Shown here: positions 1 through 64,000 of the stretch, one piece after another
How the letters are laid out: each line of letters opens with the position of its first letter
Position numbering within the stretch: the stretch's first letter is position 1
Assembly (NCBI GenBank): GCA_963798845.1
Contig: CAWCUS010000002.1
Coordinates: 32,001-96,000, forward strand
Origin: an uncultured Gemmatimonadales bacterium
GTDB lineage: Bacteria > Gemmatimonadota > Gemmatimonadetes > Longimicrobiales > RSA9
DNA length: 64,000 bases
Reading direction: 5' to 3'
Position numbers and translations under genes: made by a program
The notes under the pieces: generated by a model
The model's database searches: none
What the model was told of the DNA's origin: nothing
What the model saw: the letters and a program-made list of their open reading frames with translations, nothing else

Positions 1-786
1 CTCGGCGTAGAAGCGGCCCGTCCGAACGTAGAGGAGCTTCAACACCAGCGCGAAGATCGGCAGCAGGATGAACATCACGGTCGGGATGTAGCCGAAGAAC
101 CCCCGCGCCACGCGCTCGGCGGCCTGTCGCGGCTCCATGGCACCGAGCTCGCGGGTTCGCCGCACGAGGACGGAATCCAGGCGCGCGATGCCCGTGTGGG
201 CCGGCCCCAGCTTCAGCCAGCTGTCGCTCGTGTCCTGCTGCGCGGGCCCCGAGGCATCGGCGTGGGCGAGGCCGCTCACCCCGGAGTTGCGGGCGAGGCG
301 GCTCGCCAGGGAGTCGCGGGCGGCGCGCACGTTGGCGCGCACCTGGGGCGCGAGTGTCGAGTCGGCGAGCAGGACGTCGAAGCGGGCCACCGCGGCCGAG
401 TCGGCGTTGGCGCCGGTGACGCGGTCTGCCTCCCCGAACTCCGCGTGTTCGAGCGCATGCAGACTGAAGAACGAGAGGACGAGGAAGAAGATCACGCTAC
501 CGGCCAGGTACATCTTGAGCGGCCGGACGTACCGGACAATGCGGCCGTCAATGTGCTCCCGGGTGAGAAAGCCGGGGTGCAGGAAGAGCCCGGCGAGCGT
601 CCGGGGCAGCCGCTTGTCCAGGACGAACTGGTCCTCCAGAACGTCCATCACCATCGCCCGGACGGACACGCGCACCTCCGTCTTCCGCTGCCCGCACGTG
701 GGGCAGTACTGCCCGGGCGTGGGATCCCCGCAGTTCCGGCACGGCTCCTCTGGGCGGATCACCGGCTCCTGGCGCGCTCTGGTCAT
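1..786 (-). CDS. DUF3667 domain membrane protein (3' end outside window)
   Basis: Own translation from ATG 786: MTRARQEPVIRPEEPCRNCG...QYCPTCGQ...LFLHPGFLTREHIDGRIVRYVRPLKMYL...FILLPIFALVLKLLYVRTGRFYAE. Zn-ribbon plus PGFLT/RYVxP pattern of DUF3667. Absent from the ORF track because the stop is off-window. Confidence 0.85.
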   Translation of the reverse strand, partial: MTRARQEPVIRPEEPCRNCGDPTPGQYCPTCGQRKTEVRVSVRAMVMDVLEDQFVLDKRLPRTLAGLFLHPGFLTREHIDGRIVRYVRPLKMYLAGSVIFFLVLSFFSLHALEHAEFGEADRVTGANADSAAVARFDVLLADSTLAPQVRANVRAARDSLASRLARNSGVSGLAHADASGPAQQDTSDSWLKLGPAHTGIARLDSVLVRRTRELGAMEPRQAAERVARGFFGYIPTVMFILLPIFALVLKLLYVRTGRFYAE

Positions 787-908
787 GTGGCACAGAATTT
801 CGGGACGGCGGCGGGTTGCCGCCACCCGGTGTGCGCGCCGCTCCGCCGCCCCGGCGTCCGCGCCTCACGACGAGGAGCGCGCCTTCCCTCACCCTTCCCG
901 GCGTCGCC

Positions 909-1244
909 ATGGTATCCAACGACTACCGCGACTTCGTTCTGGAGCAGCTCCGGCGGGCCACGCCGGCCGTCGTTCATCATCGGGCAATGTTCGGCGGTGT
1001 GGGCATCTATGCGGACGGCGTGTTCTTCGCCCTCATCGCGGAAGACGTGCTGTACCTGAGGGCGGACGAGGAGACGCGGCCGGCGTTCGAGTCGCGCGGC
1101 ATGGGCCCGTTCCTCCCGTACGACGACCCGGCGCGCCCAATGCGCGGCTACTATCAGCTCCCCGGCGACCTGCTGGAGGATGCCGAGTCGCTGGGCGAAT
1201 GGGTGGAGGGGGCGGTGGCCGCGTCGCGGCGGGCTCGCCGCTGA
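909..1244 (+). CDS. TfoX/Sxy N-terminal domain protein
   Basis: RAMFGGVGIYADGVFFALIAEDVLYLRAD...GYYQLP is the TfoX_N signature; start moved to ATG 909. Confidence 0.88.
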   Translation: MVSNDYRDFVLEQLRRATPAVVHHRAMFGGVGIYADGVFFALIAEDVLYLRADEETRPAFESRGMGPFLPYDDPARPMRGYYQLPGDLLEDAESLGEWVEGAVAASRRARR

Positions 1245-1249
1245 CACGA

Positions 1250-1861
1250 CTACCGGTCCACCGCACTGGCAGGAACCGTGACCCGCACCACGCCCCGGAA
1301 CTCGCCTTCGCGATAGCCGGTGGCCTGGTCGAGGGGGTAACGCTCGCTCAGAATGCTGCGCACGGCGGGGTCCATCTGGTCCGGGTCTCCGTGGCATTCC
1401 AGGCACATGTGCCCGATCCGGAGCGGAATGTAGTAGCGGTAGCTGCCCGCGGACGTGCGCTGCACGTACGATGACGGCGCTCCCGACGCCGACCCTTCCC
1501 GCGACGCGAAGTACGCCAGCGCTTCGGCTTCCAGGGAATCGGGGGCGTTGCGCGGGTTCCGCGTTCGGAGCGTGGTTCGCTTCACTTCCCACCCCGGCCC
1601 CAGGGAGCGCGACACGCTGTCGGTCAGCTCCTGCGCCTCCCCCGAGCAGAACGCGATTGCGTCCGCCGGGCCGCCGTTCGCCAGCGCAGCGTTGAGCCGC
1701 CCGCCGAGGGTTCGCACGAGCGACATGGCAGCGGAATCTCCGACCTCCGCCACCGCGGCGCGCGCGCCATCGTCAATGGCTGACTCGCCGCTCCCCCCGC
1801 ACGCGGCGGCGGCGACGGCGAGCGCGAGCATGCCCGTGACTGCGGTCCTCCTCTTCGCCAT
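1250..1861 (-). CDS. DUF3365 (Tll0287-like) haem c lipoprotein
   Basis: Lipobox-like AAAAC, AIAFC, RNPRNAPD, CLECHG haem-binding motif, ATGYREGEFRG. Confidence 0.88.
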   Translation of the reverse strand: MAKRRTAVTGMLALAVAAAACGGSGESAIDDGARAAVAEVGDSAAMSLVRTLGGRLNAALANGGPADAIAFCSGEAQELTDSVSRSLGPGWEVKRTTLRTRNPRNAPDSLEAEALAYFASREGSASGAPSSYVQRTSAGSYRYYIPLRIGHMCLECHGDPDQMDPAVRSILSERYPLDQATGYREGEFRGVVRVTVPASAVDR

Positions 1862-2107
1862 CGGTCCTCCTGGTTCGCTGCATCGCTGGAGGAAGCTGAC
1901 GCGCCGACGCTTCCCGCGCCATGGTTCCAGTCCTCGTGGCGGTGGGGGATCGGCTGGCGTTCGAAGCGCGGATGCGTGACGTTCGCTTCTGGTTTTCGCC
2001 CAATCATCCAGCTCACGGCGGATTCGTCACCGTCTTCCCGGTGAAGGTGCTGGTCGCGCGGCACCAAGTGAAGGAAGCGCTGAACGAGCCGCGAAGGACG
2101 GCAGGAC

Positions 2108-2758
2108 ATGGCTGACGGCAGGGGGTCCTTCTACGCCGATCGCCTCTACCCCCACCTTCTGGAGTGGGTGTCGGGACACTTCGATGATCGACGCCGCGCG
2201 CTGCTGGCCCGGGCGTCGGGGCGCGTGCTGGAGCTCGGTGTAGGGACGGGGGCGGGGCTCGGGCTCTACCCGCCGCACGTGAAGGAGGTCGTGGGAATCG
2301 ACCCCCATGCCGCCGTTCTGCGGCGCGCCGAGCGTCACCTGCGCCGGCTGCGCGCCTCGGACGTGGCCGCGCCGCCGTACCGCGTCGAGCTGGAGGCGGC
2401 GGATGCGCAGGCGCTCCCCTTCGAGGACGCCGCGTTCGACACGGTGGTCGCGTTCCTGACCCTGTGCACCGTGCCCGACCCCGACGCGGCGGCGCGGGAA
2501 GCGCGGCGGGTGCTGAAGCCCGGGGGTCGCCTGCTGGTGCTGGAGCACGTTGGGGCGGAGCCCGGGACGTCGCTGGCCCGATGGCAGGCGCGGCTCGACC
2601 CAGCCTGGTCGCGGCTGGCGGTGGGGTGCCACCTGGACCGCGACACGGCGGCCATCCTCCGCCGCGCCGGCTTCGACACCTCCCCGCTCTCCGCCTACCG
2701 CGACGACGCGCTCTTCCCGCCGACCGCCCCGAGGATCGAGGGCGTGCTGGTGCGGTGA
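2108..2758 (+). CDS. class I SAM-dependent methyltransferase
   Basis: VLELGVGTG motif I, LPFEDAAFDTVV, LCTVPD, RVLKPGG, GCHLDRD. Confidence 0.92.
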   Translation: MADGRGSFYADRLYPHLLEWVSGHFDDRRRALLARASGRVLELGVGTGAGLGLYPPHVKEVVGIDPHAAVLRRAERHLRRLRASDVAAPPYRVELEAADAQALPFEDAAFDTVVAFLTLCTVPDPDAAAREARRVLKPGGRLLVLEHVGAEPGTSLARWQARLDPAWSRLAVGCHLDRDTAAILRRAGFDTSPLSAYRDDALFPPTAPRIEGVLVR

Positions 2759-2895
2759 CCACCCGTCAGGCAACGCTTTCCGGCGCCTGCGCGTCCGAGG
2801 TTCGGGAAGGCGAGTGACCCCGATCCGCGCGACGGGGTAGACCACGAGGCCGGCGACCCGGCCGGCCCGGCAGACACAACGAGGAAAGCAGGCAC

Positions 2896-4968
2896 ATGCG
2901 AAGCAGCATTGGCAGGACGGCCGCGCTCGCGGTCGCGACCATGGTGGCGACGGCGTGCGCCAGGCCGGAGGCGCGGACGATGGCGGCGCCGATGGCGTCT
3001 GCCCCGTCGGCGGGGCTGGTGAGCGGGATCGCGCTGGAGAACTTCGACACCGGCGTGCGGCCGCAGGATGACTTCTACCGCTACGTGAACGGGAAGTGGC
3101 TGGAACAGACGGTGATCCCGTCCGACCGCTCGACCTACGGCGCGTTCACGGAGCTTTCCGACCGCTCGGAGCAGGATCTGAAGGAGATCGTGGAGGAGGC
3201 CGCCGCGGCCGAGGACGCGCCGGCGGGTAGCGACCTGCAGAAGGTGGGCGCGCTCTATCGCAGCTTCATGGACAGCGCGCGCATCGAGGCGCTGGGCGTG
3301 GAGGCGATCCGGCCGGAGCTGGATCGCGTCGCCGCGGTGAGGAGCCACGAAGACCTGCCGCGCTACTGGGGAGAGGCCGCGCGCACCGGCGGGGCTGCGC
3401 CGTTCGGCTCTCGCGTGTCGTTGGATCAGAAGCAGTCCGACCGGTACATCACGTACATGGGCGAGCGCGGGCTCGGGCTGCCCAACCGCGATTACTACTT
3501 CCAGGATGGGGCGCAGTTCGATCAGCTTCGCGACGCGTACCGCGCCCACATCGCGCGCATGCTGAAGCTCGGCGGGTGGCCGGACGCGGATGCGGCGGCC
3601 TCCTCGGTGTTCGATCTGGAGAAAGCCATCGCGGACAAGCACTGGACGCGCGTCCAGAACCGCGACCGCAACGCCACCTACAACAAGATGAGCGTCGCGC
3701 AGGCGGATTCGCTGATGGGCGACATCGACCTCGCCGCCTACCTGCACGCCGCCGGGCTCGAAGCCGCCGATCAGGTGATCGTGGCGCAGCCCACGTACTT
3801 CGAGGCGCTCCCCGCCATCGTCCACTCCGCCCCGATCGAGACGTGGAAGGCGTACGAAGCGTTCCACCTGCTGGACGGCGCAGCGCCCATGCTCAGCTCG
3901 GCGTTCGTGAATGCCAGCTTCGATTTCAACGGCCGTGTCCTCCAGGGGATCGCGGAGCAGCGGCCGCGCTGGAAGAACGGCGTCGACCTGGTGGGCGGCT
4001 CCCTGCGTGACGTGCTCGGGCGCCTGTACGTCGAGCAGCACTTCACGCCGGAGGCCAAGGCGAAGATGGACACGCTCGTCCACAATCTCCTGCGCGCTTT
4101 CGAGACGGGCATCGACAACCTCGACTGGATGAGTCCCGCCACCAGGACGGAGGCGAAGAGGAAGCTGGCGAACTTCACGCCGAAGATCGGCTACCCGGAA
4201 AAGTGGGAGGACTACTCGTCACTGGAGATCCGGGAGGGCGACCTCATGGACAACCTCCGCCGGGTGCGCGACTTCCGCTACCAGGACAACATCAGCCGAC
4301 TGGGCAAGCCCGTGGACCGGACCGAGTGGGGGATGCCGCCCTACATGGTCAACGCCTACTACAATCCGGTGATGAACGAGGTGGTGTTCCCGGCCGCCAT
4401 CCTCCAGCCGCCGTTCTTCAACGCCGCGGCCGATGATGCAGTGAACTACGGCGCCATCGGGGCGGTGATCGGCCACGAGATCAGCCACGGCTTCGACGAC
4501 CAGGGGCGCAAGTCGGACGGGGAGGGGAACCTGCGCGACTGGTGGACGCCCGAGGACGCAGCGGCGTTCCAGGAGAAGGCGGACCGGCTCGTGGCGCAGT
4601 ACACCGCGTACGAGCCGCTGCCGGAGCTGCACCTGAACGGACAGGCCACCCTCGGCGAGAACATCGGCGATCTTTCCGGCCTCACCGTGGCCTATGGCGC
4701 GTACAAGATCTCGCTGGCCGGGAAGGAAGCCCCGGTGATCGACGGGCTCACCGGTGACCAGCGCTTCTTCCTGGGGTGGGCCCAGATCTGGCGCACACTC
4801 TACACGGACCAGGCGCTCCGAAACCGCATCATGACGGACCCGCACTCCCCCGGCGAGTACCGCACCAACGGCATCGTCCGGCACGTGCCGGCGTTCGATG
4901 CAGCGTTCGACGTGCAGCCGGGCGACAGCATGTACCTGGCGCCGGACCAGCGCGTGAAGATCTGGTGA
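2896..4968 (+). CDS. M13 family zinc metalloendopeptidase (PepO-like), probable lipoprotein
   Basis: VNAYY, HEISH zinc motif, GENIGD, DPHSP; signal peptide ending ATAC; purine-rich RBS upstream. Confidence 0.95.
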   Translation: MRSSIGRTAALAVATMVATACARPEARTMAAPMASAPSAGLVSGIALENFDTGVRPQDDFYRYVNGKWLEQTVIPSDRSTYGAFTELSDRSEQDLKEIVEEAAAAEDAPAGSDLQKVGALYRSFMDSARIEALGVEAIRPELDRVAAVRSHEDLPRYWGEAARTGGAAPFGSRVSLDQKQSDRYITYMGERGLGLPNRDYYFQDGAQFDQLRDAYRAHIARMLKLGGWPDADAAASSVFDLEKAIADKHWTRVQNRDRNATYNKMSVAQADSLMGDIDLAAYLHAAGLEAADQVIVAQPTYFEALPAIVHSAPIETWKAYEAFHLLDGAAPMLSSAFVNASFDFNGRVLQGIAEQRPRWKNGVDLVGGSLRDVLGRLYVEQHFTPEAKAKMDTLVHNLLRAFETGIDNLDWMSPATRTEAKRKLANFTPKIGYPEKWEDYSSLEIREGDLMDNLRRVRDFRYQDNISRLGKPVDRTEWGMPPYMVNAYYNPVMNEVVFPAAILQPPFFNAAADDAVNYGAIGAVIGHEISHGFDDQGRKSDGEGNLRDWWTPEDAAAFQEKADRLVAQYTAYEPLPELHLNGQATLGENIGDLSGLTVAYGAYKISLAGKEAPVIDGLTGDQRFFLGWAQIWRTLYTDQALRNRIMTDPHSPGEYRTNGIVRHVPAFDAAFDVQPGDSMYLAPDQRVKIW

Positions 4969-5014
4969 CGCGAGGCTGAGACCGTCACGGCGGCGGCTGG
5001 CCGCCGAAGCGAGG

Positions 5015-5048
5015 AGCGGCGCGCCGGAGCACCCGGGGCGCCGCTTTT
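5015..5048 (+). terminator. probable intrinsic terminator between convergent genes
   Basis: AGCGGCGC (5015-5022) pairs with GCGCCGCT (5038-5045), inner CCGG/CCGG, short T run after. Confidence 0.5.
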
Positions 5049-5056
5049 CCGTGATG

Positions 5057-6205
5057 TCAGTCGCGGAAGAGCCACTGAAGGGCCGGGCCGAGGCGCCTGG
5101 CCCACGCGGACTCGTGGTGGATGGCGCCCGGCACCACGGCCACGCGGATCCGTCGGGCGGGAACGCCGGCCGCGGCGAGGGCTCTCGCGACCGCCGAGGT
5201 TCCCTCCACGTACGCCCGCGGGTACGTGAGCCTCGCGCCGCTCTTGTCCAGCACGTCCGGATCGGTGTCGCGGCTGCGCTCCGCAGTGCCCACGTCCAGG
5301 TAGAAGCGGGACGCGGACAGCGGACGGCGCACCCGTGCTCGTCCGTCGTCGTCATCGGCCCCGCCGGCATCGCGGATGGCGGCCAGCAGGCGATTGCCCG
5401 AAAGCCACGGACCGCCCGCCTCCGCGAACCACACGGCGCTGGACATGGCCAGCACGCGGGAGAACACATCTGGGCGGGTGACGCCCGCGTACAGGGCGAT
5501 GAGGCCGCCCATGCTGGAGCCACCGATGCCGGTGTCCTCCGGCCCGGGCCGGGTGCGGTAGCGGCGGTCGATCTCGGGCTTCAGCGTGCCGACCAGGAAG
5601 TCGACGTATGCGCCGCCCTCGCCGCCCTCCGTGGGTCGCGCCCAGGAAAGGTCCACCCAGTCCGCCATGTGGGTGTTGGGCCACGGGCCGTATTCGTCCC
5701 AGCGAGCCGGGCCGTTGTCCACTCCGACCATGATGAGCCCCGGGAACACGCCCGCGGCCACCAGGCTGTCCACCGTCTCATCCGCGCGCCAGTCCCCGTA
5801 CGGGCCCGCCGAGAAGAGGCTCTGCGCATCCTGAAGGTAGAGGACCGGGTAGTCGCCACCGGCGTCGTCGTAGCCCGGGGGGAGGTAGACCCGGACCGTA
5901 CGCTCGCGCCCGCCGAGCGTGGACATGAGCACCGTGAAGGAATCCACCCGGCCCGGGGAAACGGGGGCGGATCGGTGAGCAGAGGCCGCCGCGCGTTGTT
6001 GGCCCTGCGCCTGCCAGCCGGCGGCGGTCGCTTCGCTGCGGGTGGTCCCGCAGCCCGCGAGCGCCGAGAGGACGAGGAGCGTCAGCGCCCGGAGAACGTC
6101 CCTGGCAGGCGGAGGCGCCGAGCGGGTGTGGTCGGCGCCGCGCGGGTGACCGGTGCCGAAGCCCGCTGGGGAGCCGGCGGGCGAGCGTCGCAGGCGGAGT
6201 CGCAT
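5057..6205 (-). CDS. alpha/beta hydrolase, putative esterase family, possible lipoprotein
   Basis: VYLPPGY, YPVLYLQDAQ, GGSSMGG nucleophile elbow, HHESAW; LAGC lipobox-like; start uncertain. Confidence 0.85.
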   Translation of the reverse strand: MRLRLRRSPAGSPAGFGTGHPRGADHTRSAPPPARDVLRALTLLVLSALAGCGTTRSEATAAGWQAQGQQRAAASAHRSAPVSPGRVDSFTVLMSTLGGRERTVRVYLPPGYDDAGGDYPVLYLQDAQSLFSAGPYGDWRADETVDSLVAAGVFPGLIMVGVDNGPARWDEYGPWPNTHMADWVDLSWARPTEGGEGGAYVDFLVGTLKPEIDRRYRTRPGPEDTGIGGSSMGGLIALYAGVTRPDVFSRVLAMSSAVWFAEAGGPWLSGNRLLAAIRDAGGADDDDGRARVRRPLSASRFYLDVGTAERSRDTDPDVLDKSGARLTYPRAYVEGTSAVARALAAAGVPARRIRVAVVPGAIHHESAWARRLGPALQWLFRD

Positions 6206-6280
6206 GGTGCGACGGTACGGGTCCGGAACGTCGGGATCAAGACGACACCGCAAAGGACGACGACGACCAGAGGAAGTGAC

Positions 6281-6796
6281 TTACGGTCCCCACTCCAGGA
6301 CTTCGACCCGGACCCGCGCGTGACCGGCCCGGTGAATGCCGAGCGCCTTCGCCGCCGCGGACGACAGATCGAGGATCGGGGTGAAGCTGCCGTGGCTTCC
6401 GTACGGGCCACGATCGATCACCGTCACCTCGATCTCCCGCTGATTCCGCAGGTTCGTGACCCGCAGACGGGTGCCGAACGGGAACGCCCGATGCGCCGCC
6501 ACCATGTCGCCCTGCGAGAACGCCCGCCCGCTGGCGGTCCGCTTGCCCTCGAACGTGTCGGCGTAGAACGTCGCCTGACCTTCCTCCACCTTCAGCGCGG
6601 AGCGGTCAACGGCCTTCGCCACCCGCCGGCTCGGCGCGGCGGGGAGGATGGAGGCCGCCTCCGGCGGCTCGAACGACTGCAGCTCCTCGGCGGGCGGCCG
6701 GTCCGGAGTGTCCTCGGGCGGGCCACACGCCGACAGGGCCACCACGGCGGCGAGGCCGGTGGCGCTCAGGAGCGGGCGGAGATCGGTGAAGCGCAT
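6281..6796 (-). CDS. rlpA: RlpA family (double-psi beta-barrel) lytic transglycosylase lipoprotein
   Basis: GQATFY, TASG, AAHRAFPFGT, VIDRGPY, LDLSSAAA; lipobox LSAC; start ATG 6796 with RBS. Confidence 0.9.
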   Translation of the reverse strand: MRFTDLRPLLSATGLAAVVALSACGPPEDTPDRPPAEELQSFEPPEAASILPAAPSRRVAKAVDRSALKVEEGQATFYADTFEGKRTASGRAFSQGDMVAAHRAFPFGTRLRVTNLRNQREIEVTVIDRGPYGSHGSFTPILDLSSAAAKALGIHRAGHARVRVEVLEWGP

Positions 6797-7005
6797 CGTA
6801 TTCCCTTTACTGGTGAATCGCTCACTACTTCCTGGACCGCAAGGACCGTTCGAACGTCCGCCCACGTTCCTGCTGCGACGGCGGCAGGAGACCGCTGCAC
6901 GGCGCGTCCTGTTCGACGCGCAGGCCGTGCACAGGAATCTGAAGCTGACGGCCCTGCGCGGACGTATGTTCTCCTGGGTCGACTCGACAAGAACGGGAGA
7001 GACGC

Positions 7006-7353
7006 ATGCGCAGACACGTCAAGATCCTCGGCTGGCTCCAGATCGGACTCGGCATCCTCGACCTCCTCATGGGCCTCGCCGCGTTCGGCCTGCTCACCGG
7101 AATCGGCGTGCTCTCGGGCGACGCCCACGCGTTCGGGGCGATGGCGCTCATCGGGAGCTTCGCCGGCGTCCTCATGCTCGTCATGTCGGTGCCCAACTTC
7201 CTCGTGGGGCTTGGCCTGCTGCGGAACTGGGGCGGCTGGGTGATCGTCCTGGCGGTCCTGCTCGGGGTCTTCAACCTCCTCAAGTTCCCCTTGGGCACCG
7301 CGATCGCCATCTACACGTTCTGGATCGCGTACCGCCTCTCGAAAGGGGATTGA
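7006..7353 (+). CDS. small hypothetical membrane protein (3-4 TM)
   Basis: Hydrophobic 115-aa ORF with GGGAGA RBS and C-terminal FPLGTAIAIYTFW. Confidence 0.75.
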   Translation: MRRHVKILGWLQIGLGILDLLMGLAAFGLLTGIGVLSGDAHAFGAMALIGSFAGVLMLVMSVPNFLVGLGLLRNWGGWVIVLAVLLGVFNLLKFPLGTAIAIYTFWIAYRLSKGD

Positions 7354-7455
7354 GCCCTCGACTACCCGAGTGGGCGCCGGCGCCGCGCGCCGCGGCCGCT
7401 CTCGGACATCATCCTCCCGAAGTCCGTCCGTCCGTTCCCTACCGCCGCCCGAATC

Positions 7456-7516
7456 TTGCAACGATGGGCGTCTGCCGCGTAGGCTTTCTGTCTGACAAAT
7501 ATTTCTTGACAATGAC
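7456..7516 (+). promoter_or_regulatory. candidate promoter/operator of the glgE operon
   Basis: TTGCAA-18 nt-TAGGCT, then an AT-rich island with palindrome TGTCTGACA and repeated TGACAA. Confidence 0.35.
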
Positions 7517-7528
7517 CAGTGGAGCGTG

Positions 7529-9596
7529 ATGGCCCGAGCGAAGAACGTTTTTCCGACGAACGCCCGCAGCCGCGTGATCATCGAGGCGGTCGAGCCGGAA
7601 GTGGATGGGGGGCGGTTCCCCGCGAAGGGGACGCCCGGGACGGTGTCTGTGGAGTGCGACGCGTATGCGGACGGACACGATGCCATAGCGGTGGCGCTGC
7701 TCTACCGGAAAGAGGGCAAGCGACAGTGGCAGGAGGTCCCTATGTCGCTGGCGTACAACGACCGCTGGCGGGGGTGGTTCCGTGCGGAGGAGGTGGGGCG
7801 TTGGGAGTACACGGTGGAAGCGTGGCCGGACCCGTGGTCGACGTGGGAGCGCGGGATGCGGAAGTGGCTGGAAGCGGATGTGGACGTGGAAACGCACCTG
7901 TTGGTGGGGGCGCAACATTCTGGCGGCGGCGGCGGCACGGGCGGGGAGCGGATGGCCGGAGGACGCGGAGCGGCTGTCGGCGCTGGCGAGCCGCCTGACG
8001 GAGGCGGACGAGCCCGCGGAGACGCGTGCGGCGGCGGCGTTCACGGAGGAGGTCGCGGAGCTCATGCGCAAGCACGCGGACCGTTCCGCCGCGACGCGCT
8101 ACTCGCGGGTGCTGCGCCTGGTCGTGGACCCGGAGCTGGCGCGCTTCAGCGCCTGGTACGAGCTGTTCCCCCGATCTCTGGGCCCGGCGGGGGAGCACGG
8201 GACGCTCAGGGACGTGGAGGCTCACCTGGCGCACGTGGCCGAGCTGGGGTTCGACGTGCTCTACCTGCCGCCGATCCACCCGATCGGTAGAACGCACCGG
8301 AAGGGGAAGAACAACACGCCGGACGCGGCGCGGGATGCCGTGGGCTCGCCCTGGGCGATCGGGTCGGAAGAGGGCGGCCACAGGTCGATCCACCCGTCGC
8401 TCGGCACGCTGGGGGAGCTGAAGCGGCTGGTGAAGCGGGCGAGGGAGGAGCACGGGATCGAAGTGGCGCTGGACATCGCGTTCCAGGCATTGCCCGACCA
8501 CCCATGGGTGAAGGAGCACCCGTCGTGGTTCAGGCACCGGCCGGACGGGAGCATCGCCCACGCGGAGAACCCGCCGAAGAAGTACGAGGACATCTACCCG
8601 CTGGACCTCGAGACGGAGGATTGGCAGGGGCTGTGGGGTGAGCTGGAGGGCGTGTTCCGGTACTGGAGGGAGAAGGCGGGGGTGCGTGTGTTCCGGGTGG
8701 ACAACCCGCACACGAAGAGCCTGCGGTTCTGGGAGTGGTGCATCGGGCGACTGAAGGCGGAATACCCCGACCTGGTGCTCCTCTCGGAAGCATTCACGCG
8801 GCCGAAGGTGATGTATCGCCTGGCGAAGCTCGGCTTCACGCAGAGCTACACGTACTTCGCCTGGCGCAGGGCGAAATGGGAGATCGAGGAGTATTTCAGG
8901 GAGCTCTCGAGCCCGCCCGTAGTGGATTTCTTCAGGCCGAACGCGTGGCCGAACACGCCGGACATCCTCACGGACCAGTTGCAGACGGGGGAGAAGGCGA
9001 TGTACCTCCAGCGGCTGGTGCTGGCGGCCACGCTGTCCGCGAGCTACGGGATCTACGGCCCGGCGTTCGAGCTGCTGGAGGGGCGGCCGCGGGAGGCGGG
9101 GAAGGAGGAATACCTGGACAGCGAAAAGTACCAGATCCGGGACTGGGACTACGCGGGGGAATCGCTGAAGGAGTACATCCGCCGGATCAATCGGATCCGC
9201 CGCGAGAACCCGGCGCTCCAGCACAACCGGTCGCTGCGCTTCCACGGGGCCGACAACGACCAGGTCCTGGCGTTCAGCAAGTGGAGCCACAGCGACGGCA
9301 CGCCGTTCCGCTACCGCTACCTGGAGGAGAAGCCTGGAGATGGCGGCAACCTGATCCTGGTCGTGGTGAATCTGGACCCGTGGCACACGCAGCCTTCCAT
9401 GGTCCACCTCCCCCTCGACGACTGGGGGATCGGCAGCGACGAGAGCTTCGAGGTCCACGACCTGATGAGCGACGCGCGTTACGTCTGGCGCGGGGGGGAC
9501 AACTACGTGGAGCTGAATCCCTACGTCTTCCCGGCGCACATCTTCCGGGTCACCCGAAGCGGGTCCCGCGACGAACACGGGCGGGACGAGTTCTGA
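7529..9596 (+). CDS. glgE: alpha-1,4-glucan:maltose-1-phosphate maltosyltransferase GlgE, frameshifted near 7911-7916
   Basis: N-terminal DUF3416 part (IEAVEPEVDGGRFPAK, DGHD) in ORF 7526; catalytic part (SAWYELFPRS, LPPIHPIG, ENPPKKYEDIYP, FRVDNPHTK, EAFTRP) in ORF 7782. One extra base separates the frames. Confidence 0.92.
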
Positions 9597-9610
9597 CGAG
9601 CATTCGACGA

Positions 9611-9695
9611 ACGCTCGCTGCGCTCGCCTCCGAACGGCCCGGTCGGCCGCTCCGCGGCCTCCGGGCTGCCGCGCGGCGCGCGGATTCGAGGCGTC
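9611..9695 (-). repeat. REP-like intergenic element, inverted relative of 17168-17287
   Basis: Reverse complement reads ...CGCCTCGAATCCG...GCCGTTCGGAGGCGAGCGCAGCGAGCGT versus CGCTTCGAATCCG...GCCGCTTCGAAAGCGAGCGGAGCGAGCGT at 17.2 kb. Confidence 0.55.
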
Positions 9696-9768
9696 GCCGG
9701 GAGGCAGCGCAGCGACCGCAGGGCCAACGAACGACGAAAGCACGGACAACCACGCGACCACGGACGAG

Positions 9769-12700
9769 ATGCCCGCCAAGCCGAAGACCCCGAAAGCTCC
9801 TTTGAAGCCCGATGTTGCCCCGGACGATCCGTTCTGGTACAAGGACGCGATCATCTACGAAGTGCACGTGCGGGCGTTCTTCGACACGAATGGCGACGGA
9901 ATCGGCGACTTCCGGGGTCTGACGGAAAAGCTGGATTATCTGGAGGACCTGGGGGTGACGGCGCTCTGGCTGTTGCCGTTCTACCCGTCGCCGTGGTTCG
10001 ATGACGGCTACGACATTGCGGACTACACGGACGTACACGGTGCGTACGGCACGGTCGGGGATTTCCGGCGGTTCCTGAAGGAGGCGCACAAGCGGGGGAT
10101 CCGGGTGATCACGGAGCTGGTGATCAACCACACATCGGACCAGCACCCGTGGTTCCAGCGGGCGAGGCGGTCGAAGAAGGGATCGAGCCACCGAAACTTC
10201 TACGTGTGGAGCGACTCGCCCGAGAAGTACAGGGACGCGCGGATCATCTTTCAGGATTTCGAGGCGAGCAACTGGAGCTGGGACCCGATCGCGGACCAGT
10301 ACTACTGGCACCGCTTCTACGCCAAGCAGCCGGACCTGAACTACGACAACCCGGCCGTGCACCGGGAGGTGTTCAGGGCCATGGACTTCTGGTGGAAGAT
10401 GGGGGTGGACGGGATGCGGCTGGACGCCATCCCGTACCTGTACGAGCGGGAAGGGACGAACTGCGAGAACCTGCCCGAGAGTCACCAGCTCCTGAAGTCG
10501 CTGCGCGCGCGCATCGAGGAGCGCTACGGCAACCGGATGCTGCTGGCGGAAGCGAACCAGTGGCCGGAAGACGCCGTGGAGTACTTCGGCGACGGCGACG
10601 AGTGCCACATGTCGTTCCATTTCCCCGTCATGCCGCGGCTGTTCATGTCTGTCCAGATGGAGGATCGATTCCCGATCCTGGACATCCTGGACCAGACGCC
10701 AGCGATCCCGGACAACGCGCAGTGGGCTGTGTTTCTGCGCAACCACGACGAGCTGACGCTGGAGATGGTGACGGACGAGGAGCGCGACTACATGTACCGG
10801 ATGTACGCCCAGGACCCGCAGATGCGGATCAACCTGGGGATCCGGCGCCGCCTCGCCCCGCTGCTCGGGAACAACCGTCGCAAGTTCGAGCTGCTGAACG
10901 GGCTGCTCATGTCGCTGCCCGGCACGCCGGTGCTGTACTACGGCGATGAGATCGGGATGGGCGACAACGTCTACCTGGGCGATCGGAACGGCGTGCGGAC
11001 ACCGATGCAGTGGAGCGGCGATCGCAACGCAGGCTTCAGCCGTGCCAACCCCCAGAAGCTGTACCTGCCGGTGATCACCGATCCGGAGTACCACTTCGAG
11101 GCGGTGAACGTGGAAGCGCAGCAGAACAACCCCAGCTCGCTGCTCTGGTGGATGCGCCGGCTGATCGCGCTGCGGAAGCGGTTCAAGGCGTTCAGTCGGG
11201 GGAGGATCGAGTTCCTGCAGCCGGAGAACCGGAAGGTGCTGGTGTTCGTCCGGCACTTCGAGGATGAACACGTCCTCGTGGTGGCGAACCTGTCGCGCTT
11301 CACGCAGGCGGTGGAGCTGGACCTCTCGGAGCACGAAGGGCGTGTGCCGGTGGAGCTGTTCGGGCACACCGGGTTCCCCCGCATCGGAGAGCTGCCGTAC
11401 TTCCTGACCCTGGGGCCGCACACGTTCTACTGGTTCCAGCTGACGCCGGAACGGAGCGGCGAGCAGCCGAGCGAGGAGCTGGGGCTGCGCCCCGATTGGC
11501 CAGTGCTCGCGCCCGCGGATGGGGACTGGCGCTCGCTGGTGGCGGGCGACGAGCGGGAAGCGCTGGAGCAGGTGCTCCCGGCGTATCTACGCCCCCGTCG
11601 CTGGTTCGGCGGGAAGGCCAGGAAGATCCGGAGCGCCGAGGTGGTGGAGGCGCTGGATGCCAGCAACCACGAGCTGACCGCGTACCTGCTGCTGGTCCGC
11701 GTCAACTACATGCAGGGGGACGCGGAGACCTACGTGCTCCCGGTTGCGCGGGCGGAAGGGCGGGGCGCCACCAGGCTGGAGAAGGAGCATTCGCACTCGG
11801 TGATCGCGCGGCTGGCCGGCACCGCGGGGAAAGACGGCGGAGTTCACCACGCGGTGCTGTTCGACGCCACGGCGGAGCCGGCGTTCGCGCAGGAGCTGCT
11901 GCGCGTGATGGCCACGCGGCGGAAGCTGCGTGGCGAGAAGGGCGAGGTGGTGGGCGCGCTGGTGAAGGAGTTCCGGGACCGGCGTCGGTCGGATCCGGAG
12001 TCGCTGAAGCCGCAGCTGATGAAAGTGGAGCAGAGCAACACCTCGCTCATGTACGGGTCGGAGCTGTTCCTGAAGCTGTTCCGGAAGGTGGATCCCGGCG
12101 TGAACCCGGATCTCGAGATCGCGCAGCAGCTGGTGCGGAAGGGGTTTGTGCACACCCCCCCGGTGGTGGGGGAGCTGTCGTACGTGCAGGGGAAAGCGTC
12201 TTCGACCGTGGCCGTGCTGAAGCGCTACGTGGCCAACGAGGGGGACGCGTGGTCGTACACGCTCGATGCTCTCAGCGGCTTCTTCGAGCGGGCGCGCAGC
12301 ACCGAAGCGAAGCCGGAGCGGCTGGCGCTGGACGTGGACGGGATGCTGGAGCGCGCTGCCGCGGAAGAGCCGCCGGAGCTGGCCAAGATGCTCATGGGCT
12401 CGTACCTGGAATCGGCCAGGACGATCGGCAACCGTACGGCCGAGATGCATCGAGCGCTGGCCGAGGGGATCGACCGCAAGGAGTTCGCGCCCGAGCCGTT
12501 CAGCGCGCTGTACCAGAGGTCGCTCTACCAGTCGATGCGCAACCTGACGGGGCGGACCCTGCAGACGCTCGAACGCGAGGTCCGGGCACTTCCGGAGTCG
12601 GTCAGGAGCGACGCCGCTTCGGTCCTGGAGCGCCGGGGCGAGATCCTGACGCGCATGGGGGCGCTGGTGGGCGAGAAGATGGAGGCGCAGAGGATCCGGA

Positions 12701-13173
12701 CCCACGGCGACTATCACCTCGGGCAGGTCCTCTACACCGGTCGCGACTTCATCATCATCGACTTCGAGGGCGAGCCCGCGCGACCGCTCACGGAGAGGCG
12801 GCTGAAGCGGTCACCGCTTTCCGACGTGGCCGGGATGCTCCGCTCGTTCCACTACGCCGCGTACACGGCGCTGGCGGACGACGAGGCCCGTGGCGCGGCG
12901 CGGGCGGGGGACCGGAAGAAGGCGGAACGGTGGGTGCGATTCTGGGCCGGCTGGGCGAGCGCGGCGTTCCTCCGAGCCTATCTGCGGGAGGCGAGATCCG
13001 GCGAGAACGGGGCGCCGTTCCTCCCCACGCGGAAGGACCAGCTGCGCACGCTCCTGGAGGCGCACCTGCTGGAGAAAGCGGTGTACGAGCTGGGCTACGA
13101 GCTGAACAACCGGCCCGACTGGGCGCGGGTCCCGATCCTCGGAATCCGGCAGCTGCTGAACGGAAAGGCGTAA
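9769..13173 (+). CDS. treS: trehalose synthase / maltokinase fusion (TreS-Mak)
   Basis: WYKDAIIYEVHVRAF, GMRLDAIPYL, LLAEANQW, FLRNHDELTLE, then maltokinase domain EQSNTS, RTHGDYHLGQVL, IIDFEGEP, YELNNRPDW. Confidence 0.96.
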   Translation: MPAKPKTPKAPLKPDVAPDDPFWYKDAIIYEVHVRAFFDTNGDGIGDFRGLTEKLDYLEDLGVTALWLLPFYPSPWFDDGYDIADYTDVHGAYGTVGDFRRFLKEAHKRGIRVITELVINHTSDQHPWFQRARRSKKGSSHRNFYVWSDSPEKYRDARIIFQDFEASNWSWDPIADQYYWHRFYAKQPDLNYDNPAVHREVFRAMDFWWKMGVDGMRLDAIPYLYEREGTNCENLPESHQLLKSLRARIEERYGNRMLLAEANQWPEDAVEYFGDGDECHMSFHFPVMPRLFMSVQMEDRFPILDILDQTPAIPDNAQWAVFLRNHDELTLEMVTDEERDYMYRMYAQDPQMRINLGIRRRLAPLLGNNRRKFELLNGLLMSLPGTPVLYYGDEIGMGDNVYLGDRNGVRTPMQWSGDRNAGFSRANPQKLYLPVITDPEYHFEAVNVEAQQNNPSSLLWWMRRLIALRKRFKAFSRGRIEFLQPENRKVLVFVRHFEDEHVLVVANLSRFTQAVELDLSEHEGRVPVELFGHTGFPRIGELPYFLTLGPHTFYWFQLTPERSGEQPSEELGLRPDWPVLAPADGDWRSLVAGDEREALEQVLPAYLRPRRWFGGKARKIRSAEVVEALDASNHELTAYLLLVRVNYMQGDAETYVLPVARAEGRGATRLEKEHSHSVIARLAGTAGKDGGVHHAVLFDATAEPAFAQELLRVMATRRKLRGEKGEVVGALVKEFRDRRRSDPESLKPQLMKVEQSNTSLMYGSELFLKLFRKVDPGVNPDLEIAQQLVRKGFVHTPPVVGELSYVQGKASSTVAVLKRYVANEGDAWSYTLDALSGFFERARSTEAKPERLALDVDGMLERAAAEEPPELAKMLMGSYLESARTIGNRTAEMHRALAEGIDRKEFAPEPFSALYQRSLYQSMRNLTGRTLQTLEREVRALPESVRSDAASVLERRGEILTRMGALVGEKMEAQRIRTHGDYHLGQVLYTGRDFIIIDFEGEPARPLTERRLKRSPLSDVAGMLRSFHYAAYTALADDEARGAARAGDRKKAERWVRFWAGWASAAFLRAYLREARSGENGAPFLPTRKDQLRTLLEAHLLEKAVYELGYELNNRPDWARVPILGIRQLLNGKA

Positions 13174-15284
13174 TGGCGGCCCTGAAGGGATTGTACGCCC
13201 TGGCGCGGCTGCACGGCATCCAGACCGCCTACCGGGAAAATGGCGGCCGGCGAGTCGGCGCCTCACCGGAGTCTCTGCTCGCCGCACTGGCCGCACTGCG
13301 GGTCCCCGTCCGCGACGCGGCGGATGTCGCGCGCCTCCTGCGACACGGGGAGCGCATGCGCTGGGAGCGGGCCCTCGAGCCCGTGGCCGTGGCGTGGGAG
13401 GAGCGCGCCTCCTCCTTCGGTGTCCGGCTGCGGGGCTCATCCGGCGTCCGGCTGCACGTCACCGTCGCGCTCGAGGGCGGGGGTGAGCGGTCGTGGTCGG
13501 CGGAAGCGGCGACGCTGGACGTTCTCGACTCCGCGGTGGTCGATGGGGTCGCCTTCACCCGCATCCGGGTCGGTCTTCCCGACCTCCCGTATGGCTACCA
13601 CGACCTGCACGTTGAAGTGCGAGATCCGACGCGTCCGCCCGCGCGGCATCGGGCGCTGCTGATCTCGGCGCCCATGAGGGCCGCGGGTTGGGAGTCGCTG
13701 GGCGAGCGGCGCGCCTGGGGCGTCTTCGCTCCGCTGTACGCGCTGTGGGAAACGGCCGGGCCACCGTCGTTCTCGCTCCTGGATCGGCTGGCAGAGGAGG
13801 TGGCGCGGCTGGGCGGCTCGGTGGTGGGCACGCTGCCGCTGCTCGCCGCGTTCCTGGACCGGCCGTACGAGCCGAGCCCGTACTCGCCTGTGAGCCGACT
13901 CTTCTGGAACGAGGTGTACGCGACGGCTGAGGGGGAGGGCGCCGCCGCCGCCCCGGTATCCGCCTCGCCATCGGCGACCGGGGGCGGGGCCGATGAGCCC
14001 GCGATGTCCGGCACCGGAAGCGCGGCAGGCGCCGGACGCCCGGGCAGTTTCGACCCCCGCGCCGCGCTGGCGAGGAAGCGGCCGGCGGTGGAGCGGCTCG
14101 CCAACCGGCTGTTCGCGGCGGCAGACGGGTGGCCGGCGGAGCTGGCGTCGTTCCGGGCGAGGAACCCGGCGGTGGAGGACTACGCGCGCTTCCGTGCGCT
14201 GACGGAGCAGCGGGGTCCGTGGCGCAGGTGGCCCGATCGGATGCGGGCGAGGGATGTCCGGGCGGGCGACTACCCGGAGCAGGCGGCGCGCTACCATGCG
14301 TGCGCGCAGTGGCTGGCGGAGCGCCAGCTCGCGGAGGCACGAGAATCCGCAGAGGCCCGGGGAGTCTCGCTGTACCTCGACCTCCCGCTCGGCGTCCACC
14401 CCGACGGCTACGACGTCTGGCGTCACCGCGCGGTCTTCGCCACGGGCGCCGCCGCGGGCGCACCGCCGGACCCCCTGGCCGCGGGAGGCCAGAACTGGGG
14501 ATTCCCGCCGCTGCACCCGGAAGCGAGCCGGCTGGACGGGCACGCGTATTTCATCGCTTCGATCCGGAAACACCTCCGCTTCGCCCGCGTGCTGAGGATC
14601 GACCACGTGATGCAGCTCCACCGGATGTTCTGGGTGCCGGACGGGGTGGACGCGGCGCGCGGCGTGTACGTGCGCTACCCCGCCGAGGAGCTGTACGCGA
14701 TTCTCTGTCTCGAGTCGCACCGGGCGGGGACGGTGATCGTGGGTGAGGACCTGGGGACCGTGCCGCAGGAGGTACGGCGGGCCATGCGCCGGCATGGCCT
14801 GCCGGGGATGTGGGTCGCGGAGTTCGAGATGACCGAGACGGAGAAAGGGGCGCTCGAGCCGAGCAGGGTCCCCGCGCGGGTCCTGGCATTGGTGGACACG
14901 CACGACACCCCGACGTTCGGCGGGTGGTGGTCGGGGCGTGACGCGGAGATCCGGCGCGACGCGGGGCTGATGTCGGCGGAGGACGCGGCGGTGGAAGTGG
15001 CGGGACGGGCGGAGCTGCGCCGGAAGCTGGCGCGGGGAGCAGGCGTGTCGGGGGCCGGAGAAGTCCACGCGGAGCTGCTGCGCCGGATGGGACGCTCGTC
15101 GGCCGGATTGGTCCTTGCGACAATGGAGGATCTCTGGCAGGAGACGGAGCCGCAGAACGTGCCGGGCACCACGCTGGAGTCGAACTGGTCGCGGCGGTCG
15201 CGTCGTCCGCTCCGGGCGCTGCGCGACCCGGTGGTGTCAGAGCAGCTGAGAGGGTTGAACCAGGCGAGAGAAGGCAACGGATGA
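13173..15284 (+). CDS. malQ: 4-alpha-glucanotransferase (GH77)
   Basis: ATG overlaps the treS stop (TAATG); [20 protein letters not shown]...[34 protein letters not shown]. Confidence 0.93.
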
Positions 15285-17167
15285 GTGAATCGGCAACGCT
15301 GACGGAATACGACCGCTACCTTTTCAACGAGGGGAGCCATCAGGCCGTGTACGAGCGCCTCGGTGCGCACCCGGAGGCGGACGGGACGCGCTTCGCGGTC
15401 TGGGCCCCATCGGCGGAGGCGGTGAGCGTCATCGGGGACTTCAACGACTGGGACAAGACCGCGACGCCGCTGGAGCCTCAGGGCTCGTCCGGGATCTGGA
15501 CCGGGCGGGTGCCCGGCGTGGAACGGGGTGCGATCTACAAGTATCACATCCGCTCGCGCCGTGCCGGGTACCGCGTGGACAAGGCGGACCCGGTAGGGTT
15601 CCACCAGGAAACGCCACCGAAGACGGGGTCGGTGGTGTGGGATCTGGCTTACGATTGGGGAGACGAGGAATGGCTGGCGGGGCGCGGCGAGCGGAACCGC
15701 CTGGACTCGCCGATCTCGATCTACGAAGTGCACCTGGGATCGTGGATGCGGCCGCCGGACCGGGAGTTCAACACGTACCGGGAGATGGCGCCTCGCCTGG
15801 CGGAGTACGTGCGCGACGCCGGCTTCACGCACGTGGAGCTGCTCCCGATCATGGAGCACCCGTTCTACGGGTCGTGGGGGTACCAGACCACCGGGTACTT
15901 CGCGCCAACGAGCCGCTACGGCACGCCGCAGGACTTCATGTACCTGGTGGACCACCTGCACCAGGCGGGGATCGGCGTGATCCTGGACTGGGTCCCCAGC
16001 CACTTCCCGAACGACGAGCACGGGCTGGCCTACTTCGACGGCACGCACCTCTTCGAGCACTCCGACCCCCGGAAGGGGTACCACCCCGACTGGAAGTCCG
16101 GGATCTTCAATTACGGCCGGAACGAAGTGCGCAGCTTCCTGATCAGCAGCGCCATGTTCTGGCTCGACCGATACCACGTGGATGGGCTGCGTGTGGACGC
16201 GGTCGCCTCCATGCTCTACCTCGACTACTCGAGGCAGGAAGGGGAGTGGATCCCCAACCAGCACGGAGGGCGTGAGAACCTGGAAGCGATCTCCTTCCTG
16301 CGACAGCTGAACAGGGCGGTGTACGAGCGCTTTCCGGACGTACAGACGTTCGCGGAGGAGTCCACCGCATGGCCGATGGTGTCGCGCCCGCCGGAGATCG
16401 GCGGGCTCGGCTTCGGGCTGAAGTGGGACATGGGGTGGATGCACGACACGCTCGAGTACATGGCCCGCGACCCGGTCCACCGCGTGCACCACCACGACGA
16501 GATCACGTTCCGGGCCGTGTACATGTTCACGGAGAACTACACCCTGCCGCTGTCACACGACGAAGTGGTCTACGGGAAAGGGTCGCTGATCGGCAAGATG
16601 CCCGGCGACGCCTGGCAAAAGCGGGCCAACCTGCGAACGCTCCTGGCGTACATGTACGGCCAACCGGGCAAGAAGCTGCTGTTCATGGGGGGCGAGTTCG
16701 GCCAGTGGGGGGAATGGGCGCACGAGCACGAACTGGAATGGGGGCTGCTCGAGCAGCCGGAGCACCGGGGTCTGCTCAAGCTCACCTCCGCCCTCAACAC
16801 CCTGTACCGCGAGCGACCGGAGCTGTACGAGAAGGATACCGTGCCGGAAGGGTACGAATGGGTGATCGGCGACGACCGCGCCAACAGCGTCCTCGCCTTC
16901 CTCCGGCGCGGCCACGACCGGGGCAGCGCCGTGCTCTGCGTATACAACTTCACCCCCGTCCCCCGCGACGAATACCGCGTCGGCGTCCCGTTCGCGGGGA
17001 CGTGGGACGTGCTGCTGGACTCCGACGCCGAGCAGTTCGGCGGGAGCGGGTACGCCGCATCGCAGGAAACGGTGGAGACCGACGAAGAGCCGGCGCACGG
17101 GCGGGAGCAGTCGCTCTCGCTGGTGCTGCCGCCGCTGGCAGCGGTGTTCCTGGCGCCGCGGCGGTAG
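15281..17167 (+). CDS. glgB: 1,4-alpha-glucan branching enzyme
   Basis: [46 protein letters not shown] overlap with malQ. Confidence 0.97.
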
Positions 17168-17287
17168 GCGCCGGGCCACGCCGCTTCGAATCCGGCTCCG
17201 CCGGGCGGCGCCGGGACGCGCCGCTTCGAATCCGGCTCCGCCGGGCGGCGCGGGACGCGCCGCTTCGAAAGCGAGCGGAGCGAGCGT
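17168..17287 (+). repeat. about 2.5 tandem copies of a 39-40 bp GC-rich unit plus GCGAGCGGAGCGAGCG tail
   Basis: CCGCTTCGAATCCGGCTCCGCCGGGCGGCG(C)CGGGACGCG at 17181-17220 and 17221-17259, partial third copy at 17260-17269; no spacers. Confidence 0.85.
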
Positions 17288-17347
17288 GCGTGGCTCACCT
17301 GGCGCGAGGACATCAACCTGCCTGGGCCTTTCCAGGCGCAAGGACAC

Positions 17348-19951
17348 ATGAACGACCAGAAACCCCGTTACCTCTGCATCCACGGGCACTTCTATCAGCC
17401 GCCCCGCGAGAACCCGTGGCTGGAGGCGATCGAGCGCCAGGACTCGGCGTTCCCGTACCACGACTGGAACGCCCGCATCGACGCTGAGTGCTACGGCCCG
17501 AACGCGGTGTCCCGGATCCTGGACGACATGGGCAGGATCCGGGAGCTGGTGAACAACTACGAGCGCATCAGCTTCAACTTCGGGCCCACGCTCCTGCACT
17601 GGATGGAGGACCACGCACCGGCGACGTACCAGGCCGTGCTGGACGCCGATGAGCGCAGCATCGAGCGGTTCAGCGGCCACGGCTCCGCGCTGGCGCAGGT
17701 CTACAACCATGTCATCATGCCTCTCGCGAACGGCCGCGACCGGCGCACGGAGGTGATCTGGGGGATCCGCGACTTCCAGCACCGGTTCGGGCGGAGGCCG
17801 GAGGGGATGTGGCTGGCGGAGACGGCCGCGGACATCCCGACGCTGGAGGCCCTCGCGGAGCACGGGATCCGCTTCACCATCCTGGCGCCGCACCAGGCGG
17901 CGGCGGTCCGCCCGCTGGCGAGAGCCGCGGCGGCGAGCGGAGCCGGCGTGCCCTCGGAGTCAGGGCCGTATGCGCCATCGAAGGGTGGCGACAATGGGGC
18001 GGGAGGGGATGGGAGCAGTCCCGAAGGGGAGTACCTGAACGACGCCGCTGGGGCCGGTGCCCCCCAGGGTGGGGATGCCGCGAGCGAAGCTCCGTGGCAG
18101 GATGTGACGGGGGCGAGGATCGACCCCACCCGCGCGTACCTTTGCCGTCTGCCCAGTGGTCGGGAGATCACGCTCTTCTTCTACGACGGTCCGGTCTCCC
18201 GCGCAGTGGCGTTCGAAGGGCTCCTCCGCAGCGGTGAGACCTTTGCTTCACGGCTGATGGAGATGTTCCAGCCGGATCGCGACTGGCCGCAGCTCGGGCA
18301 CATCGCCACCGATGGGGAGACTTACGGCCACCACCACCGGTACGGGGACATGGCGCTCGCCCGCGCGCTCCAGGCGATCGAGCAGCGCCGGGACGTCCAG
18401 CTGACGAATTACGGAGAGTACCTCGAGCGGCATCCGCCCGTGCACGAGGTTCGGATCCTGGAGTCGACGTCCTGGAGCTGCTCGCACGGGGTGGACCGAT
18501 GGAGAGCGAACTGCGGCTGCAACACGGGCGGGCGCCCGGAGTGGACGCAGGAGTGGCGCGGTCCGCTGCGCGACGCGCTGGACTGGCTGCGGGACGAGCT
18601 CGCGCCGCGCTATGAAGCGGCTGCGTCGGAGCTGGTGGAGGATCCGTGGGCGGCGAGGGACGACTACATCAATGTCATCCTGGATCGGGAGCCGGAGGTG
18701 ATCGACGCCTTCCTCGAGAAGCACGCGTCGCGGGACCTGGACTTCCTCGAGCGTGTCCGGCTGACGAAGCTGCTGGAGCTCCAGCGTCACGCGCTTCTCA
18801 TGTACACCAGCTGCGGTTGGTTCTTCGATGAGCTTTCGGGGATCGAGACGGTGCAGGTGATCGAGTACGCCGCGCGGGTGCTCCAGCTGGCGGAGGATGC
18901 GCTGGAGTACCGGGTGGAAGAGCCGTTCCTCCAGGAGATGCAGGACGCGGTCTCCAACATTCCCGAGCAGGAGAACGGCCGAGCGATCTATGACAGGTCG
19001 GTGCGCGGTTCGCGCGTGGACCTCTCGGAGGTGGGTGCGCACTTCGCCATCTCGTCGCTGTTCGGCGACGCCGCGGAGCAGACCCGGGAGTACTGCTACG
19101 ACATCGACGTGGCGGACGTGGACCAGCAACAGGCAGGGCGCGCGCGCCTCGCCACGGGGCTGATCACCGTGACCTCGCGGGTGACCAAGGAGGTGGCAGT
19201 CCTCAGCTACGGCGTGCTGCATCTGGGCGACCACACCATCCACGCGGGCGTCCGCCCCTTCATCGACGCCAACGCCTTCGACGCCATGCGGGAGGAAGTG
19301 ACGGCGCCGTTCGAGGCGGCGGAGTTCACGGAGACGATCCAGACTCTGGACCGTCACTTCCACAATTCGACCTACAATCTCCGCTCGCTCTTCCAGGACC
19401 AGCGGCGGCAGGTGCTCGATCAGATCATCCAGTCGACGCTGGGCGACGCGGAAGGGGCGTACCGCCAGGTCTACGAGCGCAACGCGCCGCTGATGCGGTT
19501 CCTGCACGACCTTTCCATCCCGATGCCGGCCGCCCTTTCACTGGCCGGTGAGTACGTGATCAACACGAGCCTGCTCCGGGAGGTCTCGAGCGTGGACATG
19601 GACGCAGACCGCGTCCGCTCGCTGCTTCGCGACGCCCGCCGCCGGGAGATCATGCTGGACCGGGAGGGGATCGGGTTCGCGCTCCAGGGCACACTGGAGC
19701 GTATGGCGCTCGAGCTGCTGGCGGAGCCGGACGAGCTGCCGCTGCTGGAGCGGCTGGAAGCCGCGACGCTCCTTGTGAAGGAGTCGCCGTTCGACGTCAA
19801 TCTGTGGACCCTGCAGAACGCGCTCTACGACCTGCGGCGCGACCACTCCGGATCCGTGCGGGCGAACGCGGACGCGGGTGACGCGCGGGCGAAGCGCTGG
19901 CTGACGCATTTCCGCCCGCTTGTCGAAGCGGTGGGCGTGGCGTTCCCCTAG
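17348..19951 (+). CDS. GH57 glycoside hydrolase with DUF3536 domain
   Basis: IHGHFYQPPRENPW, GMWLAET, ATDGETYGHH, SWSCSHGV, LMYTSCGWFFDE. Confidence 0.92.
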   Translation: MNDQKPRYLCIHGHFYQPPRENPWLEAIERQDSAFPYHDWNARIDAECYGPNAVSRILDDMGRIRELVNNYERISFNFGPTLLHWMEDHAPATYQAVLDADERSIERFSGHGSALAQVYNHVIMPLANGRDRRTEVIWGIRDFQHRFGRRPEGMWLAETAADIPTLEALAEHGIRFTILAPHQAAAVRPLARAAAASGAGVPSESGPYAPSKGGDNGAGGDGSSPEGEYLNDAAGAGAPQGGDAASEAPWQDVTGARIDPTRAYLCRLPSGREITLFFYDGPVSRAVAFEGLLRSGETFASRLMEMFQPDRDWPQLGHIATDGETYGHHHRYGDMALARALQAIEQRRDVQLTNYGEYLERHPPVHEVRILESTSWSCSHGVDRWRANCGCNTGGRPEWTQEWRGPLRDALDWLRDELAPRYEAAASELVEDPWAARDDYINVILDREPEVIDAFLEKHASRDLDFLERVRLTKLLELQRHALLMYTSCGWFFDELSGIETVQVIEYAARVLQLAEDALEYRVEEPFLQEMQDAVSNIPEQENGRAIYDRSVRGSRVDLSEVGAHFAISSLFGDAAEQTREYCYDIDVADVDQQQAGRARLATGLITVTSRVTKEVAVLSYGVLHLGDHTIHAGVRPFIDANAFDAMREEVTAPFEAAEFTETIQTLDRHFHNSTYNLRSLFQDQRRQVLDQIIQSTLGDAEGAYRQVYERNAPLMRFLHDLSIPMPAALSLAGEYVINTSLLREVSSVDMDADRVRSLLRDARRREIMLDREGIGFALQGTLERMALELLAEPDELPLLERLEAATLLVKESPFDVNLWTLQNALYDLRRDHSGSVRANADAGDARAKRWLTHFRPLVEAVGVAFP

Positions 19952-20052
19952 GGGCCGCGCTCACCGTTTGGCTCTCGCGAGGCCCCGCGCGCCCCCTGGC
20001 CGCCCAGGGCCCCCCGGGCCCCCGGGCCCCCCGACGCCCCCTGGGCCTCCGC

Positions 20053-21369
20053 CTACCGGAACGACAGCGCGAGCCCGAGCGCCGCCAGGGTCTGGTCGCC
20101 GAAGTCGTCGTGCCGGGTCGCCGCGGCGCCGTTGATCTGGAACGCGCCGAGATGCACCCCGAGCCCGCCGGCGAGCTGATATCCGCCGGAGACGGCGGAT
20201 ACGCCAGCCTGGAGCGGAAGGAAAGGTAGGATGGTGAGCTCGGCCCCGAGGCCGGCGTGGGTGCGCGCGCCGACGTGCAGGTCGTCGCCGAAGGCGTGCC
20301 TCAGGTCTCCCGTGACCGTCAGATAGGGGAGCACTCGGGCGGCAGCACCGGCGGCGAGCACGGGCGAGAACGTGAACAGGTCGTCGATCCGGCGAGCGAC
20401 GTCGCCGGGGAGCGGCCCGTCGCCCGGCACCAGGTCGAAGCTGGTATAGGACGTGTCGGCCGTCCACACCGCCGCGCCCGCCCGATACTCCACGTTCGAC
20501 GTGTCCCACTCGAAGGTGTTGAACAGGTTCTGGAGGACGACGCCGGCCGAGAAGATCCCGCCCTGCCAGGCCGCGCCGACGTCCATCCCGACGCCGCGCC
20601 CGTTGTCGAAGAACTGGCTCTCGCCGGCCTCGCGGGCGCTGTCCGAGAGGGGCGAGCTGACCACCGGGAAGTGGATGGTCACGGCCACCGGGTCGCTGGT
20701 GATGCTGCCTCCCTCCTCCTGTCCGGAGATGAAGAAGTTGCCGACCGTGTACTTCAGCGTGACGCCCAGGGCGAAATGCTGGTCGGGTAGTGATCCCAGG
20801 CGGAGCGCCAGCGGAGCTGCGAAGCTGGCGGCGATCGTGCTCGTTCCCGCCATGTCGAATCGGGACCCGGCGAGGGTGTAGTCGCCCGGCTCACCCGAGA
20901 GGCCGGCGTTGCCGAACAGGAGCAGCTCGGCGACGTCCGGGGCGAGATTGATGCGCCCGCGGAGACTGGTGGAAGCGGACAGCGCGAAGTGGCCGGCGCT
21001 GAACGCCACGTAGGTGACGTCGCCGCCGAGGTCACCCTTCTCGCCGCCATCGCCGCGGATGGCGTCGAGCCAGGCGAGCTTGACGTCCCGCGGAATCAGC
21101 TCGCCTCCGTAGTCGGCCAGGTCACCGGTTGTCACGGGCCCCACGCCGACCATGCCGACGATAGGGATCACCGTGACGGAGGTCTCCGGGTTGTCCGGCA
21201 TCCCGAGCCCCGCCGGGTTCCAAGCGGGCGCGGAGAAGCCGCGGGCGAGGGCCGTGTAGTTTTCGCCGAGGCCGAGGGCGCGAGCCGAGGGGTTGCCAAC
21301 CTGGGCGCTGGCGGCGGCGGGCAAGGCAAGGGCGAGCGCCGCGGCGGCGCCGAAGCAGAGAGCGCGCAT
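20053..21369 (-). CDS. outer-membrane beta-barrel protein (FadL/DUF5723/TraF-like)
   Basis: Signal peptide, ARALGLG...WNPAGLG FadL-like plug motif, alternating beta strands, C-terminal LALSFR. Confidence 0.7.
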   Translation of the reverse strand: MRALCFGAAAALALALPAAASAQVGNPSARALGLGENYTALARGFSAPAWNPAGLGMPDNPETSVTVIPIVGMVGVGPVTTGDLADYGGELIPRDVKLAWLDAIRGDGGEKGDLGGDVTYVAFSAGHFALSASTSLRGRINLAPDVAELLLFGNAGLSGEPGDYTLAGSRFDMAGTSTIAASFAAPLALRLGSLPDQHFALGVTLKYTVGNFFISGQEEGGSITSDPVAVTIHFPVVSSPLSDSAREAGESQFFDNGRGVGMDVGAAWQGGIFSAGVVLQNLFNTFEWDTSNVEYRAGAAVWTADTSYTSFDLVPGDGPLPGDVARRIDDLFTFSPVLAAGAAARVLPYLTVTGDLRHAFGDDLHVGARTHAGLGAELTILPFLPLQAGVSAVSGGYQLAGGLGVHLGAFQINGAAATRHDDFGDQTLAALGLALSFR

Positions 21370-22427
21370 CAGCCAACCTCCGCCGTGTCGCCAATCAGGA
21401 GCACAGCGTTCAGCTCGATCGCCACACGGATCCTGTCGGTCGGGTGAAGCGTGACGGACCCCGTCTGGCTCGTGCCCGTTCCGGTGGCGGTGATCCGAAC
21501 GTCCGGGCTCGACAGCAGACTGCGGAGCTGCTCCGGGGTGAAGTCCACCCGCACCTGCTGCTCGCCCGGCTGGAGCGGCACGGTCCTGCGGATGGTGCCG
21601 TCGGCCACGCCGAAGTCGAGGACGAGGGAGCCGGACACCGCCAACGGGTTGTCGGTCGACAGGATCAGCGCCCCCGACTGGACGTGGCTCACGATGGTCG
21701 AGTCCACGTCCAGGTTCGCGGTCTGGCTGTACGGCCCGAACGCGCGCGTGTCCAGGGGCACCGTGGCGCCGGAGAACTGCAGCGTTCCGGGCGACAGCGT
21801 GACCTTCAGGCCGTCATCCGCGCCGACGCTCACCGGGCCTCCGGCGGGCGAGTACACGATCACGTCGAAACCGAGCTGCCCGGTGACCGTGGCGGGCTCC
21901 AGCTCGAGCGACGGACGGAGCGTGTCCGCTGCCGTGAAGCGCGCGTCCGCCCCGTCGATGCTGTCCTGCGCGACCAGAACGCCGTCGCTGGTCACGCGCA
22001 CCACGACATAGCCGTGCCCGGTCGCGCCGGGCGGCGACAGAGGATCGAACTCCAGCGTGTGCGTGATGGCCATGGCCACCGACCCGCCGGCCACCTCGGC
22101 GGAGACCAGGTCGGTGGCCAGCGTGGTGGTGGCGGTGAGCGTTTGGCGGAACTGCGGTTTCACGGGCAGGGTCCCGGTCCCGGGGCACAGCCCGCCGCAC
22201 AGGCTGGCGAGGGACACCGACACCGCAGTGCCGGGATAACTCACGACGAAGCGGCTGCTGTCCGGGCTCAACCCGATGCCGTCCGGCAGGAAATCGGCCG
22301 TGCCGACCGTCACCGAGTCGAGCGCCACCTGCCATTCCTGCTCGAGGAGCGGCGCCTCGGTGGGAACATCGCACGCCACGGCGAATGCGGCGGCAGCTGC
22401 GAGCGTCGCGAGGCATCGTCGCGTCAT
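21369..22427 (-). CDS. hypothetical beta-rich lipoprotein, coupled to the barrel gene
   Basis: Start ATG 22427 with GGAG RBS; AVAC lipobox; stop overlaps the next ATG. Confidence 0.75.
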   Translation of the reverse strand: MTRRCLATLAAAAAFAVACDVPTEAPLLEQEWQVALDSVTVGTADFLPDGIGLSPDSSRFVVSYPGTAVSVSLASLCGGLCPGTGTLPVKPQFRQTLTATTTLATDLVSAEVAGGSVAMAITHTLEFDPLSPPGATGHGYVVVRVTSDGVLVAQDSIDGADARFTAADTLRPSLELEPATVTGQLGFDVIVYSPAGGPVSVGADDGLKVTLSPGTLQFSGATVPLDTRAFGPYSQTANLDVDSTIVSHVQSGALILSTDNPLAVSGSLVLDFGVADGTIRRTVPLQPGEQQVRVDFTPEQLRSLLSSPDVRITATGTGTSQTGSVTLHPTDRIRVAIELNAVLLIGDTAEVG

Positions 22428-22577
22428 GATGGGTTCGGCTCCTGATCCGGATGTGTCGCGCCTGAAGAGCATGCATGGGAGAGAGAGCAAATGATAAACC
22501 GGTCGAGCCGGCAGCGTCAACGCGCGACCGGGGGGCGGGGGGTGGCTTCGGGCAGCAGCAGACGGGCGACTCGGTGG

Positions 22578-23114
22578 TCAGCGAGGCGGCGCGACTTCAC
22601 CCCACGACGACGGCGAGGTCCCGGGCTCGCCGGCGATCCATACCCGCCGGCCGACGAGCGCCCGGAGCCCGGCCGGAGCCTCGCCGAACCGGACGCGGTG
22701 GCCGTCGCCGGTGGCGAGCACGGCGGCGCCGCCATCGAGCTCGAGGACGCCGTCGACGACGGGCATGTCGGCCACCTTCTCGACCCGGAACCATCGGACG
22801 CGCAGCTCGTCGTCGCGGCGGTCGCCGACCACGACCGCTTCCGCGCGGGAAAGGGAGAGGAGCGAGTCGGCGACGGGGCCGGTGAGGCGAACGCGGGCGT
22901 CGTCGGTCCGCAACTCGACGCGGGGAAGCGGATCGGCGCCCGTGACCAGGATCATCCCGGAAAGCGTGTCCCGCGCCTGCGGCGCGAGCTCGGCGGGGCG
23001 GCCGCCGGCGCGGCAGCCCGGGGCCACGAGTCCCAGCGCACCGGCCAGGAGGAGGCCGATCACCGGACCGCCGGCGGGCCGGACCCGCGGGAAGGGAGGG
23101 CGGGGACGCATCAT
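22578..23114 (-). CDS. hypothetical exported protein/lipoprotein
   Basis: ATGA overlap with the upstream gene; hydrophobic stretch ending APGC. Confidence 0.6.
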   Translation of the reverse strand: MMRPRPPFPRVRPAGGPVIGLLLAGALGLVAPGCRAGGRPAELAPQARDTLSGMILVTGADPLPRVELRTDDARVRLTGPVADSLLSLSRAEAVVVGDRRDDELRVRWFRVEKVADMPVVDGVLELDGGAAVLATGDGHRVRFGEAPAGLRALVGRRVWIAGEPGTSPSSWGEVAPPR

Positions 23115-25940
23115 TGCACCCTCACGATGGCAAGGCCGAGGTTGGAGGGCGTGCTGCCGCCCGAGGGGGAGAGGATCTGGAGCAGCTGCCCGCCGGGGAA
23201 CGCACCGGAGAGCTCGAAGATCGAAGCGCTGCCGCCGCGCACGCCGCTCACGTCCACGGTGAAGTCGCCGAAGGAGAGCGCGTGGGTCGAGAGAGGCCAC
23301 GGCGTGGGGTAGTTGCTGGCCACGCTGGAGTTCGCGTAATCCTCGTGCATGCCGTCGAAGATGTCGCGCGTGTCCCAGCCCGGGAGGCCGAGCGCGGCGC
23401 GCTGCGGCGAGACGCCCGATGGGTGGTCGTCCACGGCCATGGCCAGGCTGAAGTCGGCCAGGAGGTCGCGGAAGCTGCGCCCGGTGCGGGCGATGATGTT
23501 GGCCACGCCGGTGGCGTACCGTTCGTCGACCATGGCCTTGATGAACTGGGCTTCATCCCGCCCGGACTGGTCGATCGCCCAGCGGACGAAGAGCCAGCCG
23601 CTGCCGTAGAAGGACCAGTCGCCGGATACGGCGCGGCCCAGTGGAGAGAGCCCCTCGATGCCCTGGTAGTACGTGTTCAGCCCAGCGAAGTGGTTCCCCA
23701 TGATGAGCGGATACGGGTCGCACTCGGGCCAGTTGGGGCCGACCCGGCGCTCGCAGTAGATGCTCTCGTGATAGCCGACGTTGGACGTCCGGGTGAAGCC
23801 GAACAGAGCGCGGGCGTAGTACTCCTCCGCGAGCCTCGCCGTGGACTCCTCCAGCCACTGCTCCTCCCAGTTGGCGGTTCCGCTGCCCGCGGCCACCAGC
23901 TTGTGGGCGTACGAAGTGATGTGCTTGACCTCGTGGATGACGGTGGACCTCATCCCCCAGCGCCATGCCAGGATCGAGTTGCCGTCATAGCCGCTGCTGG
24001 GGTCCGTGGGCACGCGGCCGTAAAACATTCTCCGTGGCATTGCTCGCGGGGCACTGGATCCGGGTGAAGAAGTCTCCGGAGAACACGAAACCTTCCACGC
24101 CCGCGGTGAAGTCGTTGACGTTCTTCGAGAAGAGCATGAAGAACCGGCCATCGCCGTCCAGGTGGCTGTCGTAGACCAGCGGGTCACCGAAGTACTGCAG
24201 GAGCACCGGGTACATGACCTGATCGAACTCCTGTCCGAGCCTCGCCCAGGCCGTGTCCATGGTGCCGGCCAGCGGGGCGGCCGTGTCCTCCCAGACGACC
24301 CCCTTCGTTCCCGAATAGGCCACGCGCGCCGTGACCGTTGCGTAGTCGCTGCACAGCTGGTCTCCGTCGATGTTCGGGATCCGGAACGTGCGGACGTCGC
24401 CCGGCTGCGGTGCGGTGGCCGACGCAGTGGCGCGGGCCGAGACCGCCCCGTCGGCGGACGTCTGAATCCGCGTCCCCGGCCACCCCAGCGTGCGCAGCAG
24501 CCGCTGGTTCGCGTCCAGCATCCGGAGGTGCCCGCGGGCTTGGGGGTTGTCCGGGAGCGTGACCGCGGCAGGCTCGATGCTGAGGAAGCGGCGGGCGCCA
24601 GCGCCGGCCGCGCGCAGAGCCGCGCCGGGGGCGTCGGCGGTGCCCTTGAGCTCGAACCCGGTGAACACGCTCAGCGACGGGCTGGCGTTGAACACGGTTG
24701 CGACGTAGTGCCCGTCCGCCGTGAGCTCGTTGCACGCCGCGGCGCCGCCATGGAAGACCACCGACTCGCCCACTGCGAGGGCGTGGCGCTCCGCTCCGGC
24801 CACGGGGTGCGCCAGCGTGGCCGCGAGGTCGTTGACCGAGACCACCACGTCCATGTCCGTCTGCGGGCCGCACGGGAACGCGCCGGGCGCGGGCATGACG
24901 GCGCGGATCTCGGTGCTGGTGGCGCTCTGGACGGTGGCGGGGATGCCGCCCACGGTGACCGCGATCGCGGACAGGCTCGAGGAGAAGCCAGTGCCCGTGA
25001 TGGTGGCCGTGTCGCCCGCGCCGAGCACGGCGGGGAGGATGGCCGAGATCTCCGGCTTCGGGCCGGATCGCACGCGCGCGTTCGCCTCGGCGGTGAACGA
25101 CCCGGCGCTGGCGGTGATCACGGCGTCGCCCGGGCCGATCCCGCGCACGGTGCCCCCGGCGTCCACCGTGGCAACGCTCTCATCGGAGCTGCTCCAGGTG
25201 GTGGCCATGGTGGTGTCCACGGCGTTGCCCCGGGCGTCGGCCGGCGTCGCCGTCATGTTCACCGAGTCGCCGGTCGTCAGCGCGGGCGCGGGCGGGTCCA
25301 GGCGCAGCCCGGTCACAACCTGGTCGACGACGACCCGCGCGGTGTCGGTGAGCGGACCGTTCACGACCACGATCAGGGCGCTCCCCTCTGCACGCGCCAC
25401 GACCGTCCCGGCGTTCACGCTGGCGACTTCCGGCGCGGTCGAGATCCAGGTCAGCCCGGAGGTGGACGTGTGGTTGTCGTAGCTGTCGCGGCCGTCCGCG
25501 TGGATGTGGAGCGTGTCGCCCAGGGAGGTGAGGGTCGTGTCCTGAATGTCCAGGACCACGGCCGCCGCCGGACCGGGGCTGACATACGTGTCGAACACGG
25601 CCTGGAGTGACCCCACCGTGGCCGTGAGCTGCTGCTGTCCGGAGACGGTGCCGAGCGTCCAGCGGGTGGCCGCCACCCCGCGACCGTCGGTGGCGCCGCG
25701 GGAGGGGGTGGCGCTGCCGGCTGTCGCGCTCCACGACACCTCCACGCCTTCCACCCCGCGCCCGTCCTTGTCGGTGACGGTGATGGCGACCGAGTCGACC
25801 ATGCCGCCCACGACGAGACCGCCCGGGATCGCGCGCTTCTGGATGGAGGCGGGCGGACCGGAGCTGGGGCCGGTGCTGTCGCACGCCGACAGGAGCACGA
25901 CCCCCGCGAGAAGGGTCAGGCCGAGAGCCGCACTGCGCAT
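23111..25940 (-). CDS. Ig-like (Big/IPT) lipoprotein with C-terminal HExxH metalloprotease-like domain, frameshifted near 24028
   Basis: LSAC lipobox, Big_2-like WSSSDESVATVD, IPT-like TITGTGF in ORF 23985..25940; TVIHEVKH...WLEES in ORF 23111..24187. Removing one base joins ASNATE to MFYGRVP. Confidence 0.8.
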
Positions 25941-26013
25941 GGAAGTTCCTCTGGTTCCGCTGGGATCCTGCGGCGCACGGGGGCGCCTCCCGGAAGAATG
26001 TAGAAGGACGATA

Positions 26014-26052
26014 GCCCCCGGCGGTGGGCAGCGGAAGGCCGCCGCCGGGGGC
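26014..26052 (-). terminator. 14-bp GC hairpin just after the M14 peptidase stop
   Basis: GCCCCCGGCGGTGG pairs with CCGCCGCCGGGGGC; only a weak U-rich tail on the minus strand. Confidence 0.4.
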
Positions 26053-26060
26053 GGGACCGT

Positions 26061-28655
26061 CTACATGGCGCCGCCGAGGAAGACGGCGTTGGCGAAGAGC
26101 GGGAGCAGCCCGCGCCACATCGCGCGGAAATTCGGGTCGCCGGTGAAGGCGATGAGGCGGCCGGAGCCGAGGCCCTCGGTGAAGAGGTACGGCGTCCCGG
26201 CCACGCGGGCCGGGATCTCGGGCCAGAGGTAGCCGGCCAGGCGGAGTCGGTCCTCGTCGGCGTAGCGGAGCACGACCTCGCCGGGCCGCGCGTCGTCGGG
26301 CGCCTGGTAGACGCGGCTGCCGAAGAGAAGAACCGGAATCTCCCGATCCTCGATCCCCGCCATGATCGGAGAGAGCGTGTCGGCAACGGTGCGCAGGATG
26401 GCGCCCGGCACGGAAGTCGGGAGTGGCGCCCCGGTCTCGCCCTCGGCCGGCTCCGGCTCGGGCCGCGCGGTCAGCCGGGAGAACCCGTCCGCGGAGGCGA
26501 GCCAGGCGGTCGCGGCGTCCAGCGTGATGAGCGTGCCGCCGTTGCGGACCCAGGTGCGGAGCGCGTCCGCGCCGTGGTCGCCGAGAGCCGAGCCGAAGTC
26601 GAACGCGGACGGCACGACCACGACGTTGAAGTCGTCGAGGGCCTCGAGGAGGTCCGGCAGCTCGATGCGCGTGACGGGAAAGTCGAGGAGCTGGTCGAAC
26701 GTGAACCAGGTGGCCCCGTAGGAGCTCGAGCTCACCGCGTCGCCGGCCACCAGCGCCACGCGCGGGATCGGGATGGACTGCACGCTGTTGCTGCCCAGGT
26801 CGGTGCCGCTCTCCACCAGGGCGTTGTTCACCGGAACGACGCGCGCGCGCGTGGCTTCGCCCGCCCGCGCCACCAGGGCGTGCACGTCTCGCCCGGGGTT
26901 CCGGTTCACCACCACGACGAAGGCGCCACGCGGGAAGTCCCCGCCGGGGACGGTGAACGAGCGGGGGGCGAAGCGCACCCGTACACTGTCGGCCAGGAGC
27001 CGCGCGAGCATGCGCAGTCCGCTCTCGCTGCCCGGCTCGAAGGCGTAGGCGTACCCGGCGCGGCCGGGTGGGGCGGGAGCGGCGGTCTCCGGCGGGACCT
27101 CGCCCGTCGGCTGCACGGTTTCCGGCGTCCACCACGCGTCGACCCGGTAGAGGAAGGGGAGCGCCCAGCCGGTCATGTCGTAGAAGCGGTCGCCCATCCC
27201 CGCTTCGCGCCGCGCAAGCTCCTCCTCGATGAACGCCGGGTCGAAGGCGGGATCGGGCTCCAACAGCGTCTTCGCGAGGGTTCCCTCGGGCTGCGAAAGG
27301 TCGACCACGTAGGCGCCCGCGTCCACGCGCACGCGGCCCGCATGCTGATCGCCGTAGCGGGTCGCGCGGCGCAGGTCGACCGGGGCCGTGGTGCGCTTCA
27401 CCTCGATGTCGTTGCGGCGCAGCACCGTCACCATGGAGTCTGCCCGGCCATCGGCGTCGCGGGCGAAGATGAGCGTGCGCATGGGGGCGTTCGCGTTGCC
27501 GCGGATGGACGCCTGGCGGAAGGCCAGGAAATCGCCCACGCGCTCGGCGCGGTAGCGGGCGGCGGTGAGCAGCGTCGCCCGGCTGGTGGTGTAGTGGTGC
27601 TTCGCCGCGTCCATGAGGGTGAGGAGGGAGCCGTCATCGCGGCGGATCGCCCCGCCCTCGCTGGAGCCCTGCTCGTAGGTCATCCCGATGGCGCCGCTGT
27701 AGAGCGGCCACGAGGGGCCGTAGCCGGGGAAGAACTCGTCGTAGCCCTCGCGGGTGAAGAAGCCCCAGCCGTGCTCCGCGAACGCCGCGGCGTTGGCGCG
27801 CGAGAAGCGCTGCCACCCCTTGCGGATGAGGTCGGAGACATTGGCGTTCACAGGCGCCATGGGCGGAGCGAAGAAGTACGTGGAACTGGACCCCATCTCG
27901 TGCAGGTCCGCCGCTACGTGCGGGTACCACTTCCGGAACACGGCCATCCGGCCCTGCGTCTCCGGGTTGTCGTGGACGATCCAGTCCCGGTTCAGGTCGA
28001 ACAGGTAGTGGTTCGTCCGCCCGCCGTGCCAGTCGTGAAAGTGGACCACCGCGCGGGGGTACGGGTCAGGGCCGAAGCGGCCCAGGTCCCACATCACCTG
28101 CTGCACGTGCCGCTCGTGGCCGTCCGGGTTCTGCACCGGGTCGATCAGCACCAGGACGCTGTCCAGGATCATCTTCGTGTCCGGGTCCTGACCGGCCGTG
28201 AGCTGGTACAGCGTGGCCATGGCCGCTTCCACGCCCGACGCCTCATCGCCGTGGACGGTGTAGCCGAGCCACACGATGGCGGGCGTGGACGCGACCGCCT
28301 GGCGCAGCTCCGCTTCCGAAGCGCCACGGGGATCCGCGAGCCGGTGGGCCAGCGCGTTGAGCTCATCGAGGCGACGCATGTTGGCCTCGGATGACACCGT
28401 GGCCAGCAGCACCGGTCGACCCTCCCAGGTCGTCGCCACCGTGTCCAGGCGCATGCGCGGACTCGCGCTCGCCAGCGCGGACAGGTAGCGCACCACCATG
28501 TGGTCGGGGGTGAAGCGGGTGCCGATCTCGTAGCCCAGCACCGACGCCGGGGTCGGGATCGAGGGATCGTATGGCCCGCCCTCACCCAGCGCGTGCTGCG
28601 CGACGGCGGGAGCGGCGGAAACGAGGAGCAGGCAAAGGGCGAGGAGACGCCTCAC
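26061..28655 (-). CDS. M14 zinc carboxypeptidase, secreted
   Basis: Signal peptide, VHGDE, NPDG, DLNRD, DLHEM, MTYEQ; C-terminal DPNFRAMW domain. Confidence 0.9.
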   Translation of the reverse strand: MRRLLALCLLLVSAAPAVAQHALGEGGPYDPSIPTPASVLGYEIGTRFTPDHMVVRYLSALASASPRMRLDTVATTWEGRPVLLATVSSEANMRRLDELNALAHRLADPRGASEAELRQAVASTPAIVWLGYTVHGDEASGVEAAMATLYQLTAGQDPDTKMILDSVLVLIDPVQNPDGHERHVQQVMWDLGRFGPDPYPRAVVHFHDWHGGRTNHYLFDLNRDWIVHDNPETQGRMAVFRKWYPHVAADLHEMGSSSTYFFAPPMAPVNANVSDLIRKGWQRFSRANAAAFAEHGWGFFTREGYDEFFPGYGPSWPLYSGAIGMTYEQGSSEGGAIRRDDGSLLTLMDAAKHHYTTSRATLLTAARYRAERVGDFLAFRQASIRGNANAPMRTLIFARDADGRADSMVTVLRRNDIEVKRTTAPVDLRRATRYGDQHAGRVRVDAGAYVVDLSQPEGTLAKTLLEPDPAFDPAFIEEELARREAGMGDRFYDMTGWALPFLYRVDAWWTPETVQPTGEVPPETAAPAPPGRAGYAYAFEPGSESGLRMLARLLADSVRVRFAPRSFTVPGGDFPRGAFVVVVNRNPGRDVHALVARAGEATRARVVPVNNALVESGTDLGSNSVQSIPIPRVALVAGDAVSSSSYGATWFTFDQLLDFPVTRIELPDLLEALDDFNVVVVPSAFDFGSALGDHGADALRTWVRNGGTLITLDAATAWLASADGFSRLTARPEPEPAEGETGAPLPTSVPGAILRTVADTLSPIMAGIEDREIPVLLFGSRVYQAPDDARPGEVVLRYADEDRLRLAGYLWPEIPARVAGTPYLFTEGLGSGRLIAFTGDPNFRAMWRGLLPLFANAVFLGGAM

Positions 28656-28750
28656 GTCCAGCCTCCGGTTGGTCGCATTCTGTGGTCAGGTGTGACCGCA
28701 AAAGCTACGGAAGCCGTGGAGCGGGGGCCAGCCCCGCACGGTGCGGGCGC

Positions 28751-31432
28751 CTATCTCAACGTCGGCCCGAGGAACACCGCGTTGGCGAAGACCGGCATCA
28801 GGCCGCGCCACATGCCGCGGAAGTTGGGGTCGCCGGCAAAGGCGACGACGCGGCCCGCGCCCACTCGCTCCGTCCACAGGTACGGGCTCCCCGCCACGCG
28901 CTCGGGCACTTCGGGCCAGAGATAGCCAGCGATGCGAAGCCGGTCCGCGCCGGCGTAGCGCAGCACCACCTCGCCCGCGCGCACGTCGGCGGGGGCGGCG
29001 TAGATGCGGTCGCCGGAGAGCAGCACCGGTAGCTCCGCTCCGGCAACGCCCGCCAGCAGCGGAGACAGGGTGTCGGCCAGGGTCCGGACGATCGCGCCCG
29101 GGACGGAGGCGGGGAGCGGCGCGCCGCCATCGGCCGCCGGGGGCGGAAGCGGCGAGAAGCGGCCGAGCCCCGAGTCACCGGCGAGCCAGGCCGTGGCAGC
29201 GTCGAGCGTCACCAGCGTCCCGCCGCCCCGGACCCAGCGCTCGAGCGCGGCCGCCCCGTCCTCTCCGAGCACGGCATCCAGGCGTGCGGTGGACGGGAGC
29301 ACGACCACGTCGAGGTCGCCGAGGGCGCGGCCGAGACGTCCAGCCTCGACACGGGTGACCGGGTAGCGGAGCAGGCGGTCGAACGCGTACCACGCCGCGC
29401 CGTACGAGGAGGCGCTCACGCCTTCGCCCCCGACCAGCGCGACGCGCGAGACCGGGATCGTGACCACGCTGTTGCTCCCCAGGTCGGTGCCGGCGTCCAC
29501 CAGAGCGTTGTCGATCGCCACGATCCGGGCGCCCGTGGCCGCAGCCAGCGCGCGCACCCGGTCGTGGATGGCGGAGCCGTTGCGACCCACCACCACCAGG
29601 AACGCGCCATCGGGGAAGTCGGCGCTCCCCACGCGGAACCCTCGCCGGGCGTGCCGCACCCGGACGCTGTCCGCGAGCAGCCCGGCGAGCATGCGCAGGG
29701 AGGCGTCGCTCCCCGGCGCGAACGCATAGGCGTAGCGGGCCGCGGCCAGGGGCGGCTCGACCGACCCCGCGGGGAGCGGTGCGAGCGCGGCCCGCTCCAG
29801 GGTCTCGGCCGTCGCGGGGGAGGCGCTCCACGCCAAGTACGCGGGCGGGGGCACGGGCCGGGCGCCCGTCAGGGCGCCGGCGGTGGCCCAGGCGCGGACG
29901 CGGAACGTGAACGGGAGCGACCAGGCGGTGATGTCGTAGAAGCGGTCGCGCTGACCGGTCCGGCGCGCTTCCAGCTCCTCCCTGATGAAAGCGGAATCGA
30001 GCGCGGCATCCGGCTCCAGGAGGGCGCGGGCGAGCCGACCCTGCGGCTGCGCGAGGTCCACCACCCACGCGCCGGCCGGCAGCGTGACACGGCGAGCGCG
30101 TGACTCGCCGTACGGAGTGGCGGTGCCCGTCGTCGCCTGCGGGAGCATGCCCACCTCGATCCCGTTCTCGAGCAGGACCCGTACGAGCGCGGACGCCCGG
30201 CCGCCGGCGCCGGGCTCCAGCACCACGGTCCTGAGCGGCGCGAGCCCGGCTTCCGTCACGGCCGAGCGGCGGAAGGCGGCAAAGTCGCGCACCCGGTCGG
30301 TCCGCAGACGGGCGGCGGTGACGAGGGTGGCCATGGCCGCGGTGTAATGGCGGCGTGCGGCGTCGGCAAGCGTGACGATGGTGCCGTCGTCCCGGCGAAC
30401 GGCCCCGCCGCCGCTCGACGCCTCCTCGTACGTCATGCCGATGGCACCGGTGAGCACGGGCCAGGAGACGCCATAGCCGGGGTAGAACTCGTCGTAGCCT
30501 TCGCGGGTGAAGAAGCCCCACCCCCGTGCGGCGAGGGCGTCGGCGTTGGCTCGCGCGAAGATGCGCCACCAGGCCTCGATCCCGGGGGTGACGTTCGGGT
30601 TGATCGGCTCCATCGGCGGCGCGAAGAAGTACGTGGAGCTCGAGCCCATCTCGTGCAGGTCCACGGCCACGTGGGGGTGCCACGCCGCGAACGTCCGCAT
30701 CCGCCCCAGCGTCTCGGGGTGCGTGTGGAGGAACCAGTCACGGTTCAGGTCGAAGAGGTAATGGCTCGTCCGCCCGCCTGGCCAGCCCTGCGTCTGCACC
30801 ATCGCCCCGGGGTAGGGGTCGGGGCCGTACGCCCCGAGGTCCCGCAGCACATCCTGGACGTGCCGCTCGTGGCCGTCCGGATTCTGCACCGGATCGAGCA
30901 GGACCACGACGCTGTCCAGCACCATCAGCGTCTCCGCATCCCGACCGGCCGCAAGCTGGTAGAGCACGCCCAGCCCCGCCTCGACGCCCGACCCCTCGTT
31001 GCCGTGGATCGTGAAGCCGAGCCAGGCCACCGTCGGCGTGGTCGCCACGAGCCGATCCAGCTCGGTCCGGCTCTCGCCCCGTGGATCCGCCAGCTTGTCC
31101 GCCGCCTCGCGGATCGCGTCCAGCCTCGCCTGGTTCTCCGGCGACGTCACCGTCAGCAGGAGCACGTCGCGCCCTTCGTAGCTCACCGCCACCGTGTCCA
31201 GCCGCACGCGTGGGCTCGCTTCCGCCACTGCACGGGCGTAGCGCTCGATCAGGTGGTGCGGCGTGAAGCGCGACCCGAGCCCGTAGCCCAGAACGGACGC
31301 CGGCGTCGGCACGGCCGGGTCGTACGGACCGGCCTGCGCCGGATCCGCCAGGGCGTGCTGCGCTACCGCGGGCGAGAACGCGCCGCTCGTGACGGCGGCC
31401 ATGAGCAGAAGGACGGCGAGGATGCGCTGCAC
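28751..31432 (-). CDS. M14 zinc carboxypeptidase, secreted (paralog)
   Basis: GTG 31432 with GGAGG RBS; IHGNE, NPDG, DLNRD, DLHEM, MTYEE; collinear with 26061..28655. Confidence 0.9.
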   Translation of the reverse strand: MQRILAVLLLMAAVTSGAFSPAVAQHALADPAQAGPYDPAVPTPASVLGYGLGSRFTPHHLIERYARAVAEASPRVRLDTVAVSYEGRDVLLLTVTSPENQARLDAIREAADKLADPRGESRTELDRLVATTPTVAWLGFTIHGNEGSGVEAGLGVLYQLAAGRDAETLMVLDSVVVLLDPVQNPDGHERHVQDVLRDLGAYGPDPYPGAMVQTQGWPGGRTSHYLFDLNRDWFLHTHPETLGRMRTFAAWHPHVAVDLHEMGSSSTYFFAPPMEPINPNVTPGIEAWWRIFARANADALAARGWGFFTREGYDEFYPGYGVSWPVLTGAIGMTYEEASSGGGAVRRDDGTIVTLADAARRHYTAAMATLVTAARLRTDRVRDFAAFRRSAVTEAGLAPLRTVVLEPGAGGRASALVRVLLENGIEVGMLPQATTGTATPYGESRARRVTLPAGAWVVDLAQPQGRLARALLEPDAALDSAFIREELEARRTGQRDRFYDITAWSLPFTFRVRAWATAGALTGARPVPPPAYLAWSASPATAETLERAALAPLPAGSVEPPLAAARYAYAFAPGSDASLRMLAGLLADSVRVRHARRGFRVGSADFPDGAFLVVVGRNGSAIHDRVRALAAATGARIVAIDNALVDAGTDLGSNSVVTIPVSRVALVGGEGVSASSYGAAWYAFDRLLRYPVTRVEAGRLGRALGDLDVVVLPSTARLDAVLGEDGAAALERWVRGGGTLVTLDAATAWLAGDSGLGRFSPLPPPAADGGAPLPASVPGAIVRTLADTLSPLLAGVAGAELPVLLSGDRIYAAPADVRAGEVVLRYAGADRLRIAGYLWPEVPERVAGSPYLWTERVGAGRVVAFAGDPNFRGMWRGLMPVFANAVFLGPTLR

Positions 31433-31592
31433 GGGCGTGCCTCCGTCAGCAGAGGTGTCGGCGGCGGGAAGGGCGCCCGGAAGGTACGCGGGCCGCAGTA
31501 CGGCGGAAAGCCGTACGGGCGGGAGGCGGCGAGGCGCGGGACCCGGGGGCCGCGCTGGACCCGCCTGCGGTTGCGCACCCGCACGGTGACGA

Positions 31593-31985
31593 CTATGCCG
31601 TCTCGACCAGGGTGGCGACCCGGCTGCCGTGCTCGAGGGTGTGGTGGATCGTGCAGTGGCTCGCCACCCGGCGCGCTGCCCCGGCTCGGTCGTCGGGGAG
31701 GCCAGGCCAGTGGATCTGCATCCGGACCTCCGTGACGCGCACGGGCTCCCCGCCGATTTCCCACTCGATGCCGATCTCGAGCCCCTCCAGGGGCAGACCG
31801 GCGTGTTGCGCCCAGCCATGCAGCACGGAGAAGGTGCACGTGGCGAGGGACGCCGCGAAGAGGTGGAAAGGCGAGAGGCTCGCTTCGTTTGCCACGTCGA
31901 AGGCGAACGCCGGGTCGAGCCCGGAGTGCAGCCTGATTCGGTGCTCGGAAACGGTTTCGATCGTCACGGACCCCGTCTGGGGCAA
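31593..31985 (-). CDS. OsmC-like protein
   Basis: SPFHLFAASLATC...HCTIHHTL two-Cys OsmC/YhfA pattern; start uncertain. Confidence 0.8.
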   Translation of the reverse strand: MPQTGSVTIETVSEHRIRLHSGLDPAFAFDVANEASLSPFHLFAASLATCTFSVLHGWAQHAGLPLEGLEIGIEWEIGGEPVRVTEVRMQIHWPGLPDDRAGAARRVASHCTIHHTLEHGSRVATLVETA

Positions 31986-32020
31986 GAAGGAGGCCGGCAG
32001 ACCGCACTGCCAGCGCCGGC

Positions 32021-32842
32021 TCAGCGCCCCCCGCCGTCCCGCGGGCCGGAGAACGGGCGGAAAGCCACGCCCAGCGTGATGGCGATCATGTTGGCGTCCG
32101 TCGTGGTGCTGCGGACGTCGAGTGTGCCGTCGCCGTTCTGGGTGATGTCACCTTCGCGAACGTACGAAACCCGCCCGTTGTGCTGGTAATGGGTCCCGAG
32201 GGCAAGGGACACCTGCCGGTAGACGGGGAGGCGCAGCTCACCGCCCGTGGACCAGGCGAGGAAGGTGTCGTGGAAGTGGCTGGTGTCGAACACGCCATCT
32301 CCGCCACCGCTGACGCCGTCGAGCGACGAGGAGACACCGAAATAGCCCAGCCCGGCCGTCGCATCCAGGACGATCTCGCTCCGGCCGAGCGGAAGCGCCA
32401 GCTCGGGGCCGCCACCGAAGAAGACAGAGGAGTACGTGGTGTTCACCGACACGTGAATCCAGCAGCCGATGGGTTGAGAGAGGCAGAACTCTCGCCGGTC
32501 CATGCCGTAGATCGCACCACGGAACTCGGCCCGGAGTCGCACCACCCGCGCCGGGTCCAACGCCCAGGCCACCGACCCGGCAAGGCCCACGCCCGGGCCG
32601 GTCTTCAGGCCCCCCAGCGGCTGCGTGTCCAGGAGAGCGGCCGACGCACTGAAGCGCGACATCACCCGCCCCGTTGCCTGCGCAGTGCCGGGCGAGGGCA
32701 GCGCCCCCAGGGCGAGGAGCGCGCAGAGGGACAGCAGCCCGAGCCACTCGCGCCGCGCGGCGAGAAGACGGGGCAAGGGAAAGCGCCACACGAGAGGGAA
32801 GCGAACGACTGCGGCGGCCGGGATGGACAGTGCGAAGTTCAT
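32021..32842 (-). CDS. small outer-membrane beta-barrel protein
   Basis: Signal-like segment ending AQA, amphipathic beta strands, C-terminal ITLGVAFR. Confidence 0.65.
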   Translation of the reverse strand: MNFALSIPAAAVVRFPLVWRFPLPRLLAARREWLGLLSLCALLALGALPSPGTAQATGRVMSRFSASAALLDTQPLGGLKTGPGVGLAGSVAWALDPARVVRLRAEFRGAIYGMDRREFCLSQPIGCWIHVSVNTTYSSVFFGGGPELALPLGRSEIVLDATAGLGYFGVSSSLDGVSGGGDGVFDTSHFHDTFLAWSTGGELRLPVYRQVSLALGTHYQHNGRVSYVREGDITQNGDGTLDVRSTTTDANMIAITLGVAFRPFSGPRDGGGR

Positions 32843-32879
32843 GGCGCCTCTCCGGGTTGGAGGACCCACAGGTTCGTTC

Positions 32880-32908
32880 TTGACGTACCGCCGCGCCCCG
32901 CCTAACGT
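32880..32908 (+). promoter_or_regulatory. sigma70-type promoter of csp-infA
   Basis: TTGACG (32880-32885), 17-nt spacer, TAACGT (32903-32908). Confidence 0.6.
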
Positions 32909-32960
32909 TCCCCGCGCGAGACAGGGGCAGGTTGGGCAAGCTGAGCCGGCGGTTTGATGA

Positions 32961-32996
32961 GACCTGGGGCGACCGTTTGCCCTGGGTCCTTTTTTT
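32961..32996 (+). terminator. intrinsic terminator inside the csp 5' leader (attenuator candidate)
   Basis: 12-bp stem GACCTGGGGCGA/TTGCCCTGGGTC (three G-U pairs), loop CCGT, then C and T7, 30 nt before the csp ATG. Confidence 0.7.
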
Positions 32997-33025
32997 GGCA
33001 ATCAGCGACCGGAGTACGAGCGACG

Positions 33026-33235
33026 ATGCGCACGCAGGGCACGGTGAAGTGGTTCAACGACGCCAAGGGATTCGGGTTCGTCGAGCCGGACGGCGGTGAC
33101 CGGGACTGTTTCGTACACCACTCCTCCATCCTGGGGGAGGGCTTCAAGACCCTCGCCGAGGGGGAGCGGGTCGAATTCGACATGGTCGAGGGGCAGAAGG
33201 GGCCCGCGGCCGAGAACGTGCAGCGCCTCGGCTAG
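33026..33235 (+). CDS. cold-shock protein (CspA family)
   Basis: [14 protein letters not shown] (RNP1), FVHHS (RNP2), KGPAAENV; 69 aa. Confidence 0.97.
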
Positions 33236-33253
33236 CGTCGGCGCAGCCGAACC

Positions 33254-33294
33254 GAAAGGGCCGCGCCGGGTATGCTCCCTCGCGCGGCCCTTTC
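33254..33294 (+). terminator. hairpin/terminator between csp and infA
   Basis: Perfect 13-bp inverted repeat GAAAGGGCCGCGC / GCGCGGCCCTTTC. Confidence 0.6.
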
Positions 33295-33322
33295 CCAATC
33301 GCGAACCGGAACAGGAGAAGCC

Positions 33323-33541
33323 ATGGCCAAGCAGGAAGGCATCGAAATGGAGGGCGTCGTCACCGACGTGCTCCCCGACCGGATGTACCGCGTCAAGCTG
33401 GAGAACGGCCACGAAGTGCTGGCGTACGCCGCGGGGAAGATGTCGAAGTTCAAGATCCGCGTGCTCACGGGCGACCGGGTCACCCTCGTCCTCTCCCCCT
33501 ACGACCTGACCCGCGGCCGGATCGTCTACCGCCACAAGTGA
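33323..33541 (+). CDS. infA: translation initiation factor IF-1
   Basis: [18 protein letters not shown]...GKM...IRVLTGDRV...[21 protein letters not shown]. Confidence 0.96.
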
Positions 33542-34183
33542 GCCCCGACCGGCGCCCCCGGTCACTCCACGCGCACCACACCCAGGCGCGGGCGCGCGCG
33601 CGGCAGGAACTCTCTCGGCCCCTGACCACGGACCGGCCGGGCCAGCCGCCATGAATCGCGCCCAGACCCTCCCTCCGCGCCGCGGACGGCACCCCGAAAT
33701 CGCACTCCGTCCCGACTGACCGGGGCGCAACAGCGCGTGCAGCGGCCTCGCGCTAGCCTTCCCGTGCGCCGAGCCCCGACTCCTCCCCCGGAATCCCCAC
33801 CGCGGTCACCCGCACCGGCACCAGCCCCGCGTCCGATCGCGCACACGCACCGATGGGGGGCGCGGCATTCCGCACTGCGGAGGGCGCAGCGGCCGACCGG
33901 TCCCTGGCTGGCGCCGGCGCCGGCGACGGAAAAGGGCCGACCTTCATACGTGTCCGGGGTTGCGGAGCCCGGGTTGAGGCGCGGACGTGGTGCGGTGTGT
34001 GGGGGGCTGCCGTTCATTGTAGCGGTTGTGGTAGTCGGGAGCCCGGCAGCGGATCGGTAGAAATCCCCACAGAGAAATACCCCTGACTTCCCACAAGCAA
34101 TCCCTGTTGACCCCGACAGTGAAGTCCTCACGTAAGCGGTCATATTGAACGCGAGATCGTGTGGACCCTCATGCGAGGTCGGG

Positions 34184-36127
34184 ATGACCACCGTAACGGC
34201 AGAACAGAAGAGGACTCGCAAGCCGCCGAAAGTGATCGAGGCGAAGGAGCACACCGTCGAGATCGTTTCGGACCCGGGGGAAGGTGCGCAGAAGTGCGGC
34301 CAGATCTTCGGTTCGGTGTCCGCGAAGATGGGCAACGGCGTGTGGACGGTCGAGCTGATACCGGCGGAGATCCAGCCGCCGCCGCGGATGCCGGCGGGAG
34401 CCAGCGGGAACCGGATCCGGATCGGCACCGGAGCGGTGACGAACTGGGGGGACAGCACGAACCTGGTGGTGGCGTTCAACGAGCAGGTGCTGTTGAACCG
34501 GCATCGGGTGGACGCGCTGGCGGACGACGCGGTGATCCTGCTGGAGAACGTGTGGAAGGACCACGCGGACGAGACGATCCGGAGGCAGTGGTCGGCGGCG
34601 ATGAAGGAGCTGTCGTCGAAGCGGTACCGGATCGTCGAGATTCCAATGGACGAGATCTGCCGGACGGTGGTGGACGATCCCCGGAAGGGGAAGAACATGT
34701 TCGCGCTGGGTCTTCTGTCGTGGATCTACGAGCGGGACATGGCGCTGGTGAAGGACCAGATCGCGTACGCGTTCCGGAAGAAGAAGCCCGAGATCACGGA
34801 GAAGAACCACCAGCTGCTGCAGCTCGGTTACGACTGGGCGGCGGAGAACCTGGACTTCCGGGTGCGGGTGGCGCCGACGCCGTCGGATGTGCCGATGGTG
34901 GTGATGAACGGCAACCAGGCGATCGCGCTGGGGGCGGTGGCGGCGGGGATGGAGCTGGCGGCGATGTATCCGATCACGCCGGCGACGTCGGTGTCGCACC
35001 AGCTGGGCGAGATGTTCGAGCGTTTCGGCGGGACTCTGCACCAGGCGGAGGACGAGATCGCGGCGGCGGGCGTGGCGATCGGGGCGTCGTATTCGGGGAA
35101 GGTGGCGTTCACGATCACGTCGGGACCGGGGCTGGCGCTGAAGACGGAGTTCCTGGGGCTGGCGGTGATGACGGAGATCCCGCTGGTGCTGGTGGACGTG
35201 CAGCGAGGCGGGCCGAGCACGGGTCTGCCGACGAAGGTGGAGCAGGGGGACCTGCTGGCCGCGCTGTTCGGGCAGCCCGGCGACGCGCCGCACGTGGTGA
35301 TGGCGCCGGCCACCATCGAGGAGTGCTTCCACGCCATGGTCACGGCGCGGCGGATCGCGGAGATGTTCCGCATGGTGGTGATGGTGCTGAGCGATGCGAA
35401 CCTGGCCACGGGGGTGCAGCCGTTCCCGCGGCCGGTGCCGGAAGCGTCGTGGGTCGCGGGTCCGCCGGACCAGTCGGCGATCCCGGATGGCCTGCGGCCG
35501 TACGACTGGGATCAGAAGACGGGTCTGAGCCGCCGCTTCATCCCCGGTCAGCCGAACGGGATGCACACCTTGACGGGGCTGGCGCACGACGAGAACAGCA
35601 AGGTGGCGTACAGCTCGGACATCAACCAGCACTCGTCCACGATGCGGAGCCGCAAGCTGGCCGTGCTGCACCAGGCGCTGAAGAGGCCGGAGGTGTACGG
35701 CGACGAGGAGGGCGATCTCCTGGTGGTGGGTTGGGGGAGCACGAAGGGGGCCATCGAGGAGGCAGTCGAGCGGGCGCGCGAGGGCGGGCTACGGGTGTCG
35801 TCGCTCCAGCTGCGCTTCCTCTCGCCACTGGAGCCGGGGCTGAAGGAGATCTTCAGCAAGTTCGACCACGTGATGACGGTCGAGATCAACTACAGCGACG
35901 ACCCGGACGATCCCTACGTCACGGCGGAGACCCGGCGGTACGGGCAGCTGGCGTGGCTGCTCCGAGCGCAGACGCTGGTGGACGTGGACTGCTGGACGCG
36001 CGTCCTGGGTGAGCCGCTCCGGCCGCAGGTGATCCACGACGCGATCGTGGACCGCCTGATCCGGGCGGGGAAGATCGGCAAGGCCGGCGGGCGGCGAACG
36101 ACGAAGGGGAAGGGAGGTGCGGCATGA
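34184..36127 (+). CDS. 2-oxoacid:ferredoxin oxidoreductase alpha subunit (gamma-alpha fusion, KorA/OorA-like)
   Basis: YPITPAT, QAEDEIAA, TSGPGLAL, QRGGPSTGLPTK; 647 aa. Confidence 0.93.
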   Translation: MTTVTAEQKRTRKPPKVIEAKEHTVEIVSDPGEGAQKCGQIFGSVSAKMGNGVWTVELIPAEIQPPPRMPAGASGNRIRIGTGAVTNWGDSTNLVVAFNEQVLLNRHRVDALADDAVILLENVWKDHADETIRRQWSAAMKELSSKRYRIVEIPMDEICRTVVDDPRKGKNMFALGLLSWIYERDMALVKDQIAYAFRKKKPEITEKNHQLLQLGYDWAAENLDFRVRVAPTPSDVPMVVMNGNQAIALGAVAAGMELAAMYPITPATSVSHQLGEMFERFGGTLHQAEDEIAAAGVAIGASYSGKVAFTITSGPGLALKTEFLGLAVMTEIPLVLVDVQRGGPSTGLPTKVEQGDLLAALFGQPGDAPHVVMAPATIEECFHAMVTARRIAEMFRMVVMVLSDANLATGVQPFPRPVPEASWVAGPPDQSAIPDGLRPYDWDQKTGLSRRFIPGQPNGMHTLTGLAHDENSKVAYSSDINQHSSTMRSRKLAVLHQALKRPEVYGDEEGDLLVVGWGSTKGAIEEAVERAREGGLRVSSLQLRFLSPLEPGLKEIFSKFDHVMTVEINYSDDPDDPYVTAETRRYGQLAWLLRAQTLVDVDCWTRVLGEPLRPQVIHDAIVDRLIRAGKIGKAGGRRTTKGKGGAA

Positions 36128-37074
36128 TCGCGAGCTGCTCACTGCTGCATGCCGGGAGCGACGATCGCGTGTTCGGCATGGACGACTACGAGGGAGCGCT
36201 GCCTCGCTGGTGCCCCGGGTGCGGGGACATGGCGGTGCTGACGGCGCACCAGCGGCTCCTGAGCGAGGAGCAGCTGAAGCCGGAGGAGACGGTATTCGTC
36301 TCCGGCATCGGCTGCTCGAGCCGCTTTCCGCACTACATGCGCACGTACGGGTTCCACGGGATTCATGGCCGTGCGCTGCCCGTGGCGACGGGCATCAAGC
36401 TGAACCGCCCGGAGCTGAACGTGTTCGTGGTCATGGGCGACGGCGACTGCACCTCGATCGGCGCGGGGCACTGGGTGCACGCGCTCCGCTACAACATGGA
36501 CATGGTGGCGGTCCTGCTGGACAACAACGTGTACGGGCTGACGAAGATGCAGACGTCGCCGACCACGCCGCAGGGCTACAAGACGAACACGCAGCCGCGG
36601 GGCAGCTACCTGCCCGCGCTGAATCCCGTGGAAACCATGCTCGGCCTGACCAACGCGAGCTTCGTCGCCCAGACCGCCGAGTGGATCCCGCAGCACCTGT
36701 ACGCCACGCTTCGCGCAGCTTACCGCCACAAGGGGCTCGGCTTCGTCCGGATCCTCCAGCGGTGCCCGCAGTACACGGCGCCGATCTTCATGGAGGCGGT
36801 GCGGAAGCCGGACAACATCGAGCTGCTGGTCCACGACGACGGCGTGACGGTGCCGGAGATCCACGGGCTCTACAAGAACCACCGGACGCACGACCCCCGG
36901 GACATCGACATGGCCCGCAGGATCGCCGAGGAGGACAGCGGCAGGATCCCGCTGGGCGTGTTCTTCCGCGACGAAAGCCGCCCGCGCTACGAGGAGACGC
37001 GTCGGCTGCCGAAGTACTCGGCGGAGGAGAAGGTGAAGCGCCTGAACGAGGAGCTTGACGACTATGCCGTTTGA
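36124..37074 (+). CDS. 2-oxoacid:ferredoxin oxidoreductase beta subunit (TPP-binding)
   Basis: WCPGCGD, SGIGCSSR, HGRALP, GDGD...NNVYGLTK; ATGA overlap with the alpha gene. Confidence 0.93.
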   Translation: MIASCSLLHAGSDDRVFGMDDYEGALPRWCPGCGDMAVLTAHQRLLSEEQLKPEETVFVSGIGCSSRFPHYMRTYGFHGIHGRALPVATGIKLNRPELNVFVVMGDGDCTSIGAGHWVHALRYNMDMVAVLLDNNVYGLTKMQTSPTTPQGYKTNTQPRGSYLPALNPVETMLGLTNASFVAQTAEWIPQHLYATLRAAYRHKGLGFVRILQRCPQYTAPIFMEAVRKPDNIELLVHDDGVTVPEIHGLYKNHRTHDPRDIDMARRIAEEDSGRIPLGVFFRDESRPRYEETRRLPKYSAEEKVKRLNEELDDYAV

Positions 37075-38053
37075 CGACCTGAGGCGCCGCGCCCTGGGGG
37101 CGCTCGCTCCTCGCCGCGAAGCGTTCCACTCCGCCGTGGCCACGGCGGTGGACGAAGTGCGCACGCTCCTGGCTGCGCAGCGGGCGCCCGCGGATGGCAG
37201 GGCCGCCCGCGTGGCGGCGGAGCTGGGCGCGTTCGCCAGCGGGCGGATCGATGCCGAGCGCTTCGCGGCGGTTTTCGGCGAGCAGGAGACGCTGGACGCG
37301 GACGCTGTGGAGCGGATCGAGGCGGCGCTGGAGGCGCTGACCGAGGTGCTCGAGGCGGGCGATGCGCTGCACTATGTGCGCGTGCCCTCCGGGGCCGACC
37401 TGCGCGACACGGTGCGCGCGGCGCTGGGAAAGGCCGGACGCGCATTTGGCGCCGGCCGGGCCGTGGAGAACGCGCGCTCGGGGGTGAAAGGTCCCCCGTT
37501 CGCCGACGGCTTCGGGCCGGAGCGGTGGAACCGGGCGGAGCGGAGCGTGGCCCCGCCGCTGGTGGTGGACGTGGACGGCGCGGACCTGCGTCCTTCGGGC
37601 CTCGCCGACTATCTCGAAGGCGGACAGGCGTTCGTGCTGCTCGTCCGCAAGCCGGCGCCGCCAGCGGCGCTGGCGCGGCTCATCGCCCCCGGCGCGGTCG
37701 TGGCACAGGGCGCCGAGGCGGGCGTGCTGGAGCTGGTCGGTGGAGTCGACGGGGCCGTGGCGGTCGCGATCGTGCCGGAAGACGCGGCCGCGTTCCGCTA
37801 CCGGGGCGACACCGAGGACGGGCCGGGGTCCCTGGTCGTGGCGTCGCTGCCGGAGGAGGCGCCGCGCGCCATCGGGACGCTGAGCGTGCCCCGGCAGGAG
37901 GCGGACCTGGCGCTGCTCCAGCTCCTGGACGGGGCGGTGGCCGGCCGCGTCGTGGCGGCCGCGTCCGTTCCGGGAGAGGAAGTGGATCCGGCCGACAGGC
38001 TGGCCGCCTGGCTGCTCCGGCAGGCGAACGTTCCGGCGCCGGGGGAGGCCTGA
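37064..38053 (+). CDS. hypothetical soluble protein in the oxidoreductase/Rnf cluster
   Basis: 329-aa ORF overlapping the beta-subunit stop and ending 4 nt before rnfB; GAGGAG RBS; no Cys. Confidence 0.75.
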   Translation: MPFDDLRRRALGALAPRREAFHSAVATAVDEVRTLLAAQRAPADGRAARVAAELGAFASGRIDAERFAAVFGEQETLDADAVERIEAALEALTEVLEAGDALHYVRVPSGADLRDTVRAALGKAGRAFGAGRAVENARSGVKGPPFADGFGPERWNRAERSVAPPLVVDVDGADLRPSGLADYLEGGQAFVLLVRKPAPPAALARLIAPGAVVAQGAEAGVLELVGGVDGAVAVAIVPEDAAAFRYRGDTEDGPGSLVVASLPEEAPRAIGTLSVPRQEADLALLQLLDGAVAGRVVAAASVPGEEVDPADRLAAWLLRQANVPAPGEA

Positions 38054-38057
38054 TCCC

Positions 38058-38903
38058 ATGCTCCTGTCCCCGATCCTCGGATCGGCCGCGATCGTGGGAG
38101 GCGTGGGCCTCACATTCGGGACGCTGATCGCGCTGGCGAACCGCAAGCTGAAGGTATGGGAAGACCCGCGCATCGACGATGTGGAGGGGCTGCTCCCGGG
38201 ATCGAACTGCGGCGCGTGCGGGCAGGCGGGGTGCCGGGCGTTCGCCCAGGCCGTGATCAGCGGCGAGATCACGCCGGCGCAGTGCACGGTGATGGGCGAG
38301 GACCAGCGCCAGGATGTGGCCGCGTACCTCGGAGTGGACGCTGGACAGGCGGACAAGCGGGTGGCCCGCCTGCTGTGCGCGGGGGGAAGCGACGTGGCCG
38401 CGCGGCGCGCTGAGTACTACGGCGTCGAGAGCTGCGCCGCCGCGGTGGCCGTGGGCGGCGGTGGGAAGGGGTGCACGTGGGGTTGCGTCGGCCTGTCCGA
38501 CTGCGCCGTCGCGTGCGACTTCGACGCCATCGTCATGAACGAGCACGGTCTGCCGGTGGTCGACGTGGAGCTGTGCACCGCCTGCGGCGACTGCGTGGAC
38601 GCGTGCCCGCTCGGGCTGTTCACCATCCTCCCGCTCGACAACCACCTGCTGGTGCAGTGCAAGAGCCTGCTCGAAGGGGATGCCGCCACCGAGGTCTGTT
38701 CCGTGGCGTGCAATGCGTGCGGCCGGTGCGCGGCCGACGCCCCCGCCGGCCTGATCGCAATGAAGAACGGGCTGGCCGTGATCGATCACGGCAAAGCCGA
38801 GCTGGAAACGAAGAACGCCACCGCCCGGTGTCCCACCGGCGCGATCGTGTGGGTCGAGGGCGCGCAGTTCCGCGAGCCCATTGTCGCAGGGAGTATCCGA
38901 TGA
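38058..38903 (+). CDS. rnfB: Rnf complex subunit B
   Basis: N-terminal TM, LPGSNCGACGQAGC, several CxxCxxC...CP ferredoxin motifs. Confidence 0.92.
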   Translation: MLLSPILGSAAIVGGVGLTFGTLIALANRKLKVWEDPRIDDVEGLLPGSNCGACGQAGCRAFAQAVISGEITPAQCTVMGEDQRQDVAAYLGVDAGQADKRVARLLCAGGSDVAARRAEYYGVESCAAAVAVGGGGKGCTWGCVGLSDCAVACDFDAIVMNEHGLPVVDVELCTACGDCVDACPLGLFTILPLDNHLLVQCKSLLEGDAATEVCSVACNACGRCAADAPAGLIAMKNGLAVIDHGKAELETKNATARCPTGAIVWVEGAQFREPIVAGSIR

Positions 38904-41900
38904 AGATCCCGTTCAGCAAGAAGCCGGCGACTGCCGACGAGCCCCGTTTCCCAGGGGTCCCCGAGGCCATCGACGGCAGCACCGCCATCGTCCAGATGGA
39001 GACCGCGGGCAGCGAGGCCGCCGGCGCCTACCCGATCACCCCGTCCACGCAGATGGGCGAGGGCTGGGCGCTGGCCGTGTCCCAGGGGGCGACGAACGTG
39101 AACGGCCGCCGGCTGCTCTTCTTCGAGCCCGAGGGCGAGCACGCGGCGGCCGGCGTGACCGCCGGCATGAGCATGGTCGGCCTGCGCGCCACCAACTTCT
39201 CCAGCGGCCAGGGCATCGCGTACATGCACGAGAGCCTGTACGCCGCCGCCGGGAAGCGGCTCACGTACGTGCTGAACGTGGCCGCGCGCGCCATGACGAA
39301 GCATGCGCTGAACGTGCACGCCGGCCACGACGACTACCACGCCGTGGACGACACGGGATTCTTCCAGCTCTTCGCCAAGGACGTGCAGAGCGCGGCGGAC
39401 CTGAACCTGATCGCCCACCGGATCGCGGAGCTGTCGCTCAACCCGGGGCTGGTGGCGCAGGACGGATTCCTGACCAGCCACGTCATCGAGACCATCCGGC
39501 TCCCGGAGCGGGAGCTGGTGCGGGAGTACCTGGGCGACCCGTCGGACATCATCGAGTCGCCCACGCCCGCGCAGCGCATGGTCTTCGGCGAGATGCGGCG
39601 GCGCATCCCGGAGCTGTTCGACGTCGACTACCCGGCCATGCTCGGCACGGTGCAGAACCAGGACAGCTACGCACAGGGCGTGGCCGCACAGCGCCCGTTC
39701 TACTTCGACCACGTGCGCGCGCTCGCTGACCGGGCCATGTCCGAGTTCGCCGAGCTCAGCGGACGCCGTTACGCTCCCGTGCTCGGCTACCGTCTGGAGG
39801 ACGCGGACTACGTCCTCGTGGGCCAGGGCTCGGTGATCCCCAACGCCGAGGCGGTCGCCGACTACCTGCGCGAGAAGCGCGGGCTGAAGGTCGGCGTGCT
39901 GGACATGGTCATGTTCCGGCCGTTCCCTTCCGACCTGGTGGCCCGGGCGCTGGCGGGGAAGAAGGCCGTGGCCGTGCTGGAGCGCGTCGACCAGCCTCTC
40001 GCCGTGGACGCGCCGCTGCTGCGGGAGATCCGCGCGGCCATGTCGAAGGCGGTGGAGAACGGCCGCGTCGCCCGGGCGGGGAAGCCGGTGCCGCCGCGCT
40101 ACCCGCTGCCGGAGAACCTGACGGTGAAGCTGCCCCACGAGGGACTGCCGGCGCTGGCCGCAGACCAGGTGCCGGACTTCTACAGCGGCGGTTTCGGCTT
40201 TGGCAGCCGGGACCTCCAGGCCGGCGACCTGGTGGCCGCGGTCGAGAACATGACCGAGGGTGGCTCCGGACGCCGCCAGTACTACCTGGGGATCGAGTTC
40301 GTGCGCAAGAGCACGCGCCTGCCGAAGCTGGAGATCTGGCAGCAGCAGCTGATCGAGGCTTACCCGAAGCTGCCGGAGCTGGCGCTGGAGCCGGTGAAGG
40401 CCGTGAACCTGCTCCCCGAAGGGTCGACCGCGCTGCGCATCCACTCGGTGGGCGGCTGGGGCGCCATCACCATGGGGAAGAACGTGGCGCTCACGGCGTT
40501 CGAGCTGGCGGGGCTGCACGTGAAGGCCAACCCGAAGTACGGCTCCGAGAAGAAGGGGCAGCCCACGACGTTCTACGCCACGCTCAGCCGCGAGCCGGTG
40601 AAGATCAATGCCGAGCTCAAGCACGTGGACGTGGTGCTCTCGCCGGACCCGAACGTGTTCCGGCATTCCAACCCTCTGGCCGGGCTGAGCAAGGGCGGGG
40701 TGTTCGTGATCCAGAGCGACCTCTCGCCGGAGGCGGCATGGGACAGTTTCCCATCGGACGCGAAACGCTACATCCGGTCGCAGGGGATCAAGGTCTACGC
40801 CATCGATGGCTTCAGCATCGCGGGCGAGGAAGCGAGCGACCCGGAGCTGCGCTACCGGATGCAGGGCGCGGCGTTCATGGGCGCGTTCTTCAAGGTCGCG
40901 CCGCTGGCCGAGCGCGAGGGGCTGGATGAGGCGACGCTCCTCGCCGGGATCCAGGACCAGATGAAGCGGAAGTTCGGCAAGCTGGGCGACCGCGTGGTGC
41001 AGGACAACGTGCGCGTGATCCGGCGCGGCTTCGACGAGGTGAAGGAAGTGGTGCCGCGCGCGGAGGAGGGGGAGCCGAACCAGGTGGCGCTCCCCGTCGC
41101 CGGGGTGCCGGAGATGCTGGACGTGCCGGTGGCGGAGATCGGGATCGGCAACCCGGGCCGCTTCTTCGAGCAGGTGTGCTCGCTCTACGGCGCGGGCGAG
41201 GAGCCGATCGCGGACCCGTACGCCGCCATGAGCGCGATCCCGGCCGCCACGAGCGTGATCCGGGACATGACCAACATCCGCTTCGAGGTGCCGGCCTTCA
41301 ACGCCGAGAAGTGCACCGGGTGCGCCCAGTGCTGGATTCAGTGCCCGGACTCCGCGATCCCGGGGCTCGTGAACACCGTGGAGGACCTGCTGGACACGGC
41401 CATCCGGACGGCTTCGAACGGGCGCTCGCTGGACCGGATCCGACAGGTGTCGAAGCACCTGTCGAAGGAAGCCCGGAAGGTCATCGAGGGCGTGCCATTC
41501 AACAACTTCGGCGACACGCTCAAGGCGGCGTACAGGAACCTGGTCCCGAAGCTGAACTGGGAACCGGAGCGGCGGCAGGAGCTGGACGACGATTTCGCCG
41601 CCGTCTACCCGATCCTCGCCCAGTTCCCGCTGGCGAAGACACAGCCGTTCTGGGACGTCCCGGAAGGCAAGGAGAAGGGGAGCGGCGGACTGCTCTCCAT
41701 CACCGTGAACCCGGAAGCGTGCAAGGGCTGCAACATCTGCGTGAACGTGTGCGCGGACGGCGCGCTGACCACCATCAAACAGGATGACGAGGTGGTGGAG
41801 GCGCTGCGGAGGAACTGGGCGTTCTGGAAGGAGCTGCCGGACACGGCCGATCGCTACATCAACGTGCGGGACCTGGAGGAGGGGATCGGCGTCCTGCCCA

Positions 41901-44032
41901 CGCTGCTGCTGAGAAAGGACACGTACCGCAGCATGGTCGGCGGCGACGGGGCGTGCATGGGGTGCGGCGAGAAGACCACGGTTCACCTGATCACGTCCAC
42001 GATCGAAGCGCTCATGCAGCCGCGCGTGGCGCGGTTCGTGGAGCACCTGGACGAGCTGATCGCCGGCCTGGACGCCAAGGCCAGGGACCTGCTATCCAGC
42101 GACGCGGACCTGGACCTGCTGGCGGTGGCCGACGGTGCGCGGGTGGATGTGCCGATGAGCGAGGCCAAGCACCAGGAGCTGGGCCACCTGGCCACGGCCA
42201 TCAAGGCGCTCAAGGACCTGAAGTGGCGCTACGAAGAGGGGCCGAGCGGCCGCGGCCGCGCCGCCGCGGGGATCAGCAACTCCACCGGCTGCTCCAGCGT
42301 GTGGGGGAGCACGTACCCGTACAACCCCTACCCCTTCCCCTGGGTGAACCACCTGTTCCAGGACGCGCCGTCCATCGCGATCGGCATCTTCGAAGGACAC
42401 ATGCGGAAGATGGCCGACAATTTCGTGACCGTTCGGCGCGCCGAGAAGCTGCTGGCCGGGAGCTACATCCCGGAGCGCGACGAGCCGTTCTTCACGGACT
42501 TCGACTGGCGCCAGCTGAACGATGACGAGTTCAACCTGGTGCCGCCGATCCTGGCGATCGGCGGTGACGGCGCAATGCTCGATATCGGGTTCCAGAACCT
42601 CTCCCGTCTGCTGGCGAGCGGAAAGCCGATCCGGGTGGTGGTGCTGGACACCCAGGTGTACTCCAACACGGGCGGGCAGGCGAGCACCGGGACGTACACC
42701 GGCCAGTCCGCGGACATGAGCCCGTACGGGCGCGCGATCCACGGCAAGACCGAAGTGCGGAAGGAGCTCGCCTACATCGCGATGGCGCACCGTGGCGCGT
42801 TCGTCCACCAGACGTCCCAGGCTTCGGCCGCGCACATGATCGGCGGCGTGATCAAGGCGCTGAAGACCCGCCGGCCGGCCGTGATCAACGTCTACGCACC
42901 GTGCCCGGTGGAGCACGGGCTCCCCGACGAATGGGCGCCCACCGCGGCGAAGCTGGCGCTGGAGAGCCGCGCCTTCCCGTTCCTCACGTACGATCCGGAT
43001 GGGGGCCGGTCGATTTCCGAGTGCCTCAGCCTCGATGGGAACCCGTCGGTGACCGAGGTCTGGCCGACGTACGAGCTGAAGTACCTGGGCGCGGACGGAG
43101 CCGAGCAGACCGTGGAGCTCCCCGTGACCATCGCCGACTGGGCGGCCACGGAGACGCGCTTCAAGAAGCACTTCAAGCCAATGCCGGAGAGCGACTGGAA
43201 CGAGGACATGGTTCCCTTCCACGAGTTCGTGGCGCTGGATGCAGATGAGCGGGACGGAAAGACGCCCTTCATCCACACGGTGGGCGACGGCCGCACGCTC
43301 CAGCGGGTGCGGGTCTCGCACGAGATCGTGCAGCTGGCCGAGGAGCGGCTCCTCTTCTGGCACCAGCTCAAGGAGCTGGCCGGCCTCGAAGTGCCCGACT
43401 GGGTGCGCGACGAGATCGGCAGCGAAATGGAGGCGGAGCTGGAATCGAAGGTCGCCGCTGCCCGGCAGGAGTTCGAAGCCAAGCTCGAGGAGATCAGGGC
43501 CACGTACCCACGGATCGTCGCCCGCCGCCTGGCGGAGGGGCTGGTCCGGTCCGGGAACGGCGGCCGAACCGTGGCCGACCTGCTGCGCACGGCCGAAACG
43601 ACGCCCGGGCTCCAGCCGATCGGCGCGGACGTGGGTGGGCTGAGCCTGGGCTCGTCCCGCACCGCGGCAGCGAACGGCGGAGGCGTGGCCGTGGCGGACG
43701 CGCCCGCGGCGCAGGCCGCGGCCCCCGCGGCGGCCGTAGAGGCGCCCAGGTCCGCGACGGCCGTGGAGGAGGACGGCGACCTGGCGATGGAGCCGTTCAT
43801 CGAGACCGCCCGCTGCACGACCTGCAACGAGTGCACGAACCTCAACAACCGGCTGTTCAAGTACAACGACCAGAAGCAGGCGACGATCGCCGATCCGAAG
43901 GCCGGCACCTTCGCCGAGCTGGTCATGGCCGCCGAGCGCTGCCCGGCCGGGATCATCCACCCCGGGACCCCGCTCAACAAGAAAGAGAAGGACCTGCAGA
44001 AGTGGATGAAGCGGGCGGAGCCGTTCAACTGA
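38900..44032 (+). CDS. large single-chain pyruvate:ferredoxin oxidoreductase (NifJ/PFOR-like) with extra C-terminal ferredoxin domain
   Basis: ATG overlaps the rnfB stop; YPITPST, VAARA, CTGCAQCWIQCP, CKGCNICVNVC, GACMGCGE, TGCSSVWG, GGDG...YSNTGGQ, APC; tail CTTCNEC...ERCP; 1710 aa. Confidence 0.92.
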   Translation: MKIPFSKKPATADEPRFPGVPEAIDGSTAIVQMETAGSEAAGAYPITPSTQMGEGWALAVSQGATNVNGRRLLFFEPEGEHAAAGVTAGMSMVGLRATNFSSGQGIAYMHESLYAAAGKRLTYVLNVAARAMTKHALNVHAGHDDYHAVDDTGFFQLFAKDVQSAADLNLIAHRIAELSLNPGLVAQDGFLTSHVIETIRLPERELVREYLGDPSDIIESPTPAQRMVFGEMRRRIPELFDVDYPAMLGTVQNQDSYAQGVAAQRPFYFDHVRALADRAMSEFAELSGRRYAPVLGYRLEDADYVLVGQGSVIPNAEAVADYLREKRGLKVGVLDMVMFRPFPSDLVARALAGKKAVAVLERVDQPLAVDAPLLREIRAAMSKAVENGRVARAGKPVPPRYPLPENLTVKLPHEGLPALAADQVPDFYSGGFGFGSRDLQAGDLVAAVENMTEGGSGRRQYYLGIEFVRKSTRLPKLEIWQQQLIEAYPKLPELALEPVKAVNLLPEGSTALRIHSVGGWGAITMGKNVALTAFELAGLHVKANPKYGSEKKGQPTTFYATLSREPVKINAELKHVDVVLSPDPNVFRHSNPLAGLSKGGVFVIQSDLSPEAAWDSFPSDAKRYIRSQGIKVYAIDGFSIAGEEASDPELRYRMQGAAFMGAFFKVAPLAEREGLDEATLLAGIQDQMKRKFGKLGDRVVQDNVRVIRRGFDEVKEVVPRAEEGEPNQVALPVAGVPEMLDVPVAEIGIGNPGRFFEQVCSLYGAGEEPIADPYAAMSAIPAATSVIRDMTNIRFEVPAFNAEKCTGCAQCWIQCPDSAIPGLVNTVEDLLDTAIRTASNGRSLDRIRQVSKHLSKEARKVIEGVPFNNFGDTLKAAYRNLVPKLNWEPERRQELDDDFAAVYPILAQFPLAKTQPFWDVPEGKEKGSGGLLSITVNPEACKGCNICVNVCADGALTTIKQDDEVVEALRRNWAFWKELPDTADRYINVRDLEEGIGVLPTLLLRKDTYRSMVGGDGACMGCGEKTTVHLITSTIEALMQPRVARFVEHLDELIAGLDAKARDLLSSDADLDLLAVADGARVDVPMSEAKHQELGHLATAIKALKDLKWRYEEGPSGRGRAAAGISNSTGCSSVWGSTYPYNPYPFPWVNHLFQDAPSIAIGIFEGHMRKMADNFVTVRRAEKLLAGSYIPERDEPFFTDFDWRQLNDDEFNLVPPILAIGGDGAMLDIGFQNLSRLLASGKPIRVVVLDTQVYSNTGGQASTGTYTGQSADMSPYGRAIHGKTEVRKELAYIAMAHRGAFVHQTSQASAAHMIGGVIKALKTRRPAVINVYAPCPVEHGLPDEWAPTAAKLALESRAFPFLTYDPDGGRSISECLSLDGNPSVTEVWPTYELKYLGADGAEQTVELPVTIADWAATETRFKKHFKPMPESDWNEDMVPFHEFVALDADERDGKTPFIHTVGDGRTLQRVRVSHEIVQLAEERLLFWHQLKELAGLEVPDWVRDEIGSEMEAELESKVAAARQEFEAKLEEIRATYPRIVARRLAEGLVRSGNGGRTVADLLRTAETTPGLQPIGADVGGLSLGSSRTAAANGGGVAVADAPAAQAAAPAAAVEAPRSATAVEEDGDLAMEPFIETARCTTCNECTNLNNRLFKYNDQKQATIADPKAGTFAELVMAAERCPAGIIHPGTPLNKKEKDLQKWMKRAEPFN

Positions 44033-44036
44033 GGGA

Positions 44037-44131
44037 CGCAGGGGCGGCGCGACGCGCCGCCCCTGCGGGACGCGCCCCGGAGTGCGGCGCGCGGCGCGGC
44101 CTCGGCCGCGCAAGGTGGCGGCTAGGCCGCC
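44037..44131 (+). other. cluster of GC-rich hairpins between PFOR and rnfC
   Basis: Perfect 14-bp stem 44037-44067, further stems 44094-44111 and 44117-44131; no U tract. Confidence 0.6.
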
Positions 44132-44198
44132 GCGCCAGGTCAAGGGCAAGCGCACGTCGAGTCGTGCGACACGCGAGCGGTACCAACGCGAGTGACTG

Positions 44199-45749
44199 AT
44201 GTCAGCAGAAGCCTTACATGAGCCGACAGACGGAGGCCGAGCCGGAACGCGCCGCTCGCGCCGCCGCTCGCTCGCCGAGCTGTTGTTCGGGCCCAGCTTC
44301 CGGCACGGCGTTCACCCGCCCGGCTCGAAGGAGCAGACGGCGGACCTGCCGATCCGGCGCATGCCGTTCCCCGATGAAGTGGTGCTCCCGCTGCGCCAGC
44401 ACACGGGGAAGCCTTCGAAGCCGATCGTGAAGGTGGGCGACCACGTGGAGCGCGGCGACGTGGTGGCCGTGGCGGATGGCTATGTGTCCGTGCCCATGCA
44501 CGCGCCGGCGGCCGGAGTGGTCCGGTCCATCGGCTGGTGGCCGCACCCGGACGGCAGCATGGACGCTGCGATCCGCATCGAGGTGGACCGTTTCAACCCG
44601 CAGCTGCCGCGTCCGCGGCTGGTGCCCGAGTGGCAGGGGCTGACGGCCGACCAGGTGCGCAAGGCGGTGCAGGCCGCGGGCGTGGTGGGGCTGGGCGGCG
44701 CGGCGTTCCCGACGCACGTGAAGCTGAACCCGCCGGAGGAGTCGCCCGTCGAGCTGCTTCTGATCAACGGCGCGGAGTGCGAGCCGTACCTGACGAGCGA
44801 CCATCGGGTCATGGTGGAGTACCCGGAACGGGTGCACTTCGGCATCCGGGTGATGATGCAGTGCCTCGGCGTGGCGCGCGCGGTGGTCGGGGTCGAGAAC
44901 AACAAGCCCGACGCCATCGCCCGCCTGAAGGAGACCGTCCCGCCCGACCTCGACATACAGGTGATCGGCCTCACGGTGAAGTACCCGCAGGGCGCCGAGA
45001 AGATGCTGATCAAGGCGGTGACGGGCCGCGAGGTGCCGTCGGGCAAGCTGCCCATGCACGTCGGCGCGGTGGTCCAGAACGTAGGCTCCATCGCCGCGAT
45101 CGCGGAGGTGTTCGAGACGGGGTACCCGCTGATCGAGCGGATCGTCACCGTCACCGGACCCGGCGTCCGCACGCCGCGCAACCTGATCGTTCCCGTGGGC
45201 ACGAAGCTGCGCGACGTGCTCGAGTTCTGCGGCGGCCTCACCGATGACGCGACCGAGATCATCTTCGGTGGCCCGATGATGGGGATGCCGCAGGCGGACC
45301 TGGACGTGCCGATCGTCAAGGGGACGTCGGGGATCGTGGTCCTGACCGAGGCGGAGTCGGCGCGGCCGGCGCCCAACCCGTGCATCCACTGCGGCCGCTG
45401 CCTCGAGGCCTGCCCGGTCTTCCTGAACCCGCAGCAGCTCGGCCAGATGGCTCAGCGCGGGTTCTACGAGGAGATGGAGGCCGCGCACCTGATGGACTGC
45501 ATGCTGTGCGGCTCCTGCTCCTACGTCTGCCCCTCGAACATCCCGCTGTCGCAGATGTTCGCCCTGGGCAAGAGCGGACTGCGCCGGCTGAAGCAGCGCG
45601 AGAAGGAGAAGGAGGCGGAGAAGGAGGCGGAGAAGGCGAGGCAGGAGAGGGTGGACCAGGCGAGAGTCGAGGCCGCGGCGGCCGCGTCGTCGCCTTCCGG
45701 CGCCGCAGTCGGCGCGCGCGCGAAGGAGGGGGCGGAGGTGCACGCATGA
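44199..45749 (+). CDS. rnfC: Rnf complex subunit C
   Basis: GVVGLGGAAFPTHVK, NGAECEPYLTSD, KYPQGAEK, GGPMMG, CIHCGRC, CMLCGSCSYVCPS. Confidence 0.96.
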   Translation: MSAEALHEPTDGGRAGTRRSRRRSLAELLFGPSFRHGVHPPGSKEQTADLPIRRMPFPDEVVLPLRQHTGKPSKPIVKVGDHVERGDVVAVADGYVSVPMHAPAAGVVRSIGWWPHPDGSMDAAIRIEVDRFNPQLPRPRLVPEWQGLTADQVRKAVQAAGVVGLGGAAFPTHVKLNPPEESPVELLLINGAECEPYLTSDHRVMVEYPERVHFGIRVMMQCLGVARAVVGVENNKPDAIARLKETVPPDLDIQVIGLTVKYPQGAEKMLIKAVTGREVPSGKLPMHVGAVVQNVGSIAAIAEVFETGYPLIERIVTVTGPGVRTPRNLIVPVGTKLRDVLEFCGGLTDDATEIIFGGPMMGMPQADLDVPIVKGTSGIVVLTEAESARPAPNPCIHCGRCLEACPVFLNPQQLGQMAQRGFYEEMEAAHLMDCMLCGSCSYVCPSNIPLSQMFALGKSGLRRLKQREKEKEAEKEAEKARQERVDQARVEAAAAASSPSGAAVGARAKEGAEVHA

Positions 45750-46825
45750 GAGGGTGGCGCGGGACGGGATGGGAGCAGCGGAGTGGCGTGCCAGGCCCGG
45801 AGTCGCCGGAGTTGAGGCTCGTCGCCTCACCGCACCTGCACGGGCAGGATTCCACGGCCCGGATCATGTGGTCGGTGGTGGCCACGCTCGTGCCGGTGCT
45901 GGTAGCCGCCACGTTCTTCTTCGGCGTGAGCGCGCTCCTGGTGGTGGCGGCGAGCATGGTGGGCGCAATGGGCATCGAGCGGCTGCTCGGCCGTGGCGGC
46001 GCCCTGCGCGACGGCTCGGCGGCGATCACCGGACTGCTCCTGGGGCTCACGCTCCCGCCCGGGTTCCCGCTGTGGATGGCATTCGTGGGCGGCGCGTTCG
46101 GGATCGGGTTCGGGAAGCTGATCTTCGGCGGACTGGGGCAGAACATCTTCAATCCGGCGCTGCTCGGCAGGGCGTTCCTGCAGGCGGCGTTCCCCACCGC
46201 GATCACCACCTGGCCGGCCGTGCGGAGCGCGGCGGCCGCCGGCTCCTGGCTCCAGCTGCGCGGCGACCTCTTCGCCGCCCCGCTCATGACGGCAGGAAAG
46301 GTGGACGTGGTGACCGAGGCCACGCCTCTGGGGCTGATGAAGTTCCAGGGGCAGGGCACGGCGCTGTGGCACCTTCTGGTGGGCAACGTCGGAGGATCCA
46401 TTGGCGAGACGTCGGCGATCCTGATCCTGCTGGGCGGGGCGTACCTGGTGGCGCGCAACTACCTGAACTGGCGAATCCCGATCGGGATCTTCGCCACCGT
46501 CGGGGTGCTCTCCAGCGTCCTGCACGCCATCAACCCCGCCTACCCGGGACCGCTCTTCATGCTCTTCAGCGGCGGACTCATGCTCGGCGCGGTCTACATG
46601 GCCACGGACATGGTCACTTCGCCGGTGACGCACAGCGGGTCATGGATCTTCGCATTCGGGATCGGGCTGCTCGTCGTGGTCATCCGGGTCTGGGGCGGCC
46701 TGCCCGAAGGGGTGATGTACTCGATCCTCCTGATGAACGCGCTCGTGCCGTTCATCGAGCGCGCCACCCAGCCGCGGGTGTTCGGCACGGCCCGGAGCCG
46801 GGCCGGGAAGATGGGGGCGGCATGA
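45746..46825 (+). CDS. rnfD: Rnf complex subunit D
   Basis: SPH, FGGLGQNIFNPA, TEATPL FMN-Thr site, GSIGETS, MATDMVTSP; ATGA overlap. Confidence 0.95.
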   Translation: MRGWRGTGWEQRSGVPGPESPELRLVASPHLHGQDSTARIMWSVVATLVPVLVAATFFFGVSALLVVAASMVGAMGIERLLGRGGALRDGSAAITGLLLGLTLPPGFPLWMAFVGGAFGIGFGKLIFGGLGQNIFNPALLGRAFLQAAFPTAITTWPAVRSAAAAGSWLQLRGDLFAAPLMTAGKVDVVTEATPLGLMKFQGQGTALWHLLVGNVGGSIGETSAILILLGGAYLVARNYLNWRIPIGIFATVGVLSSVLHAINPAYPGPLFMLFSGGLMLGAVYMATDMVTSPVTHSGSWIFAFGIGLLVVVIRVWGGLPEGVMYSILLMNALVPFIERATQPRVFGTARSRAGKMGAA

Positions 46826-47628
46826 GCGACGAAGGGAAGCGGGAGCTGCCGGTGACCCCGGACCAGGCGTACCAAGCCGGGGGCGAGGCGGGTCCGGCAT
46901 TCGAGACGGACGCCGGACCTCACCCCTCGATGGACGAGGTCCCGTCGTGGCGCCTGGTGACCACGCTGGCCGTGGCGGGCGCCATGGCCGGACTGCTGAT
47001 CGTGGGCGTGTTCCAGTGGGCGGAGCCGCAGATCCTGGAGCACAAGGCGCAGGTGATGAGCGAAGCCATCGGCGAGGTGCTGGCCGAGCCGGACCACGTC
47101 CAGTCCCTGTACGTGGTGAACGATGCCCTCACACCGACCCCGCCCGCCGGCACGGACACGGTCACCGCGGAGAAGGTGTTCCTCGGCTACGACGCCCGCA
47201 ACCGGCCGGTCGGATTCGCGGTGCAGGGTGCGGAGCCCGGCTTCCAGGACGTGATCCAGCTCATCTTCGGCTACGACCCCGTGCACAAGCAGGTGCTCGG
47301 GCTGCGGGTGCTGGAGAGCAAGGAAACGCCGGGGCTCGGCGACAAGATCACCAAGGACCAGAAGTTCATCTCCGCTTTCGACAGGGTCACCGGGCCGATC
47401 CGGGGCGTGAAGGAGGGGGCGGGACAGGGGAGGGATGACGAGGTGGACATGATCACGGGCGCGACCATCTCGTCGCGAGCCGTCATCCGGATCATCAACG
47501 ACCGCCTCGAAGCGCTCGACCCTGTGCTCACCCGCTACATGGCGGAGAAGTACGGGGCCGCGAGTGCTCCGCTGGAGGGAAAGGCGCCGGCGCCGGCGTC
47601 GTCGGGTGTCGAGGGAGGTGAGCAGTGA
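46822..47628 (+). CDS. rnfG: Rnf complex subunit G (FMN-binding)
   Basis: Single TM, ETPGLG, DMITGATISS flavinylation motif; ATGA overlap. Confidence 0.93.
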   Translation: MSDEGKRELPVTPDQAYQAGGEAGPAFETDAGPHPSMDEVPSWRLVTTLAVAGAMAGLLIVGVFQWAEPQILEHKAQVMSEAIGEVLAEPDHVQSLYVVNDALTPTPPAGTDTVTAEKVFLGYDARNRPVGFAVQGAEPGFQDVIQLIFGYDPVHKQVLGLRVLESKETPGLGDKITKDQKFISAFDRVTGPIRGVKEGAGQGRDDEVDMITGATISSRAVIRIINDRLEALDPVLTRYMAEKYGAASAPLEGKAPAPASSGVEGGEQ

Positions 47629-48314
47629 GTCCCCGCCGGACCACGCCCACGCAGGACTTCCTGCGCGGGATCTGGAAGGAAAACCCGGTGCTGGTGCAGA
47701 TGCTCGGGCTCTGCCCGACGCTCGCCGTCACCAACACGGTGGCGAACGCCATCGCCATGGCCGCGGCCACGTTCTTCGTGCTTCTCGGCAGCAGCATCCT
47801 GGTCTCGCTGCTCAAGAACCTGATCCCGAACGAAGTGCGGATCAGCGCCTACATCCTGATCATCGCCACGTTCGTCACCATGGCGGACCTGACGCTGGCG
47901 GCGCTGGTCCCGGACATTCACAAGGAGCTGGGCGCGTTCATCGCCCTGATCGTGGTCAACTGCATCATCCTGGGGCGCCAGGAAGCTTTCTCTTCCAAGA
48001 ACACCGTGCGCCGCTCCATGCTCGACGCCGTGGGCACCGGTTTCGGGTTCACCATCGCGCTGCTGCTGATGGGGAGCTTCCGCGAGCTGCTCGGGAACGG
48101 GAGCATCCTGGGGGTGGCGGTGTTCGGACCGTCGTTCGAGCCGTGGGTGATCTTCGTGCTGCCTCCGGGCGGGTTCTTCACGCTCGGCTTCATCCTGCTC
48201 GCGTTCGGGTGGTGGGAGGAGAAGAAGGGGAAGGCGAAGCGGCCCGCTATCCGTGAGTGGCCGCACGGTGTGGCGTCGAGCACGGCGAGCGGGACCGGAA
48301 AGGTGGTGGCGTAA
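47625..48314 (+). CDS. rnfE: Rnf complex subunit E
   Basis: ENPVLVQMLGLCPTLAVT, LIVVNCIILGR, RELLG, LPPGGF. Confidence 0.95.
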   Translation: MSPRRTTPTQDFLRGIWKENPVLVQMLGLCPTLAVTNTVANAIAMAAATFFVLLGSSILVSLLKNLIPNEVRISAYILIIATFVTMADLTLAALVPDIHKELGAFIALIVVNCIILGRQEAFSSKNTVRRSMLDAVGTGFGFTIALLLMGSFRELLGNGSILGVAVFGPSFEPWVIFVLPPGGFFTLGFILLAFGWWEEKKGKAKRPAIREWPHGVASSTASGTGKVVA

Positions 48315-48892
48315 TGGGCAGCGAACTGTTCTTCATCTTCATCTCGGCGCTCCTGGTCAACAACTTCACGCTGGCCATGTTCCTCGGGCTGTGCCCGTTC
48401 CTGGGGGTTTCGGGACGGGTGAGCACCGCGGTGCGCATGGGGATGGCCAACATCTTCGTGCTGGTCCTCACGTCGGTGGCCGCGTGGTTCCTCAACACTT
48501 ACGTGCTGGTCTCGGCGCCCTACCTGCGGCTGATCTCGTTCATCGTGGTGATCGCGTCGCTGGTGCAGATCGTGGAGATGACCATCAAGAAGGTGAGCCC
48601 GGCGCTGTTCCGGGAGCTCGGGATCTACCTCCCGCTGATCACGACCAACTGCGCGATCCTGGGGCTTGCGATCTTCCAGACCAACCGGGGCTACGGCTTC
48701 GCCGAGGGCCTGGTGTTCGCCATTGGCGCGGGGCTGGGGCTGACGCTCGCGCTCGTGCTCATGGCCTCGATCCGCGAGCGGACGCAGTTCTCGACCGTCC
48801 CCGGCGTCGCCAGGGGGATGGGCCTGGTGCTCATCATCGCCGGCAGCCTGTCGCTGGCGTTCATGGGCTTCGCGGGGCTGTTCAGCTCGTGA
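48314..48892 (+). CDS. rnfA: Rnf complex subunit A
   Basis: NNFTLAMFLGLCPFLGVS, LGIYLPLITTNCAILG, SLAFMGF; TAATG overlap. Confidence 0.95.
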   Translation: MGSELFFIFISALLVNNFTLAMFLGLCPFLGVSGRVSTAVRMGMANIFVLVLTSVAAWFLNTYVLVSAPYLRLISFIVVIASLVQIVEMTIKKVSPALFRELGIYLPLITTNCAILGLAIFQTNRGYGFAEGLVFAIGAGLGLTLALVLMASIRERTQFSTVPGVARGMGLVLIIAGSLSLAFMGFAGLFSS

Positions 48893-49032
48893 GCGTGGCC
48901 GCGGCGGTCATCGGGTTCGCGGTGCTCTTCGGCGCGTTCGGGCTGCTGGCCCCGGCGCTCCGGAGGAAGGGGTGCGGTGGGGGGAGCTGCGGCTCGTGCG
49001 GCGGTGGCTCGTGCAAGTACACGGAGCAGTGA
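48889..49032 (+). CDS. 47-aa single-TM four-Cys microprotein (NqrM-like / FeoB-associated Cys-rich-like)
   Basis: GTGA overlap with the rnfA stop, ends 1 nt before apbE; MSVAAAVIGFAVLFGAFGLLAPALRRKGCGGGSCGSCGGGSCKYTEQ. Confidence 0.75.
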   Translation: MSVAAAVIGFAVLFGAFGLLAPALRRKGCGGGSCGSCGGGSCKYTEQ

Positions 49033-49033
49033 G

Positions 49034-50029
49034 ATGATGAATCCTGAAAGCGATCGGCGCCCCACGCGGCGCGAGTTCATCGGCCTGGGTCTCGGCGCCC
49101 TCGTGGTGGCCGCGACGCCGGGCGTGATCCGGCCTCGCCGCGCGCGGCTGGTGCGCCGGACCATCCCGGTGATGGGGACCATCGCCGAGGTGGGCGTGGT
49201 CGATCGCGACGAGCGCCGGGCCGAGGCCGCAATCGACGCCGCGCTCGCCGAGCTTCGCGCCGTGGATCGGGCCATGACCCGCTTCAGCGATCACTCCGAG
49301 GTCGGGCGTGCCAACCTGGAGGCGCAGAAGCGGCCCGTCCCGGTCGGTGCCGCGACAGCCACGGTCGTGGCCGCGGCGCTCGAGTGGGCCTCGAAGACGG
49401 AGGGCGCGTTCGACCCGGCGATCGGCCGGGCGGTTGGCCTGTGGGACGTGAAACACCGCCACGCGCCGCCCGCCGAGGGCGAGGTCCGCAGCGTGGCGAG
49501 GGCCGGGCTTTTCCGGGCGCTGGAGCTCGGGCGCCGGGGCGGGAGCGATGTACTGCTCTACCACGACCCTGCCGTCTCCCTGGACCTGGGCGGGATCGCC
49601 AAGGGCTACGCGGTGGACCGCGCGGTGGCGGCGCTGCGGGACCGCGGCGTCGAGAACGCACTCGTGAACGCGGGCGGCGACCTCTACGCCATGGGCGTTT
49701 CCGAAGACGGGGACGCGTGGGAAGTGGGCGTCCGGGATCCGTCGAACCCTGCGGGCATCATCGCCCGGTTCCGGATGAGCGACCGCGCGGTCGCCACGTC
49801 CGGCGACTACGAACAGTATTTCGACTACCAGGGGCGACGCTACTCGCACCTGCTGGATCCCCGCACGGGCGCCCCGCGCCGCACCGCGGAGCACAGCATC
49901 ACGGTGGCGGCGGACCGCTGCATCGATGCCGACGCCGCGGGCACGGCCGCATTCGGTCAGGACGCGGCGAGCGGGGAGCGACTCATCCGCCGCGTGGATC
50001 CACGCGCGGACCTGCTGTACATCGCATAG
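49034..50029 (+). CDS. apbE: FAD:protein FMN transferase ApbE with Tat signal
   Basis: TRREFIGL Tat motif, MGT, DLGGIAKGYAVD, NAGGD, ATSGDYE, HLLDPRTG, ADAAGTA. Confidence 0.95.
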   Translation: MMNPESDRRPTRREFIGLGLGALVVAATPGVIRPRRARLVRRTIPVMGTIAEVGVVDRDERRAEAAIDAALAELRAVDRAMTRFSDHSEVGRANLEAQKRPVPVGAATATVVAAALEWASKTEGAFDPAIGRAVGLWDVKHRHAPPAEGEVRSVARAGLFRALELGRRGGSDVLLYHDPAVSLDLGGIAKGYAVDRAVAALRDRGVENALVNAGGDLYAMGVSEDGDAWEVGVRDPSNPAGIIARFRMSDRAVATSGDYEQYFDYQGRRYSHLLDPRTGAPRRTAEHSITVAADRCIDADAAGTAAFGQDAASGERLIRRVDPRADLLYIA

Positions 50030-50038
50030 GAGGAGACC

Positions 50039-50260
50039 ATGAGCACACAGAAGGCCTACTGCTCGGCCTGCGACCACGAGGTCGAGGTCGTGCTGCGGCC
50101 GGACTTCGAGATGGTGCCCGGGGAGCCGATCCCCACGGAGGCCATGGTCTGCCTTGCCTACGGCGAGACGTGCACCGGCGCGCTCTGTCCCCTCTTCGGC
50201 GTCGCGCCGGAGCAGATGCGGGGCAACCTGGACCGGAGCGGACTGCTGAACCACGGTTGA
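50039..50260 (+). CDS. small Cys-rich hypothetical protein (73 aa)
   Basis: AGGAG RBS; YCSACDH...VCL...CTGALC...RSGL. Confidence 0.8.
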   Translation: MSTQKAYCSACDHEVEVVLRPDFEMVPGEPIPTEAMVCLAYGETCTGALCPLFGVAPEQMRGNLDRSGLLNHG

Positions 50261-50271
50261 AGGAGGGCTCC

Positions 50272-50688
50272 ATGGACGAGGGCACGACGGAGACACGGAC
50301 GCTGTACTGTCCGAAATGCAGCCACGACGTGACGGTGACGGTCTCGCCGGCGCCGCTCCACAGCGGGCATGCCTCCATCCCGGACGGCGGTGAGCTGGTC
50401 TGCCTCGACTTCGGCCCCGACTGCACCGGGCCGCTGTGCGCGGTGTTCCGGGTCCCGCGCGTGGTGATGGGAGTGCGCCTGGCCCGGAGCGGACTGCGCC
50501 CAGACCGCCTCCAGCACGTGCGCGCGCTCTGCGAAGGGTGCCAGCGCGTCGTCCACCTCGAGATCCTCGACGAGACCCACGCCCACTGCCCGGACTGCGG
50601 CACGGTCAACACATGGAGCATGATGCGCCTGGACGGCGAGCAGTGGGTGGCCGTCACCGGACCGCGCGCGGCCGCCGAGCTGGAGTGA
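50272..50688 (+). CDS. Cys-rich hypothetical protein (138 aa), paralog of the preceding gene plus a Zn-ribbon
   Basis: AAGGAGG RBS; YCPKCSH...VCL...CTGPLC...RSGL, then CEGC...CPDCG. Confidence 0.8.
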   Translation: MDEGTTETRTLYCPKCSHDVTVTVSPAPLHSGHASIPDGGELVCLDFGPDCTGPLCAVFRVPRVVMGVRLARSGLRPDRLQHVRALCEGCQRVVHLEILDETHAHCPDCGTVNTWSMMRLDGEQWVAVTGPRAAAELE

Positions 50689-50816
50689 CGCGCCCGACGT
50701 CGCGGAGCCCGGGGCTCGCGCCATACGGATCATAGCCGCAACGCCCGTCTCGCTGGCGTTGCAGGGGGAGCGGCCCGCGACTATCCTCAGCGCGGGCCGT
50801 TTCCTTTTCGGGCAGC

Positions 50817-51769
50817 ATGAGCCAGCGATCTCCCGTGCAGCGATTCATCCACGAGCTGCGGCGCCGCCACGTGCCACAGACGGCGGCGATCTACCTCGTG
50901 GCGGGCTGGGCGGCGATCCAGTTCGCCGACGTGGTCGCGCCCAACCTGGGGTGGCCCCAGGGCGTGGTCACCGCCGTGATCATCGCCGCAGCGGTCGGGT
51001 TCCCCGCCGTGCTGGTCCTCGCCTGGTTCTTCGATCTCGGCCCCGAGGGGATCCACCGTACCGGCGACGAACCGGCGCGCACCGGTCCCGGCTCCCCGTC
51101 GGCACCGGGCACCGCCGCGGCCGGAGGGCGGAGTGGCGCGCCATGGGTGGCCGCGGTGGCCATCCTGGTCGTTGCCATCGGGAGCGCCGTGGCCATGGCG
51201 CTGCTGCTCAGCGGGAACGGCGGCGAAGAGGCGCCGCGGCACCGGCTGCGGCTAAGGCCGGTGAGGCGGGCGGCGCATCGACGCGCCCGGCGACAGGCGA
51301 ACGTGAGGCGCTCCAGCGACCCGCCCCGCCCGACCTGACGATGCCGGGCATCCCCGGCGAGAGCCCCATGGACGTCGGGGCGGCCGTCGAGAAGGCGCTG
51401 AGCCAGCTTCGAATGCTCGACTCGGCCGGGGCGTTCGAGCGCGCCCGGGACATACGCGAGCAGATGACACTGGACCGGGCAGTCATCATCTCCTCGCCGC
51501 AGGGGTGGGGTGAGCCGCAGCGGATGGCCACCGTCCATCCGGGCGACACGATTGCCGTGGTCGGCGTCGCGCTGGACACCGCCGGCGTGGCGTCCGTTGC
51601 CCTGGACGGCCGCGTGGTGGCGGAGGCGAAGCCGCCGAAGCCGGCGCTCGATTTCCGGGCCACGGTGTTGGTTTCCGGAAGCGCTCCGCAGCGAAACGTC
51701 CCGCTGGTGGTCCGGACCGCGGACGGCCGCGAGATCCGCCGGGTGTACACGCTTCTCCAGGTGCCATAG
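50817..51769 (+). CDS. membrane-anchored protein with Ig-like C-terminus, frameshifted near 51228-51245
   Basis: ELRRRHV...[13 protein letters not shown] anchor in ORF 50817; C-terminal beta domain in ORF 50759. Adding one base in GAGGCGCC joins them. Confidence 0.65.
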
Positions 51770-51802
51770 GCGCTCCTCCGGGCCACCGCCCGGAGTGGGT
51801 CG

Positions 51803-52507
51803 TCATGCGGAGCGCCGCTGGATCCATCCGGCGACGACGTCCGCCACGTCCTCGAGCGCTTCCTCGTCGGTCCGTCCGGAGCGCACCAGGACGTGGAAGG
51901 AATGGTCGCCGCCGTCCACCTCGTGCAGCGCGGCGCGGCTTCCCAGTCCCGCCACGACGGCCCGGACCAGCCCGGGCTCGGCCAGGCGGTCGCGCGTCCC
52001 CTGGACGAACAGCATCGGGACCGGCACCGCGGCGAGGTGGTCCGCGCGGTCCGTCCCCGGCCGCCCCGCCGGGTGCAGCGGGAAGCCGAGGAACACCAGC
52101 CCCCGCACGCCCGGCAGCGGCTCCTCCGCGGCGGCCGTCGAGGTCATGCGCCCACCGAAGGACTTGCCGCCGGCGAAGAGCGGGAGCGCGCCTTCGCCGG
52201 CGAGCGGGGGCATGCCGTCGATGGCGGCGTCGAGGGCGGCAGCTACGGCCGCGCGCACCGTCGCCGTGGCCACGGCGGGGCGGTCCGGTCGCTTCCGCCT
52301 CGCCTCCATGTTCGGGAACTGGTAGCGCAGCGTGGCGACGCCGCGCCGTGAGAGGGCGTCGCTCATGGCCCCCATGAAGGGGTGTCGCATCCCGGCGCCG
52401 GCACCGTGGGCGAGGACGAGGAGCGCGCGGGCTTCCGGTGAGCGCTCCAGGAGACCGGAGACGTGGCCGTGCGGCGGGACGGGAATGCGGACGGTGCGGG
52501 CCGGCAT
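51803..52507 (-). CDS. alpha/beta hydrolase (KANSL3/dienelactone hydrolase-like)
   Basis: [33 protein letters not shown]. Confidence 0.9.
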
Positions 52508-52594
52508 GGCGGAGGAACGTAGGGGTGTCGGAGCGTGGCCTCAACCGGCTATAGTCCGGGGTCCCGGGGCAGCACACTGTTGATCGCGAGGGCA

Positions 52595-53422
52595 ATGAAG
52601 GGATACACGACGGGAGAAGTGGCGGATCTCCTCGGGATGAGGCCGCGCCGGGTGCGGGAGTACGCGCGCTCCGGGATCCTGGACCCGGAGCGAGGCCCGG
52701 GCAACCGCTACCGCTTCGGCTTCCAGGACCTCGTCCTGCTGCGCACGGCGAAGGGGCTGCTCGACGCGCGAGTCCCGCAGCGACGGATCCTGCGCGCCCT
52801 GCGTCGTCTGAAGGAGCAGCTTCCGCGCGACCTCTCCCTCACCGCCGTCCGCATCGCGGCCGATGGAGACGAGGTGGTGGTCCGGGAACACGGCCGGGCG
52901 TGGGCTCCGGCTTCCGGGCAGATGCACCTCGTGTTCGACGTCGCCGAGCTCGCCGCCCGCGTCGAGCCGCTCGCGGACAGGGCGTTGGGGGAGGCGGAGG
53001 CCGACACCGACTCCGCGCTCGAGTGGTTCGAGCTGGGCGTCGAGCTCGAGGCTTACGCGCCCGCGCAGGCGCGGGAGGCCTTCACGAGGGCGCTCGCTCT
53101 CGAGCCCGGGCACCCGGACTCGCTCCTCCACCTGGGCCGCCTGTTCTACGAGGAGGGCGCCACGGAAGCGGCCATCGTGCACTACAGGCGGGCGCTGGAG
53201 GCGAGCGGCGGCGGCCACGCGGCGGCGGCCTTCCACCTGGGCGTCGCGCTCGAGGACGCAGGGCGGGGCAGGGCGGCGAGGGACGCGTTCATCGTTGCCG
53301 TCGGCGCGGATCCCGGGTGGGCGGACGCCCACTATCACCTCTCCCGGACGTGCGAGCGTCTCGGAGACGGGCTGTCCGCGCTCCGTCACATGAAGGCGTA
53401 CCGCGCGCTCCAGGGCTCCTGA
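52595..53422 (+). CDS. MerR-type HTH plus TPR protein
   Basis: YTTGEVADLLG...YRFGFQDLVLLR HTH followed by TPR helices (AREAFTRALALEPGH, ADAHYHL). Confidence 0.85.
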   Translation: MKGYTTGEVADLLGMRPRRVREYARSGILDPERGPGNRYRFGFQDLVLLRTAKGLLDARVPQRRILRALRRLKEQLPRDLSLTAVRIAADGDEVVVREHGRAWAPASGQMHLVFDVAELAARVEPLADRALGEAEADTDSALEWFELGVELEAYAPAQAREAFTRALALEPGHPDSLLHLGRLFYEEGATEAAIVHYRRALEASGGGHAAAAFHLGVALEDAGRGRAARDAFIVAVGADPGWADAHYHLSRTCERLGDGLSALRHMKAYRALQGS

Positions 53423-53439
53423 TCGCAGGAATCCACGCC

Positions 53440-54105
53440 CTAACCTGGCGCCCGCTCCACGTGCAGGCGGGAGGCCAGCTCGAGCCCCACCATCTCCTCG
53501 ACAGCGCCGACCCGAACCCGTAGCGGGCCGTCCGACGCCCCGCGTTCCAGGACCTCCACCTCCACGCCCGGCACCAGGTTCAGCTGCGCCATGTAGCGCA
53601 GCACTTCCGCGTCGTCGTCGGGAACGCGGCGGAGAACCGCTGGGGTCCGGTCTTCCAGCTCGGCGAGGGTGGGAAGCGCGAGGGCGTCGAGCTTCCCGGC
53701 CGCGCTCGGGATCGGATGCCCGTGCGGATCCACCACCGGGTTGCCCAGCACCCGCGCCATGCGGTTCACCATCGTGTCCGACGCCGCGTGCTCCAGCCGC
53801 TCCGCTTCCTGGTGCACCATGTCCCACGTGTAGCCCAGCACCTCCACCAGGAAAAGCTCCAGGATCCGGTGCCGGCGGATCATCCGGATCGCCTCCCGCC
53901 GCCCCGCCTCCGTCAGTGAGGCTCCCTGGTACCGCTCGTGCCGCACCAGCCCCTGCTGGCCGAGGCGCTTCAGCATCCCCGTCACGGACGCCGGGGCCAC
54001 GCCCAGGCGCTCGGCGATCGCCGATGTTCCCACCGCACCTTCGCCTCCGGGTTCGCACAGGAGGTAGATCGCTTTCAGGTAGTCTTCCACGGCGGGTGTC
54101 GGCAT
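53440..54105 (-). CDS. DtxR/MntR metal-dependent repressor with FeoA domain
   Basis: VEDYLKAIY, ASVTGMLKRL, RRHRILELFL, HQEAERLEH, DPHGHPIP. Confidence 0.94.
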   Translation of the reverse strand: MPTPAVEDYLKAIYLLCEPGGEGAVGTSAIAERLGVAPASVTGMLKRLGQQGLVRHERYQGASLTEAGRREAIRMIRRHRILELFLVEVLGYTWDMVHQEAERLEHAASDTMVNRMARVLGNPVVDPHGHPIPSAAGKLDALALPTLAELEDRTPAVLRRVPDDDAEVLRYMAQLNLVPGVEVEVLERGASDGPLRVRVGAVEEMVGLELASRLHVERAPG

Positions 54106-54278
54106 GCCGGCAGGGTAGTGCCCCACCAATGAGGCCGCAACCGGTTGTGCCGTCGATGGCTAGCGCTCAGGGAGCCCCCCACGGGAGGATCAAGAAATTT
54201 CCGACAGACATTCCGGCCATCATGTCCGAGATTGTATGGTGAGTTCTCCGCTCCGCACGCTCCCACCAAGGAGGGCAC

Positions 54279-55196
54279 ATGTACGACCGGGTCATCGTGC
54301 CGCTGGCCGAAGACGCCGAGACGCCGTGCCTGGCCCACGCCCGAACCCTTGCCCGCAATCTCAGCTGCGAGCTGACCCTGCTGCACGTCCACGAGTGCGC
54401 GGAAGCGCCGGTGGAGCTGGAAGCGCTTCCGCAGTACCGGTTCCAGCACGTCGTGGAGTCCTGGACCGGGCGGGACATGGACGTGGAGGCGGAAGAGCTG
54501 GAATGGCTGGCGGGGATCGCCGACCGGCTGGCGTCGGACGAGCCGGACCTCACGATCTCGACGCGGGTGGTCCACGCCCCGCTGACGGCGGCGCTGGCGG
54601 CTCCGGGCGAGCGGGCGCTGGTGATCGCGCCGGCCCGTGACCTGCACCTGGATGGCCTCAACTTCGCGACGCGCGAGCTGGTGCGAACGGGCGGGCTGCC
54701 GGTGCTGGTCGCGCCGGTGGAGCGGTCGCTGCTCCCGCTGCGCAGGATCCTGATCGCGCTGGACGGATCCGAGTTCTCCCGGGAGGTGGTGGGTCCGGCG
54801 CTCGAGCTCGCCCGGGCCACCGGGGCCCGCGTGTCTCTGCTCGAAGTGGTGACGCGCCACAACGGGCTGGTTCGGCTGCTCCGCGCGGGGGACCGGACGG
54901 CGGACGCCGCCGAGCGCTCGCTCCGGGACGTTCGGGAGCGGATACCGCCGGACGTCGGGCCCGTCGACGTGAGGGTGGTGGAGCACGGCAACCCGGCGGC
55001 CGGGATCGCGCTCGAGGCCCGGCGTGAGGACGTGGACCTGGTCGCCATGGCCACGCACGGACGAGGAGGGCTGCGTCGAATCCTGATGGGGAGCGTGGCG
55101 GAGAGCGTGGTCCGCAGCGTACAGCTCCCGGTCCTCCTCTTCCGGCCGACCGCGGCGGGCGTGGCTCCCGAGATCCGCCCTGCCCCCGTCGCCTGA
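54279..55196 (+). CDS. tandem universal stress protein
   Basis: Two USP-like domains; RILIALDGS, AMATHGRGGLRRILMGSVAESVVR; AAGGAGGG RBS. Confidence 0.9.
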   Translation: MYDRVIVPLAEDAETPCLAHARTLARNLSCELTLLHVHECAEAPVELEALPQYRFQHVVESWTGRDMDVEAEELEWLAGIADRLASDEPDLTISTRVVHAPLTAALAAPGERALVIAPARDLHLDGLNFATRELVRTGGLPVLVAPVERSLLPLRRILIALDGSEFSREVVGPALELARATGARVSLLEVVTRHNGLVRLLRAGDRTADAAERSLRDVRERIPPDVGPVDVRVVEHGNPAAGIALEARREDVDLVAMATHGRGGLRRILMGSVAESVVRSVQLPVLLFRPTAAGVAPEIRPAPVA

Positions 55197-55200
55197 GGGA

Positions 55201-57006
55201 TCAGCGACCGGGGAGCCGCGCGGCGGGGGCCTCGACGCCGATGGCGTCGGCTACCGCCCTGAAGCGAGGCTCCGCCCGTAGCGGATCGAGGAGGGGGTGG
55301 ACCAGATAGAACGGAAGGTTCGGGTCCGCCCCCTCTTCGTATGCCTGCTCGATCCGCTCCAGCGCCTGGTCCCGCGCACCGACGGCAGCGAAGAGGAGCG
55401 CCGCCTGGGCTGGCGGGAGCGATGGCGCAGCGCGCGTGAGCGCGGGTAGCGCCGCCGCCCGCCGTCCCGCATCGCCGCCAGCCCCGATCACCGCCGACAC
55501 CGCGGCCGCCACTTCCGGCTGGAATGCCGCCCTCGCCGCCTCCTCAGCCTCCCCATCCGGACACCCGGCGGTGAGACAGACATAGACGAACCCTCGCTGC
55601 GCCACGGCGTAGCCCGGGTCCTCGCCGGCCAGGCGGCCGAGGGTGGCTCGGGCGTCGTCGTAGTCGTGAGCGACCGTCTGCAGGTAGCCGAGGATATAGC
55701 GCGCTGCCACGGACAACGGGTCGATGTCCAGCGCGCGGTCCACCTCCACCCGGGCTTCGGCCAGGCGGCCCATCATCAGGAGTGTTTCCGCGTACCACTG
55801 GTGACCCGTGGCGTAGTTCGGCTGGAACTCCAGCGCGCGCCGGTATGCCATGGCGGCAGCATCGAGATTCCACTCCAGCGACTGGGAGATCTGGCCGAGC
55901 GCGGCGTGCGCCTCCGCCAGCTGGGCGTCGAGGGCCAGCGCGCGGGCTGCCGCTTCGGTGCCGAGCGCCGCAGCGGAATCGGCGGGGAAGTCGCTGTAGA
56001 TCGGAAGCACGGCGTACGTGAGAGCGATGCCGGCGTGAGCCAGCGCGTACGACTCATCCTCGGACACGGCCTGCTGGAAGTACTCGAGGGCGCGCTGGAG
56101 GTCGGCCTCGGTGCGGCCGTGCCAGCGCGCGAGGCCGAGGAGGTAGGCGTCGTGGGCGCGCACGCTGGACGTCCCGGCCCGAAGGTCGGAGGCGCCCGCG
56201 ACGAGCTGGAGCCGAAGCGCCTCGGCGACGGCGCCGGAGATCTCGTCCTGGATGCCGAAGATGTCGCTGGCGGTCCGGTCGTACTGCTGCGACCAGATCT
56301 GGAACCCGGAGCGTACGTCCACCAGCTCGACCGTGACGCGGAGCTGGTCCCCTTCCCGCCGCAGGCTCCCCTCCACCACAGCGTCGACGCTCAGGCGACG
56401 GCCGATCTCGTCCAGGCCCACGTCCCGGCTGCGGAACGCGAACGACGACGCCCTCGCCGCCACCCGGATCTCCGGGATCCTCGCCAGCCGGTTGATCAGC
56501 TCCTCGGCCACGCCGTCGGCGAAGTACGCCTGGTCCTGCGCGGGGCTCAGGTCGGAGAACGGCAGCACCGCCACGGCGTTCACGCGCTCGGGGTGGACCA
56601 CGGCGCCCGGCACGAAGGCGGAGTAGGCGCCGAACGCCACCAGCGCCACCACGATGCCCGCACCGAAGACGCCCGCCAGCCGCAGCGGCCGCGGCTGGAC
56701 CACGACCTGCGCGGGCGCCGTCGAAACCGCGACGGGCGCGTCGGAGTCCGACCGCACGTCCTCCAGCGCGGCCGTACGGACCACGCCCTGGGGCGTGATG
56801 TCGAACGCCCACGCCAGGATCAGCGTCACGGGGAAGCCGAGGAAGGCCAGGACCACCACCGCGCGGCTCACCCATTCGGGGAACCCGAACAGCGGGAACG
56901 TCTCCAGCACGATCTCGACGGCCATCCAGACGACGAGGACGTAGGCCCCCGCCACCCTCCAGACGCGCCGCCGCCGCAGCTCGGACAGGAACCCCGCGAT
57001 CTCCAC
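55201..57006 (-). CDS. membrane-anchored TolB-N-like / TPR protein
   Basis: GTG 57006 with AAGGAG RBS; ELRRRRV anchor, VAVLPFSDLS...YFADGVAEEL...RASSFAF...VEGSLR, TPR repeats. Confidence 0.88.
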   Translation of the reverse strand: MEIAGFLSELRRRRVWRVAGAYVLVVWMAVEIVLETFPLFGFPEWVSRAVVVLAFLGFPVTLILAWAFDITPQGVVRTAALEDVRSDSDAPVAVSTAPAQVVVQPRPLRLAGVFGAGIVVALVAFGAYSAFVPGAVVHPERVNAVAVLPFSDLSPAQDQAYFADGVAEELINRLARIPEIRVAARASSFAFRSRDVGLDEIGRRLSVDAVVEGSLRREGDQLRVTVELVDVRSGFQIWSQQYDRTASDIFGIQDEISGAVAEALRLQLVAGASDLRAGTSSVRAHDAYLLGLARWHGRTEADLQRALEYFQQAVSEDESYALAHAGIALTYAVLPIYSDFPADSAAALGTEAAARALALDAQLAEAHAALGQISQSLEWNLDAAAMAYRRALEFQPNYATGHQWYAETLLMMGRLAEARVEVDRALDIDPLSVAARYILGYLQTVAHDYDDARATLGRLAGEDPGYAVAQRGFVYVCLTAGCPDGEAEEAARAAFQPEVAAAVSAVIGAGGDAGRRAAALPALTRAAPSLPPAQAALLFAAVGARDQALERIEQAYEEGADPNLPFYLVHPLLDPLRAEPRFRAVADAIGVEAPAARLPGR

Positions 57007-57181
57007 CCCGATCTCCTTCCGCTTCACCCGGATCCTTCGCCCGTTGGACACCGGTGGACGCCTCATCGTTGGACAAGGTAAGCGGCGCCCGAGGCCGTGG
57101 GGAGAGCGTCGCCCGGGAACGGCCCTTGCCTCCGAACGACGGAGGAGAACAAGTCCGACGAGTTCAAGCAGAGGTCTGGTG

Positions 57182-58711
57182 ATGAACGCAGGGGACGCCG
57201 CCGAGCGTGACCGGGAGCGTCTGTATCGTGCGCTCCGGGAACGGTTCGGCCACGAGGACTTTCGGCCCGGGCAGGAAGAGGTGATCCGGGCGGTCCTCGA
57301 CGACCGCGACGCCCTGGTGGTGCTGCCCACGGGCGCGGGGAAGAGCCTCATGTACCAGCTCCCGGCAGTGATCAAGCCGGGGATCACGGTCGTGGTCTCG
57401 CCCCTCATCGCGCTCATGAAGGACCAGACGGACAAGCTGGACCGCGCCGGCGTGGACGCACTCACCATCAACTCGGGACTCACGGGCTCTGAAAAGCGGG
57501 CGGCGGAGCACGCGGTGGCGGAGGGGGGCGGCGAGATCCTGTACGTGACACCCGAGCGGTTCCGCGACCGTGATTTCTTCGACGCGCTGCTCGACCGGGA
57601 TGTGAGTCTCCTGGTTGTGGACGAGGCGCACTGCATCTCGGAGTGGGGCCACGACTTCCGTCCCGACTACATGATGATCGGCGCGATCGCCGAGCGGCTG
57701 GGGCGGCCACCGGTGCTCGCCCTCACCGCCACCGCCACGCCGGATGTGCGGGAGGACATCGTCGCGCAGCTCCGGATGCGGGACCCCTTCCGCTTCACCG
57801 TGGACCTGCTGCGCCCCAACCTCTTCCTGGCCCTCGAGCGCACCGTCAACGAGGAGCAGAAGGAGGCGATGCTCCTCCGGCTGCTCGAGGAGACGGAGGG
57901 GACGGGGATCGTCTACTTCGCCACGGTGCGCGACGCGGAGCGCATGTTCGACGCGCTCGAGGACCGCTTCGACCTGGTCCTGTACCACGGCCAGCGCACG
58001 GCGAAGCAGCGGCGCGACGCCCAGAACGCGTTCATGGAGGGCAGGGTCAAGGCGGTCTTCGCCACCAACGCGTTCGGGCTCGGGATCGACAAGCCGGACA
58101 TCCGCTTCGTGGTCCACTACCACTTCCCCGGCTCCCTCGAGGCCTACTACCAGGAGGTGGGACGCGCCGGGCGCGACGGGAAGCCGGCGCTCTGCGTCCT
58201 GCTGTACCGGGAAGAGGACCGCCGGATCCAGAGCTACTTCCTCGGCGGCAGGTACCCGTCGCTGGAAGAGGCTGCCCAGGTCGCACGCGTCATGAACGCC
58301 CTGGATACCGGCGACGCACGGCCCCTGGACGACATCGCCTCCGCCGCCGACGTCCCCGCCCGCAAGTCACGCATCGTACTCACTCTCCTCAAGCGCGAGG
58401 GGGCCGTGCGCGAGCACCGGGGTGGCGGGTGGGAACGGTTGGTGCCGGACGTCGCCCGGGCGGACCTGGAGACGGACCTCCTCGACTACGAGGCTCGCAG
58501 GGAGGCGGACCGCGAAAAGCTCGCGGCCATGGTCTCCTACTGCCGCAGCGCCCGCTGCCGCACCCGCTTCATCACCCGTTACTTCGGCTCGGACGGGCAG
58601 ATCGCCGGGGCCGTGGCGACCGGGCGTCCGCCGGACGCCCCCGATGGGTCCTGCGGCCATTGCGACAATTGCGAAGGCCGACGCTGGCCCCGGGCCGCCA
58701 GCGTGGCGTGA
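57182..58711 (+). CDS. RecQ family ATP-dependent DNA helicase (no HRDC domain seen)
   Basis: PTGAGKS, VDEAHCISEWGHDFRPDY, TAT, YYQEVGRAGRDG, CR...CGHCDNC zinc site. Confidence 0.93.
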   Translation: MNAGDAAERDRERLYRALRERFGHEDFRPGQEEVIRAVLDDRDALVVLPTGAGKSLMYQLPAVIKPGITVVVSPLIALMKDQTDKLDRAGVDALTINSGLTGSEKRAAEHAVAEGGGEILYVTPERFRDRDFFDALLDRDVSLLVVDEAHCISEWGHDFRPDYMMIGAIAERLGRPPVLALTATATPDVREDIVAQLRMRDPFRFTVDLLRPNLFLALERTVNEEQKEAMLLRLLEETEGTGIVYFATVRDAERMFDALEDRFDLVLYHGQRTAKQRRDAQNAFMEGRVKAVFATNAFGLGIDKPDIRFVVHYHFPGSLEAYYQEVGRAGRDGKPALCVLLYREEDRRIQSYFLGGRYPSLEEAAQVARVMNALDTGDARPLDDIASAADVPARKSRIVLTLLKREGAVREHRGGGWERLVPDVARADLETDLLDYEARREADREKLAAMVSYCRSARCRTRFITRYFGSDGQIAGAVATGRPPDAPDGSCGHCDNCEGRRWPRAASVA

Positions 58712-58761
58712 GCCGAAGGCGACCATCGCGGCGGGGCGGCGCGCTTCCTAACTTCAGCACC

Positions 58762-60324
58762 ATGAGTGAACGCTGGGACTTCGTCATCATCGGGTCCGGA
58801 TTCGGCGGAAGCGTATCCGCGCTGCGGCTCGCCGAGAAGGGATACCGCGTCCTCGTCCTGGAAAAGGGGCGGCGCTTCGACGCCGACGATTTCGCCCGCC
58901 GCAACTGGAACCTCCGGCGCTGGCTCTGGGCGCCCCGCCTCGGGCTCCGCGGCCCATTCCGCATGACTTTCCTCCGCCATCTCACTGCCCTGTCCGGGGT
59001 CGGCGTCGGCGGCGGATCCCTCGTCTACGCGGGCGTCCTCCAGGAGCCCGGAGAGCGTTTCTTCCGCGCCCCATCCTGGAGCCACCTTGCGGACGACTGG
59101 CACGCCGAGCTCTCGCCGCACTACGCTACCGCCCGCCGCATGCTCGGCGCCGCCGAGGTCCCGTTCGAGACATACCCCGACCGGGTGGTGGCCGACGTGG
59201 CCGCGGCCATGGGGCGGAGCGAGCATCACCGCCCGACGCACGTCAGCGTCTACTTCGGCGAGCCGGGCGTCACGGTGGCCGACCCCTTCTTCGGCGGCGA
59301 GGGCCCCGACCGCACCGGCTGCACGCGCTGCGGCGGGTGCATGGTCGGCTGCCGGTTCGGTGCCAAGAACACCCTCGACCGCAACTACCTGTGGCTCGCG
59401 GAGCGGAAGGGCGCCGAAATCCGCGCACTGGCCGAGGTCGCCGCCGTCCGCGTGGACCACGGCGGGTATCGCGTGGAAACCCGGGAAGGCGCCCTCCCCT
59501 GGCCCCGCCGCCGCCGCGTCTACCACGCCGACCGCGTGGTCTTCGCCGGCGGCGTGCTCGGGACCGTCCCCCTGCTCCTCCGCATGAAGGCGGACCCGGC
59601 GGGACTCCCGCGCCTGTCCCCCCGAATCGGCGATTACGTCCGCACCAACTCCGAGGTGCTCATGGGCGTGGTCGCGCCAGGCACCGAGATGGCAGACGGC
59701 GTCGCCATCACCTCCATCCTCGACGCCGGCGGCCGCGCGACCCTCGAGCCCGTCCGCTACCCGGCCGGCTCCGGCGCCCTCCGGCTCCTCCAGGCACCCC
59801 ACGCCCCCGGCGAGACCCTCGCCCGACGACTCGCCGCCGCCCTCCGCCGTGTGGCCCGCCACCCCGTCCGGACCCTCCGCACCTGGCTCGTGCGCGACTG
59901 GGCACGCCACACCATGATCCTCCTCTACATGAGCACCGACGACGCTCACCTCCAGCTCCGGCTCCGCCCCCGAACCCGGACCCTCGCCACCGTCGCCGAG
60001 CCGGGCGCGGCTCCCCGCGCCTCCCTCCCCGAGGCCACACGCATCGGCGAGGAGGTCGCCCAACGCACCGGCGGCTATCCCGTCAGCTTCATCATGGAGA
60101 CCCTCACCGCCACACCCACCACAGCCCACATCCTCGGCGGCTGCATCATGGGCGACTCCCCCGAAACCGGCGTCATTCGCCCAGACCACCAGCTCTGGAA
60201 CTATCCCGGCCTCTTCGTCGTCGACGGTTCCGCCGTCTCGGCCAATCCCGGCGTCAATCCCTCCCTCACCATCACCGCCCTCGCCGAGCGCGCCATGTCG
60301 CGTGTCTCACCTCGCCCGGCGTGA
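58762..60324 (+). CDS. GMC oxidoreductase, cholesterol oxidase (ChoD)-like
   Basis: IIGSGFGGSV, GVGGGSLVY, CTRCGGCMVGCR, AKNTLDRNYL, TAHILGG, GVNPSLTITALAE. Confidence 0.9.
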   Translation: MSERWDFVIIGSGFGGSVSALRLAEKGYRVLVLEKGRRFDADDFARRNWNLRRWLWAPRLGLRGPFRMTFLRHLTALSGVGVGGGSLVYAGVLQEPGERFFRAPSWSHLADDWHAELSPHYATARRMLGAAEVPFETYPDRVVADVAAAMGRSEHHRPTHVSVYFGEPGVTVADPFFGGEGPDRTGCTRCGGCMVGCRFGAKNTLDRNYLWLAERKGAEIRALAEVAAVRVDHGGYRVETREGALPWPRRRRVYHADRVVFAGGVLGTVPLLLRMKADPAGLPRLSPRIGDYVRTNSEVLMGVVAPGTEMADGVAITSILDAGGRATLEPVRYPAGSGALRLLQAPHAPGETLARRLAAALRRVARHPVRTLRTWLVRDWARHTMILLYMSTDDAHLQLRLRPRTRTLATVAEPGAAPRASLPEATRIGEEVAQRTGGYPVSFIMETLTATPTTAHILGGCIMGDSPETGVIRPDHQLWNYPGLFVVDGSAVSANPGVNPSLTITALAERAMSRVSPRPA

Positions 60325-60362
60325 ACCGGCGCGCACTTGAACCAGCGCGCTGGCCGCGCGAT

Positions 60363-60383
60363 GTTTCACCGAAACGTTGAAAC
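60363..60383 (+). promoter_or_regulatory. inverted repeat just upstream of the sigma54 activator RBS (candidate activator site)
   Basis: GTTTCA-N9-TGAAAC; 15/19 identity to 62101-62119. Confidence 0.5.
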
Positions 60384-60397
60384 GAGGAGGCTCCCCC

Positions 60398-62020
60398 ATG
60401 CGGGAACCGGTGGGCGTCGCGTACGAGCTGGACCGGCTGCTTGCCGCGCTCGGGCGCGTGTACATGGTGGCGAACGCCGAGCTGAGGGTGGTGGAGTTCT
60501 CGGCGCGGCTCCCGGAAATCCTGGGTCGGAGCGCGCAGCAGCTGGTGGGCGCGCCACTGGAGGAGGTGCTCGGCGAGGAGGTCACCGGGTCCGACGGAGT
60601 GGTCCGGGAGGTGCTGCGGTCGGGGCGTCGCCGGGAGGGGCTGCGGGTATTCCTGCACCGCTCGGGCGGTGAACGGATGGCGGTGTCGCTCACCGTCGGG
60701 GCGCTGGGGAACGGCGACCCGCACGGCTTCGGCGCGGTCACGTTCCGCGACGGCGCGGCCCAGGCCGGTGATCTCGCGGCAGGCGCGGGCGGCCCCGCTG
60801 CCGTGGGCTCCGGCGGCCCGGTGGCGGCGGGGGCCGGAGCGGGTGCGGGCAGGGCGGACGGCGACGGTGAGGGTCTCCGGGGAGGCGGAGCGGCCAGGTC
60901 GGCCGCGGTAGTCCTGATGATCCGCTCGGAGCAGGAGGAGGAGGCCCCGGTCCCGTCGTACGGCGGGATCGTCGCCCGCTCCGCGGTGATGCAGCGCATC
61001 TTCCGGCTCATCGAGCTGCTGCGCGACCACGACTCCACGGTGCTCGTCACGGGAGAGAGCGGGACCGGGAAGGAACTGGTGGCGCGCGCGCTCCACGACA
61101 CGTCGTCTCGCCACGACGAGCCGTTCGTCGCGGTGAACTGCGCGGCGCTCCCGTCCGAGCTGCTGGAGAGCGAGCTGTTCGGGCACGTCCGGGGAGCGTT
61201 CACCGGTGCGGTGCGGGACCGGATCGGCCGCTTCGAGCTCGCCGACGGCGGCACGCTCTTCCTCGATGAGGTGGGCTCCATGAGCCTCCCGCTCCAGGCC
61301 AAGATCCTGCGCGCGCTCCAGGAGCACGCCTTCGAGCGCGTGGGCGACACGCGCACCCGCCACGTCGATGTCCGCATCCTCGCCGCCACCAACGAGAACC
61401 TCGGCCGCGCCGTGCAGGAGCACCGCTTCCGCGAAGACCTCTACTACCGTCTGCGCGTCGTCCCTATCGAGATCCCGCCCCTGCGCGAGCGACGCGAGGA
61501 CATCGAGGCCATCACCCGCTTCCTCCTGCACCGCATCGGAACCACCCGCGGCCGTTCCCTGCGACTCGCTCCCTCCGCCATGGACGCCATCAGGGGGTAT
61601 CCCTGGCCCGGCAACGTCCGGGAGCTCGACAACGCCCTCGAGTTCGCCACCACCGTCTGCGAAGGCCAGACCATCCACGTCGAGCACCTCCCCGTCGAGG
61701 TGCGCGCCGCCGGCGTCGAAACCGGAGCACCTGGCGAGTACCGGCCCTGGGCCACCCATGGCCAGCTTCCGGGGACCGGTTCCACGCCCGCGGCCGAGCT
61801 TCCCTCCTCACCGTGGCGCGCCTCAACCGCAGACGGCGGTCGCGCTGCCCACGCCGCAGACCACCGCATTCCTCCCCACCTCTCCGCCGCAGAGGCCGCC
61901 GAGGCCCGCCAGATCCTCGACGCCCTCGCCCGGGCCCGCTTCAGCCGCCAGGACGCCGCGCGGCTGCTCGGTATCAGCCGCACCACTCTGTGGCGGAAGA
62001 TGAAGGAGTACCGGCTCTAG
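60398..62020 (+). CDS. sigma54-dependent enhancer-binding protein (PAS-like, AAA+, Fis HTH)
   Basis: GESGTGKE, ESELFGH..GAFTGA, LFLDEVG, FREDLYYRL, WPGNVREL, LGISRTTLWRKM. Confidence 0.95.
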   Translation: MREPVGVAYELDRLLAALGRVYMVANAELRVVEFSARLPEILGRSAQQLVGAPLEEVLGEEVTGSDGVVREVLRSGRRREGLRVFLHRSGGERMAVSLTVGALGNGDPHGFGAVTFRDGAAQAGDLAAGAGGPAAVGSGGPVAAGAGAGAGRADGDGEGLRGGGAARSAAVVLMIRSEQEEEAPVPSYGGIVARSAVMQRIFRLIELLRDHDSTVLVTGESGTGKELVARALHDTSSRHDEPFVAVNCAALPSELLESELFGHVRGAFTGAVRDRIGRFELADGGTLFLDEVGSMSLPLQAKILRALQEHAFERVGDTRTRHVDVRILAATNENLGRAVQEHRFREDLYYRLRVVPIEIPPLRERREDIEAITRFLLHRIGTTRGRSLRLAPSAMDAIRGYPWPGNVRELDNALEFATTVCEGQTIHVEHLPVEVRAAGVETGAPGEYRPWATHGQLPGTGSTPAAELPSSPWRASTADGGRAAHAADHRIPPHLSAAEAAEARQILDALARARFSRQDAARLLGISRTTLWRKMKEYRL

Positions 62021-62194
62021 CCGCGGGGCCCCGCCGGTGCCGGGCTGGGGGCGGTCGTCCCCGGGCCAGCGTCCCGGATCGTCCAGATTTGTTCCCTATC
62101 GTTGCACCAATCCGTTGAAGGTCCGTGGACGGCGGAGGGTGCGGTTCAGGCCTATATGCTTGTGTGTGAATGACATAGGCGGAGTGCGCGTTCG

Positions 62195-62210
62195 TGGCTC
62201 CCTGCTTGCT
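62195..62210 (+). promoter_or_regulatory. sigma54 -24/-12 promoter
   Basis: TGGCTCCCTGCTTGCT with GG (62196-97), N10, GC (62208-09); lies next to a sigma54 activator gene. Confidence 0.75.
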
Positions 62211-62211
62211 T

Positions 62212-62243
62212 ATCCGAGTATGCGGATATCCGGGTTACCGGAT
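62212..62243. promoter_or_regulatory. two abutting palindromic operators ATCCG-N6-CGGAT
   Basis: ATCCGAGTATGCGGAT (62212-62227) and ATCCGGGTTACCGGAT (62228-62243) cover the predicted start site upstream of arsR. Confidence 0.75.
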
Positions 62244-62273
62244 TCATGAATCTCCCGGGAGGAGAACGGAGCC

Positions 62274-62621
62274 ATGCTGGCACAGCCAGACGCGGCGGAG
62301 ATCGGGGCGGCGGCGAAGGTGTTCAAGGCGCTGGCACACCCGGACCGTCTCCGGCTGACGTGCCTGCTGGCGGAGCGGACGGGTGCGACGCAGAAGGACC
62401 TGGTGGAGGAGCTGGGGTGGCCGCAGAGCACGGTGGCGAGGCACCTGGGGGCGCTGCGGGAGCGGGGGCTGGTGGTGGGGCGGCGGCAGGGGTCGGAGGT
62501 GGTGCTGGAGGCGGCGGAGATGCCACGGCTGCTGCTGAACACGGTGTGCGAGTGGATGCACCCGGATGAGCCGGGCGCCGGAGCGGGAAGGGTGACGGAG
62601 GGAGCCAATGAAGCGGCGTGA
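62274..62621 (+). CDS. ArsR/SmtB repressor, SqrR/BigR-like two-Cys type
   Basis: FKALAHPDRLRLTC (Cys30), QSTVARHLGALR HTH, NTVC (Cys92). Confidence 0.85.
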   Translation: MLAQPDAAEIGAAAKVFKALAHPDRLRLTCLLAERTGATQKDLVEELGWPQSTVARHLGALRERGLVVGRRQGSEVVLEAAEMPRLLLNTVCEWMHPDEPGAGAGRVTEGANEAA

Positions 62622-64000
62622 GTTCATCCGGGCGGGCAGCTACGGCGTGGTGGGCGCCGGGGTGCTCGGGGGGCTGTCGACGGACTGGTACGGGTCGTAC
62701 GCGCCCGATCTGCGCGACCCGGGGACGGACGGGCAGTACGTGGTCCCGACGTTCTGCGAGCTGTGCTTCTGGAATTGCGGGATCCTGGCGCACGTGAAGG
62801 ACGGGAGGGTCACGAAGATCCAGGGGAACCCGGCGCACCCGCTGAGCCAGGGTCGCCTGTGTCCGCGTGGAGCCGGCGGAACCGGGCTGCTGTACGATCC
62901 GGACCGTTTGAAGGCGCCGATGGTGCGGGTGGGGAGCCGTGGGGGTGACCGGTTCGAGGTGGTGAGCTGGGAGACCGCGCTGGACGAGGTGGCGGACCGG
63001 TTCGAGAAGATCCGGCAGGCGCACGGGGTGGAGTCGCTGGCGCTATTCAGCCACGGCTTCGGAGGGAGCTGGTTCAAGCACCTGTTCAAGTCGTACGGGT
63101 CGCCGAACATCACGGCGCCGAGCTACGCGCAGTGCCGGGGCCCTCGCGAGGTGGGCTTCACGCTGACGTACGGGCTGGGTCCCGGCTCGCCGGAGAACAC
63201 GGACATCGAGAACACGCGGTGTCTGACGCTGATCGGGAGCCACCTCGGCGAGAACATGCACAACACGCAGGTGCAGGAGTTCGCCACGGCGATCCGCAAC
63301 GGTGCGGACGTGATCGTTGTGGACCCGCGCTACAGCGTGGCGGCGTCCAAGGCGAAGTACTGGCTGCCGATCAAGCCGGGGACCGACATGGCGCTGCTGC
63401 TGGCGTGGATGAACGTCCTGATCGAGGAGGGGCTGTACGACCGCGAGTACATTGAGCGGCATGCCGTGGGCTTCGAGCAGCTGAAGGCGCACGTGGGGCC
63501 GCTGACGCCGGAGTGGGCGTACCCGCGGACGGGGATCGAGCCGGAGCTGATCCGGCAGTCGGCGAGGACGATGGCGGCGGCCCGGCCGGCGAGCATCGTC
63601 CACCCGGGACGACATGTGACGTGGTACGGCGATGATACGCAGCGGTCCCGGGCCATCGCCATGGTGAACGCGCTCCTCGGGTCGTGGGGGCGGCGAGGCG
63701 GCTTCTACATGGCGCAGCCGATGGGCGTGCCGGACCTGGACGCGGCCCACCACCCGGAGGCCGGGCCGCCGGCGGACCGCAAGCTCGCGGGGGAGTACCC
63801 GCTGTCGGACTCGGTGCTGGCCAAGGGCGTGTGTGACGCGAGCGTGCCGGGCAAGTTCCGCGAGGATCCCAGCATCAAGGGGTGGATGGTCTACGGCTCC
63901 AACCTGCCGACCACGCTGCCGAACCCGCAGGAGACGTACGCGGCGATCCAGGCGCTGGACTTCCTGGTGACCGTGGACGTGCTGCCGGTGGAGATCGTCG
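62608..64000 (+). CDS. Tat-exported molybdopterin oxidoreductase, polysulfide/thiosulfate reductase catalytic subunit-like (3' end outside window)
   Basis: Own translation: MKRREFI Tat signal, CELCFWNC...LCPRG FS0 motif, SHG.GG.WF, APSYAQCRGPR (candidate Mo-ligand Cys), GENMHNTQ, VVDPRYS, PIKPGTD. Confidence 0.88.
   Translation, partial: MKRREFIRAGSYGVVGAGVLGGLSTDWYGSYAPDLRDPGTDGQYVVPTFCELCFWNCGILAHVKDGRVTKIQGNPAHPLSQGRLCPRGAGGTGLLYDPDRLKAPMVRVGSRGGDRFEVVSWETALDEVADRFEKIRQAHGVESLALFSHGFGGSWFKHLFKSYGSPNITAPSYAQCRGPREVGFTLTYGLGPGSPENTDIENTRCLTLIGSHLGENMHNTQVQEFATAIRNGADVIVVDPRYSVAASKAKYWLPIKPGTDMALLLAWMNVLIEEGLYDREYIERHAVGFEQLKAHVGPLTPEWAYPRTGIEPELIRQSARTMAAARPASIVHPGRHVTWYGDDTQRSRAIAMVNALLGSWGRRGGFYMAQPMGVPDLDAAHHPEAGPPADRKLAGEYPLSDSVLAKGVCDASVPGKFREDPSIKGWMVYGSNLPTTLPNPQETYAAIQALDFLVTVDVLPVEIV

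Follow-up and report, generated by a model that had tools for sequence, protein, structure and literature searches.

A cysteine-rich membrane microprotein gene coupled to rnfA in Gemmatimonadota and other phyla: a candidate Rnf counterpart of NqrM

The Rnf and NQR complexes have in common an unusual Fe-S centre that lies inside the membrane, held between two small subunits. NQR is known to have a dedicated helper, NqrM, whereas for Rnf none has been established besides the poorly understood RseC. PMC12174285 reports that NQR requires NqrM for its intramembrane [2Fe-2S] centre. According to PMC11729352, RseC has a cysteine motif in which an oxygen-sensitive Fe-S cluster forms, and it interacts with Rsx; the same paper states that V. 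cholerae and A. woodii assemble Rnf without RseC. A further group that has to be considered here is the FeoB_associated family PF12669, for which PMC8749426 gives the motif Cx3-5Cx2-3Cx6-8C. In the full-text literature that was searched, we found neither a description of a Cys-rich microprotein behind rnfA nor a connection between PF12669 and Rnf.

The DNA studied here, called the window in the following, is a stretch of 64,000 nucleotides from an uncultured bacterium of the Gemmatimonadota. It carries an rnf cluster with the following features (coordinates are those of the window):

38058..38903, + strand: rnfB, at the head of the cluster (match to TIGR01944)
38900..44032, + strand: gene of a pyruvate:ferredoxin oxidoreductase (PFOR)-like protein of 1710 aa, between rnfB and rnfC
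44199-45749, + strand: rnfC
45746-46825, + strand: rnfD
46822-47628, + strand: rnfG
47625..48314, + strand: rnfE, whose product has C30 and C113
48314..48892, + strand: rnfA (TIGR01943, 6.8e-67), whose product has C27 and C113
48889..49032, + strand: microprotein gene, 47 codons plus stop with a GTG start, orthologs at 16 of 17 rnfA loci of relatives
48892..48969, + strand: predicted transmembrane helix of the microprotein, residues 2-27 (AlphaFold2 and conserved A11, L13, F14, the LF..FG face)
48973..49014, + strand: putative four-cysteine knot C29-x4-C34-x2-C37-x4-C42, residues 29-42 (cysteine conservation)
49034..50029, + strand: apbE, encoding an FAD:protein FMN transferase (PF02424, 9.4e-75)
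50039-50260, + strand: conserved Cys-rich ORF of 73 aa, at the cluster end
50272-50688, + strand: conserved Cys-rich ORF of 138 aa, at the cluster end

The open reading frame between rnfA and apbE is exactly as a sequence-only reading of this DNA had described it, with one helix and a cysteine tail in 47 residues (VSVAAAVIGFAVLFGAFGLLAPALRRKGCGGGSCGSCGGGSCKYTEQ): the N-terminal helix is followed by a basic RRK stretch and by the C-x4-C-x2-C-x4-C tail. Its GTG start codon (48889-48891) shares bases (GTGA) with the TGA stop codon of rnfA (48890-48892), and the ATG of apbE at 49034 lies about 1-2 nt past its own stop codon (49030-49032). The GTG start is supported by a genome of the same genus, in which the homologous position reads ATG. 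The exact protein of the window is absent from a collection of 15 billion proteins in which the ortholog of the same genus is present; this fits a gene-caller miss in this genome, as the sequence-only reading had suspected. The 4.26-Mb genome, translated in all six frames, contains 90 stretches that match C-x3-4-C-x2-C-x3-5-C. Only two of them are also preceded by 18 uncharged residues in a row and have a stop close by, namely the microprotein and an obvious off-frame match.

The four ligand cysteines which had been claimed for the two neighbouring membrane subunits are well conserved. C27 and C113 of RnfA show no variation among 120 sequences; of 109 RnfE sequences all have C113 and at least 90% have C30. 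Concerning the other genes of the cluster, the PFOR-like protein reaches 390.7 bits on TIGR02176, far under the cut-off of 911, and its long C-terminal extension has a single-cluster ferredoxin domain (PF13370, residues 1635-1687) at the end, which suggests that a hard-wired PFOR-ferredoxin-Rnf module is encoded here. The two Cys-rich ORFs at the cluster end are paralogous across their N-terminal part, and neither matches a Pfam or NCBIfam family at its cut-off. Homologs of them are found behind the rnf cluster at 39 of 47 loci of the phylum and at 17 of 80 diverse loci, none of the latter belonging to the type 2 described below; their nearest Atlas clusters are unnamed Gemmatimonadota proteins (0.94). 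These two proteins may be further accessories of this Rnf type.

The microprotein ORF is a real, conserved gene which is coupled to rnfA. Among 41 related genomes 15 possess rnfA, and a small ORF is present at 16 of their 17 rnfA loci, the exception being the second rnf copy of G007. For 15 of the 16 ORFs, the start and the stop of rnfA share a 4-nt overlap (ATGA or GTGA). In the alignment of these relatives L13, C34, C37 and C42 are invariant, A11 and F14 nearly so, and C29 is conserved in at least 90%. A profile built from the 16 sequences was searched across 401 Gemmatimonadota genomes and gave 70 matches in 69 genomes, 67 of which sit 0-124 nt behind rnfA on the same strand. A search for RnfA in the same 401 genomes gave 98 loci in 94 genomes. 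At 67 of the 77 rnfA loci that are at least 68% identical to the window RnfA the microprotein profile has a match, and at 6 more a divergent ORF with a transmembrane segment and cysteines (TM+Cys ORF) was found by eye. Four loci are without ORF, namely G165, G388 and the second rnf copies of G348 and G394.

Both G165 and G388 have apbE directly behind rnfA and no match to the microprotein profile genome-wide, so the gene is not indispensable. The genomes with two rnf copies (G007, G348, G394) have the ORF at one copy only, which fits a factor acting in trans. The second rnfA copy of G394, without microprotein, is directly followed by a NuoA-like ORF that was identified by eye (L078, G394:C9). 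A rearranged order, rnfD-rnfG-microprotein-apbE-rnfE-rnfA and then a Cys protein of the 138-residue type, occurs in G308 (L044, L079; G308:C2); the microprotein gene was relocated there along with apbE, yet it is still within the operon. The profile match in G397 was rejected as spurious, being off-frame and without a helix. A weak paralog (E 5.9e-4) with helix and Cys tail is encoded away from rnf in G419 (L173:2558-2698 (-), G419:C186), between a LTXXQ/Metal_resist gene and a PepSY_TM gene and near an RND transporter, which is a metal-related context.

In total the microprotein family comprises 605 clusters at 50% identity (E<=0.001). Exactly four tail cysteines are found in 202 of 207 distinct members, and the commonest spacing is C-x3-C-x2-C-x3-C. 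With its length within 40-80 residues, its LF..FG helix, its four tail cysteines and its position behind rnfA, the window protein belongs to this rnfA-linked TM+Cys family. For the closest pair dN is 0.062 and dS 0.38 (dN/dS 0.16); the median dN/dS over 91 pairs is 0.62, and purifying selection is clear for the closest pair only. Two members are unusual: in P0198 (91 aa) about 50 further residues follow the Cys region at the C-terminus, and P0133 (101 aa), possibly a chimeric gene call, starts with a different membrane segment. Longer, fused forms of the microprotein were searched for and none turned up, which is weak evidence.

For a survey beyond the phylum an RnfA alignment was compared with 185,579 species genomes and the 80 best rnfA loci were examined, which also cover Acidobacteriota, Gammaproteobacteria, Bacteroidota (Saprospiraceae), Planctomycetota, Calditrichota, Rhodocyclaceae and others. 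A TM+Cys ORF just past rnfA passes an automatic filter at 68 of the 80 loci, one of these passes being spurious (L114) and two doubtful (L112 and L164). Two extra ORFs of this kind were found by eye (L088, L163), and two loci stop at a contig edge. The start overlaps rnfA in 38 out of 67 diverse loci, with an offset of -4 in 30 and of -1 in 8. The constant partner is therefore rnfA and not apbE, which comes next at only 32 of the 80 diverse loci (and at 6 of 34 type-2 loci).

Two sequence types can be distinguished. Type 1, to which the window copy belongs, has the LF..FG helix and four cysteines, whereas type 2 combines a W..Q helix with a longer linker and three conserved cysteines, and is found behind rnfA in Acidobacteriota, Gammaproteobacteria, Bacteroidota, Calditrichota and other phyla; Parasulfuritortus cantonensis is one of its carriers. 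The comparison of both profiles with hhalign gave a probability of 96.2% and a score of 47.3, the maximum in 100 architecture-preserving shuffles being 22.5; judged by these profiles the two types are homologous. In a tree of RnfA (FastTree, local supports only) 32 type-2 rows group in one clade (95% support), and the remainder holds 74 type-1 rows. Ten rows without ORF are scattered singly over the tree, as expected of independent losses. Many type-2 members (A5, L107-L165) have an extra cysteine within the transmembrane helix (LC..W) besides the three conserved tail cysteines; this intrahelical cysteine could be a fourth ligand or could have arisen by chance.

AlphaFold2, with 77 relatives as input, predicts a helix for residues 2-27 with a pLDDT >90 across the first 20, and leaves the Cys tail unstructured with low confidence, as expected for a metal-dependent knot. 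Across 207 members the helix is preceded by 0.03 K/R on average, and the ten residues that follow it contain 2.26; by the positive-inside rule the tail should therefore face the cytoplasm. In the Protein Data Bank the best match had an E-value of 0.15 (type 1), neither type matched an Rnf or NQR entry, and there is no complex of this Rnf clade among the matches. A complex prediction of RnfA, RnfE and the microprotein from alignment inputs (score 0.00, mark 0.32) gave no answer either way.

The likeness to NqrM that the sequence-only reading had put forward holds for the architecture and not for family membership. The window protein has no match to PF04400 (NqrM/DUF539, cut-off 22 bits) at E<=1, and among the best 25 of the 29 families matched by its 77 relatives PF04400 does not appear. 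The own genome has no PF04400 match either, in a search whose control was also without matches anywhere. In five gammaproteobacterial genomes PF04400 gave one sub-threshold match only, to an NqrM by context. The 57-residue ORF behind nqrF and apbE in G428 (L166:1498-1671 (-)), which is NqrM by context, scores 18.5 bits on PF04400, below the cut-off of 22, and no precomputed Pfam label was found on any of the best 120 of its 564 relatives. From 27 of these best 120 of 564 relatives an NqrM alignment (A4) was made. The type-1 profile aligns with the A4 profile over the full length, with an hhalign probability of 92.4% and a score of 36.2. Control maxima were 16.4 for fully shuffled columns and 35.4 in 100 shuffles that kept the helix and tail blocks. 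As 36.2 is barely above 35.4, the likeness is real in architecture and Cys spacing and is no proof of common descent. G428, a member of the Woeseiaceae, has nqrF-apbE-nqrM and in addition an rnfA-linked type-2 gene (L123:2092-2232 (+)), and nqrM and the microprotein gene are therefore separate genes. By its sequence the window microprotein is not a member of NqrM/DUF539.

The comparison with the FeoB-associated family, which the earlier reading had recommended, showed PF12669 to be the nearest curated model, but the window copy scores 10.6 bits (E 0.73) with the cut-off at 27. Of the 77 type-1 relatives 49 match PF12669 at E<=1, the best at 2.9e-7, and a precomputed PF12669 label exists for 6 out of 74; among type-2 proteins 7 of 28 match, all sub-threshold. 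The own genome has no PF12669 match at E<=1, nor do five Bacteroidota and Calditrichota genomes have any. In NCBIfam the window protein has no match, and none of 32 scanned proteins reaches any cut-off. The nearest Atlas clusters are named 'FeoB-associated Cys-rich' (0.87), which we regard as a lead only. The RseC_MucC model PF04246 matches neither the window protein nor the own genome. Above its cut-off RseC is found in all 13 genomes of the group f10, which have a divergent rnfA without ORF, and in none of the 388 other Gemmatimonadota genomes. Outside the phylum RseC is also present in 3 of 5 type-2 genomes tested. This complementarity is not strong evidence because it is confounded with lineage and fails outside the phylum. 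The N-terminus of RnfB shows a similar succession of a helix and a CG.CG...C stretch, and one type-2 member matches the RnfB-like NF005504 at 6.1e-5, far under its cut-off. An origin of the microprotein from the RnfB N-terminus is unsupported, with hhalign probabilities of 11.5% and 4.7% over about 15 columns.

We tentatively propose, with belief falling a little behind doubt, that the microprotein may be a membrane-anchored, cytoplasm-facing factor which handles iron or Fe-S for the intramembrane [2Fe-2S] of RnfA/RnfE, analogous to NqrM. It would be a single-pass inner-membrane peptide with the N-terminus outward and a C-terminal tail of about 20 residues on the cytoplasmic face. The four cysteines, within 14 tail residues near the membrane surface, would bind either iron or a small Fe-S cluster, perhaps with two peptides paired as a dimer. 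During assembly the helix would dock on RnfA/RnfE through its conserved face (A11, L13, F14, F17/G18). The metal would be handed to the four buried cysteines (C27/C113 of RnfA, C30/C113 of RnfE) that hold the intramembrane [2Fe-2S]. The microprotein would then be the Rnf counterpart of NqrM, and the adjacent apbE would perform flavinylation, the other maturation step. Metal binding, the contact with RnfA/E and the delivery step are what we infer from context and chemistry. Short Gly-rich peptides with a similar Cys spacing assemble [4Fe-4S] clusters in vitro.

Several observations favour such an iron-handling role. The own genome is without RseC, NqrM or PF12669 match, and the family resembles iron-linked proteins, as seen with PF12669, in the Atlas and in the hhalign comparison with NqrM. 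In addition the gene is tightly linked to rnfA, its type tracks the RnfA tree, and cysteine chemistry and topology fit. That the protein would act as a helper is favoured by the NqrM analogy, by the pairing with apbE within the phylum, by the genomes that carry the gene at a single rnf copy, and by the absence of such a chain from solved structures. Against the proposal speak the likeness to NqrM, which hardly exceeds the shuffles, the lack of the gene in G165 and G388, and the well-studied Rnf complexes, which to our knowledge assemble without any such protein.

The main rival is that the microprotein might be a small stoichiometric subunit of this Rnf class, comparable to the single-helix subunits of other respiratory complexes. 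Its Cys knot, at the cytoplasmic side close to RnfA/E and RnfB, would then carry either a structural metal or an additional Fe-S centre. We consider a subunit rather unlikely, although the gene structure speaks for it: the overlap of its start with the rnfA stop (15 of 16 relatives, 38 of 67 diverse loci) implies that it is made in about the same amounts as RnfA, a structural subunit, and this is more fitting for a subunit than for a catalytic helper. The conserved residues A11, L13 and F14 on one face of the helix, the co-variation of the microprotein type with the RnfA clade and the placement of the ORF right behind rnfA, with rnfB at the cluster head in this operon type, point in the same direction. 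The local CG.CG...C likeness to the RnfB N-terminus would also be in line with a subunit, but it is insignificant (11.5%, 4.7%). Moreover, the gene is missing from some rnf copies and from two genomes, and no similar chain is found in the Protein Data Bank, though no complex of this Rnf clade is among its matches. A more general role, as a membrane-anchored PF12669-like metal peptide for buffering or hand-over which is placed in the rnf operon for co-regulation and has no specific action on Rnf, would agree with the sub-threshold PF12669 matches, the Atlas neighbours and the weak G419 paralog in its metal-related context. As 67 of 70 matches in the phylum sit at rnfA, no feoB context was found and the family type tracks the RnfA phylogeny, we regard this as improbable.

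Smaller still is the chance that the microprotein regulates rnf expression or activity, e.g. by sensing redox state or iron, a regulatory role that has been proposed for RseC in Clostridium ljungdahlii. Such sensing could be the task of a labile Fe-S site, and for C. ljungdahlii genetic evidence for an effect of RseC on rnf transcription is cited in PMC11729352. However, a peptide of 47 residues with a 20-residue tail offers no DNA-binding or signalling domain, and the lack of fused longer forms, weak evidence as it is, points the same way. Hardly any credence can be given to a helper of ApbE in the flavinylation of RnfD/RnfG: the gene adjoins apbE here and was relocated together with it in G308, but apbE is next in only 32 of 80 diverse and 6 of 34 type-2 loci, rnfA being constant, and we know of no need for a Cys cluster in flavin transfer. 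Finally, in DNA with a G+C content of 70%, as found in the window, open frames are cheap and are common here on every strand, and dN/dS is high between distant pairs, so that a chance open frame has to be considered. This explanation is refuted by the conservation data and keeps practically no weight, because 605 clusters at 50% identity keep the Cys positions and the helix, different phyla share the position of the gene and the feature is unique in the genome.

A wider and clearly doubtful extension of the iron-handling proposal is that the microprotein family, NqrM and the PF12669 peptides might form one superfamily of membrane-anchored iron or Fe-S hand-over peptides. In a widespread Rnf class linked to pyruvate oxidoreductase, the rnfA-linked branch would in that case serve the buried [2Fe-2S] as its dedicated insertase, or else as an extra subunit that bears a cluster. 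If this superfamily exists, it would provide a specific genetic answer to the question how Rnf acquires its intramembrane cluster. The microprotein also suggests a candidate function for the uncharacterised PF12669 peptides beside the iron importer FeoB. In practice, attempts to produce such Rnf complexes in a foreign host may fail when this gene, which is easily missed, is not included.

Among the known systems that come close to the microprotein is NqrM. Both have about 50-60 residues, a single N-terminal helix (N-out), a basic stretch and four cytoplasmic cysteines, and the last three cysteines, C-x2-C-x3-C, are common to the NqrM alignment A4 and 91 of 207 family members. Both genes also adjoin apbE in the operon of homologous pumps, whose D/E subunits (RnfE/A) hold the intramembrane Fe-S centre. 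They differ in the first Cys spacing, which is x3-4 in the microprotein family (x4 in the window copy) and x7 in NqrM, and in the gene order, which is rnfA-microprotein-apbE on one side and nqrF-apbE-nqrM on the other. With the PF12669 peptides the microprotein shares size and layout, and PF12669 is the sole curated model that responds. Their motif, however, differs from the spacing in the window (x4, x2, x4) by a longer last interval, and the neighbours of the microprotein gene are rnfA and apbE and not feoB. RseC/RnfF is likewise a small membrane protein with a cytoplasmic Cys motif and, according to PMC11729352, a partner of an Rnf-type complex and of ApbE. It is larger (about 130-160 residues) and has two helices and an N-terminal Cys domain, whereas the microprotein has one helix with the cysteines C-terminal of it. 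What is new is a conserved, rnfA-wired microprotein in a large multi-phylum Rnf clade, the window copy of which is captured by no scanned Pfam or NCBIfam model; in kind it resembles what is already known, a small Cys-rich membrane accessory of Rnf/NQR-type pumps.
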